64,000 nt of DNA, taken from NCBI GenBank assembly GCA_045598245.1, contig JAZLLQ010000035.1, positions 5,579 to 69,578 of the forward strand. Reading direction: 5' to 3'. Within the stretch, counting starts at the first letter, position 1; the number at the start of each line of letters is the position of its first letter. Positions 1 through 64,000 of the stretch are shown piece by piece. The notes beneath the pieces are model-generated. The model ran no database searches, had not been told where the DNA came from, and saw nothing but the letters and a program-made list of their open reading frames with translations. The position numbers were made by a program, and so were the translations under genes. Source of the stretch: Candidatus Gastranaerophilales bacterium (GTDB lineage Bacteria > Cyanobacteriota > Vampirovibrionia > Gastranaerophilales > JAILCC01).

Positions 1-41
1 GTAATGAAAATTAAATAAAGAAACGCTTGCCGCGTTAGCTC
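1..41 (+). repeat. Upstream partial copy of the tRNA-Phe leader plus the first 13 nt of the tRNA (copy of 93..133)
   Basis: Hand alignment shows 1..41 equals 93..133 with 2 mismatches. The first copy is not followed by a foldable tRNA. Confidence 0.75.
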
Positions 42-120
42 TAAGGCGAATGAAATGAAGCCGATTTTGATTTCACCAACTGAGCTGACAAGGTAATGAA
101 AATTAAATAACGTAACGCTT

Positions 121-196
<76 letters not shown>

Positions 197-200
197 CTTA

Positions 201-227
201 AAAAAGACTCCTTTGGGGTCTTTTTTT
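201..227 (+). terminator. Intrinsic terminator after tRNA-Phe
   Basis: Hairpin GACTCC-TTT-GGGGTC is followed by a run of 7 T. Confidence 0.7.
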
Positions 228-279
228 ATGTCTCGAAATTGAACCTTAATCTAAACCCGCAAGTCTAACCGCTTGCTCG

Positions 280-348
280 TCCGAGACGCGGCACCATTTA
301 AAAGACTCCTTTGGGGTCTTTTTTTATGTCTCGAAATTGAACCTTAAT
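280..348 (+). repeat. Direct duplicate of the tRNA-Phe 3' end (17 nt), its terminator and the downstream flank (copy of 180..250)
   Basis: The sequence tccgagacgcggcacca..aaagactcctttggggtctttttttatgtctcgaaattgaaccttaat occurs twice. The second copy has 1 substitution and a 2-nt deletion by eye. Confidence 0.85.
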
Positions 349-450
349 TGTTCTTTTACATCGGAAATTATTTTGAGGGTAACGGCAGAAAATTACAATA
401 TGTTTGCAATTTAGCCGTATCCTACTATGTGATAATTTATAATTTCAAGC

Positions 451-500
451 TTGCACAAAACACTCTTTTCTTGCACATATTTGCACTATTTTGCACAAAA
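451..500 (+). promoter_or_regulatory. Four direct TTGCAC(A/T) repeats phased at 20/10/10 bp
   Basis: TTGCAC starts at 451, 471, 481 and 491, upstream of the CDS at 615. Confidence 0.5.
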
Positions 501-614
501 TTTGAAAAAGGTGGGAATTGTTTCACTTTTCTACACTTGCTTTAATAACAAATTTTATTTTTACAAATTTTTATATATGAGATAACAATACAAATCAAGG
601 AAGGATAATTTTAA

Positions 615-1028
615 ATGTATATTTCAAATATCAACCCTCTGAAATTTGGTGCTATTAAAATTCAGCCGGCAAAAAATCGAACAGAAGCTCAAAAACAATT
701 TATTACACATCTTGCAGATACTCCATTATTTGAGCAGTCTTCATGTTTACCTATAACAGAGGACATGTTTGTCGAAGAAAAAGATAATGGAGATACAAGA
801 ATATCGGTAAAGTTTAATACTCCGAAAGGGAAATACATTATTGGTTCAGATCGTTCCTTCTTTCTAAATAGGGGTTTTGATAATCGTATACAATCAATGC
901 TTAAACCTTTTACGGAAGAAATAGAAAATTACAGACAAATGTTAAAAGATTGTACAAATGAAGATATAGAACGTTTGGAAAATGGAAAACTCATAATTAT
1001 GCCTGAGTGGATGTCTGGATTATTTTAA
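615..1028 (+). CDS. Hypothetical protein (137 aa) with N-terminus MYISNINPLKFGAIK
   Basis: ORF with a strong RBS (aaggaagga) 9 nt upstream of the ATG. I recognise no family. Confidence 0.7.
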   Translation: MYISNINPLKFGAIKIQPAKNRTEAQKQFITHLADTPLFEQSSCLPITEDMFVEEKDNGDTRISVKFNTPKGKYIIGSDRSFFLNRGFDNRIQSMLKPFTEEIENYRQMLKDCTNEDIERLENGKLIIMPEWMSGLF

Positions 1029-1042
1029 CGATTAGTTTGTAA

Positions 1043-1060
1043 GGTGCAATTTTTTGCACC
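1043..1060. other. Perfect palindrome GGTGCAA-TTTT-TTGCACC between convergent genes
   Basis: 7-bp stem with a 4-nt loop and no U-tract on either strand. It contains the TTGCAC motif. Confidence 0.5.
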
Positions 1061-1122
1061 AATTATCAACATCTCTGTTACTTTTTTTCAAACCGACTGT
1101 TAATTTACATATAGCAAAGGGT

Positions 1123-1950
1123 TTAGCTCTTGCTTTTTTGTTGCAGAAATTTAATCCAACCAAGTTCTGAAAGTGTTTGCCAAGAGCTGTGAAGAGCATC
1201 ATCCATACCGGCAGGGTAACATTTATCGACTTTTACACCGTTTGGCTTAACGCAAGACAATGTAAAATCAGGTTTGGAAATATGCTCGAAGCCTATGCCT
1301 TCTCTAAATATTGACATAAAACCGTTGTGAGAATTAATAATCTCTTTTAATCCATTTTTCCTGTCTGCTACAAACGTATATGAGGGTTTTCTGCCTGTTT
1401 GCTGTGTTGTGCTGTATACTGTTCTTAAAATTGTACCATCAACATCTCTCACTACTTTCTTGGATAAATTGGCTATACCCGTTGGTGTAGTGACGACTTT
1501 ATACGTTGTTGAAACCGATGAACCGTCTTTTGCAATTGACAGTGTCTTTCTTAATTGTCCAAATTTATCAAATACGGCACGAAGTAACCCGCCATCATCA
1601 TTTCTTGTCATGTCAACAACACATCTGTGTCTTTGAGACGCATTACCTAAAATAGCTCTTTGGGTAATATCTCTTCCGTACCAACGTTCAGAAACAGCTG
1701 CAATATTAGAATTCGATACAGAGAAATTTCTTAAAAACTGATCTGATTGGCTGACAGCATGCAACCCAAATCTGCGTGTTTGATGATACAATGTTTGTAT
1801 TGTGGGGCCATTCATACCTTTGGTTGTGACATATCCGTTACCTAATCTTGCCACTACGGATTGATATAATTGTTTTGTTCCTGTACTGAGAATTTTATTC
1901 ATACCTTTATTTATCCATGCTTTTACACTATTTGCTCTAAAAATAAACAT
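1123..1950 (-). CDS. Hypothetical protein (275 aa)
   Basis: Long ORF with no recognisable motif. The start is uncertain because no clear RBS precedes either 1950 or the internal Met at 1902. Confidence 0.6.
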   Translation of the reverse strand: MFIFRANSVKAWINKGMNKILSTGTKQLYQSVVARLGNGYVTTKGMNGPTIQTLYHQTRRFGLHAVSQSDQFLRNFSVSNSNIAAVSERWYGRDITQRAILGNASQRHRCVVDMTRNDDGGLLRAVFDKFGQLRKTLSIAKDGSSVSTTYKVVTTPTGIANLSKKVVRDVDGTILRTVYSTTQQTGRKPSYTFVADRKNGLKEIINSHNGFMSIFREGIGFEHISKPDFTLSCVKPNGVKVDKCYPAGMDDALHSSWQTLSELGWIKFLQQKSKS

Positions 1951-2109
1951 AAGAAAAATTGCTAAATGCTAACAACAGGCGTGAAATTCAAATCAGTAAT
2001 GAATTTGATATTTTAAAATTATGGGTATGGCAATTCTTTATTCTGAATTGTTTTTATAAGTATACGGATAATTATTGGGATAAAATTTATAAATTAGGAG
2101 GAATTATTA

Positions 2110-2552
2110 TGGGATTTGATGTTCACAAGGTAGATTATGTTAATGGAAGCGTGAAAGAACCTCCATTTGTTGAGGTTCAAACAGAAATCGGAAAAGTTAA
2201 AGTTGAAGCAAGCATTTTTAAAGGTCTTGTCAACGGAAAAAAAGAAGGTGATATGCCTCTTGGGGTAGAATTAACAAACGGAATAAAAATCAGAGATTTA
2301 AACAGCATATACACCCCAAATGGAGAAGTCACAATTTATGATATGCCGATATCAGGAAGCCCGAAACCAAATAGTAATGTCTGTGTATATGCAAAAGATG
2401 CTACCGTTCTTGTAGATAGCGCCAATAAGGAATACAATTCCGTAGAAATTCATAATAAAAACGGATTAGTTCACGCATATCGTGATCCTGATGACCACGT
2501 TTCATTTTATGCAGAGAATGAACAATTTTTAATCAGTCAATCTCCAAGATAA
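2110..2552 (+). CDS. Hypothetical protein (147 aa), a distant relative of the EF-hand paralogs at 39611 and 40589
   Basis: The RBS aggagg precedes the ATG at 2110, so the ORF-track start at 1959 is an upstream extension. The segment EVQTEIGKVKVEASIFKG..VELTNGIKI resembles EVTIGGVKFDLAEVEKFK..VEFKNGLVI. Confidence 0.7.
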
Positions 2553-2560
2553 ATATACAA

Positions 2561-2594
2561 AAAAGAGCTTGCATCGCAAGCTCTTTTTTGTTTT
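2561..2594 (+). terminator. Intrinsic terminator
   Basis: Hairpin GAGCTTGC-ATC-GCAAGCTC is followed by TTTTTTGTTTT. Confidence 0.85.
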
Positions 2595-2621
2595 ATTTAG
2601 TTTTAAAAAAGGTTATTAAAT

Positions 2622-2864
2622 ATGCGGAAAAAGAATGCAGTCGGCGGAATTGAAATGCTTTTGGCTTTATTGATAATTACTTTGTTATTTCTATATTTTA
2701 CGGGTAATTTCTTTGATAAAAACGGTGATAATTTCGGTGGTGATAAGAATTTAAAAGATGCAAAAGAGAAAATTGATGTCCAACTTGATGAATTGCAAAA
2801 GCAACGACAAGATTTAAATGATGAAACTCAGCGAAGGCTTAATGAATTGAATAGTGCATATTGA
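2622..2864 (+). CDS. Small membrane-anchored coiled-coil protein (80 aa)
   Basis: Contains an N-terminal hydrophobic helix (LLALLIITLLFLYF) and a charged C-terminal helix. Confidence 0.6.
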   Translation: MRKKNAVGGIEMLLALLIITLLFLYFTGNFFDKNGDNFGGDKNLKDAKEKIDVQLDELQKQRQDLNDETQRRLNELNSAY

Positions 2865-2928
2865 CAGTAATCTTGTAATTGCAATTTTATGATGTTATCA
2901 TATTTTCAGCTTTTACGTCAGGTGTGTT

Positions 2929-3345
2929 ATGAAAATCAGCCGTATAAATTCGAATGTAAATTTCTCTTCCATAGTTGTTAAAGATAGTTCTAACGCTATG
3001 GGGATTTTGAATTATCACTTTCAGTTTGCATCTTCAATTCTGGAAAAAGCCCCTAATCTGTTAGGAAAAGAAGAAGTAAAATATAAAGCAAATTTGTTGG
3101 AAAAATTAAGTAAAGCGTGGAGAGAGCTTTCAACATCTGAGGATAAAAACATTGTGCTTTCGGCTAATCCTGATATTGCGGATAAGCAAAGCATTAAATC
3201 AATAGTTGCCGCAATTGAATATATAAAGAAGGGTAAGCCTGTAACAGTTGGAACAATTTCAGGTCAAGAAAGTATTTGTCAGTTTGCGGAAAAATTATTG
3301 TCTATTCAGAAAAAGTCTTTTATAAGAAGGCTTTTGCATTTGTAA
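2929..3345 (+). CDS. Hypothetical protein (138 aa) with N-terminus MKISRINSNVNFSSI
   Basis: ORF only. I recognise no family. Confidence 0.6.
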   Translation: MKISRINSNVNFSSIVVKDSSNAMGILNYHFQFASSILEKAPNLLGKEEVKYKANLLEKLSKAWRELSTSEDKNIVLSANPDIADKQSIKSIVAAIEYIKKGKPVTVGTISGQESICQFAEKLLSIQKKSFIRRLLHL

Positions 3346-3477
3346 CCAAACTCAAGTATACAAAATGTCCGGATTATTATAATTTAGCTTAAATTGAGCA
3401 GGTTCATGTCAAAATAGCAAATTTATTTTTTACTGACCTTGATGCTATTGTAATGATTAAGGAAAAGGATTAATTTC

Positions 3478-4056
3478 ATGAATACGACAAGCCCGCTAAA
3501 TTTAAGTTTTTCAAGCATTAAAGGTATCAGCTATCGCCGTGGGGCATCGACAAGTGCTACTCCCGATTGTCAATTATCCGAACGCATAATGAAAGCGGTT
3601 GTAGACTCTCCCTTTATTCAGAATTTAGCACGTAATGAAGATATATATTTGAGTATTGCAGGACATGCTCGCTTGCGTCCATTCGTTTATGCATCTCATG
3701 ACGTTACGCTTGACATTCCGGGTAAAGGACATGTGAATTTGCATTTTAATAATACTCATTTGCATGAGAGATTTAAGCGCTTGCAAAGTGATTTGGATAA
3801 AATACCCCAATGGGCTTTTGACGGTATGTTGACACTTAGTTCAAAATTCCCTGCTAAACTTAAAAAAGCGGAAGTTAAATGTGCAGAAATGAACAAAACT
3901 GATAACGGCAAACTTAAATATTATCCGATTACTCCTGAAAGAGTATTTAAAGTCAACGATGATTTGAATATTTCAACAAAAGACATTTCAATAGCAAAAG
4001 GATTAAAACACAGACCTTTCTCAAAAGAAGTTATTGATTTCTTTTTGGTTGAATAA
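3478..4056 (+). CDS. Hypothetical protein (192 aa) with N-terminus MNTTSPLNLSFSSIKG
   Basis: ORF with the RBS aaggaaaagga upstream. I recognise no family. Confidence 0.65.
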   Translation: MNTTSPLNLSFSSIKGISYRRGASTSATPDCQLSERIMKAVVDSPFIQNLARNEDIYLSIAGHARLRPFVYASHDVTLDIPGKGHVNLHFNNTHLHERFKRLQSDLDKIPQWAFDGMLTLSSKFPAKLKKAEVKCAEMNKTDNGKLKYYPITPERVFKVNDDLNISTKDISIAKGLKHRPFSKEVIDFFLVE

Positions 4057-4084
4057 TACTTTTTAGTTTATAATCTTAAAAATT

Positions 4085-4141
4085 CAGAGGAAATAATTTG
4101 GAATTTTAACGAAATTTAACAAATTGTTTCCTCTGTTTTTT
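4085..4141 (+). terminator. Long-stem intrinsic terminator
   Basis: CAGAGGAAA pairs with TTTCCTCTG, the stem is extended internally by AATTTG/CAAATT, and TTTTTT follows. Confidence 0.7.
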
Positions 4142-4281
4142 GTTGCTATTAGCGGTTTTGCGGGGTTATGATGTATAATAAACCCTTGTAAATGTTAAAA
4201 TAATTTGCCATGCTTTTTGCATATATGTAAAATAATCCATGTGTTGGCGGTTATACCGATACAAAAGAAAAGGAGATTATT

Positions 4282-4554
4282 ATGAACAGAGAAGAACTTA
4301 TTACTGAAATTGCCAAAAAAGCAAAAGTTTCAAAAAAAGCAGCAGGTGATGTTTTAACTGCAACTATTGATGCTATTCAAACAGCTGTTAAAAAAGGAAA
4401 CAAAGTTACTTTAGTTGGCTTTGGTACTTTTGAAAGAAGAGCAAGAGCTGCAAGAACAGGTCGTAACCCTCAAACAGGTGCAGCTATTAAAATTTCTGCT
4501 AAAAAAGTTCCTGCATTCTCAGCTGGTAAAAAGTTTAAAGAACTTGTTAAATAA
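4282..4554 (+). CDS. hup: DNA-binding protein HU
   Basis: 90 aa with the canonical HU sequence (GFGTFERRARAARTGRNPQTG..I.AKKVPAFSAGK). The RBS is aaggag. Confidence 0.95.
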   Translation: MNREELITEIAKKAKVSKKAAGDVLTATIDAIQTAVKKGNKVTLVGFGTFERRARAARTGRNPQTGAAIKISAKKVPAFSAGKKFKELVK

Positions 4555-4578
4555 TTGTTCTTTAATAAACAATTTTTG

Positions 4579-4608
4579 CGGAGCAGTTTTTTACTGCTCC
4601 GTTTTTTA
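4579..4608 (+). terminator. Intrinsic terminator after hup
   Basis: Hairpin CGGAGCAG-loop-CTGCTCCG is followed by TTTTTT. Confidence 0.85.
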
Positions 4609-4682
4609 TTGTAAAAGTTTGTAAATATACAAACAATACGTTGTTTTATTTCATAAAGCTGATAAAATAAATTATATAACTT

Positions 4683-4754
4683 AGCGGTATCGTCTAGGGG
4701 TTAGGATCACAGATTCTCATTCTGTTGACACGGGTTCGAATCCCGTTGCCGCCG
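4683..4754 (+). tRNA. tRNA-Glu (anticodon CUC), no encoded CCA
   Basis: Hand-folded cloverleaf with a Glu-type D-arm (TCGTCTAGGGGTTAGGA). The anticodon stem ACAGA/TCTGT carries loop TTCTCAT. It has a 4-nt variable loop and T-arm ACGGG-TTCGAAT-CCCGT. Position 1 pairs with 72 as an A.C mismatch. Confidence 0.75.
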
Positions 4755-4774
4755 TTTATATAGGTTGTTTTGTT

Positions 4775-5542
4775 ATGAAAACATTTAAACAAATATTATC
4801 CAAAGTACCTAAGCAAGTCTGGCATGTTGTTATTCTTTTAATAATTGCTATTGTGATTTTGGTCGTTCTTTTTTGTGTATATCCTTTGATAATTTCATCA
4901 AAAATTTCAATTAACGATAAGCATAAAGAAACTCAGGTTATTACTCATAAAGAACAGCCCGCAAATATAGAGAAGCAGACTCCTGTTAATATTTCTGAAA
5001 AAACTTTAAATAACTCTAAAAAGCTAAATACTAAAGATAACTCTTTGCTATTGAAAAAAACAAAACAAAATAACATCACGCCGACAGGCAATAAAAATTC
5101 TGCGGATGTTGCAAATGTTGCTTCCGAAAAGGAACAACAACATCAAAATAATGCTGTTAATTTTGATACGTACATAATTGATATACAAAATAAAATTAAA
5201 GCCAATTGGAAGCCGCCTATATCTAAGAATAGCAGAAAGACCGTAGTTTTGTTTACTGTTGCAAAAGATGGCTCAATAGTAAAATCGGACATTGTAAAAT
5301 CATCAGGTAATAAGGAAATGGATAAATCATCATTAACTGCAATTAATGTATCTGCTCCTTTTAACCGTTTACCGGAAGAATATACCGGTGATGAAGTCGA
5401 TATTCAATTTACTTTTGATTATAATTTTATAAAATCTGATACAAAAACCAAGCATCAAAAATCAACTTTTATGCCATTACAATCGGATGTAACTGATGAT
5501 AATGAGCAGGAACAAGTTATTTTATCTGTTCCGATACAATAA
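4775..5542 (+). CDS. TonB/TolA-family C-terminal domain protein
   Basis: N-terminal TM helix, a polar linker, and a C-terminus following the TonB_C/TolA pattern (IKANWKPP..VVLFTVAKDGSIV..IVKSSGNKEMDKSSLTAI..SAPF..LP). Confidence 0.55.
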   Translation: MKTFKQILSKVPKQVWHVVILLIIAIVILVVLFCVYPLIISSKISINDKHKETQVITHKEQPANIEKQTPVNISEKTLNNSKKLNTKDNSLLLKKTKQNNITPTGNKNSADVANVASEKEQQHQNNAVNFDTYIIDIQNKIKANWKPPISKNSRKTVVLFTVAKDGSIVKSDIVKSSGNKEMDKSSLTAINVSAPFNRLPEEYTGDEVDIQFTFDYNFIKSDTKTKHQKSTFMPLQSDVTDDNEQEQVILSVPIQ

Positions 5543-5554
5543 AGAATAATTCAG

Positions 5555-8146
5555 CTATTTTATTTCTTCGTAAACTTTTTGTATTGCACGCAATCTAAGC
5601 CTTTGTTCAGGCGTAATTTTGAATGTGTCGCCCAAAAGTTTAGTTAAAATGTAACCAAACTCAGGATCACCATCACCTGCATATTGGTGTAGCATTTCGT
5701 GTAACCATGTTGCTAAAACTCTTGTGAATGGTGCTTTTTTCAAATGGTCACGAGAAACCCAATGCCCCATATATTGATTTGTACCATGGTCAATCATAGC
5801 TTCGGCAAGTGTGTTTTCACATTTTTCAGCATTTCTGTCAAAAATAAATATAGGCGATTTATGATTGTTGTCCTTGATTATAGCTTCTGCTTTTATCTTT
5901 GAAAATACATTCGCCAATTCAGTTGAAAAAGTCCTGTCTGAAAGATTTTTTTCTATAAAATTGATTATTTCTTGCTGCATTAAATAATCATAGTTTTTTA
6001 TATTTTCAATTTTATTAAATATGAAATTGTCTAATGTTCTGCTTGCGATTGCCTCATAATTAATATCAGTTTTAGGCGGTAATGTGTGCGAAAATTCCTT
6101 TTCAAATTCCTTTAATAACGCAGGACATTCATCAAGTATCCTGAGTGCTTTATCGGGATTAAGACCGATGTAAGAGTCCAGTTTGATTTTTGATAATTCC
6201 TCGACATATTTGCTCAATTTTGGTGCAGTATATTGTTCTGATACGATTTTTACGGCTTCTCCAAGTAATTTTATTTTTTTAATTTCCTGAGGAGTCGGCA
6301 TTAATGGTTTATGAGCACTGTACATACTCAGCACCTCAGTTGCATTTGGCATACCTATATTTTCCAAACATTCATCACAAACGGTATAACCGTATTCCTG
6401 TAATCTTTCAATTGTACGGCTATTTGCGTGTTGAGGAACTGCAACAAATTTTTGATTTGTTAAATCAATTTTAGTTTTTCCGAAGTATTTACTGAATTTG
6501 TGACAAAGGGAATCAAGAAGAATTTTATATGCTTTTGGTGCATCAGTATTTTCTCTTGCCCATACACTTTGCAAATCCATGATAATGTTCAATGCTTTTT
6601 CATCCGGGATATCTTTTGTGAATTTATCTAAAATCTGCTTTAAGTCATCCGTTGTTATTGAACTTCTGTCACGTCCTTTTGTAAATGCTGCATCAGGTTT
6701 TCTTCTGAAGAAAATATTTAATCCGTCAACGGAATTTTCCCAATTTTTTTCGTTTCCATAAGCAAACCTTTGAGTCAAATAGAAATTGCCTTTTTTCTCT
6801 TTGCCTAAAAAAGCAAAGCCCATATTTGCATTTTCGTACGTTAAGCCACGAAAATCAGGATTCTTTGAATGTTCAAAGAAGTTTGTTGCTTTAACAAGTT
6901 TTTTCATAAATTCTTCGCTGTCGGTTTCAAATTCAACGAAGTTTCCGTCAAACTCAGCCACTTTATTTAATTTACGTTGCATATATCTGTTGTTTGAAGA
7001 AATATCGTATTTCCAGTCAGCACTTCCGTAACTGATTTTTTTAACAAGTTTTTTTGCTAACATTGAAACATTAACCATTTTTAAGCCTTCACCAAATCCG
7101 CCTGCATCTTCAAGATTTTCAGATTTAGTTGAAAGTCCGTCAGCTGATATGTATTCACAATTGTAAGTTGATTTACCTTCAATTCTTACTTTATATGTAC
7201 CTTCTTTTGTTTTGGAAACAACCATATTAACCCCGTCAAGAGTGTGTCCGTGTCCGTCATAAAAGTTTTGCAGTAAATCACGTGCTATTTTTTCTTCATC
7301 CCATTTTGCGGTAATGCCTGCATTAATAGCCTTGTCGCAATTTTCAAGTTTGCCTAATCTTTCCATGTTTTCAGCTTGTAATGTTGCATTTGGAGCTTTG
7401 CTGATTTTGATTTTATCAGAGTCTTGAAGAAATGGAATTTTTATTGAATTGCCACTTTCGAGGTTTGAAATTTCTCTTAATAATTTATCAGGCTCAATGC
7501 ACCCTTCAATGTTATCTTGTCTGCCAAGTATTTTGGCAGAACGAAAATCAATATACTTTATACCTTCTTTCCGTTCTATCATCGTACCGTTTTTAACAGG
7601 TTGCATCGGATCATATCCTAACGATACATCGTCTGATATTTTACGATAATCTTCAGCAAGAGTGTCAAGATATTTTCCTGCTACTTTGGGATTTTCTTCC
7701 AATATACCATTGAGTTTTGCCTGCAAATTGTCAGTTAAATTCTTTTGTAGGGCAAGTTCTTCTTCAATGGCTTTTCTTTCGGCGGCCGAGCTATTAACTC
7801 TGCGACTTAAATTTTCCACATTTCCTTGCAAGTTATTTATTTGCCTTCTTAAAGTTTTATTCAGATTGTAGAAATGACCGCCTGCGCATAATGCAATTAA
7901 GCCTATTGTACCTGCTCCGATTAACACACCACCGGCAGCATACCACATTTTGCTTTTGTTTTTACAGGTACTTGTAGTTTCTTTTTTTACAGGTTCTTTT
8001 TCGGCGGTTGTTGTCAGAGCTTGAGGAGCAGGAGCTGTCATTTTGTTTTCACTTGCTCCGAAATGCTTGTACACTTGTGGGTTGTATAAGTATCCTTGAG
8101 GTGTAATATTACCTGCCATAAATTTAAACTGCTTTCTAATTATCAC
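5555..8146 (-). CDS. Membrane-anchored coiled-coil protein (863 aa) with GHKL-like ATP-binding motifs and a C-terminal HExxH; function unknown
   Basis: GTG start preceded by aggaa. TM helix at aa 67-90 and a heptad-like region at aa 95-150. DLLQNFYD (N-box-like, 7256-7279), GGFGEG (G2-box-like, 7085-7102) and HEMLH (5687-5701). Confidence 0.6.
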   Translation of the reverse strand: MIIRKQFKFMAGNITPQGYLYNPQVYKHFGASENKMTAPAPQALTTTAEKEPVKKETTSTCKNKSKMWYAAGGVLIGAGTIGLIALCAGGHFYNLNKTLRRQINNLQGNVENLSRRVNSSAAERKAIEEELALQKNLTDNLQAKLNGILEENPKVAGKYLDTLAEDYRKISDDVSLGYDPMQPVKNGTMIERKEGIKYIDFRSAKILGRQDNIEGCIEPDKLLREISNLESGNSIKIPFLQDSDKIKISKAPNATLQAENMERLGKLENCDKAINAGITAKWDEEKIARDLLQNFYDGHGHTLDGVNMVVSKTKEGTYKVRIEGKSTYNCEYISADGLSTKSENLEDAGGFGEGLKMVNVSMLAKKLVKKISYGSADWKYDISSNNRYMQRKLNKVAEFDGNFVEFETDSEEFMKKLVKATNFFEHSKNPDFRGLTYENANMGFAFLGKEKKGNFYLTQRFAYGNEKNWENSVDGLNIFFRRKPDAAFTKGRDRSSITTDDLKQILDKFTKDIPDEKALNIIMDLQSVWARENTDAPKAYKILLDSLCHKFSKYFGKTKIDLTNQKFVAVPQHANSRTIERLQEYGYTVCDECLENIGMPNATEVLSMYSAHKPLMPTPQEIKKIKLLGEAVKIVSEQYTAPKLSKYVEELSKIKLDSYIGLNPDKALRILDECPALLKEFEKEFSHTLPPKTDINYEAIASRTLDNFIFNKIENIKNYDYLMQQEIINFIEKNLSDRTFSTELANVFSKIKAEAIIKDNNHKSPIFIFDRNAEKCENTLAEAMIDHGTNQYMGHWVSRDHLKKAPFTRVLATWLHEMLHQYAGDGDPEFGYILTKLLGDTFKITPEQRLRLRAIQKVYEEIK

Positions 8147-8363
8147 TTATTCCTAATAAAACTCTGCATGATTTTTTTTGCTCAAAGTAATTTTAACTTG
8201 TAATATTTCTTTATAAAAAATTCTTCATAAAGGATTTTTCCGGTAATAAATAAAATAAACATTAAGAAATATGAATATTTCGTTTTAAATAGAACAAATT
8301 TTTGTATGTCCATTTTTCATGCTTAATGTAAATACAAATTAATTTTCATGAGGAAACAATGCA

Positions 8364-8753
8364 ATGAGTGTACAAGCAATAAGAACAGTTGGTGAAGAAT
8401 GTGCGCAATTCGCAAACAGATCGTTAAGCAACGCAAGAGAAGCAATTAATTATTTGATTCCGGATGCAATGTTAAATAGTGGGAAACTTTCCGAAAAAGG
8501 TGCGGATATTTTGGATTTATCATTAAAAACGGCGGAATTACCTCAAAATACTCCCATTCAGCTATTTATTAAGTATATAAGAAATAAAGCAGAAGCACTG
8601 CAAATAAGCAGAGAAATTGCACAAGAAACAAAATCAGCAGAATTTGCGACTAAAATTGATGAAATGTTGGCAAGTTTGCCTGAATCTATCCAAAAAATCA
8701 TTAAAGACTTTGATGAGAAAAAAATGGAATTTTCAAGACTTTTATATCGTTAG
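8364..8753 (+). CDS. Hypothetical helical protein (129 aa)
   Basis: ORF divergent from the 863-aa gene. The RBS is gaggaaacaatgca before the ATG. Confidence 0.6.
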   Translation: MSVQAIRTVGEECAQFANRSLSNAREAINYLIPDAMLNSGKLSEKGADILDLSLKTAELPQNTPIQLFIKYIRNKAEALQISREIAQETKSAEFATKIDEMLASLPESIQKIIKDFDEKKMEFSRLLYR

Positions 8754-8803
8754 TCCTATATGCTTTATAAAATGTAATTATAAAATCTTAAAAGGTAGTA
8801 TAA

Positions 8804-10153
8804 ATGATATCTGACAGCCCATTGATGATACTTGGAATATTTCACCCTGTACGCCGCAGTGGACGGACTATATATCCTATTGCAATTCCCGTACATTCTG
8901 CATACGCTGATTATTCAATTAATCAAGCTCAAAAATCAGATAAGGCTTTAATGAAGGGTCTTAACGGTGAGGTATCAGCATTTAGTGACGGAAGCAATAC
9001 GGTTGTAAAAAAACTTTATAGTGCAAAACAAGCAAACAACTTTTCGCCTACAAGAGAAATTAAAGCATTAGTTGCACTTGAAGTTAATGGAATATGTGGA
9101 CCGGGTATTCAGACAGGTTTTCAGGCAGTTAAAAATGCTGACGGTGATACTTATATTGTTTCAAGTCAGATTAACGGCTCAAAACCTCATCCTGATAAAA
9201 ATAAATTTAATCCCCAAAATATGTCAGAAATGGCAAAAGTTCTGGCATATCTTGATACCCCGGGATATTATTGGAATCACAAAAAACCATTCAGAGTTGC
9301 AACATCACCAAATTTATTAATGCATTATGATTTAAAACCCGGTAATGTACTTATTACCGATAAACATTTTGGTGTAATTGATTTTGAGTATTTGGATTTT
9401 CTTAACCTTTTTTTATCAAAAAGAAAATTAAACAAACAAAATTGGGGCATATTATGTAATTGCTCAGATTTACCTGAAATACCATCTAATTTGAGAAGTT
9501 TTGAATATCGTTCATTGCTTCCGTATATAGAAAAAATGGAGCCGAATGAAGCTCCTGATTTGTTTAAAGATTATTTAATACATAAAAGTACTTATCATGA
9601 ACTTATGGCTGATTCGTATAAAAAATTAAAAAGAAAAGTTCCAATATTTACTGTGGCATCCCTGTTTAATTCGGACAATTCTCCAAAAAGAAAAACAGAA
9701 AAAATCATACAAGGTCATTTGGCTCATAGCGAAGTTCTCAGAAAACCGACAAGTGATGTAATAAAGGCAGAAGCTATAAAAATTCAGATTTCACGTTATA
9801 TTTATTTACTCAGTACGCATGCTCACGGTGAAAAAACAGAATTGAATTTAGAGCAAATACGAAATTATATAATAAATGCTCAAAAATTCTTTTCCGACCA
9901 AAATAAAAATGCATCGGGTGCAAGACAAATATACTATCAGAATTGTCTTGATTTGATTAATCGTTGGATAAAAATTCTTCCTATAATTCAAAATGGTCAA
10001 ATGAAAGAAAAATTGGATTATTATAGGGATATATCAGGAACGTCTGATGCTGAAGTTTGTCCTAACGGTATGTATGAAACAACTTTTACCACCGGAATTC
10101 TGAAAACACTTGATGAAATTGTAAAGCCTAATGCTATATTGTTAAGCAAGTAA
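8804..10153 (+). CDS. Protein-kinase-like fold phosphotransferase (APH/choline-kinase-like)
   Basis: Catalytic-loop motif HYDLKPGNVLI (9323-9346) and metal-binding motif VIDFE (9377-9388), with upstream VVKK and EIKAL. Confidence 0.6.
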   Translation: MISDSPLMILGIFHPVRRSGRTIYPIAIPVHSAYADYSINQAQKSDKALMKGLNGEVSAFSDGSNTVVKKLYSAKQANNFSPTREIKALVALEVNGICGPGIQTGFQAVKNADGDTYIVSSQINGSKPHPDKNKFNPQNMSEMAKVLAYLDTPGYYWNHKKPFRVATSPNLLMHYDLKPGNVLITDKHFGVIDFEYLDFLNLFLSKRKLNKQNWGILCNCSDLPEIPSNLRSFEYRSLLPYIEKMEPNEAPDLFKDYLIHKSTYHELMADSYKKLKRKVPIFTVASLFNSDNSPKRKTEKIIQGHLAHSEVLRKPTSDVIKAEAIKIQISRYIYLLSTHAHGEKTELNLEQIRNYIINAQKFFSDQNKNASGARQIYYQNCLDLINRWIKILPIIQNGQMKEKLDYYRDISGTSDAEVCPNGMYETTFTTGILKTLDEIVKPNAILLSK

Positions 10154-10271
10154 TCAGTTAAAATTTTTATAAATTCGGATATATTGACTTGCAATTATGC
10201 AATTTGGATATTTTGGTTGTAAAGCAAAATAAAGACTGGATTTTTAGCCGAAAAATGCCTATAATAAACAT

Positions 10272-11270
10272 ATGCTGAAGATAAAAAGAACTCTTTTTGA
10301 CCATATAAAAGAACAGGATTTTGTAAAATTCATGTTCATTAACCCGGAGCAAATTCAAAGATTTTCGGGTAACATTGCGGTACGTGCATTTAACCATATT
10401 TTACCGCCTTCAAAAAAGTTTTTGAGAGAAACTTTTAACGCGCTAGAGAATAATAAAATTTTATCACAATTATCTTTAGTACCGGATAATTTTTCCAATA
10501 CGCGTTTTCAGATTTCTTCTTTAAAAATAAGAGAGGGAAGTGAATTTGTAGCAAAACCGCTTATAGATTATGTTGTTAATAAATTTGGCGGTAATGGTGC
10601 TACGAGTTTTATGGTTTATGTTGATGAAAATGCACCGCAGATTATTTCTCTTTTTAAAAACGAATGTGGTTTTAGAAGTTGCGCTAAGGTTGAATTTTAT
10701 CAAACTGAGGATTTAAAAACAGAAGAAAATTCATTTAATGAAAAAAATTTCAGGGATTTGAAAGATAGTGATATTCTTGAACTTTTAGAAATTAATACTT
10801 TGAATATAGCTCCGCACTTTCGCCCTGCTCTGATTTCAAAGTTAAAAACATTTAAACGTAAGTTTTTAAAACATACCAAAAATGATTTTTTCAAGGTTTT
10901 TGTTGTTAACTCTTCTCCTGAAGGATATTTTAGAGTATATACTACTGATGGTGAAAATTTTGTAGCCGATATAATCACATCTAAACCTTATGAACAATGT
11001 TATGCCGAAATGATTTCGTACATCAAACATTCTCTTTCAAAAAATAAAAAATTCAAAACGCTTACCGTGCTTTTGAAAAGATATCGTGAAACCTCAAAAG
11101 CACTTGAAGATATATTGAACAATACTGATTTTAAATTAACCAATGTTACTCAGGTTTTGATAAAAGATTATTGGCACAGAGTTTCCGAAAGTCAATTTGA
11201 AGAGAAATTTCTGGTATTTTTTAATGATTTAACTGCACAACCTGCAAGATATAATTCATTTATGCTATAA
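10272..11270 (+). CDS. Hypothetical protein, possibly GNAT-like acetyltransferase fold
   Basis: The segment VVNKFGGNGATSFMVYVDENAPQIISLFKNECGF resembles the GNAT AcCoA-binding loop and terminal motif. The match is weak. Confidence 0.35.
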   Translation: MLKIKRTLFDHIKEQDFVKFMFINPEQIQRFSGNIAVRAFNHILPPSKKFLRETFNALENNKILSQLSLVPDNFSNTRFQISSLKIREGSEFVAKPLIDYVVNKFGGNGATSFMVYVDENAPQIISLFKNECGFRSCAKVEFYQTEDLKTEENSFNEKNFRDLKDSDILELLEINTLNIAPHFRPALISKLKTFKRKFLKHTKNDFFKVFVVNSSPEGYFRVYTTDGENFVADIITSKPYEQCYAEMISYIKHSLSKNKKFKTLTVLLKRYRETSKALEDILNNTDFKLTNVTQVLIKDYWHRVSESQFEEKFLVFFNDLTAQPARYNSFML

Positions 11271-11302
11271 TCAATTCATCGGAAAGTTTTCGGATATCCA
11301 AG

Positions 11303-12349
11303 GTGCGAATATTAGTTGTAAGATACAGATTTATAGGTGATACTCTTTTAACGGTTCCTTTTTTGAGAAACCTCAGAAGATGCTATCCGTATGCAAAAAT
11401 TGATATGCTTGTTGCTCCTGTATCAGGTGAGCTGCTTGAAACTTGTCCTTATATTGACAATTTGATTTATTTTGATACGACAAGAAAACACCGCTACGAA
11501 CACGGTAATAAGAAAAAGAAATCTTTTTGGCATTATGTAAAACTGTTGAAGAATGAAAAATATGATAAGGCATACGTATTAAAACGCTCTTTATCAAGTG
11601 CCTTCTTGTGTGCTTGTGCCGGTATAAAAAGCAGAGTCGGTTTTAATACGGAAGGACGAGGTTTTTTATTGACCAAAAGAGTTCCTTATGATAGTTCAAA
11701 GCATGAAATAGAAAGTTTTTTAGATGTTCTGAAGGCTGATAATGTACCCGTATTTGACGATTATTTGGAATTGTGGCTAAAAGACTCTGACGTAGATGAG
11801 GCTGATAAGTATGTGCAAAAATATTTTAAACCTGACTGTAAAAAGATTATTGTCCACGCAACAAGCGGTAATCCAAAAAAACAATGGAAACCGGAGTATT
11901 TTGCAAAAGTTATAGAAAAACTTTCTAACGAAAAAAATATACAAGTTTTTCATTTGGGTGCAAAGAGCGATAAGCAAGTGTATGAAAATATAAGAAACAT
12001 GATTAAAGAACCGCTGAATATTGAACCTGTTAATCTTTGCGGCGAATTAGATATCGGTGTTAGCGCGGCTCTTATTGCCAAAATGGATTTGGTATTCGGT
12101 AATGATTCGGGTACGCTTCACGTTGCAGGTGCTTTAGATGTTCCGACAATTGTAATATACGGTCCTATGGATTATCACAAATGGCGCGTTTGGAATAAAA
12201 ACACAAAAGCTCTTTCTACAAAGATTCCTTGCTATCCTTGTAATTTAAAAACAAAATGCAAAAACAATTACGACTGTCTTGAGCAAATTACTCCAAACAT
12301 CGCATTAACATTTATTGATGAAATGCTTAATTCTGCAAAAACTTATTAA
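11303..12349 (+). CDS. Glycosyltransferase family 9 (LPS heptosyltransferase-like)
   Basis: GTG start. The N-terminus RILVVRYRFIGDTLLTVPFLRNLRRCYPYAKIDMLV and the C-terminal GNDSGTLHVAGAL are GT9 hallmarks. Confidence 0.8.
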   Translation: MRILVVRYRFIGDTLLTVPFLRNLRRCYPYAKIDMLVAPVSGELLETCPYIDNLIYFDTTRKHRYEHGNKKKKSFWHYVKLLKNEKYDKAYVLKRSLSSAFLCACAGIKSRVGFNTEGRGFLLTKRVPYDSSKHEIESFLDVLKADNVPVFDDYLELWLKDSDVDEADKYVQKYFKPDCKKIIVHATSGNPKKQWKPEYFAKVIEKLSNEKNIQVFHLGAKSDKQVYENIRNMIKEPLNIEPVNLCGELDIGVSAALIAKMDLVFGNDSGTLHVAGALDVPTIVIYGPMDYHKWRVWNKNTKALSTKIPCYPCNLKTKCKNNYDCLEQITPNIALTFIDEMLNSAKTY

Positions 12350-12533
12350 TTCTCGGACAACTGTCCAAATAATCCAAATTTCTTATCTGATTACCGAAAA
12401 TACAAGCATTTACACTTGCTCTGCAATATCGACATTCATCGCAAGATAACGAGTCAACCGTGCCGACTGCATTTATTTTCTTTATTTTTGCGTATTCTTC
12501 CAATGAAGGTATGTACATCATTCCTTTTGACAT
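12327..12533 (-). CDS. Small Cys-rich protein (68 aa), CxxCxxC..C..CP pattern
   Basis: Strong RBS ggggag 5 nt upstream of the ATG. The Cys pattern is CDECRYC-x6-C-x14-CP. The 3' end overlaps the GT9 gene convergently by 23 nt. Confidence 0.5.
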   Translation of the reverse strand: MSKGMMYIPSLEEYAKIKKINAVGTVDSLSCDECRYCRASVNACIFGNQIRNLDYLDSCPRINKFLQN

Positions 12534-12715
12534 TATCTCCCCAAACTCCTCAAGATTATGTGTTGTATAAGCTGCAATTTTTATTGATGTTGCTATTATA
12601 AAATCTCAGGCATGCCTTGGTCAACAATGTTAAGAAAAATTAATTTTTTCATCAAAACAGCTTATAGATTTTATCCTGAAAATTTTGTATAATTGTGCCA
12701 TACGAGATTTTAGGG

Positions 12716-15700
12716 ATGAATATTATGTTGCAAGAAGCATCGAAAAAAATTATTAACAATGTTAACAATGCATTTCAACAAAGTTTTACTAAAAGACTTT
12801 GTCAGTATCTTCATGACTGCATTAGAGAAGAAGTTAAGAGTTCAACGTTTAGAAATTTAACAAGTGATAAAGATAATAAATGGGTGTTTTTAGATAAAGA
12901 AGCGGGTGTACTACTTAGTCCTAATGCTCCGTTAAAACTTGATGGGTCTGATAATATGCTCACAGAATTAATGGTTCAGTCAGATACAAGTCAAAAAGAT
13001 AAGTATATGATTTTTGGTTTTCTTTTTTTAGAAGGAAAATCTGGAAAGAAAAAATCTGCTCCTGAGTTTTTGACTCCGCTTTTATATATTCCCTGTAAAA
13101 TTGAGCGGAGCGGAACGAATTTGGCATTGATATTAACGGAAGAAAGTTTATCTCTCAATACCGGTGCGTTGTCTGCTCTTATGGAATATAAGGATGAAGA
13201 TCAGGCAGAAAACCTTTTTTGCGGATTAATAGATGTTGTGCCTGATTTCCCTATAACAAAAGAAAAAATGCAAATTTTTCTCACTACATTGAAGTCTATT
13301 ATTCCTGAATTGGATATTAATGACTGTTCTGATTTTTTGGATAAACCTGCAAAAGTTGATGAGGATAGCGATATTGCGATTAATAACAAATGTGCTGCAA
13401 TTCTTACGAAAAGACCTTCTTTGACAGCAGGTGTTCTTCATGAATTGACACAAATGGCGGAAAAACCTTCAGGTGTGTTTAGAGAAACTTCTTTAAAACC
13501 TATAAATGATGAATTTACCGGTGCAAAAATTAAAATTTCCACCAAGGATGATGCGGATTTTTATCCTATAACTCCGTTGTCTTTGAGTGAATCTCAGCAA
13601 AATGTTCTTAAAGCAGTTGATGATAATACGTTAATTACTGTTTTCGGTCCTCCCGGGACAGGTAAATCTCAGACAATTGTTAATTTAATTACGCATCTTA
13701 TTGCAAATGGTAAAACTGTTCTTGTTGCTTCAAGAATGGATAAAGCCGTTGATGTTGTTGCGGACAGATTGAACGGTTTTGGTGCACCTTATCTTGTAAT
13801 GCGTGCCGGAAGAGCGAATTATCAGCGTCAGCTTAATCATGATTTACAAGAAATGCTATCTAACGGACAGGATTTTGATACAGGATATGAGAGTGCTGTG
13901 TTTGCAGATATTGATGATATGAAAAATCTTTTAAAATCAATTAGAGATACTCAAAGTAAATGTGATAATATTATTAAATTCGAACATGAATGGTTTAATA
14001 TTCTTGAAGAATATAAAGCTCAAACAAAAAATATTCAGAGTGAATATATTTCAAAGAAACTTTCTGATGCGGATATTGCTGTCGGAAAATCTATTCTTTC
14101 CAAAATAGAAAATGTTCAAAATAATCCTAATGCATGGAATAAACTTTTGAGTTTTGTTTATAACTATCGGTTGAAAAAAAGTTTGATGCTTCAAGGTGTA
14201 AAATTCACGCACGAAACAGTCAATGAAATTAATGAAGAACTTGAGCTAAAAACCCTATATAATAAGTTGAAAGCTATTGAAAATAAAATAAATAAAATTG
14301 GAAATCTTCATTCTCTGTTTGAAGAAATCAGAAATTTGAAGTCTAAGCAGAAGAAACTTGCAATTGATATTTTGAAAAACAAAAGGCGTAAAGCACTTAT
14401 GGATATGACCAGAAGTCAAGAAAAAAGGCAGCGTCTTATGTTACATGCAAAAGCTCTTGTTACAAGACAAAAGAACCTGCAAAATAGAGTTTTGGAAGAA
14501 GAGGATTTCCAACCTTTACTTGATGCTTTTCCTTGTTGGGCAGTTACGACTTTTGCGATTTCTGAGTCTTTACCTTTAAAACCTGGGATGTTTGATGTTG
14601 CAATTATTGACGAGGCTTCTCAATGTGATATTGCAAGTTGTTTCCCTATTATGTACAGGGCAAAGAAAACAATTGTTGTTGGTGATGATAAGCAGTTACC
14701 GCATTTGTCTTTCTTAGAAAAAGCTAAAGAACAGTCGTTTTTTACTCAATATAATATTCCGGATAAATACCAGCTTATGTGGAGATTCAGAACTAACTCA
14801 GTATTCGATTTGGCTAATTATTATTCAACTTGTCCTATATTATTGGATGAGCATTTCAGAAGTTTACCGCCGATTATTGATTTTAGTAATGAGCAATTTT
14901 ACGGCGGCAAATTAAGGATAATGAACAAAGAAACCGATTTAAAAAATGTTCTTGAGTTAATAACCGTAAAAAATGCGAAAGTCGATTTGGATACGACAAA
15001 GAACCTTGCTGAAACCGAAGAATTAATAAAACGTTTGCAGGAATTAATTTCGGAGGACGAAGAAAAGAAACCAAAAAATCCTCTTTCTATCGGTATTATT
15101 TCACCGTTCAGAGGTCAGGTTGAGCAAATAAAAAAAGCAATTTCTCAGATTATTCCCGATAAACTTGTGAAAAAGCACCAGATTGAAGTCGGCACAGCTC
15201 ATACATTTCAGGGTGATGAACGTGATGTTATGATGCTTTCATTTGCTATTGCGGATAACAGTCATTTACAAAGTTTAATGTTTTTACAGAAAGCAAATGT
15301 ATTCAATGTCGCAATTACCCGTGCGAGGAAGAAATTAATTGTCTTTTGTTCAAGAGAGGCTACAAGTTTGCCACAAGGTTTGCTGAGAGATTTCTTGAAC
15401 TATATTGCGGATATTAATGAACAAAATGCGAATGCCTCTGAACTTGAGGTTGAAGATTTTGATTATAATAATGATTTGGAAAAGCAAATTGCCGTTGCGT
15501 GTTCAAAGGAAGGATTAGAAATTATTTCCGGTTTTGAAACTGCAGGACTAAGAATGGATTTAATTGTTTCTGACGGTGAAAACAAGTTGGCTATTGAATG
15601 TGATGGAATGGAAAATGGCATAGAACGACCTGTTCGCCCGAGCTATAAGCAGGAAATTCTGGAACGATGCGGTTTTAAAGTTGTTCGTATTACTTCAAGA

Positions 15701-15769
15701 GAATGGTATTACAGCCAAAATGCTTGTATGGCTACAATTAAGCGAGAACTGATAGAAATGAAATTATAA
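12716..15769 (+). CDS. SF1 (Upf1/DNA2-like) helicase fused to a C-terminal PD-(D/E)xK (DUF559/Vsr-like) nuclease domain
   Basis: Walker A GPPGTGKS (13646-13669), Walker B DEAS (14609-14620), then VVGDDKQLP, FQGDERD and NVAITRARKKL. The C-terminus is DLIVSDGENKLAIECDG...RITSREW. The start is 12716 or 12725, because a TATAAT at 12688-12693 argues against the 12695 GTG. Confidence 0.8.
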   Translation: MNIMLQEASKKIINNVNNAFQQSFTKRLCQYLHDCIREEVKSSTFRNLTSDKDNKWVFLDKEAGVLLSPNAPLKLDGSDNMLTELMVQSDTSQKDKYMIFGFLFLEGKSGKKKSAPEFLTPLLYIPCKIERSGTNLALILTEESLSLNTGALSALMEYKDEDQAENLFCGLIDVVPDFPITKEKMQIFLTTLKSIIPELDINDCSDFLDKPAKVDEDSDIAINNKCAAILTKRPSLTAGVLHELTQMAEKPSGVFRETSLKPINDEFTGAKIKISTKDDADFYPITPLSLSESQQNVLKAVDDNTLITVFGPPGTGKSQTIVNLITHLIANGKTVLVASRMDKAVDVVADRLNGFGAPYLVMRAGRANYQRQLNHDLQEMLSNGQDFDTGYESAVFADIDDMKNLLKSIRDTQSKCDNIIKFEHEWFNILEEYKAQTKNIQSEYISKKLSDADIAVGKSILSKIENVQNNPNAWNKLLSFVYNYRLKKSLMLQGVKFTHETVNEINEELELKTLYNKLKAIENKINKIGNLHSLFEEIRNLKSKQKKLAIDILKNKRRKALMDMTRSQEKRQRLMLHAKALVTRQKNLQNRVLEEEDFQPLLDAFPCWAVTTFAISESLPLKPGMFDVAIIDEASQCDIASCFPIMYRAKKTIVVGDDKQLPHLSFLEKAKEQSFFTQYNIPDKYQLMWRFRTNSVFDLANYYSTCPILLDEHFRSLPPIIDFSNEQFYGGKLRIMNKETDLKNVLELITVKNAKVDLDTTKNLAETEELIKRLQELISEDEEKKPKNPLSIGIISPFRGQVEQIKKAISQIIPDKLVKKHQIEVGTAHTFQGDERDVMMLSFAIADNSHLQSLMFLQKANVFNVAITRARKKLIVFCSREATSLPQGLLRDFLNYIADINEQNANASELEVEDFDYNNDLEKQIAVACSKEGLEIISGFETAGLRMDLIVSDGENKLAIECDGMENGIERPVRPSYKQEILERCGFKVVRITSREWYYSQNACMATIKRELIEMKL

Positions 15770-15784
15770 AAATTTTCATACAAT

Positions 15785-15821
15785 AAAAGAACCGATGGCA
15801 TTTTGCAAATCGGTTCTTTTT
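15785..15821. terminator. Bidirectional terminator between the helicase gene and pgk
   Basis: AAAAGAACCGAT-loop-ATCGGTTCTTTT. Confidence 0.85.
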
Positions 15822-15843
15822 ATTAATAACTGAAATCAGTTAA

Positions 15844-17040
15844 TTATTTATCATCTAAAGCTGCAACACCGGGAAGGACTTTTCCTTCGATAAATTCTAA
15901 TGAAGCACCACCGCCTGTTGAAACGTGAGTGAAATCTTCTGCAGTGAAGAATTTTTTGGCTGCACTGACCGAGTCGCCGCCACCGATAACAGAAGTTGCC
16001 CCATTCTTAGTTGCTTCAACAACTGCAGCTAAAACTGCTTTTGTACCTTCTGCAAATTTAGGATTTTCAAAAGCTCCGACAGGTCCGTTCATAAGAATTG
16101 TTTTTGAAGATTTAATAACATCTGCAAATGCTTTTCTTGAGTCTTCACCTGCATCAACACCTTCAAATCCGTCAGGAATTTCGTTGATTTTTACGAATTT
16201 GTTTGTTCCGTTACCGGAAAAATCGTCAGTAACCAAAACGTCTGTTGCCATAACCAATTTAACACCTTTTTCCTGTGCTTTCTTTTCAATAGCTTTTGCA
16301 ACTTCAAGTTGGTCATCTTCACAAATAGAATTGCCGATTTTACCGCCGTTAGCTTTTACGAATGTATAAGCCATACCGCCGCCGATAATCATATTGTCAA
16401 CTTTGTCCAGTAGATTTTCTAAAACACCGATTTTAGAAGAAACTTTTGCACCGCCAACGATAGCAGTGAAAGGTCTTGTCGGATTATCAAGAGCTTCGGA
16501 TAAGCATCTGATTTCTTTTTCCATCAATAAACCTGAAACCGCAGGTTTTAAAACTTTAGCCAATTTAGCTGTTGAAGTATGATTTCTGTGAGCAGCACCG
16601 AATGCGTCATTTACGTAGAAATCACCAAATTTTGCAAGTTCATTTGCAAAAGTCATATCATCATCTTTTGCTTCCTCAGCTTTGTAATAACGGATATTTT
16701 CAAGTAAAGCAACTTGTCCGTTTTGAAGTTTGTCTACATAGCTTTGAGCTTCTTCAACAGAAGGAATGAACATAACTTCCTGTCCCAAAATTTTAGACAT
16801 ATATTTAGCAACAGGAGCAAGTGTGAATTCAGGATTCTTTTCTCCTTTTGGTCTGCCTAAGTGTGCCATTAAAATAATTTTTGCACCATTGTCTTTAAGG
16901 TAATTTACCGTAGGAAGAATTGCTTGTATTCTTGTATCATCGGTAACATTTTTGTCTGCATCCAAAGGTACGTTAACATCTACTCTGATAAGAGCTTTTT
17001 TACCTGCGATGTCGCCTAAATCTTTAATTGATTTTTTCAT
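15844..17040 (-). CDS. pgk: Phosphoglycerate kinase
   Basis: 398 aa with canonical Pgk motifs (RVDVNVP, GRPKG, GGAKVSSKI, STGGGA). Confidence 0.97.
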   Translation of the reverse strand: MKKSIKDLGDIAGKKALIRVDVNVPLDADKNVTDDTRIQAILPTVNYLKDNGAKIILMAHLGRPKGEKNPEFTLAPVAKYMSKILGQEVMFIPSVEEAQSYVDKLQNGQVALLENIRYYKAEEAKDDDMTFANELAKFGDFYVNDAFGAAHRNHTSTAKLAKVLKPAVSGLLMEKEIRCLSEALDNPTRPFTAIVGGAKVSSKIGVLENLLDKVDNMIIGGGMAYTFVKANGGKIGNSICEDDQLEVAKAIEKKAQEKGVKLVMATDVLVTDDFSGNGTNKFVKINEIPDGFEGVDAGEDSRKAFADVIKSSKTILMNGPVGAFENPKFAEGTKAVLAAVVEATKNGATSVIGGGDSVSAAKKFFTAEDFTHVSTGGGASLEFIEGKVLPGVAALDDK

Positions 17041-17230
17041 TGTATAAGTCCTCTCTAAAAAAAATCTTTTACCATTTTATTTTAGCAAAAACAAAATATA
17101 AACACAAAACATATAGAGCCTATGATAAATCTTCTTCAATTGAGGAATTTATTGATTTTACCAAACTTGCTGATAAAAAACAGTTTAACTTAAAATAATT
17201 ACCTGAAGAAAGCAAGATTAAAATATAAGT

Positions 17231-17268
17231 AAAAAAGAAACCGACTTATTTAGCCGGTTTCTTTTTTT
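17231..17268. terminator. Terminator downstream of malQ (palindromic, flanked by A and T runs)
   Basis: AAAAAA-GAAACCG..CGGTTTC-TTTTTTT. Confidence 0.8.
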
Positions 17269-17308
17269 GAGAATTTGTTTTTTTCGGCTTCTTTACCGAA
17301 AGTTTCTT

Positions 17309-37100: not shown

Positions 37101-37651
37101 GCTATTCTGCCTTCCACAACATCAAGCTCTTTATTTGCCTGTTCAATCCTTCTGTCAAAATCAGCCACTCCTGCAATTTCATCAATAATTTTTCTTCTGT
37201 TCAGCGGACTTGATGCGGTGATTTTTGTGATTTCATATTGCATTAAAACATTGTAACTGTTTGGTGTTACATTGTATTTTAGCAGTTGCTCATGAATTTC
37301 AGTAAGTGAGGAGTTTTTATCGTTAAGTTGATATCCGCTTATATAACCGGCTGAAGTCTTTTTGACTTCACGTCTTACGGTCATAATGTCGTTATCACTT
37401 TCATCGGCAAAAGTTATTTTTACTGATGCTTTTTCTTGTTTTGAATTCCAGTTGATAAAATCTTTTAAACTGTCAACTCGAATACTTGCTTTAGAAGTAG
37501 ACAAACCCAGACAAAACAAAATACTGTCTATGATATTACTTTTCCCTGAACCGTTCGGACCTGCTACCGCAGTAAAGCCTTTCATAAACGGAATAGTTAT
37601 TTTTCCCGCACAGGATTTGAAATTTTCTATTTCAAGTTCTTTTATATGCAT
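34154..37651 (-). CDS. smc: Chromosome partition protein Smc
   Basis: MHIKELEIENFKS...GPNGSGKSN (Walker A), long coiled coils, a hinge, LSGGEKSLTALAF (signature motif) and YALDEADASLD (Walker B). Start is at Met15 of the track ORF. Confidence 0.95.
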   Translation of the reverse strand: MHIKELEIENFKSCAGKITIPFMKGFTAVAGPNGSGKSNIIDSILFCLGLSTSKASIRVDSLKDFINWNSKQEKASVKITFADESDNDIMTVRREVKKTSAGYISGYQLNDKNSSLTEIHEQLLKYNVTPNSYNVLMQYEITKITASSPLNRRKIIDEIAGVADFDRRIEQANKELDVVEGRIASSSIVLGEIDTRLEVLKEQKETAIKYQKLRDEKAKYESQKSTVKYFDIKNSLERVHENILETNKDKKQKEKELERADKELEDAKIKLHEISELVKQKGEAEQLRTKAQISDLNSNINTKRNSITFMNEQKEKNIESIKNSNVNIENLKDKIEEAKLRIDNKNDEIKSYEQNLEQEKENLEKVMQDIETTSSMSNESVKKRAELRTTLENKQDEENNILKEIFPLQEDIRRFERDLSDATEIINEFDKTQNEKLAEKDKIDVKIEELQKELKDYELTQKSLLSNLDNIKGKLNEAQRNIVLGAQNVAKLEAKQQTMAEMNVNRPVDFIMNSKIDGVHAPLAQLGNVDKEYETALEIAMGGRMANIVVEDEDVAGVCIDILKSSRAGRATFLPLNKIKRAPDNLNPPNINGVVDYAINLIDFDDDYYDAFYHALGDTLIVEDRMTAQKLIGKYRMVVLDGSLYEKSASITGGSVPQNRMKFSSSEDKELENCKAKLNEFQDEADKLMRKKDDIENKINMIRGDYSLATTELNKQIALRDNLVLTLDNAQKTLETKKLIIEEVTPKLDESKGKLENLEKQQTEIQNQIQKLQNDISEIEKAIPEDELAKLNDMSEAINTEISRYRTSILNAQGEIKNINNEIGFNEQAIELQKNQIEKLEKDNIDHEKNIKLTNEQIAQIEVQVNELQEKVKEIDEKLSELQAQRDIVQNEVLEYQNQKTNLTINLERIVESIEALKGRRKELEPELEQIRNELTEAGYQVASLQPVEISTEELEKAMARIEKKMQEMGDVNMVAIKEYDEYSQRKEELKTKLDTLSTEKQEIQLRMQGYEDMKKTTFLEAYTKINENFQKICTQLFDGTGSLVLEIPDDPLAGGLSITAQFRDKDEAKKLTGLSGGEKSLTALAFVFAIQRYLPAPFYALDEADASLDGINAAKLSKMIKEQSENTQFIVVSHHKSMIESASRTIGITQGKGITKVTGIKLSD

Positions 37652-37855
37652 ATATTTTATTTTTCCCAAGAATTTATATATAAATCTCCTCATTTTTAGT
37701 AAAAACTACAATGTCAATTTTGTCAAAAAAGTTAAGATAACGTAAAACTTTTTGTCAATGCGGCAAGTATCCGCATTTTTACAGCAGTATAGCTTTTTAA
37801 AAATAAATAAATTAATTGTATTCTCATCCAAACGGATGATATTAAATCAAAATGT

Positions 37856-37882
37856 TAAAGTTTCAAAAAAATATGCCGATAA
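37856..37882 (+). promoter_or_regulatory. Sigma-28 (FliA)-type promoter, exact consensus
   Basis: TAAAGTTT (37856-37863), an 11-nt spacer, then GCCGATAA (37875-37882). This equals the consensus TAAAGTTT-N11-GCCGATAA. Confidence 0.7.
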
Positions 37883-37889
37883 CATATAT

Positions 37890-37967
37890 GTGAGATGACC
37901 GAAAGGTCATATTCCAAACCTCCTCCCCAAGTCTAGTAGCCGTCACGAATGAGACGGCTTTTATTTT
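37890..37967 (+). ncRNA. Candidate sigma-28-dependent small RNA (~78 nt)
   Basis: 5' hairpin ATGACC-GAAA-GGTCAT (37895-37910), an unpaired CU-rich segment ACCTCCTCCCCA (37918-37929), and a terminator GCCGTC-8nt-GACGGC plus TTTTATTTT (37939-37967). It holds no ORF longer than 13 codons, and its terminator lies about 200 nt upstream of the next gene. Confidence 0.55.
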
Positions 37968-38174
37968 GTTTAAAAACAAATGTGTTTATATAATTGGTAT
38001 AACATTTGCACATGTTAGTTGATATTACTGCCGTATTTTTGCTTTTTATACTTTTGTTTATTAATTCGGAATTTGCAAAAAAGTCAATTAGCAAGTATAA
38101 TTAAATATGATTGTTATTTGTATGAATAACTTTTGTCTATATTGAAATAGTGAAAGGGTTTTTAGCAGTAAGAA

Positions 38175-39512
38175 ATGAGCGAAAGCGATATATCTGTTTT
38201 GAGTTTTTTATTGGTAATTATTTTGTTACTTACAAACGCTTTTTTTGTTGCATCGGAATTTGCTCTTGTCAGCGTAAGACGTACAAAACTTGCAGAACTT
38301 GCAAATGACGGGAACAACAATGCCAAAATTGCATTAAAAGCCGTTGGTGAATTAGATAAATATATAGCTGCAACCCAATTAGGTATAACAATTGCGAGTA
38401 TTGGTTTAGGTTGGGTCGGTGAAGCTGCATTGGTAAAATTGATTTTACCTTTATTTGATTTTATCCCATGGATAGATGCAAAGCTTGCAACGGCACATTC
38501 GATTTCTGTTGCCATTGCTTTTTCCGTAATTACTTTAATGCATGTTGTTATCGGAGAATTGGCTCCAAAATCAATAGCGCTTGAATACACAGACAAGACA
38601 GCTCTTTTTATAGCAAGACCAATGCAATTTGCCGCAACCGTTTTTAAACCTTTTATATGGATATTAAACGGACTTGGTAACGGAATACTAAAGCTGTTTG
38701 GGATAAAACCGGGTACGCATCACGCACATTCAACCGAAGAATTAAATATGCTTATTGATGCAAGTTATAATGACGGTGTAATTAATGAAACCGAAAAAGA
38801 TATGTTGCAAAACGTATTCAAATTTTCAGATTTAACTGCAAAGCAAGTTATGATACCACGTACGGATATGACTTGTATCCCTATTGAAATTACTTTGGAT
38901 GAATTGAAAAAGATTACATGCGAATCTCAATATACACGTTATCCCGTATTTGAAAATGATTTGGATAATATAGTAGGTATAATTCACGTAAAAGATGTTT
39001 ATGCTGCATCATTAACAGGCGAATTTGATATTGAAAAATTAATTCGTAAGCCTATGATGATACCAGAAACAGTAAATATCGATCGTTTGCTTTTGGATTT
39101 TAAAGAGCAACAAAATCAAATGGCTATAGTAATTGATGAATTTGGAGGCACTTCAGGTCTTATTACTCTTGAGGATGTTTTGGAAGAGATTTTCGGTGAA
39201 GTGCAAGATGAATTTGACTCTGATGAGGAAGAAGATTTGGTTCAAATTTCAGAAACATGCTATGAAGTTAATGCAATGATGCGAACCGATGAACTGTCAG
39301 AAGTTTTGAATGTTAATATTGAAGATGAAGACGTAGATACAATTGGTGGTTTTGTTGTAAAACTTCTCGGCAGATTGGCGAAGAAAAATGATATTGTTGT
39401 TTATGAAAATCTTGAATTTGTTGTTAAAGAAATTTCTAAGACAAGAATTACAAAATTGAAGATAAATATAATTCCTTCTACCCCGCTTGAAGAAAGCATT
39501 TCCGAAGAATAA
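38175..39512 (+). CDS. CNNM/CorC-family protein (DUF21 transmembrane domain, CBS pair, CorC_HlyC domain; annotated as 'hemolysin family' in many genomes)
   Basis: N-terminal SEFALVSVRR (DUF21), the IMIPRTDM CBS region, and the C-terminal IDEFGGTSGLITLEDVLEEI.GE motif. Confidence 0.88.
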   Translation: MSESDISVLSFLLVIILLLTNAFFVASEFALVSVRRTKLAELANDGNNNAKIALKAVGELDKYIAATQLGITIASIGLGWVGEAALVKLILPLFDFIPWIDAKLATAHSISVAIAFSVITLMHVVIGELAPKSIALEYTDKTALFIARPMQFAATVFKPFIWILNGLGNGILKLFGIKPGTHHAHSTEELNMLIDASYNDGVINETEKDMLQNVFKFSDLTAKQVMIPRTDMTCIPIEITLDELKKITCESQYTRYPVFENDLDNIVGIIHVKDVYAASLTGEFDIEKLIRKPMMIPETVNIDRLLLDFKEQQNQMAIVIDEFGGTSGLITLEDVLEEIFGEVQDEFDSDEEEDLVQISETCYEVNAMMRTDELSEVLNVNIEDEDVDTIGGFVVKLLGRLAKKNDIVVYENLEFVVKEISKTRITKLKINIIPSTPLEESISEE

Positions 39513-39610
39513 TCGGAATTACTTCTAATATGTTTGCATATTGGCAATTTTTGCCTCTAAAAATACTTTATTATTTTATAAACGAGATTAAAGCGATTAA
39601 GGAGAAGTTC

Positions 39611-40231
39611 ATGAGTGATTTTCAGATTTCAAGTTTACAAGGTAATCAAAACTTGTCTGCTCTGGCTCAAAAATGCGATGTAAATAATGACGGTATTCTT
39701 GATGATAACGAATATTCTATTTTTAGTGAAGGCAAAAATAGTCTGAATGAAGATCCCGGAGAAAATTTTTACAACTTCGGGAGTAATGATAGAGCTGAAG
39801 TTACAATTGGCGGAGTAAAATTCAGACTTGCTGAAGTTGATAAATTCAAGAAGAATAAAGAAGGTTCACAATTTGATAATTCTGTACTTTTCAAAAGCGG
39901 AATGATTATGAATTATGATGTTCAGTCAAAAGAAAATGGAGCTATTGCTTATTCATCAGAACCTACCTTGTGTAATCAAACATGCTCGGATTTCAGGAAT
40001 TTTAGCTCTGGTGACGGCTTGCAAATTTTAGGTTCTAAATATGATGACAGTATGTCTATATCAAATTCCAATGTTTATAATGTGATAGGTTATCAAGGTA
40101 ATGACTCAGTCTTTACGGACAATTGTCAGGGTAAAGGTCCCCACCAATTGTCCAATATAACCTCTGAAGGAAGTATGATTTTTGCTGAAAACTTTTCAGA
40201 TATCAAAAGTAAAGGACTGTATCAACATTAA
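39611..40231 (+). CDS. EF-hand/dockerin-like Ca-binding loop protein, paralog 1
   Basis: The RBS aaggag precedes the ATG at 39611. The loop DVNNDGILDDNE (39677-39712) fits the 12-residue EF-hand consensus. The protein resembles the next gene over its full length. Confidence 0.7.
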   Translation: MSDFQISSLQGNQNLSALAQKCDVNNDGILDDNEYSIFSEGKNSLNEDPGENFYNFGSNDRAEVTIGGVKFRLAEVDKFKKNKEGSQFDNSVLFKSGMIMNYDVQSKENGAIAYSSEPTLCNQTCSDFRNFSSGDGLQILGSKYDDSMSISNSNVYNVIGYQGNDSVFTDNCQGKGPHQLSNITSEGSMIFAENFSDIKSKGLYQH

Positions 40232-40588
40232 TAGCATATATTGATAATGTTGTTTATATTTATACTTTATTTTTAATGTGATGAAGCAGAAATGTTGTGC
40301 TTTAAAAAAGTTTCGGGTTTTCTGATTTGACAGTTAAGCCTGTTTTGGTTTATTGCACAGATATGCCTTGTGCTTGCTTTTGAATGGAGTAATTTCCCGT
40401 AAATATATAATATACCTGCTACCATGTATTTTACAATGATTTAAGTAATACAGGTTGAATAATATTATTCTCTTATTTCTTTTAACGAAAGCATTTCAGA
40501 ATTAATTGTTATTCAGGTTTGGCAATTTTTGCTCCAAAAAATACTTTATTACTTTATAGACGAGATTAAAGAGATTAAGGAGAAATTT

Positions 40589-41179
40589 ATGAGTGATTTT
40601 AAGGTTTCAAGTTTGCATGGTGATCAACAAAAATTGGCGCAAAAGTGTGACATAAATAATGACGGTATTCTTGACGATAAAGAATACTCCGTTTTTGAAG
40701 AAGGTAAAGAAAGCATGAAAAATGTCAAGCCCGGTTTTTTTAATTTTTGGGGCAAAGAAAAAACTGAGGTTACGATTGGCGGAGTAAAATTTGACCTTGC
40801 AGAAGTTGAAAAATTCAAGAAAAACAGTAAAGAGTCAAAATACGATAATCAGGTAGAGTTTAAAAACGGCTTGGTTATTGATTATGATGTTCAGGCAAAA
40901 GGAAATAAAGCATCGGCAAATTCCGATACTCCGTCTAAAAGGGGACAAACTCTAACTTCTGTAAAGGGTTTTTGTTCCGGTGATGGGGTGCGAGTTTCCG
41001 GCACTGATTATCATGAAGATATAGTTATATCAGATTCTGTAGTAGGCGGTGTAATAGCTTATGGCGGTGATGATTCTGTAGCTACAACCAATTGCAAAGG
41101 TTATGAGGGCGGAAGCATGATTTCTGCAGAAGATTACTCTGACATTGCAAGTGAAGATATTTATCATCGCGAAGAATAA
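40589..41179 (+). CDS. EF-hand/dockerin-like Ca-binding loop protein, paralog 2
   Basis: The RBS aaggag precedes the ATG at 40589. The loop is DINNDGILDDKE (40649-40684). It carries a GGDDSV RTX-like remnant. Confidence 0.7.
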   Translation: MSDFKVSSLHGDQQKLAQKCDINNDGILDDKEYSVFEEGKESMKNVKPGFFNFWGKEKTEVTIGGVKFDLAEVEKFKKNSKESKYDNQVEFKNGLVIDYDVQAKGNKASANSDTPSKRGQTLTSVKGFCSGDGVRVSGTDYHEDIVISDSVVGGVIAYGGDDSVATTNCKGYEGGSMISAEDYSDIASEDIYHREE

Positions 41180-41294
41180 CATATCTTTAAAATATTGATT
41201 TTATACTAATATTTTGTTTTATTTCAGATTAATATTTGCCTTTATCTATTTCTCTTATATAATAGAATTGTGAAAATTTTATAGGAGAAAATAA

Positions 41295-41471
41295 ATGAAA
41301 GTTACTATTTCTGATGATTGCATTTGTTGTGGTGCATGTGAATCAATTTGTGGTGAAGTATTTTCAATTGAAGATAAAGCAGTTGTAAACGAAGCAAATG
41401 TTGATGCTAATGCTGATGCTGTTAAAGAAGCAGTTGAAGCATGCCCTGTTTCTGCTATTTCTGCCGAATAA
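41295..41471 (+). CDS. Small [4Fe-4S]-type ferredoxin (58 aa), absent from the ORF track
   Basis: MKVTISDDCICCGACESICGEVF...EACPVSAISAE gives the pattern CxxCxxC...CP. The RBS is aggag and a strong terminator lies downstream. Confidence 0.8.
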   Translation: MKVTISDDCICCGACESICGEVFSIEDKAVVNEANVDANADAVKEAVEACPVSAISAE

Positions 41472-41490
41472 GAATTAATTTCTTAAATAC

Positions 41491-41526
41491 AAAAACAGAC
41501 TTGATAAAATATCAAGTCTGTTTTTT
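41491..41526. terminator. Bidirectional terminator (ferredoxin gene / SPFH gene)
   Basis: AAAAA-CAGACTTGATA-AAA-TATCAAGTCTG-TTTTTT. Confidence 0.9.
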
Positions 41527-41539
41527 ATTGTACGATTAT

Positions 41540-42337
41540 TTATTTTTGATTAAGGTTGATAAATGGAACTGAGTTGCCCATAGTGTATATGGGAAGTTTT
41601 CCGTCCCATTTTTGTACTGCTTCGTATTCAACAAGTGCTTTGTTTTGAGTCAATGCATTTGCTCTGATTGCCATTGACTTTGCCTCTGCTTCTGCTGAAA
41701 TAACTTTTTGTCTTGCTTCTTCCTGAACTTGTACTGTTTTGTTTTTCGCTTTTAATGCTTCTTGTTCAGCTGTTACTTTGCTTTCGATTGCTTTTTCAAA
41801 TGTATCCGAATATTTGATTTCAGTCATTTGAAAATCAGTAACATTGATGTATCTGGGTTCAAGTTGAGCTTGTAATTTTCTTAAAATTTCATCAGTTGCT
41901 TTTTCCCTGTTTGCAACTAAATCTTGTGCATTCCATTTACCGATTACATCTTTAATAGTACCTTCAAGTACCGGAATTAATACGACTTCTTCATAGTTTT
42001 TACCGACTTCTCTGTACATTTTGTGAACATTTTGCGGTTGCAAATTGAAGTTGGTAACATAAGTTATTCTTGCTTGTTGAATATCTTTTGTATAAACCTG
42101 TGTTGTAAAATAATCTTTTTTGGTTTTTACGTCCATTGTGTGAATTTTAGAAATAAAAGGTGTAACGATATGTATTCCTTCCAAATAACTTTGGGGTGAA
42201 ACTTGTCCGAGAGTAACTTTTACACCTCTTTCACCAACTCCGACAATTGCAATCGGGTTAATAACAACAATTAAAACTGCAAAAATAATCAATGCAATGA
42301 TTAATGCATTACGTTTTAAATTTCCTGTTTCATACAT
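41540..42337 (-). CDS. SPFH/band 7 (prohibitin-like) domain protein
   Basis: N-terminal TM helix, an SPFH core (GERGVKVTLGQV...), and an Ala/Glu-rich coiled coil. The RBS aaggag precedes the ATG at 42337. Confidence 0.85.
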   Translation of the reverse strand: MYETGNLKRNALIIALIIFAVLIVVINPIAIVGVGERGVKVTLGQVSPQSYLEGIHIVTPFISKIHTMDVKTKKDYFTTQVYTKDIQQARITYVTNFNLQPQNVHKMYREVGKNYEEVVLIPVLEGTIKDVIGKWNAQDLVANREKATDEILRKLQAQLEPRYINVTDFQMTEIKYSDTFEKAIESKVTAEQEALKAKNKTVQVQEEARQKVISAEAEAKSMAIRANALTQNKALVEYEAVQKWDGKLPIYTMGNSVPFINLNQK

Positions 42338-42669
42338 GATAATCTCCTTTTCTTTTTGTATATCCAAAGATTTTTTATTATAAATCTTTTATTGCTTTTA
42401 TTTTTTAAATACGTAATTTGTTTTGTATTTAATGAAATTGAATTTTTAAAAATTTTCTTTAACTTGCTAAAAAAATTTACTAATATTTCGTAATGTTCTT
42501 TTTGTTTCTTTTTATCAACACCTGTATATACCATAGCTATAAAAAGTAAAATGAAAAATGCTCCGAAAGTAAAAAATCCCCAAAATGTACTTGAAGAAAT
42601 AAAAATCAATATCAACAGATATATGATAAAAAAAATTGCTGTTAAAGCATATAAAGCAATTGTTATCAT
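42316..42669 (-). CDS. Small membrane protein (117 aa)
   Basis: Two hydrophobic helices and a basic tail. The start abuts the stop of the upstream 63-aa ORF, and the 3' end overlaps the SPFH start by 22 nt. Confidence 0.5.
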   Translation of the reverse strand: MITIALYALTAIFFIIYLLILIFISSSTFWGFFTFGAFFILLFIAMVYTGVDKKKQKEHYEILVNFFSKLKKIFKNSISLNTKQITYLKNKSNKRFIIKNLWIYKKKRRLSCMKQEI

Positions 42670-42861
42670 TTAGCTTATTCCTATCAAGCCAAGTGCTACA
42701 TAGAAAGCTATTATCATCAAAACTAAAATTCCAATTACGCTGAGAATTAACTTTCCATATTTTTGGTAGATATTAACACCTGATAAATAAGATAAAATTA
42801 TAATTATTAAATTTATAACTAATACAAATACAAATAATAAACGCAGTACAATCCGTGCCAT
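42670..42861 (-). CDS. Small membrane protein (63 aa)
   Basis: Two hydrophobic helices. First gene of the apparent SPFH operon. Confidence 0.5.
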   Translation of the reverse strand: MARIVLRLLFVFVLVINLIIIILSYLSGVNIYQKYGKLILSVIGILVLMIIAFYVALGLIGIS

Positions 42862-42939
42862 AAAAATATTCCGTTTAAGTTAACAAGATAATTATATTAT
42901 AGCTTTTATAAGCACAAATCATATTTTTATACTAAATTA

Positions 42940-43635
42940 TTAATTTTGTTTTTGAGGTTTTCTTCCGCAACCCCGAATTTCGTCACAATAACCTTTGATT
43001 TCACATTTTGGAACCAAATAATCTTTTAACCAAGGTTCTTCTTTTATGACCAAATCGCACATTTTTTTAACAAGTGTTCTGATTTCAAGTTGTGCGTTCG
43101 TACAAAGTCTTAATTGGGCAAGATGCATTAATTCTCTTAAATTCAAACTTACAATGAGCGAACTTGTTGTTGCATTAGGCAGAATTGCTCTTGCATCTTC
43201 TGCAGGAATACCGCTTTCAACCATTTTTGCATAAAAATCAGAAATAGTTTTCATCATTGATTTATATTCTTCGTTTAGTTCGGATTTTTCTATTGTCTTT
43301 GGAGTAACGTATTCAAATTCGCCTTTTTCGGTTACATAACGTTGAGATTTTTGAGAAAATGACATGTGTCTGTGACGCACAAGCTGATGAGTACATGCTC
43401 TTGATACACCACTAACCGCAAATACGAATTGACAATGTTCAACTGTGCTATGGTGACCGGAACTTAGGACTTTTTTCACGAGATTCAGCATTTTTTCTTC
43501 ATCACATGAATCTTCCCAAATTTTTACGGGATACAAAGCACTGTAACAGGTTCTGCAAGCAACGTAAATTGTTTTTAGAGTATGTTCAGGCTTGCTCAAT
43601 AAATTTACCATCGGGAAGTTTTCGTTACTCATCAT
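42940..43635 (-). CDS. thyX: FAD-dependent thymidylate synthase
   Basis: ThyX motif RHRHMSFSQKSQRY, plus SGHHSTVEH. Confidence 0.95.
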   Translation of the reverse strand: MMSNENFPMVNLLSKPEHTLKTIYVACRTCYSALYPVKIWEDSCDEEKMLNLVKKVLSSGHHSTVEHCQFVFAVSGVSRACTHQLVRHRHMSFSQKSQRYVTEKGEFEYVTPKTIEKSELNEEYKSMMKTISDFYAKMVESGIPAEDARAILPNATTSSLIVSLNLRELMHLAQLRLCTNAQLEIRTLVKKMCDLVIKEEPWLKDYLVPKCEIKGYCDEIRGCGRKPQKQN

Positions 43636-43706
43636 ATTCTCCTTCTCTTATTAAAACAGCTCACATAAAAGCGAGCCGTCCATAAACATAGTGTAAAATA
43701 CAAAAA

Positions 43707-43913
43707 TTATTTTTTTGCCTTTTCGTATCTTTTTTTGAATTTTTCAACTCTACCTTCGGTATCAACGATTTTTTGTTGACCTGTAAATAGAGGGTGGCAA
43801 GCATTGCAAATTTCAATTCTTAAATTTTCTTCAGTTGAACCTGCTTCTATTTCATTGCCACAAACACATTTAATTTTAACTTTTTTATATTCAGGATGTA
43901 TTCCTTCTTTCAT
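43707..43913 (-). CDS. rpmE: 50S ribosomal protein L31
   Basis: MKEGIHPEY...C.CG......ICN.CHPLFTG is the canonical L31 sequence. Confidence 0.95.
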
Positions 43914-44025
43914 TTTCAGCGTCCTTTCACTTTTTATACACCATGTTCTTACATAATATCACAAAAAAATTTTTTTCAATACCGAAGTAAGAAGAGATTT
44001 AAAATACTTAACTTTTTATAAATCG

Positions 44026-45390
44026 CTAAAATTTATTCGTTATCAATGCCCAAATATCATTGAACACAATAAGAATCATAAGAACTATAAGCAACAGAAA
44101 ACATATTTTTGAAATGTTTTCTACAAATTCATCATTCAATGGTTTTCTCAATATTTTTTCCAAAATGATAAATAAAATATAACCACCATCCAATGCCGGA
44201 ATTGGTAATAAATTAATTATTGCAAGGTCAATACTAATCAACGAGGTTAACAATAAACCGTCCCAAATGCTGTGTTTAATTGTATCTCCGCCAAGTTTTA
44301 CAATGGCGACTATCCCATGTAAATTATCGGGAGAAACTCTGCCAATGACAAGTTTAACAAGTCCGTCAATCATAAGATATGTATTTCTTGATATGTATTC
44401 ATTGGAACGTAGAAATATATCAGCAATTGATTTTATTGGGGCATTTATCTCTGTAATTGATTGATAAATACCTATAATCCCGTTTTCATCAGGATATATG
44501 TCCTTTAGTTTTATAATTTTTCCGTCTCTTTCAACTTCTATTGACAAAGGGTGTGCTGTGTCTGCCGAAGCCATTGCGATTTCCCTGAGAGTGAACGAAC
44601 CGTTTGAAATATATTCATCATTTGAACAAATTTCTTTTGAAAGTGTCTTAACATTTTCGGATAATGCAACACCTTTTGGAACGGGTCTTTTCCTTAAATA
44701 AAAATCTTCGGGAATAGTTATATAGTCTTCGTTTATTGGTTTTGGAATGACAATTTTAACTCCTGGTGGAATTTTAGCGTTATCTATAAATGCAATTTTT
44801 GGGTTTGCCGTTTTTATTTTTTCCACTTGCATAATTATTTTTGAATCTTCAACATAGCCATCGTGTCTTCTGCTCTGATATGCAATTTCGGAAAAAACCA
44901 TAGGGCTTGTTATTTTTATTCCGTTTATGTATATAAGTTTATCGTTTTTTAAAAAGCCTGCATCTTTAGCGGCAACTTCACCTTCCTGAACGGAATTCAC
45001 AAGTATGTCATATTGTCCGGATGGTAATGAATGAGAAAAACCCGCAACGAAAAATACTATGAGATATGCAAAAATTACATTCATAATAACGCCGGCAGAA
45101 ACCACTATGAGCCTTTGCCAAGCAGGCCTGTTAGCAATCCTGTCAGGGTCATCAAGTGGAATTTTGCTTTCAGGGTCATCATCAGGGAAGCCAACGTATC
45201 CACCAAGTAAAAAAGCATGGATACAATATGTTATATCACCTATTTTCTTTTCGTATAATGTCGGGCCGATTGGTAAACCAAAACCGACTCTGTCTACTTT
45301 TATTTTTAAAGCTCTTGCAACGAGGAAGTGTCCCGCCTCGTGGACAATTATTAACAAACTTATTAATAAAATCATCTCTAATATGTGCAT
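44026..45390 (-). CDS. rseP: RIP metalloprotease RseP (site-2 protease, M50)
   Basis: HEAGHFLVA (HExxH), PDZ-like middle regions, and NLLPIPALDGG. Confidence 0.92.
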   Translation of the reverse strand: MHILEMILLISLLIIVHEAGHFLVARALKIKVDRVGFGLPIGPTLYEKKIGDITYCIHAFLLGGYVGFPDDDPESKIPLDDPDRIANRPAWQRLIVVSAGVIMNVIFAYLIVFFVAGFSHSLPSGQYDILVNSVQEGEVAAKDAGFLKNDKLIYINGIKITSPMVFSEIAYQSRRHDGYVEDSKIIMQVEKIKTANPKIAFIDNAKIPPGVKIVIPKPINEDYITIPEDFYLRKRPVPKGVALSENVKTLSKEICSNDEYISNGSFTLREIAMASADTAHPLSIEVERDGKIIKLKDIYPDENGIIGIYQSITEINAPIKSIADIFLRSNEYISRNTYLMIDGLVKLVIGRVSPDNLHGIVAIVKLGGDTIKHSIWDGLLLTSLISIDLAIINLLPIPALDGGYILFIILEKILRKPLNDEFVENISKICFLLLIVLMILIVFNDIWALITNKF

Positions 45391-45459
45391 TATTTTTCCT
45401 TTTTTATTCTTGTGTTTAAATATATTCTATCAGCTACATGAAAGATTACAAAATTTATT

Positions 45460-46119
45460 ATGAATTTAAGTTTGATTTTAGATAAAATCCTTGATTTGCT
45501 TTATTATAGGACTTGTTACATCTGTTCAAAAAAGTGTATTGATATTTCTCTGTGTGAAGATTGCAGAAATAAAATTATGTCAGGTTTGAAATTTCACAAG
45601 GCTTATAAATTTGATACTAAAATTTATTCCGGCTCTCCCTATGAAAATGAGCTTTTAAAAATAATTAGGGCTTTAAAATACCACAAAAAGAAAGAATTTA
45701 AAAAAATACTTGCAGATATAATATCTTCTACGATTGAATACTACGACATAAAAACGGAGGGTTATATTATTTGTCCTGTACCTATCCACAATAATCGTTA
45801 CAAAACAAGAAAATACAATCACATGGAATTAATTGCAAAAGATATTGCCGCAAGGTATGGGCTTGAAGTAAGAACCGATTTGCTTGAAAGAATAAAAGAT
45901 ACTCAGCCTCTTTACAAACTTTCAATTCAAGAAAGACGGGAAATGATTAACGGTGCTTTCTTAGCATCAAATGAAATAAGAGGTAAAAAGATTATACTTC
46001 TTGATGATATTGTAACAACCGGCGCAACGATATCTGAGTTGTCTAAAATCATTATTGAGAACGAACCTGCGGATTTTATCGTTATTTGTGCAAGTCGCTC
46101 AAACAATTGTAATTTCTGA
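45460..46119 (+). CDS. comF: ComF-family phosphoribosyltransferase-like protein
   Basis: N-terminal CxxC..CxxC zinc finger and a C-terminal PRPP motif ILLDDIVTTGAT. Confidence 0.85.
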   Translation: MNLSLILDKILDLLYYRTCYICSKKCIDISLCEDCRNKIMSGLKFHKAYKFDTKIYSGSPYENELLKIIRALKYHKKKEFKKILADIISSTIEYYDIKTEGYIICPVPIHNNRYKTRKYNHMELIAKDIAARYGLEVRTDLLERIKDTQPLYKLSIQERREMINGAFLASNEIRGKKIILLDDIVTTGATISELSKIIIENEPADFIVICASRSNNCNF

Positions 46120-46923
46120 TTATCTTTGACTATAATCTGTTGTTAAGCCGTTCATCATTGAACTCATCATCATCGTTTGAATTAATTGGGGGTCGGGTTG
46201 TGCCATATCTGATGAATTTGCCATGTACGGCATAAAATTAGCCATCGGATTCATATTATTGTTGTTTGTGCCTAACGCATTAACCATTTGCATCATTTCT
46301 GATGACATAGTTGCAGGTTGAGGCAGGTAATTTTGATATCCTGCTCTTTTTAATGTATCTAAAGCATCTGCGATTTCGTTTTTTGTTGGTACCGGAAGTT
46401 CACTTTTGTTTTGTATCTGATTTTTAGGCAGAGAATAATCTTTGAAATCCCGCATATACTCAGCAGGAACTTCCTGAATATTTTTCTTTTGATTTACAAT
46501 GTCTTTTACGGTATCAATTTTTTTATTTTCCATATCGGCATTTACTTTATCCATGGCTTTTTTTGAAGGATCCATATTGAATTCAGTACGGCATTTTGTT
46601 GAATCATGCAAACATTCTAAACCGTTTTTTGAATAATTGGTTAATTGTGTACTTGAATTAAGATCAATAACACGTTGGTATGCTTCTTCTGCTTTTGAGG
46701 TATCACCTAATCTCGCCTGAGAAATGGCTATGTAGTAATAAGCAAGGACGTTAGAAGGATCTTTTTGTACTGCTTCATGCATTACCTGCAAACATTCCGT
46801 ATAGTTTTTGTGCTTGTACATATTAATCGCAGCGCTAATTTGCGGAGTATACAAAGATTTTGCCGAGCAAAAATCACAAACTGCAAAAGATATAAAAAAC
46901 AAAGCAATTATAATTCTTTTCAT
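46120..46923 (-). CDS. Secreted TPR-repeat protein with a Met/Asn-rich C-terminal tail
   Basis: Signal peptide MKRIIIALFFISFAVCDFCSA, with the RBS gagga preceding the ATG at 46923. TPR-like sequence YYYIAISQARLGDTSKAEEAYQRVIDL. The tail is MNPMANFMPYMANSSDM..MMMSSMMNG. Confidence 0.7.
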   Translation of the reverse strand: MKRIIIALFFISFAVCDFCSAKSLYTPQISAAINMYKHKNYTECLQVMHEAVQKDPSNVLAYYYIAISQARLGDTSKAEEAYQRVIDLNSSTQLTNYSKNGLECLHDSTKCRTEFNMDPSKKAMDKVNADMENKKIDTVKDIVNQKKNIQEVPAEYMRDFKDYSLPKNQIQNKSELPVPTKNEIADALDTLKRAGYQNYLPQPATMSSEMMQMVNALGTNNNNMNPMANFMPYMANSSDMAQPDPQLIQTMMMSSMMNGLTTDYSQR

Positions 46924-47097
46924 ATTATCCTCACATATAATCCTACTACTATATTTATATTTTAACGACAGAATTTGACAAATACAATATTTCTTTATGA
47001 AATCAACTAAAAGTATGATTTTTTTACAAATTTGATAAATATTTTTCAAATGAATTTATAATGTATGTGTATTTGTGTAATATTTAGGATACTCTCT

Positions 47098-47328
47098 ATG
47101 CTGGTAAAAATTAAGGAATGTGCAAAATCTCAAAAAAATTGGAGTCTTTATAAACTCGCCAAGGAACTTGATTTGCCTGAACAAAACATTTACAGCTGGG
47201 CATCCGGCAGAACACAACCATCTTATGAAAATATGGATAAGTTATGTGCAATTTTGGATTGCACTATGTCAGATTTATTTGAACCGGAACCTGTTCAAAT
47301 AAAAATTAACCTGAAAACCAATATGTAA
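47098..47328 (+). CDS. XRE-family helix-turn-helix transcriptional regulator
   Basis: The sequence WSLYKLAKELDLPEQNIYSWASGRTQPSYENMDKLCAILDCTMSDLF fits the Cro/C1 HTH pattern. Confidence 0.8.
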   Translation: MLVKIKECAKSQKNWSLYKLAKELDLPEQNIYSWASGRTQPSYENMDKLCAILDCTMSDLFEPEPVQIKINLKTNM

Positions 47329-47457
47329 GGATGTATACAGCGTATATACAAAAAACACTTAACAAAAATTAAAAAAACTGTTAAAATAGAAAAGTGGGTA
47401 GCAATTTTTAACATGCTCAAGTTTTAATTCCATTATCACCACAAGAAGGAAGCAAGG

Positions 47458-49323
47458 TTGAATTATAAAGGTAGTGACATAAACTCAGGAAGTAACCAGA
47501 GTACAGATAATCATGTCGGAATGAATCATGTCAGTCCGATAAAGGCTTTTCCTCGAAATACCATGCCGGGACAGCAGAAAACTGCCAACAGATTATTTGG
47601 TGGTATGGCTTCTCATAGCGGTTATCAGAATGTTTTTACCATTCAAAGCAATATAGATCCCCTTGATGTCCTTTATGATTTTTCTTCAATAGCAAAATCA
47701 AAAAGAAATATGCAGGATGTTTATTATTTGCTTCATAACATTGCGGTTACGAGATTAGGACTCGCATTTAGTGCTTTAGGTATCATAAATTCGCAATCAA
47801 ATTGTATCAATATTCAACTCTTAGACAGAATTGGTAACTCCTTCACCTCAAGAGCATTATTGACGCAACCACAAAACCCCATTGTTAAAGCATTTGTGGA
47901 TAAAATTCCTCAAACTGTTACAGATAATGAGTTTTTAAAAATAGATTATATTCCGAAAACAAAATCACTTATCCTTCCAATGATTTTTCAAGGCAACTGT
48001 TATGGTGTACTTATCCTTGGATACAGTGAATTAACACAACAGTGCAGTGATTTATTGCAAATACTTGTTGATTATATGGCATTGCATGTTGCCAGTTCAC
48101 AATTAAATGAATTATCTACTTTGAATGGTGATACAGATATATTGACGGGATTAAAAACCCATAGAGCTTTCCAAGAGTCGCTTTCTAACGAGATACAAAA
48201 GGCGGAAGAAAATGACAAGCCTATCTCTGTTGTTATTTTTGATGTTAACAATATTTCTCAAATAAACAGAGAATTTGGTCATGCAAAAGGTGATGAAATC
48301 ATCAAACTTGTATCGGAAAAAATCAAGCAAAATATACGCAGCATTGATGTTGCCGGCAGATACGGCGGTGACGAAATTGCTTTAATTTTACCGGATACAG
48401 ATAACTCCGAAGCAACATACATTACTGAATATCTGACGTATTCATTATCTTGTTGTTTGGTTGACGATGTCGGTTCGGTTAAGGTAAGTGTTGGTATTGC
48501 AACATATCCGACTTGTGCAAGAGAGCAGGAAAAATTATTAATTCTTGCAGAACAGGCAATGATTATTTCCAAAAATAAAGGTTATAAAAACGGTATATCC
48601 ACTGCCGTAAATGCTCAGGATATCAATTTCTGGAATGAAGCAGCCTTGGATTCGTTTGCATCGGTTATTGCCAAACGTCACAGTCAATTAGGTTTGAACT
48701 TTGAAGAAGAATTGGTTGATAAATTCCACTCTGACAGTTTGAATTCAAATAATCACATGATAGACGTTGTAACGTCTTTGGCGGGTGCAATTGATGCGAA
48801 AGACACATATACAAAAGGTCATTCGGTTTCGGTTTCAAGATATGCTGAAGCGTTGGCAAGAGCACTTAATTTACCTGATGATGAAGTCGAGCGTATTAAA
48901 CTTGGTGCATTACTCCACGATGTCGGGAAAATAGGTATTCCTGAAAACGTACTTGGCAGAACAAGTAAACTCGCCGATGACGAATGGGAAATTATGAAAC
49001 AACACCCTGTTATTGGTGCGGAAAAGGTATTAGCTCCGGTTGATGCATTGCGTGACCTTATTCCAATGGTTAAACACCATCATGAACATTGGGACGGCTC
49101 AGGTTATCCCGATAATCTGAAAGGCGAAGAAATACCTTTGGCAGCAAGAATTGTTGCGGTAGCTGATACTTTCCACGCTTTAATCAGCGACAGACCGTAC
49201 AGAAAAGGTTTGCCTATCGAAAAAGCTATTGAGATATTAAGAATTGGTGCCGGTATTCAGTGGGATAGTGAGCTTGTCAGGAAATTCATAGTTATTGCAC
49301 CTTCATTGATTACTACGATTTAG
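47458..49323 (+). CDS. GAF-like, GGDEF and HD-GYP c-di-GMP turnover protein
   Basis: RYGGDEIALIL (GGDEF) and HDVGKIGIP...HHEHWDGSGYP (HD-GYP). The TTG start is preceded by aggaag, and alternative ATG starts lie downstream. Confidence 0.85.
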   Translation: MNYKGSDINSGSNQSTDNHVGMNHVSPIKAFPRNTMPGQQKTANRLFGGMASHSGYQNVFTIQSNIDPLDVLYDFSSIAKSKRNMQDVYYLLHNIAVTRLGLAFSALGIINSQSNCINIQLLDRIGNSFTSRALLTQPQNPIVKAFVDKIPQTVTDNEFLKIDYIPKTKSLILPMIFQGNCYGVLILGYSELTQQCSDLLQILVDYMALHVASSQLNELSTLNGDTDILTGLKTHRAFQESLSNEIQKAEENDKPISVVIFDVNNISQINREFGHAKGDEIIKLVSEKIKQNIRSIDVAGRYGGDEIALILPDTDNSEATYITEYLTYSLSCCLVDDVGSVKVSVGIATYPTCAREQEKLLILAEQAMIISKNKGYKNGISTAVNAQDINFWNEAALDSFASVIAKRHSQLGLNFEEELVDKFHSDSLNSNNHMIDVVTSLAGAIDAKDTYTKGHSVSVSRYAEALARALNLPDDEVERIKLGALLHDVGKIGIPENVLGRTSKLADDEWEIMKQHPVIGAEKVLAPVDALRDLIPMVKHHHEHWDGSGYPDNLKGEEIPLAARIVAVADTFHALISDRPYRKGLPIEKAIEILRIGAGIQWDSELVRKFIVIAPSLITTI

Positions 49324-49325
49324 TA

Positions 49326-50243
49326 CTAGTCGAATAAGGCTGTGCTTAAATATTTTTCTGCGCTGTCTGGCATGATGACTACAATTAACTTGTCCTTATT
49401 TTCAGGCAATTTGGCTGTTTCGATCGCCGCAAATAAAGCTGCACCGCCTGAAATTCCGGACAAAATCCCTTCGCTTTTTGCAAGCATTTTTGCTGTCTTT
49501 ATTGCTTCATCATCTTTTACTTTGAATACTTTGTCTATTAAAGAAACATCACAAATATCAGGGATAAAACCTGCTCCAATACCTTGAAGTCCATGTAATC
49601 CTGCAGATTCGCCGGATAATACGGCACTTGAGAATGGTTCAACCGCTACAGTTTTGATATCAGGATTTTGCTCTTTTAGATATTTCGCTATTCCTGTAAA
49701 TGTACCTCCGGTTCCAATTCCTGCTACGAAAATATCAATTTTACCATCAGTATCATTCCATATTTCTTTTGCTGTTGTATTGTAATGAATTTGAGGATTT
49801 GCAGGGTTCGTAAATTGTCCCGCTATGATAGAATCGGGAATTTCGCTATGTAATTCTTCAGCTCTATCAATTGCACCTTTCATTCCGAGTTTTGAGTCTG
49901 TTAAAACTATTTCAGCACCTAAAAATGATAAAAGTTTTCTTCTTTCAATGCTCATGTTTTCAGGCATGGTTAAAATTAATCGGTATCCTTTAATTGCAGA
50001 AACCATAGCAAGCCCTATGCCGGTATTTCCGCTTGTGGATTCAATTAATGTTGATTTGCCGGGAGATATTACACCTTGTTTTTCGGCAGTTTCAATGATA
50101 TTCAAACCAACCCTGTCCTTTACCGAACCTGCAGGATTAAAACTTTCTAATTTCAATACGATTTTTGCCCCATTATTTATTTTCTGTAAAAAAAGCATGG
50201 GTGTACTGCCGATTAATTCGGTTGCACTGTGTTTTATGTTCAT
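49326..50243 (-). CDS. cysK: Cysteine synthase (O-acetylserine sulfhydrylase)
   Basis: PLP-fold motifs NPAGSVKDR and TSGNTGIGLA. Start is at ATG 50243, preceded by aagga. Confidence 0.9.
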   Translation of the reverse strand: MNIKHSATELIGSTPMLFLQKINNGAKIVLKLESFNPAGSVKDRVGLNIIETAEKQGVISPGKSTLIESTSGNTGIGLAMVSAIKGYRLILTMPENMSIERRKLLSFLGAEIVLTDSKLGMKGAIDRAEELHSEIPDSIIAGQFTNPANPQIHYNTTAKEIWNDTDGKIDIFVAGIGTGGTFTGIAKYLKEQNPDIKTVAVEPFSSAVLSGESAGLHGLQGIGAGFIPDICDVSLIDKVFKVKDDEAIKTAKMLAKSEGILSGISGGAALFAAIETAKLPENKDKLIVVIMPDSAEKYLSTALFD

Positions 50244-50257
50244 TTGGTAATTCCTTA

Positions 50258-50575
50258 TTAATAATCCCACATCGTAGAGCGTACTTTTATTTGGTGATAC
50301 CCAAAATCATTACAGTCATCAGCAGGATCAATGTATGCTAAACCTTTTCTGTACCATCTGTATAATGGGTTAGACGGCCATTGTGGCGGAAACGGTTCGC
50401 CGAATGTCTTGGCTTTGTTAATTTCAACTATGTCAATCATTGCGTCACTATATCCCTGCTTACCTAAAAAGTCTACACTCATATAGTCTCTAACAGTAAT
50501 TTCCGCTTTCGTAATAACGGGTGTAACAGCAATAATAACTACTAAAGCAAATATTATAAATAAAACTTTTTTCAT
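50258..50575 (-). CDS. Small secreted hypothetical protein (105 aa)
   Basis: Signal-like N-terminus MKKVLFIIFALVVIIAVTPVITKA. The RBS is aaggag. Confidence 0.65.
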   Translation of the reverse strand: MKKVLFIIFALVVIIAVTPVITKAEITVRDYMSVDFLGKQGYSDAMIDIVEINKAKTFGEPFPPQWPSNPLYRWYRKGLAYIDPADDCNDFGYHQIKVRSTMWDY

Positions 50576-50723
50576 ATCATTCTCCTTATAATACATTTTA
50601 CTACTTTTTTTGAAAAAAAACAGTACCTTATTAATTTTGTAAAAAAAATTCCTCTAAATATAGTAAGAAAAATAGCAAATAATATGATTTAATTATCATA
50701 GTAATATTTGTGGAAAGATAATT

Positions 50724-51161
50724 ATGAAGTTACAAACGACAAAATTTGGGGAAGTCGAGGTTAGCGAAGATTATGTATTCACTTTTGTAGAGCCGATTAT
50801 AGGCTATGATGAATACAAGGAGTTTGCACTAATAGATTATAATGAAAAATCCCCGTTTAAGTGGTTGCAAGCGGTGGATAATCCGGAATTGGCATTACCT
50901 GTAACAATACCTGCTTATTTTGGAATACCATATCAATTTACAATTCCTGATGAAAAAGAAAATATATTAGAAGCAAAAGATGCAAACAGCATTTTGGCAT
51001 TGAATATAGCCAATATTCCCAACGGAGAACCTCAAAATGCAACCGTTAATTTGTTAGCACCAATTGTAGTCAATACGGATAACAAAAAAGCAATCCAGCT
51101 TATACTTACGAATAGTGATTTCTCCGTAAGATACAAGATTTTTAATTATAAGGATAAATAA
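50724..51161 (+). CDS. fliW: Flagellar assembly factor FliW
   Basis: FliW-like sequence (T.FGE.EV.ED.V..F..GI.G...YK.F.L......PF.WLQ). The gene is directly coupled to csrA by an ATGA-type overlap at 51161. Confidence 0.88.
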   Translation: MKLQTTKFGEVEVSEDYVFTFVEPIIGYDEYKEFALIDYNEKSPFKWLQAVDNPELALPVTIPAYFGIPYQFTIPDEKENILEAKDANSILALNIANIPNGEPQNATVNLLAPIVVNTDNKKAIQLILTNSDFSVRYKIFNYKDK

Positions 51162-51451
51162 TGTTAGTACTAACCAGAAAATTAGGGCAAAGCATAATAA
51201 TTAATGACAATGTTGAAGTTACTATCCTTGAAGTAAAAGGCGAGTCTGTTCGTATTGGTGTTGAAGCACCAAGAGAAGTGGCTGTATACAGGCGTGAAAT
51301 ATACGAAGAAATTAAACGAGAAAACCAAAATACTGCTAAGCAATCTTCTTTGGAAGATGTTTCTTTGGCATTAGATATGCTAAAAACTTATAATACAAGT
51401 TCTAAACAAGATTTCAAAATTGTTATAAATAAGAAAAATGATAAAAAATAG
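51161..51451 (+). CDS. csrA: Carbon storage regulator CsrA (FliW-partnered type with C-terminal extension)
   Basis: MLVLTRKLGQSIIINDNVEVTILEVKGESVRIGVEAPREVAVYRREIYE is the canonical CsrA sequence. Confidence 0.95.
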   Translation: MLVLTRKLGQSIIINDNVEVTILEVKGESVRIGVEAPREVAVYRREIYEEIKRENQNTAKQSSLEDVSLALDMLKTYNTSSKQDFKIVINKKNDKK

Positions 51452-52127
51452 CGAATTTTGTAATATCCAAAGACTCGTATACCAAGAGCGTAATTTTGAT
51501 GAAGCAATTGACTTGCTTCTGAATTCTGATTACATAACTACTCAGGATTTTCAAAGACTTTTGGCACAGGTTTATTTTTTCAAATTTGATTTTGAAAAAG
51601 CTGCTATTGTATTCAACAATCTAAAAGACAGTTATAATACAGGTTTTTGTAAGTTGTTGCAGGGTAATAGCAATGAGGCTTTGAATATTTGGAAAAACAC
51701 AGCACCATCTCCCGCACAAAATTGGGGTATGTTTTTCTGCGAATTATTTACTGAAAAAGTAACAACAAAACCATCATATTTGCAGGTAAGAGCTTTTTTG
51801 GAAAGAGATTTGAATCTTTTTTTAAAAGTTAATCTGCCTTTATATGTTCAAAAAATAATTGATATTTCAGAATTTTTAGCTGAACTTAATCCTGAAACTA
51901 ACAAAATAATAGCCAGAACTTTTCTGTACAATGATTATACAGATTATGCAAAAGAATATTTTGAAAGAGCTTTGGACTACACAGAAGAAGATGCTGAGTT
52001 ATATTACTTGTTGGGACTATATTACCAAAAAACTCAAGATATTTCTTCTGCGAGAATATCTCTTAACAAAGCTGTAAAACTTAATGATAATTACATTCCT
52101 GCCAAAAATTTACTCAGCAAATTGTAG
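51438..52127 (+). CDS. TPR-like repeat protein
   Basis: The C-terminal sequence AKEYFERALDYTEEDAELYYLLGLYYQKTQDISSARISLNKAVKLND is TPR-like. The gene overlaps the csrA 3' end by 14 nt. Confidence 0.6.
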   Translation: MIKNSEFCNIQRLVYQERNFDEAIDLLLNSDYITTQDFQRLLAQVYFFKFDFEKAAIVFNNLKDSYNTGFCKLLQGNSNEALNIWKNTAPSPAQNWGMFFCELFTEKVTTKPSYLQVRAFLERDLNLFLKVNLPLYVQKIIDISEFLAELNPETNKIIARTFLYNDYTDYAKEYFERALDYTEEDAELYYLLGLYYQKTQDISSARISLNKAVKLNDNYIPAKNLLSKL

Positions 52128-52190
52128 AAAAATATTCTCAATAAGAATTAGTTATTGTATAATAACAGAGTACCATACAGGTGAAGAAAT

Positions 52191-53792
52191 ATGACAGAAC
52201 AAGAAAAAATTGAAATATACGATACTACTTTGCGTGATGGCGCACAAGCAGAGGGTATAGCTTTTTCGGTAAGTGATAAACTTAAAATTGTAAGATTATT
52301 AGACGATTTAGAAGTTGATTATATAGAATTGGGTTGGCCTGGTGCTAATCCGAAGGATAATGAAATTTTTCAGCTTATAAAAAATGTTGATTTAAAACAC
52401 TCACAAATAGCTGCATTCGGTTGTACAAAAAAACCGTTTACCAATGTTGGAGAGGATAACGTAATTGAGCAGTTAATTCTTGCGGATACGCCTGTAGTCA
52501 CTATATTTGGAAAAACTTGGGATTTTCATGTTGAGCATGCACTTCAAACAACTTTGGATGAAAATCTTAATATGATTAAAACTTCAATTGAATATTTGGT
52601 ATCTAAGGGTAAAAAAGTTTTCTTTGATGCGGAACATTTTTTTGACGGATACAAAAACAACAAAGAATATGCTGTAAAAACCATCGAAACCGCACATAAC
52701 GCAGGGGCTGTACGAATTGTTTTATGTGATACAAACGGAGGAATGTTAAACAACTGTATCTATAAGATTTTGAAAGAAGTTAAGGAATATTTACCTGATG
52801 CCGTTTTTGGTATTCATGTTCACAATGACGGTGACCTTGCGATAGCAAATTCAATTGCAGCCGTACAAGCAGGAGTAAAACAAATTCAAGGTACAATTAA
52901 CGGGTATGGTGAACGTTGCGGTAATGCAAATTTGTGTTCGGTTATTCCTAACTTGCAATTAAAACTCAAGAAAGAAGTTATTGGCGAAAACATAGAAAAG
53001 TTATGCTATGTTTCAAGGCAAGTTGCAGAAATAGCTAATAAAAAAGCAAGCGATTATGCTCCTTTTGTCGGAAGGAGTGCATTTGCACATAAAGCAGGAA
53101 TACACGCAAGCGGTGTTGTTAAAACTCCCGAAACTTATGAACATATTACGCCTGAAAGTATTGGTAATTTCCGCAGAATTCTTGTAAGTGACCAAGCCGG
53201 AGCAACTACGATTAAGAAAAAAATCGAAAACCTTAAATTAAACATGTCAATAACTGAAAATGATATTCCGCTTATTGTAGATAAAATCAAAGAATTGGAA
53301 TGGCAAGGATATACATTTGAAAATGCTGATGCTTCCTTTGAAATAACTTTATTAAAAGCGTTAAATCAGATGCCGGACTACTTTTCAATACTCGGTTTTA
53401 GGGTTATTGATGATACAATTTCTTCTACAAAAATAGATTTAAACTCAGAGGCTTCCGTAAAAATTAAAATTAATGATGAAATTATACACACTGTTAGCGA
53501 AGGTGACGGACCCGTTAATGCCCTTGATATGGCACTCAGAAAAGCCTTAAAAGAAATTTATCCCATAATTGATAATTTTAAACTGGCTGATTTTAAAGTA
53601 AGAATTTTGGATAGCAAAGAAGGTACGGGTGCAAGCACAAGAGTTCACGTTGAAACAACGGACGGCTTTAATCGTTGGGATACCGTAGGTGTATCTTCAA
53701 ACATTACAGAAGCCGCATATACTGCACTTGTCGACAGTATTTTATTCGGCTTGCTTCTCAATAATGAAAAGGCTTTAAACGAGGTCAAATAA
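52191..53792 (+). CDS. cimA: Citramalate synthase (CimA-type member of the isopropylmalate/homocitrate synthase family)
   Basis: IYDTTLRDGAQAEGI.FS..DKL.I...LD.L.VDYIELGWPGANPKD, HVHNDGDLA, and the ~530-aa length fit the CimA subfamiliy pattern. LeuA cannot be fully excluded. Confidence 0.8.
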   Translation: MTEQEKIEIYDTTLRDGAQAEGIAFSVSDKLKIVRLLDDLEVDYIELGWPGANPKDNEIFQLIKNVDLKHSQIAAFGCTKKPFTNVGEDNVIEQLILADTPVVTIFGKTWDFHVEHALQTTLDENLNMIKTSIEYLVSKGKKVFFDAEHFFDGYKNNKEYAVKTIETAHNAGAVRIVLCDTNGGMLNNCIYKILKEVKEYLPDAVFGIHVHNDGDLAIANSIAAVQAGVKQIQGTINGYGERCGNANLCSVIPNLQLKLKKEVIGENIEKLCYVSRQVAEIANKKASDYAPFVGRSAFAHKAGIHASGVVKTPETYEHITPESIGNFRRILVSDQAGATTIKKKIENLKLNMSITENDIPLIVDKIKELEWQGYTFENADASFEITLLKALNQMPDYFSILGFRVIDDTISSTKIDLNSEASVKIKINDEIIHTVSEGDGPVNALDMALRKALKEIYPIIDNFKLADFKVRILDSKEGTGASTRVHVETTDGFNRWDTVGVSSNITEAAYTALVDSILFGLLLNNEKALNEVK

Positions 53793-53925
53793 TATTTCCC
53801 CATAATGTAACGAATTGTAAAAGATTTTGTTAAGTATTATTAATTTTTTGGTGGTATTCTGCAATTTCGTTTTGAAAATTGTTTTTATTAATATACGGAA
53901 TTGGGAAATTTATAGGAATTTTGGA

Positions 53926-54243
53926 ATGGCAGACATCGTAATAGGCGCACATAACAACGGTACAACACAGGCATACGCAAAGGATGCAATGGGTGTTGGC
54001 ATGGCAATATCACGCACACCGCAGTTTCAGCAAGCAATTTCAAATCCTCGCCAGAGGGATGAATTTGTTAGTGCAATAAAATTAAGACAAGAAAAAGCTC
54101 TCGCAAATAATGATAAGCAGATGTTTGATGTGCTAGGCGGTTTGTTAAATATGGTTAAATCATCATCTGTACAGTCTGTTGCATCTGCTGAAACTAAAGT
54201 TACAGGTAATCGTTTTGACAGTAATAATATCTTTGCTGTATAA
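53926..54243 (+). CDS. Hypothetical protein (105 aa)
   Basis: ORF only. The start is chosen at MADIVIG, and the upstream extension in the track is hydrophobic junk. The RBS is weak. Confidence 0.5.
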   Translation: MADIVIGAHNNGTTQAYAKDAMGVGMAISRTPQFQQAISNPRQRDEFVSAIKLRQEKALANNDKQMFDVLGGLLNMVKSSSVQSVASAETKVTGNRFDSNNIFAV

Positions 54244-54268
54244 AAACTTAATAAAAAATTAACAATAT

Positions 54269-54303
54269 AAGTCGACTTAGCATGGGCAAAGTTGACTTTT
54301 TTG
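54269..54303 (+). terminator. Intrinsic terminator upstream of grpE
   Basis: AAGTCGAC-loop-GTTGACTT followed by TTTTTT, with one G.U pair in the stem. Confidence 0.65.
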
Positions 54304-54345
54304 TGTTTAAATATAATTATCAACAATTTTATTTAGGAGAGAATT

Positions 54346-54918
54346 ATGTCTAAACACAATAACGAAGAAGAAATAAAAGAAAATGCGTTTGTGCAGGATG
54401 TTCAAAGTGTCGAAGCAGCGCAGGAAGAAGATTTAGAGAATAAAACCTGTGAAGATACCACACCTGATAATAATACTTCGTCCAATGAAGAGCTTGAAAA
54501 TTTAAAAAATCAGTACATCCGTCTTGCTGCAGACTTTGATAATTACAGAAAAAGACAAGCTCAAGAAAGAGAAAGTCTTTTAAAGTATGGAGCAGAAAGC
54601 ACATTAAAACTGTTACTTCCTGTTCTTGACAATTATTACAGAGGCAAACAGGCATGCGAAAACATGGATGATTGTGTTAAATTAAAAGAAAGTTTTGATG
54701 TTATTTTCAAGCAATTTTTTGATGCTTTGGATAAGGCAGGTTTGAAAAGAATTGAAACAATCGGCAAAGAGTTTGACCCAAATATTCATGAAGCTGTTAT
54801 GCAAACACCTACGAGTGAACATCCTGATAATACGATAGTTGATGAATTGCAGGCAGGATATATGCTTGAGGACAGAGTACTTCGTGTGGCAATGGTTAAT
54901 GTTGCCGTTGGAGAGTAG
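54346..54918 (+). CDS. grpE: Nucleotide exchange factor GrpE
   Basis: YIRLAADFDNYRKR and the C-terminal beta-domain GY.L.DRVLR.A.V are GrpE hallmarks. Confidence 0.93.
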   Translation: MSKHNNEEEIKENAFVQDVQSVEAAQEEDLENKTCEDTTPDNNTSSNEELENLKNQYIRLAADFDNYRKRQAQERESLLKYGAESTLKLLLPVLDNYYRGKQACENMDDCVKLKESFDVIFKQFFDALDKAGLKRIETIGKEFDPNIHEAVMQTPTSEHPDNTIVDELQAGYMLEDRVLRVAMVNVAVGE

Positions 54919-54933
54919 TGGGGAAAATTTGTA

Positions 54934-64000: not shown

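Follow-up and report, generated by a model that had tools for sequence, protein, structure and literature searches.

Gastranaerophilales are widespread, uncultured Melainabacteria of the gut, non-photosynthetic relatives of the cyanobacteria; a large part of their proteome is without assigned function. Where a consensus peptide is found at the extreme N-terminus of dozens of unrelated bacterial proteins, it is typically a sorting signal and not a docking motif. Signals for type III secretion occupy the first ∼20–25 residues, have no hydrophobic core, and are rich in Ser, Thr, Pro, and Asn and poor in Leu and acidic residues, as captured by EffectiveT3-type predictors; they are not known to have a sequence consensus and are degenerate and tolerant of mutation. 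A window of 64,000 nucleotides from a Candidatus Gastranaerophilales bacterium (GCA_045598245.1, JAZLLQ010000035.1:5579-69578) encodes small orphan proteins beginning with a peptide tag that resembles such signals. Like those of YopE and YopM, for example, the tag comprises no more than 25 residues without a hydrophobic core, is rich in Ser, Asn, Pro, and Ile and poor in Leu and acidic residues, and sits on proteins of unrelated sequence from islands, many of them orphans or bearing enzyme domains. Unlike them, it has near-invariant residues (I3, I6, and F, with a small residue in position F+2), and some of its carriers contain several hydrophobic segments.

Results

The five orphan ORFs of the original prediction are present (Table 1), with N-termini exactly as quoted there, and past residue 25 the proteins are indeed unrelated (no pairwise BLASTP match with E < 0.2). 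Searched against Pfam, NCBIfam, PADLOC, and PHROG, they matched no family, except that residues 70–116 of ORF 58599 (the zinc ribbon) match phrog_15216, of unknown function (2.8e-7). Among 5.8 billion proteins, ORFs 2929 and 58599 have one near-identical homologue each (98% and 96% identical, respectively), that of ORF 2929 with an identical tag. The single-sequence AF2 model of ORF 2929 was uninformative (pLDDT 40.7).

Table 1. Features of the window, with positions counted from its first nucleotide.
Feature	Position	Strand	Description
tRNA-Phe locus	1..348	+	tRNA-Phe 121-196 and adjoining duplicated fragments
ORF 615	615..1028	+	137-aa orphan gene; full tag, residues 1-15 (615-659, MYISNINPLKFGAIK)
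ORF 2929	2929..3345	+	138-aa orphan; full tag, residues 1-16 (2929-2976, MKISRINSNVNFSSIV)
ORF 3478	3478..4056	+	192-aa orphan; residues 1-16 (3478-3525, MNTTSPLNLSFSSIKG)
GHKL-type ATPase	5555..8146	-	863 aa, membrane-anchored; likely start ATG 8119; C-terminal HExxH
ORF 58599	58599..58973	+	124-aa orphan, C-terminal zinc ribbon; N-terminal 24 residues, 58599-58670
ORF 58975	58975..59358	+	127-aa orphan; full tag, residues 1-15 (58975-59019, MKINSVNSQNFNGGV)
1033-aa protein	59421..62522	-	low complexity; adjoins the second cluster; three internal [GS]-F-G-S-L-T-N repeats

A Met-anchored HMM of the tag was trained only on the N-termini of homologues of the GHKL-type ATPase encoded in the window and was applied to the first-ATG N-termini of the non-family genes in 79 Gastranaerophilales loci. 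At a score of at least 10 bits, it matched 17 of 1126 N-termini of these unrelated genes versus 2 of 4721 stretches starting at an internal Met (Fisher, 7e-11), that is, a 36-fold lower rate within the same genes. Shuffled sequences gave 0.1 matches, so that the enrichment goes beyond an AT-rich composition, one of the two points on which the original prediction had agreed to stand or fall. At 6 bits or more, 43 N-termini, 17 internal-Met stretches, and 4 shuffled sequences from the 79 loci were matched. None of the 143 N-termini from 100 kb of the unrelated Bacillus phage G (30% GC) carried the tag. Synonymous codons vary freely wherever the tag conserves I, P, F, or G/A/S, and it is therefore the peptide that is under selection; the DNA upstream of the tagged genes shares no similarity, and no Rfam element was found. 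The tag is real, specific to the N-terminus, and selected as a peptide. The evidence strongly supports the core of the original prediction, that otherwise unrelated proteins have a functional N-terminal tag in common, and extends it to ∼20 families across the order.

In the window, ORF 2929 has the highest score (15.3 bits; 20.4 with an HMM built from all seeds), followed by ORF 615 (14.7 and 15.8 bits) and ORF 58975 (10.1 and 16.8 bits); the runner-up among 540 ATG-ORFs reached 3.1 bits with the family-only HMM. With the background rate taken from the internal-Met stretches, at least three such matches have a Poisson probability of 0.0017. A longer TTG-ORF (58954-59358) encloses the ATG at 58975. 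The sharing of N-termini, initially proposed for all five proteins, is robust for these three and is confined to the second half of the tag (L-N-L-S-F-S-S) in ORF 3478, which lacks the M-x-I-x-x-I half; it is not supported for ORF 58599. ORF 3478 scored 3.0 bits with a half-motif HMM (rank 3 in the window) and 4.3 bits in a local match to HMM positions 10–17; it is probably a degenerate carrier, by itself not significant. In ORF 58599, NLKFNGD looks similar by eye but scores −0.9 to 2.6 bits, which is background. Because its N-terminus ends in F-N-G-D, this ORF also breaks the supposed common ending F-[GSN]-[GSA]-[ILVG]. Three, possibly four, of the five orphans begin with a genuine tag.

The tag is an N-terminal peptide of 13–22 residues, consisting of two parts and a variable spacer. 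Its consensus is M-x-[IV]-x-[P/S/N]-[IV]-[N/S], a spacer of 0–10 residues, and [V/I/P]-[N/S/K]-F-[S/K/Q]-[A/G/S]-[K/R]-K; in a simpler form, the variable spacer separates M-x-[IV]-x-P-[IV]-[NS] from [VI]-N-F-[SKQ]-[AGS]-[KR]-K. Among 45 tags, I/V at positions 3 and 6 was found in 43–44 and P5 in 26; F/Y with A/G/S two residues later is conserved as well, which is partly built into the seed alignment, where tags were anchored on [FY]-x-[GAS]. The Phe lies at residue 11–22, followed by the small residue at F+2 and then K/R. The distance to the first Met is strictly conserved, as are M1, I3, P5, and I6. The F-x-[GAS] half is three- to fivefold enriched in residues 1–30 but not past residue 60. 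In 30 non-redundant tags, D, E, and L account for 0, 0.6, and 2.3% of residues, compared with 4.1, 6.1, and 10.2% in other N-termini. Enrichment of about twofold is seen for N, S, P, and Y (1.7–2.1-fold for N, S, and P). The acid-free, non-hydrophobic character ascribed to the tag was borne out: D and E together make up 0.6%, and no hydrophobic stretch occurs.

The tag is found lineage-wide in Candidatus Gastranaerophilales (Melainabacteria), on ∼20 unrelated families that include orphans, kinase-like proteins, CheR-like methyltransferases, a GAPDH-like protein, a GH77 glucanotransferase, membrane proteins, and GHKL enzymes. Most carriers are fast-evolving orphans; they are full-size proteins (up to 650 aa or more), the majority without any hydrophobic segment. 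One kinase-like carrier has a C-terminal membrane segment, and a 336-aa family has two to four hydrophobic segments. The latter also conserves the tag's second half ([ND]-[VI]-N-F-T-G) internally, within a K-rich linker; overall, internal copies are not enriched. Roughly 0.5–4% of the genes in the sampled loci are tagged, depending on the distance from a GHKL gene. The GH77 enzyme (4-α-glucanotransferase, MalQ-like) is tagged in six of eight orthologues at conserved synteny, and the copy in the window is untagged. The tag is gained and lost among orthologues. No Pfam-A or NCBIfam model covers residues 1–25 (10 carriers, E ≤ 1, plus Pfam scans), and no PDB chain matched the tag profile at E ≤ 10; the tag is undescribed in the databases searched (Pfam, NCBIfam, PDB) or in any paper found.

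GHKL denotes the ATP-binding fold of Hsp90, GyrB, and MutL, and Foldseek with the AF2 model of the window's GHKL protein (pLDDT 80.7; residues 1–85 disordered) retrieved Hsp90/TRAP1, GyrB, and MutL. It has 146 homologues, all named ones from Gastranaerophilales. The layout of the family is a conserved N-terminal peptide, a linker, one membrane segment, predicted between tag and ATPase domain, and a coiled coil. The motif HELxH...GGDG is invariant in the family, and no protease fold was recognized in the C-terminal domain. Among the 120 homologues listed of the 146, the tag reaches at least 8 bits in 36. By its sequence (MAGNITPQGY...KHFGAS; N-terminus ≤0.6 bits), the copy in the window has lost the canonical tag.

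Tagged genes lie preferentially in gene islands around the GHKL-ATPase/HExxH membrane protein: up to 5 kb from a GHKL gene, 19 of 434 genes are tagged, versus 10 of 777 farther away (3.5-fold denser; p = 0.0013, an optimistic value because orthologous neighbours in related genomes were counted). Many others, such as ORF 58975, lie at a great distance from GHKL genes. Downstream of grpE-dnaJ-OMT (O-methyltransferase), three other loci (L017, L020, and L043) have a GHKL gene where the window has tagged/orphan genes. As originally noted, the first tag cluster lies just downstream of tRNA-Phe with its duplicated fragments (1-41 and 93-133; 202-250 and 300-348; the tRNA 3′ end again at 281-297), which look like scars of integration at the tRNA. 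The 1033-aa protein was rejected as a carrier (≤1.6 bits), and no homologue of it was found in related loci.

The tags are Ser/Asn/Pro-rich and Leu- and acid-poor, in agreement with the suggested likeness to type III signals. The position of Phe at residue 11–22 and the confinement of enrichment to the first 30–60 residues match such signals too; the strict bipartite consensus does not. N-termini of type III effectors and flagellins reached at most 4.4 bits on the tag HMM. The flagellar regulators first seen in the window are FliW and CsrA (50724-51451), and a FliR-like ORF was identified, by eye only, in another locus (L059). A search of 1.5 Mb of sequence turned up no rod, hook, or flagellin gene. 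Complete or partial flagellar gene sets have been reported within the order (PMC5877343).

Discussion

The Met-anchored position, the type III-like composition, the orphan-rich carriers, and the clustering in islands lead us to favour, tentatively and at a little short of even probability, the reading that the tag is a modular, lineage-specific targeting signal read by a dedicated partner. This conserved partner (a receptor, chaperone, or gate) would recognize the Phe-x-small motif in combination with the free N-terminus and would route all carriers to one common destination. That destination would most likely lie outside the producer's cytosol and be reached without the Sec pathway, because the carriers have no hydrophobic signal peptide. 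In the only carrier family modelled (GHKL, by AF2), the tag is on a disordered leader. The candidate export machine would be the flagellar type III apparatus, the only one evidenced in the lineage, given FliW and CsrA in the window, the FliR-like ORF in L059, and the flagellar sets reported (PMC5877343); flagellar type III export as the tag's route is nevertheless unlikely. Several observations speak against this reading: the tag, unlike type III signals, is conserved in sequence, the type III N-termini score below background, and the PDB offered no match. GH77 enzymes are normally cytoplasmic, and GH77 is tagged at a conserved syntenic position. The multi-hydrophobic 336-aa family and the kinase-like protein fit a tag on the cytoplasmic side, and every attached enzyme domain needs ATP, SAM, or NAD.

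Nearly as likely as a targeting signal, if doubtful in its own right, is a regulatory tag that stays in the cytoplasm, either as a hub-docking motif or as a bipartite N-terminal degradation signal (cf. ssrA), with no export. Each of the catalytic domains to which the tag is attached (GH77, GAPDH-like, CheR-like SAM methyltransferase, kinase-like, and GHKL) depends on cofactors of the cytosol. The untagged MalQ-like enzyme of the window has the GH77 carriers as its orthologues at the syntenic position, and the usual topology of the kinase-like protein with its C-terminal membrane segment would put the tag in the cytoplasm. The internal [ND]-[VI]-N-F-T-G in the linker of the 336-aa family resembles a docking motif, and a tag with a disordered K/R-rich stretch behind it has the layout of a degradation signal with an initiation region. 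In the GHKL proteins, however, a membrane segment parts the tag from the ATPase domain, so that, if it spans the membrane, the two cannot both be cytoplasmic. Nor does a cytoplasmic tag predict the location in islands or the orphan-rich carriers; a shared consensus at the extreme N-terminus is generally typical of sorting signals, and internal copies are not enriched overall. The islands themselves could suggest a leader peptide that the GHKL-ATPase/HExxH protein recognizes, cleaving after F-x-[GAS] or chaperoning the carriers, for which bacteriocin leaders and their adjacent peptidase-transporters are a parallel. The density of tagged genes within 5 kb of GHKL genes, the exchange of GHKL and tagged/orphan genes downstream of grpE-dnaJ-OMT, the invariant HELxH...GGDG, and the conserved small residue at F+2 with K/R next are all in line with such a leader. 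It is made improbable by the fact that about a third of the listed GHKL proteins are themselves tagged, by a single membrane segment that provides no obvious translocon, by a C-terminal domain in which no protease fold was identified, and by the many tagged genes distant from GHKL genes (e.g., 58975).

Very improbable, in our view, is a self-association motif by which carriers co-assemble into a condensate or fibre without a dedicated receptor. The tag is rich in N, S, Y, and F, charge-free, and low in Leu, its spacer varies in length, and this N/S-rich peptide with a single aromatic residue recalls NFGAIL-type and NFGAFS-type segments; the neighbouring low-complexity protein contributes three FGSLTN repeats. 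The tag HMM gives those repeats no score, though, and strict M1, I3, P5, and I6 at a fixed distance from the first Met are unexpected for a compositional sticker. Scarcely credible is the absence of any function, the signal then arising from AT-rich codon bias at gene starts (weak mRNA structure), a nucleotide element, or chance. The codons for N, K, I, S, F, and Y are AT-rich in a genome of 33% GC, and two of the five N-termini originally singled out, those of 3478 and 58599, fall inside the background or close to it. Composition-preserving shuffles nevertheless abolish the signal at 10 bits or more, the internal-Met rate is far lower, and phage G yields nothing; synonymous codons are free, upstream DNA is dissimilar, and Rfam elements do not match. 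For the three strong carriers (615, 2929, and 58975), a lack of function is refuted.

The tag unites many uncharacterized Gastranaerophilales proteins of ∼20 families in one functional class and makes testable what these bacteria deliver, assemble, or regulate. A docking or degradation tag would define a new regulatory hub. An export signal would be a rare sequence-defined signal for Sec-independent secretion and an order-wide predictor of effectors. Returning to the targeting reading, the tag might be the address label of a new Sec-independent delivery pathway, for example a re-used flagellar type III apparatus or its remnant in the partial gene sets of the order; we regard this as rather unlikely. 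Export of kinase-like enzymes and methyltransferases, together with a membrane-inserting GHKL ATPase and the fast-evolving orphans, as an effector-like repertoire would then mean that gut Gastranaerophilales manipulate other cells.

Several described signals were rejected as models for the tag. Sec and lipoprotein signals need an h-region of 10–20 residues after a basic n-region, the latter also a lipobox Cys, and the tags are polar; ordinary Sec signals occur elsewhere in the window (e.g., 56083, MKRIFAVFLFLIMLIGSQEAFA). No tag contains the RR of a Tat signal (S-R-R-x-F-L-K). Type IV prepilin leaders continue from Gly-Phe/Met into ∼20 hydrophobic residues with Glu at +5, whereas the tag has F-x-G with no hydrophobic stretch after it; prepilin-like N-termini are separately present at 22999-23841 (GFTIAEILL) and 2622-2864. 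Double-glycine leaders (LSxxELxxIxGG, G-[GAS]) are likewise N-terminal, end in a small residue, and resemble the tag in having carriers beside a membrane ATPase that bears a putative peptidase motif. The tag has S, Q, or K at F+1, lacks both the LSxxELxxIxGG pattern and a Gly at −2, and contains almost no acidic residue or Leu. Its carriers are proteins of full size, and a scan of neighbouring genes revealed neither a C39 peptidase nor an ABC transporter.

ESPR (of type V signal peptides), YSIRK-G/S, and Tat motifs are, like the tag, short N-terminal motifs common to unrelated passengers and are read by sorting machinery; unlike the tag, they precede an h-region and use Sec or Tat. The cargo peptides of encapsulins, microcompartments, and the exosporium (BclA) are also modular terminal peptides that, with a flexible linker, bring diverse enzymes to one assembly, and they, too, come and go among orthologues. 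Neither the window nor the loci contained a recognized shell or scaffold gene, and the tag differs from these peptides in being no amphipathic helix and having no GSL motif; the sequences are unrelated. The ssrA tag (SspB and ClpX sites) likewise has two sub-sites and a spacer, with different sequences. The docking of PilN (INLLP) to PilM resembles the layout of the GHKL family; PilN differs in sequence (−2.2 bits on the tag HMM), and whereas the PilN peptide that docks to PilM belongs to one family, the tag is spread over ∼20.

Anatomy and carriers of the N-terminal tag

All five small ORFs that had been proposed to share only their N-termini are present, with exactly the quoted N-terminal sequences (see the table), and their bodies are indeed unrelated (pairwise BLASTP past residue 25, best E value among the five proteins 0.2). 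The shared peptide, or tag, was first traced via homologs of a neighboring membrane-anchored protein of 863 aa (GHKL-type ATPase/HExxH), many of which begin with an orphan-like peptide (e.g., MQITPVNNVNFSARKP, MYITPINNSVKFSAQKP, MSITPINVVNFSGSK, and MEISKIKSNFCTPLNFKGE). The alignment of this 863-aa family was used to fetch 79 loci (1.46 Mb) from metagenome-assembled genomes of Gastranaerophilales and other Melainabacteria, in which proteins unrelated to the family are also headed by the tag. Its consensus reads M1-[N/Y/K/Q]-[I/V]3-[T/S/N]-P5-[I/V]6-[N/S]7, a spacer of 0–10 residues, and [V/I/P]-[N/S/K]-F-[S/Q/K]-[A/G/S]-[K/R]-K-[P/K], with the Phe at residue 11–22. The lack of acidic residues noted for the orphans largely extends to the tags as a group: Asp is absent, Glu and Leu are almost absent, and Asn, Ser, Pro, and Tyr are enriched approximately twofold.

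The carriers belong to ∼20 unrelated families, many without a Pfam domain. Others are a DUF2963 protein, a GAPDH-like protein of divergent sequence, and CheR-like SAM methyltransferases, of which locus L078 has three paralogs; two carriers gave weak protein-kinase domain matches, below the Pfam cut-off. The tagged GAPDH-like protein (locus L076, 12158–13663, minus strand) is extended at its C-terminus, where an acidic repeat occurs twice, as EEYGDSIDQLDPAFEEYMRGRSGEDL and EYYGDAIDEVNPVFEEYMRSRSGEDL. The tag is also found on a GH77 4-α-glucanotransferase and on a very basic 336-aa family with two to four hydrophobic segments, in which the second tag half is conserved internally as well, as [ND]-[VI]-N-F-T-G. 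Six of eight GH77 orthologs are tagged, the window copy being untagged; in the 863-aa family the tag is present on 36 of the 120 listed members and was lost from the window copy. The tag is modular. The GFGSF of the window GH77 enzyme is probably its own conserved G-x-G motif rather than the tag.

Members of the 863-aa family have, after the tag, a polar, K/R-rich linker and one hydrophobic segment. This was the only carrier family open to modeling; in its AF2 model (pLDDT 80.7), residues 1–85 are disordered, so that the tag is borne on a predicted disordered leader. Every named source of the 146 homologs of the window protein is Candidatus Gastranaerophilales or Melainabacteria. Foldseek matches to Hsp90/TRAP1, GyrB, and MutL indicate a GHKL ATPase fold; the ATP-lid glycines are invariant, and the C-terminus carries a HELxH...GGDG motif. 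The family has no counterpart in Pfam, in PADLOC, or among PDB sequences, against which its profile gave only coiled-coil noise. Members, here seen in Melainabacteria only, are membrane-anchored and contain a coiled coil; giant versions of 2100–2500 aa occur in two loci (L017 and L020), and many close homologs have a further short motif, L-E-R-[ST]-P-x-x-D-[ST]-F, in common in their N-terminal tails.

Statistical support for the tag

Enrichment was assessed with a Met-anchored HMM trained only on N-termini of the 863-aa family and scored on genes outside that family. At a threshold of ≥10 bits, 17 of 1126 first-ATG N-termini were recovered, versus 2 of 4721 internal-Met windows of the same genes and 0.1 among shuffled N-termini (Fisher p = 7e-11); at ≥6 bits, the values were 43 of 1126, 17 of 4721, and 4, respectively (p = 1e-18). 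In an unrelated genome of 30% GC (Bacillus phage G, 100 kb; the window has 33%), none of 143 N-termini reached 6 bits. The enrichment thus lies far above what AT-rich composition would yield, contrary to the compositional refutation originally envisaged. For the F-x-[GAS] half by itself, the enrichment is three- to fivefold in residues 1–30 and 1.5- to threefold in residues 30–60; beyond residue 60, this half is at or under expectation. Codons at conserved positions are freely synonymous (Pro CCG/CCT/CCA/CCC, Ile ATT/ATA/ATC, Gly GGT/GGC/GGA, Ser TCN and AGY), which places selection at the level of the peptide rather than the RNA. The tag is a lineage-specific, Met-anchored, modular element on unrelated proteins and under peptide-level selection.

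The original prediction of five carriers stood for three, ORFs 2929 (15.3 bits), 615 (14.7 bits), and 58975 (10.1 bits), the best remaining score of this HMM among 540 ATG-ORFs of the window being 3.1 bits. ORF 3478 has only the second tag half (NLSFSS; 3.0–4.3 bits, third best in the window) and is plausibly a degenerate carrier, while ORF 58599 scored inside the background. Four additional window proteins that appeared tagged by eye scored ≤3 bits and were rejected: the 863-aa protein (KHFGAS), a 1033-aa protein (LKLNGAG and three times FGSLTN), a 564-aa protein (PAFGSLE), and a 621-aa GGDEF/HD-GYP protein, which probably begins at the ATG that yields MNHVSPIKAF.

None of the five ORFs has a homolog in the related loci (1294 ORFs), Pfam and NCBIfam gave no match, and PADLOC found nothing relevant among the cluster proteins; the sole library match was that of the C-terminal zinc ribbon of ORF 58599 to a PHROG. 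In a search of 5.8 billion proteins, ORFs 2929 and 58599 had one homolog each (96–98% identical), and an exact-protein look-up on contigs for ORF 2929 and protein P0002 found nothing. No DNA repeat is common to the upstream regions and first codons of the five genes, and Rfam returned two tRNAs and no further family. The AF2 model of ORF 2929, computed without an alignment, was unusable (pLDDT 40.7).

Searches for the tag itself were similarly empty. The 29-position profile had only four matches in 1.84 billion proteins (two repeat-protein artifacts and two family fragments), significance being out of reach because the motif is so short. There were no matches of a degenerate DNA pattern in viral contigs, none of the consensus by tblastn in 72,556 plasmids or 50,697 phage records, no PDB chain at E ≤ 10, no Pfam or NCBIfam model covering the tag, and no description of it in a literature search.

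Genomic setting

Coordinates of features in the window
Position	Strand	Feature
121–196		tRNA-Phe; 93–133 (upstream sequence and tRNA 5′ end) repeated at 1–41 (95%); 202–250 (terminator hairpin and downstream sequence) repeated at 300–348 (100%); tRNA 3′ end again at 281–297
615–1028	+	ORF 615
2622–2864 and 22999–23841	+	Prepilin-like N-termini, KKGFTIAEILLTLALIG; small 80-aa protein with VGGIEMLLALLII
2929–3345	+	ORF 2929
3478–4056	+	ORF 3478
5555–8146	−	863-aa GHKL-type ATPase/HExxH protein
12695–15769	+	1024-aa SF1 helicase (AAA_11/AAA_12) with C-terminal REase_MTES_1575 nuclease domain; best PADLOC matches PDC-S37 (1e-63), Mokosh MkoC and MkoA, Hhe; likely a single-gene anti-phage defense protein
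17309–19228		GH77 enzyme
39530–40231 and 40529–41179	+	Tandem paralogs sharing ILYYFI[ND]EIK..EKFMSDF..SSL and an EF-hand-like D-x-N-x-D-G-I-L-D loop
47458–49323	+	GGDEF and HD-GYP (HD_5) protein, pointing to c-di-GMP signaling
50724–51451	+	FliW (Pfam 9e-35) and CsrA pair
54346–58544		grpE-dnaJ-(secreted 480–626-aa protein)-O-methyltransferase block, conserved in L017, L020, and L043; downstream slot variable
58599–58973	+	ORF 58599; residues 70–116, at the zinc-ribbon-like C-terminus (C-x...YPCSKCNGWHIG), match the phage family phrog_15216 (unknown function; 2.8e-7)
58975–59358	+	ORF 58975
59421–62522	−	1033-aa low-complexity protein, Ala/Gln/Glu/Ser-rich; core region hydrophobic and rich in Gly/Ala, tail acidic; [GS]-F-G-S-L-T-N repeated three times

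As originally described, the first tag cluster adjoins a rearranged tRNA-Phe locus: it lies between tRNA-Phe, with duplicated fragments alongside, and tRNA-Glu. These fragments have the appearance of scars left at the tRNA by repeated integration and excision. The second cluster occupies the slot downstream of grpE-dnaJ-626aa-OMT (O-methyltransferase), where L017, L020, and L043 have a member of the 863-aa family and the window has ORFs 58599 and 58975 and the 1033-aa gene, the product of which has no homolog in the 79 loci. One prepilin-like gene sits within the first cluster, and pilin-like genes adjoin the GHKL gene in 12 loci.

Among the 434 genes that lie no more than 5 kb from an 863-aa-family gene, 19 are tagged, versus 10 of 777 farther away (p = 0.0013, somewhat inflated by orthologous neighbors in related genomes). 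The census sample comprised 1.5 Mb picked around this one gene family, and because tagged genes cluster near it, the genome-wide frequency is probably nearer 0.5–1.5% than 4%.

Possible functions of the tag

In known bacterial cases, a consensus peptide that many unrelated proteins have in common at the extreme N-terminus is nearly always a sorting signal. Position and composition of the tag, carriers that are orphans or resemble an enzyme toolkit, the island location, and the presence of flagellar genes point to Sec-independent routing, and a targeting signal is the reading we favor, at slightly less than even confidence. A single conserved partner would then read the tag; clustering of all 1294 ORFs yielded no conserved untagged neighbor as a receptor candidate. 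Of machines that could carry out such routing, the evidence points to one candidate, the flagellar export gate. The flagellar route specifically is rather unlikely. The window encodes FliW next to CsrA (recognized by eye from its translation, MLVLTRKLGQSIIINDNVEVTILEV...). In other bacteria, this pair forms a partner-switch module by which the synthesis of flagellin is coupled to export; in the window, the pair has no flagellin gene near it. A FliR-like ORF was recognized by eye in L059, and complete or partial flagellar gene sets have been reported for the order Gastranaerophilales (PMC5877343).

Nearly as likely as a targeting signal, though still doubtful, is a tag that never leaves the cytosol and serves in docking or degradation: the attached enzymes all depend on ATP, SAM, or NAD, the GH77 carriers resemble an ordinary cytoplasmic enzyme, the sole membrane segment of one kinase-like carrier is near its C-terminus, and the second tag half recurs within a linker of the 336-aa family. 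With one membrane segment between tag and ATPase in the GHKL family, the targeting and cytosolic readings make opposite predictions for this family; that segment has the same number of K/R residues on either side, so that the positive-inside rule gives no topology. Processing of the tag as a leader by the neighboring HExxH protein is improbable, and its action as a self-association segment even more so. Composition or chance, refuted for the three strong carriers (ORFs 2929, 615, and 58975), is hardly credible.

Comparison with known signals

The tag lacks what defines Sec, Tat, lipoprotein, prepilin, and double-glycine leaders. The type III secretion signal originally suggested fits in part: the tag is like such signals in position and composition, but it has a strict consensus, whereas type III signals are not known to have one, and the N-termini of Yop, Ipa, Sop, and flagellin proteins scored ≤4.4 bits on the tag HMM. 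Because the type III match is partial, the other leader classes failed, and no model, PDB, or literature match was obtained, we rate the tag as a putative new N-terminal recognition or sorting tag. Among known systems, its closest functional parallel would be the type III secretion signal or some other sorting motif of the N-terminus; membership in any such class is putative at most.

Follow-up and report, generated by a model that had tools for sequence, protein, structure and literature searches.

The locus examined here raises a simple question: what is encoded in the gap between the divergently oriented smc and CNNM genes of this 64,000-nt stretch of DNA (the window), where the initial annotation had placed a flagellar-type promoter in front of a short terminated RNA? 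Melainabacteria are almost wholly uncultured. Flagella have been reported for them, and their flagellar genes group phylogenetically with the counterparts in Firmicutes and Spirochaetes (PMC3787301); complete flagellar gene sets occur in only some Gastranaerophilales (PMC4040986). A full-text literature search returned no paper on the motif described below or on Melainabacteria small RNAs (sRNAs), nor any regulatory RNA described for this group.

The window has a G+C content of 33%. Its CNNM protein gave no record in an exact protein look-up; it shares 82% identity with the homologue from a Gastranaerophilales metagenome-assembled genome and 49% with that of 'Cyanobacteria bacterium UBA3301', and the next matches are clostridial and at most 40% identical. 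These matches place the window in a non-photosynthetic relative of cyanobacteria (Melainabacteria/Vampirovibrionia). The sRNA unit is flanked on one side by the minus-strand gene smc, which is followed by scpA and scpB, and on the other by a plus-strand gene for a transporter of the CNNM/CorC type. This gap had been given as 523 nt, a length that holds with the ATG at 37651 as the start codon of smc. The longest open reading frame of smc starts at 37693, but its Pfam SMC_N match sets in only at residue 16. The window also encodes fliW and csrA, as had been pointed out, and we located the two genes at 50724-51451.

A sigma-28-type promoter precedes a short terminated unit

The promoter can be read directly from the plus strand. 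Its -35 element, TAAAGTTT (37856-37863), is separated by an 11-nt spacer from the -10 element, GCCGATAA (37875-37882), which begins 15 nt after TAAA, and together the two boxes are of the sigma-28 (FliA/SigD) type. We found all elements where they had been described, with a match to the enterobacterial class-3 consensus at 16 of 16 positions and with exact spacing. The window contains a single match to TAAA-N14-16-GCCGATAW, where 0.07 are expected, and the closest other sites differ from the full 16-base promoter pattern by 2 or 3 mismatches, in agreement with the earlier statement that the window holds no second promoter of this kind. The sequence CCTCCTCCCC likewise occurs only once in the window.

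Behind the promoter, and again as first described, a hairpin is followed by an unpaired CU-rich stretch and by a GC hairpin with a U-tract. The 5' hairpin, ATGACC/GAAA/GGTCAT, occupies 37895-37910 on the plus strand and was read directly as well as recovered by covariation. According to the folding predictions the region that follows, AUUCCAAACCUCCUCCCCAAGUCUAGUA (37911-37938), is unpaired. It contains the core ACCUCCUCCCCAAGUCU (37918-37934), defined by its conservation throughout the family described below, and within this core the anti-Shine-Dalgarno-like presumed seed CCUCCUCCCC (37919-37928), which is unpaired in the folds. A terminator scan identified the intrinsic terminator at 37939-37967, with the arms GCCGTC and GACGGC around ACGAATGA followed by TTTTATTTT; written as RNA, the stem-loop GCCGUC/ACGAAUGA/GACGGC covers 37939-37958 and is followed by UUUUAUUUU up to 37967. 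The primary transcript predicted from the covariance model and from folding runs from 37889 to 37967 on the plus strand and would measure about 75-80 nt, its start lying 6-9 nt past the -10 box and its end falling in the U-tract. The predicted RNA folds at -23.9 kcal/mol (z = -3.8) into the 5' hairpin, the unpaired core and the terminator. The unit thus has its own promoter and its own intrinsic terminator, independent of the flanking genes.

The unit belongs to a conserved family

We scanned metagenome contigs with the pattern TAAA-N14-16-GCCGATAA-N20-50-CCTCCTCCC, which returned 107 stretches. About half of these share features that the pattern did not specify, namely a hairpin placed right behind the promoter and differing in sequence among the variants, an extended invariant core, ACCTCCTCCCC(A/G)AG, that usually runs on as TCTRGTAGCCG, and a variable GC-rich hairpin followed by a T-tract on the sRNA strand only. 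A covariance model, R1, was then built from four of the RNAs alone, without the promoter. At E <= 4e-4 it detected 50 copies, with no match of similar strength outside them, and among these copies hairpin and terminator are combined in at least 15 different ways; most family members had been retrieved by the pattern that requires both promoter and core. In the window R1 matches 37890-37968 with 93.5 bits (E = 1.7e-19). A weak R1 match of 20 bits at 17230-17304 on the minus strand was rejected, as it has no core and consists of two terminator-like hairpins.

The hosts were named by exact protein look-up of the genes that adjoin the sRNA copies. The commonest variant was found on 22 human-gut contigs assigned to Ca. 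Gastranaerophilales HUM_3/4/5/22 and to 'Acinetobacter sp. CAG:196', and further hosts are 'Brachyspira sp. CAG:484', Ca. Adamsella and the groundwater Ca. Melainabacteria GWF2_32_7. The G+C content across all family loci is 29-42%, and no sRNA copies were found in viral contigs. The gene context differs between the groups of the family and the next gene downstream is mostly convergent, which fits a free-standing, trans-acting gene. One gene link was tried and dropped: fliI is convergent with the sRNA at one locus (L118), but other fliI loci are without the sRNA. Looser look-alikes of the sRNA were seen on soil and wetland contigs (L019 and L096); on a reading that we think quite improbable, they would point to a widespread, unrecognised class of sigma-28-driven sRNAs that mimic the anti-Shine-Dalgarno sequence.

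It had been stated at the outset that the absence of promoter and hairpins from relatives would speak against the unit. Both are retained across at least 15 variants, and this conservation in other genomes means that the unit is not a chance juxtaposition of promoter and hairpins. Searches with 4227 Rfam models, at gathering and at permissive thresholds, of the window and 8 family loci gave nothing at the sRNA site, where no family reached E <= 10 in the window or E <= 5 in three family loci. Judged from these comparisons of sequence, it is highly likely that gene, structure and promoter are genuine, that selection acts on them and on the presumed seed, and that they represent a conserved sRNA family of Gastranaerophilales/Melainabacteria that was apparently not described before.

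Both hairpins covary around an invariant unpaired core

All 13 variants that we folded singly form the 5' hairpin, the unpaired core and the terminator, with z-scores from -2.9 to -5.1. These single-sequence folds are independent and free of any bias from alignment fitting. Plain MAFFT alignment misplaced the first hairpin, and RNAalifold on that alignment recovered the terminator only; we replaced it by a covariance-model alignment and by a hand alignment. In the model-based alignment pairing is seen in 94.2% of the cells, a value attained by 0 of 500 shuffles (79.7% when shuffled), two-sided changes occur in 9 of 11 pairs, including 5 of 5 in the 5' hairpin, and controls with slid partners pair at 19-52%; in the hand alignment of 15 variants the 5' hairpin has 95% canonical cells against 64% when shuffled and two-sided changes at 7 of 7 positions, counts that are flattered in both cases because both alignments were fitted to the structure. 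The 5' hairpin itself is found in all variants with at least 10 different stem sequences, among them ATGACC/GGTCAT, AGGTC/GACCT, ATGGAAAACC/GGTTTTTCAT, AAGAACCG/CGGTTTCTT, GTAAGGC/GCTTTAC and GTTAGAC/GTCTAAC. Compensatory changes are also present in the terminator stem, for example GCTGTC/GACAGC and GCCGTTCTT/AAGAATGGC.

The pyrimidine stretch between the hairpins, ACCUCCUCCCC(A/G)AG, is invariant across the family and stays single-stranded in each of the 13 minimum-energy folds, within an unpaired region of 21-30 nt and an RNA of about 70-82 nt. Its AAGUCURGUA tail is deleted or altered in two variants (L055 and L037) that retain CCUCCUCCCC(A/G)AG, so that the latter is the minimal invariant element.

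The same variants bear on the possibility that the transcript acts through a peptide or that the functional element is read from the other strand. A frame of 13 residues, ATGACC...GTCTAG (37895-37936), is indeed present in the window and would yield MTERSYSKPPPQV with a run of three prolines. It has no ribosome-binding site, however, its ATG lies inside the covarying stem and is missing from many variants (for instance ATAAGACC, GTAAGGTC and GTTAGAC), and the human-gut group reads the core in a different frame, all of which makes a coding function very improbable. On the opposite strand an ATG lies behind the complement of the core, GGGGAGGAGG, which would make a very strong ribosome-binding site, and several variants carry GGAGGAGG 4-8 nt ahead of such an ATG. 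Yet the reverse frames have only 4-15 codons and are not conserved, and the promoter boxes, like the T-tract after the GC hairpin, are found on the plus strand only; we give a reverse-strand element almost no credence.

The unit does not act as a CNNM leader

The CNNM gene has the same orientation as the unit and starts at 38175, 208 nt behind the terminator (about 200 nt in the initial annotation), so the unit could in principle be a 5' leader or attenuator of this CNNM/CorC gene, with the terminator acting as a regulated switch. We looked at three relatives found by CNNM synteny in GTDB genomes (L001-L003), which yielded no sRNA homologues. Their CNNM proteins are 73-82% identical to that of the window, but the unit is absent upstream of the gene and the upstream neighbours differ, and on this ground we rule out a CNNM leader. 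The CNNM gene also has a promoter of its own, TTTGCA-N18-TATAAT, which is conserved in the three relatives and which in the window lies at 38072-38101, downstream of the terminator. Elsewhere the RNA occurs in unrelated contexts, mostly before a convergent gene, and the folds of the 13 variants show no conserved anti-terminator alternative. A leader function is accordingly most improbable, and the earlier proposal of a stand-alone terminated sRNA gains from the fact that close relatives keep CNNM and its promoter without the unit.

The promoter is conserved and resembles flagellar promoters of the clade

Because the first search had required the promoter, its conservation was checked separately. 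Of 19 distinct family promoters 17 have TAAAG, compared with 14 of 46 unrelated matches to the pattern, and 15 of the 19 have a spacing of 15 nt, 4 a spacing of 16 nt and none a spacing of 14 nt, whereas in the unrelated matches it is scattered over 14, 15 and 16 nt. Within the family, promoter spacers and flanks have diverged around a conserved TAAAG, a conserved -10 box and a constant spacing of 15-16 nt.

A second route was independent of the promoter. It started from the glucosaminidase gene that adjoins the sRNA in the human-gut group and led, through diverged orthologues of its product (47-57% identical), to six loci that were searched with the RNA-only model. The sRNA was found in five of these six syntenic loci, and all five independent copies are preceded at the same distance by TAAAG-N14-G(C/T)CGATAA, in the form TAAAG-N14-GCCGATAA in L127 and L131 and TAAAG-N14-GTCGATAA in L129, L130 and L132; these five syntenic copies are the only independent test of the promoter. 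At the sixth locus (L128) the RNA was not found by the RNA-only model, and this locus has lost the RNA or moved it elsewhere.

Promoters of similar type were found at genes for motility and for the cell wall. A strict scan of 455 kb gave zero further sigma-28 promoters, and the -10 box had to be relaxed; the following ones are near-consensus variants and no exact matches. Flagellin genes with a sigma-28-type promoter are present in three Melainabacteria lineages: the promoter reads TAAAG-N14-GCCGTTAT in L002, the relative with the 82% identical CNNM protein, and TAAAGAAT-N11-TTCGATAA in L133 and L134. On the L063 contig, which also bears the sRNA, a gene for a chemoreceptor with an MCP domain (Pfam E = 5e-39) follows TAAATAAT-N11-TCCGATAT. 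In the human-gut group (L022), TAAAGTTT-N11-GCCGTTAT lies 45 nt before the start of a LysM-glucosaminidase gene, which encodes a peptidoglycan hydrolase and is divergent from the sRNA in this group. The sRNA and flagellin promoters also resemble each other in the bases 3' of the -10 box (...ATGTGAG, ...ATGTAAG, ...AAGTGTAAG), which suggests a similar start point in the two. As far as can be read from the DNA, the flagellar programme of this clade appears to use the promoter motif of the sRNA. These promoters and the fliW-csrA pair of the window lend indirect support to the prediction that the sRNA would be transcribed, would depend on FliA and would have a part in flagellar control, and for the dependence on FliA the flagella reported for Melainabacteria add to it.

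Proposed mode of action and candidate targets

We propose that the interval encodes a free-standing regulatory sRNA of about 75-80 nt. RNA polymerase with a sigma-28 factor (FliA/SigD type) would most likely initiate a few bases past GCCGATAA, transcription would terminate at the GC hairpin and U-tract, and the 5' hairpin and the terminator hairpin would hold ACCUCCUCCCC(A/G)AG single-stranded between them. The exposed core would most likely pair with G-rich ribosome-binding regions (GGAGG, GGGGAGG) of at least one mRNA and so alter the translation or stability of its target mRNAs, and because of the sigma-28-type promoter this pairing would be timed to late flagellar gene expression. A sigma-28-driven sRNA with an anti-Shine-Dalgarno-like seed that pairs with mRNAs is, taken as a whole, the best explanation of the locus and one that we regard as probable; for base pairing at ribosome-binding sites as the action of the RNA, the chances look even.

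The complementarity of the CU-rich core to GGAGG, noted at the outset, is borne out by the resemblance of ACCUCCUCCCC to the anti-Shine-Dalgarno end of the 16S rRNA, through which the core is complementary to ribosome-binding sites of the GGAGG type. A strong Shine-Dalgarno-like motif is present in only 19 of the 56 start regions of the window, and the seed could therefore be selective. The searches for a target were negative within their scope. In the family loci, which total about 455 kb, no start codon has a complement of at least 9 nt in its vicinity, and no extended complement to the seed was found in the 0.45-0.6 Mb of sequence searched. A duplex scan of the start regions of the window was unremarkable (best -14.2, median -7.4 kcal/mol), flagellin leaders, from genomes not known to carry the sRNA, gave interrupted duplexes only (-10 to -16 kcal/mol), and there was no convincing target among the flagellin and fliF-I leaders or the neighbouring hydrolase genes.

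The failure of these searches to give a target with extended complementarity is one of several points in favour of another explanation, in which the sRNA is real and sigma-28-driven but binds a protein, for example an RNA chaperone, a ribonuclease or a ribosomal protein, with the invariant CCUCCUCCCCAAGUCURGUA as its recognition or titration site. The invariant stretch of about 17-20 nt exceeds most seeds, and the conserved AAGUCURGUA beyond a typical seed could equally mark a site of protein binding or processing. The same alternative was raised by the authors of the Yfr1 study for the ultraconserved motif of that RNA (PMC2190773). On the other hand, L055 and L037 lack AAGUCURGUA or carry it in changed form and still keep CCUCCUCCCC(A/G)AG, and an exposed, anti-Shine-Dalgarno-like pyrimidine run flanked by hairpins is the classic layout of a pairing sRNA. 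We hold protein binding to be unlikely, and it remains a serious rival to the pairing that we favour. One particular protein partner can be addressed directly: reading of the sequence shows no GGA motif in the RNA, so a role as a CsrA sponge is unlikely.

Melainabacteria flagellin is predicted to engage TLR5 (PMC3787301). The sRNA would be a highly conserved candidate post-transcriptional regulator, tied to the motility programme of a lineage that is common in human and animal guts, and its 17-nt invariant core is an easy marker with which to find it in metagenomes and metatranscriptomes.

Comparison with known systems

RsaE/RoxS of Bacillota are sRNAs with C-rich seeds that mask ribosome-binding sites. 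Like them, the sRNA described here exposes a C/U-rich motif with complementarity to G-rich Shine-Dalgarno regions, and pairing with such regions is its presumed action. In RsaE, by contrast, short UCCC motifs sit in loops and control is by redox regulators, and no homology was detected, Rfam being empty at the sRNA site.

The layout had also been likened to Yfr1-type sRNAs, and this comparison held in part. Melainabacteria are the sister lineage of the photosynthetic Cyanobacteria, and Cyanobacteria are not known to have flagella; the promoter of the sRNA is, as a further difference, of sigma-28 type. Yfr1, which we take to be among the Rfam models searched, left no match at the site. As described by Voss et al. 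(2007), Yfr1 is a stand-alone gene of 54-69 nt in which a 5' stem-loop with 6-10 bp and a GC-rich terminator enclose 16-20 unpaired nt that include the ultraconserved undecamer ACUCCUCACAC (PMC2190773). The sRNA is likewise a stand-alone gene with two stem-loops around an unpaired region, the 3' one being a terminator with a U-tail, and both RNAs have CUCCUC in a conserved pyrimidine-rich motif. Nothing more of the undecamer is shared: ACUCCUCACAC has 0 matches in 1.1 Mb (the window and all loci), where the sRNA has ACCUCCUCCCCAAG, and the unpaired region (21-30 nt) and the whole RNA (about 70-82 nt) are longer than in Yfr1. The likeness in layout thus stands, whereas the defining motif, the unpaired length and the overall size do not agree, and for these reasons we do not file the sRNA as Yfr1, although it would act in the way that Yfr1 may act. 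Distant homology is possible and unsupported, and we think it quite improbable that the sRNA is a melainabacterial orthologue or deep relative of cyanobacterial Yfr1. That the sister clade of Cyanobacteria has an RNA built like Yfr1 nevertheless poses a testable evolutionary question. If the two RNAs were related, a two-hairpin sRNA with exposed CUCCUC would be older than the split between Melainabacteria and oxygenic Cyanobacteria and would, in the sister lineage with flagella, have come under the control of the flagellar sigma factor.

The closest functional parallels are sigma-28-dependent sRNAs. That such RNAs tune flagella in E. coli, as had been stated, is confirmed by the literature: UhpU, MotR, FliX and FlgO of E. 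coli (PMC10578931) and CJnc170/FlmR of C. jejuni (PMC11187230) are sigma-28-dependent and feed back on flagellar synthesis. The likeness lies in the FliA-type promoter and in production together with the late (class 3) flagellar genes, which for the sRNA described here is predicted. It comes from another phylum and has no sequence relationship to them, as judged by the lack of an Rfam match, and whereas all four E. coli sRNAs are derived from UTRs, it is a free-standing gene. If its predicted role is correct, the sRNA would extend sigma-28-dependent sRNA control of late flagellar genes past Proteobacteria and Campylobacterota.

Gene starts around the sRNA

The CNNM/CorC gene has a sigma-70-like promoter of its own in the window sequence, TTTGCA-N18-TATAAT (38072-38101, + strand). 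This promoter is kept in three relatives that lack the sRNA upstream of CNNM, L001 (~1640-1680), L002 (~3020-3055) and L003 (~4890-4930), despite the different upstream neighbours of CNNM among them. The longest ORF of the divergent smc gene begins at 37693, but Pfam SMC_N matches it only from residue 16 onward, and the gene probably begins in reality with the ATG at 37651. The 523-nt smc-CNNM gap of the initial annotation is obtained with this probable start.

Copies and look-alikes of the sRNA

The human-gut contig L115 carries the sRNA twice, 1.5 kb apart (1323-1399 and 2833-2909, both - strand). The two copies and their promoters are identical, and they stem either from a tandem duplication or from a repeat in the assembly. 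On a second human-gut contig, L022, the sRNA terminator is directly followed by a GC-rich stretch of ~95 nt, GCGCGAGTGAGCGGAGGGCGCAGGCTGGCGTCGGCTTGCGG... (near 4880-4977, reverse strand), unlike the genome as a whole (37% G+C), and this stretch matched no Rfam family at gathering score. Looser look-alikes on higher-G+C soil and wetland contigs, L019 (1164-1270, + strand) and L096 (534-650, - strand), have a sigma-28 promoter of consensus type, and their unpaired CCUCCUCCC lies between a 5' hairpin and a strong terminator. The covariance model of the sRNA family matched neither of them. The design of the sRNA may also be present in other lineages.

Further sigma-28-type sites

On L022, which belongs to Gastranaerophilales, a sigma-28-type site, TAAAGTTT-N11-GCCGTTAT (5167-5193, + strand), lies 45 nt upstream of a LysM + glucosaminidase gene that is divergent from the sRNA and has a paralogue on the sRNA's other side. 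The two genes may encode flagellum-associated peptidoglycan hydrolases within a small sigma-28 'island'. The window holds two near-consensus sites, either of which may be a chance occurrence: TAAAGGTG-N11-TTCGATAA (58397-58423, + strand), 175 nt upstream of two ORFs (58599-58973 and 58954-59358), and TAAACTTT-N11-TCCGATAA (23197-23223, - strand), 272 nt upstream of ORF 22133-22924. None of these three ORFs has a Pfam match, nor do two very large window ORFs, 26533-30096 and 59421-62522 (both - strand; 1187 and 1033 residues).

Flagellar genes and flagellin leaders

Downstream of fliF-fliG-fliH at the L125 locus, fliI appears in the gene calls as a pair of overlapping ORFs (9243-10536; 249 and 183 residues). 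A frameshift or a split gene could account for this, as could an artefact of gene calling. FliI C-terminal pieces of ~183 residues from the same clade are numerous in the protein database. At L133, a Melainabacteria flagellin locus, the flagellin genes are preceded by a 900-nt region with repeated GC-rich elements (9041-9560; e.g. GTCATCCTGAGCGAAGCGAAGGATC and CATTGCGAGCGAGCGCAGCGAGCG) that look like a dispersed repeat family.

The window CsrA is long (96 residues). Melainabacterial flagellin leaders carry two GGA motifs, AUACAGGGAAG and, at the ribosome-binding site, AACAAGGAGAG (L002 7510-7564; L133 ~9880-9939 and ~10880-10938; flagellin locus L134 ~9030-9088). These motifs are consistent with the fliW-csrA operon of the window (50724-51451) and resemble the pair of sites for CsrA in B. 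subtilis hag.
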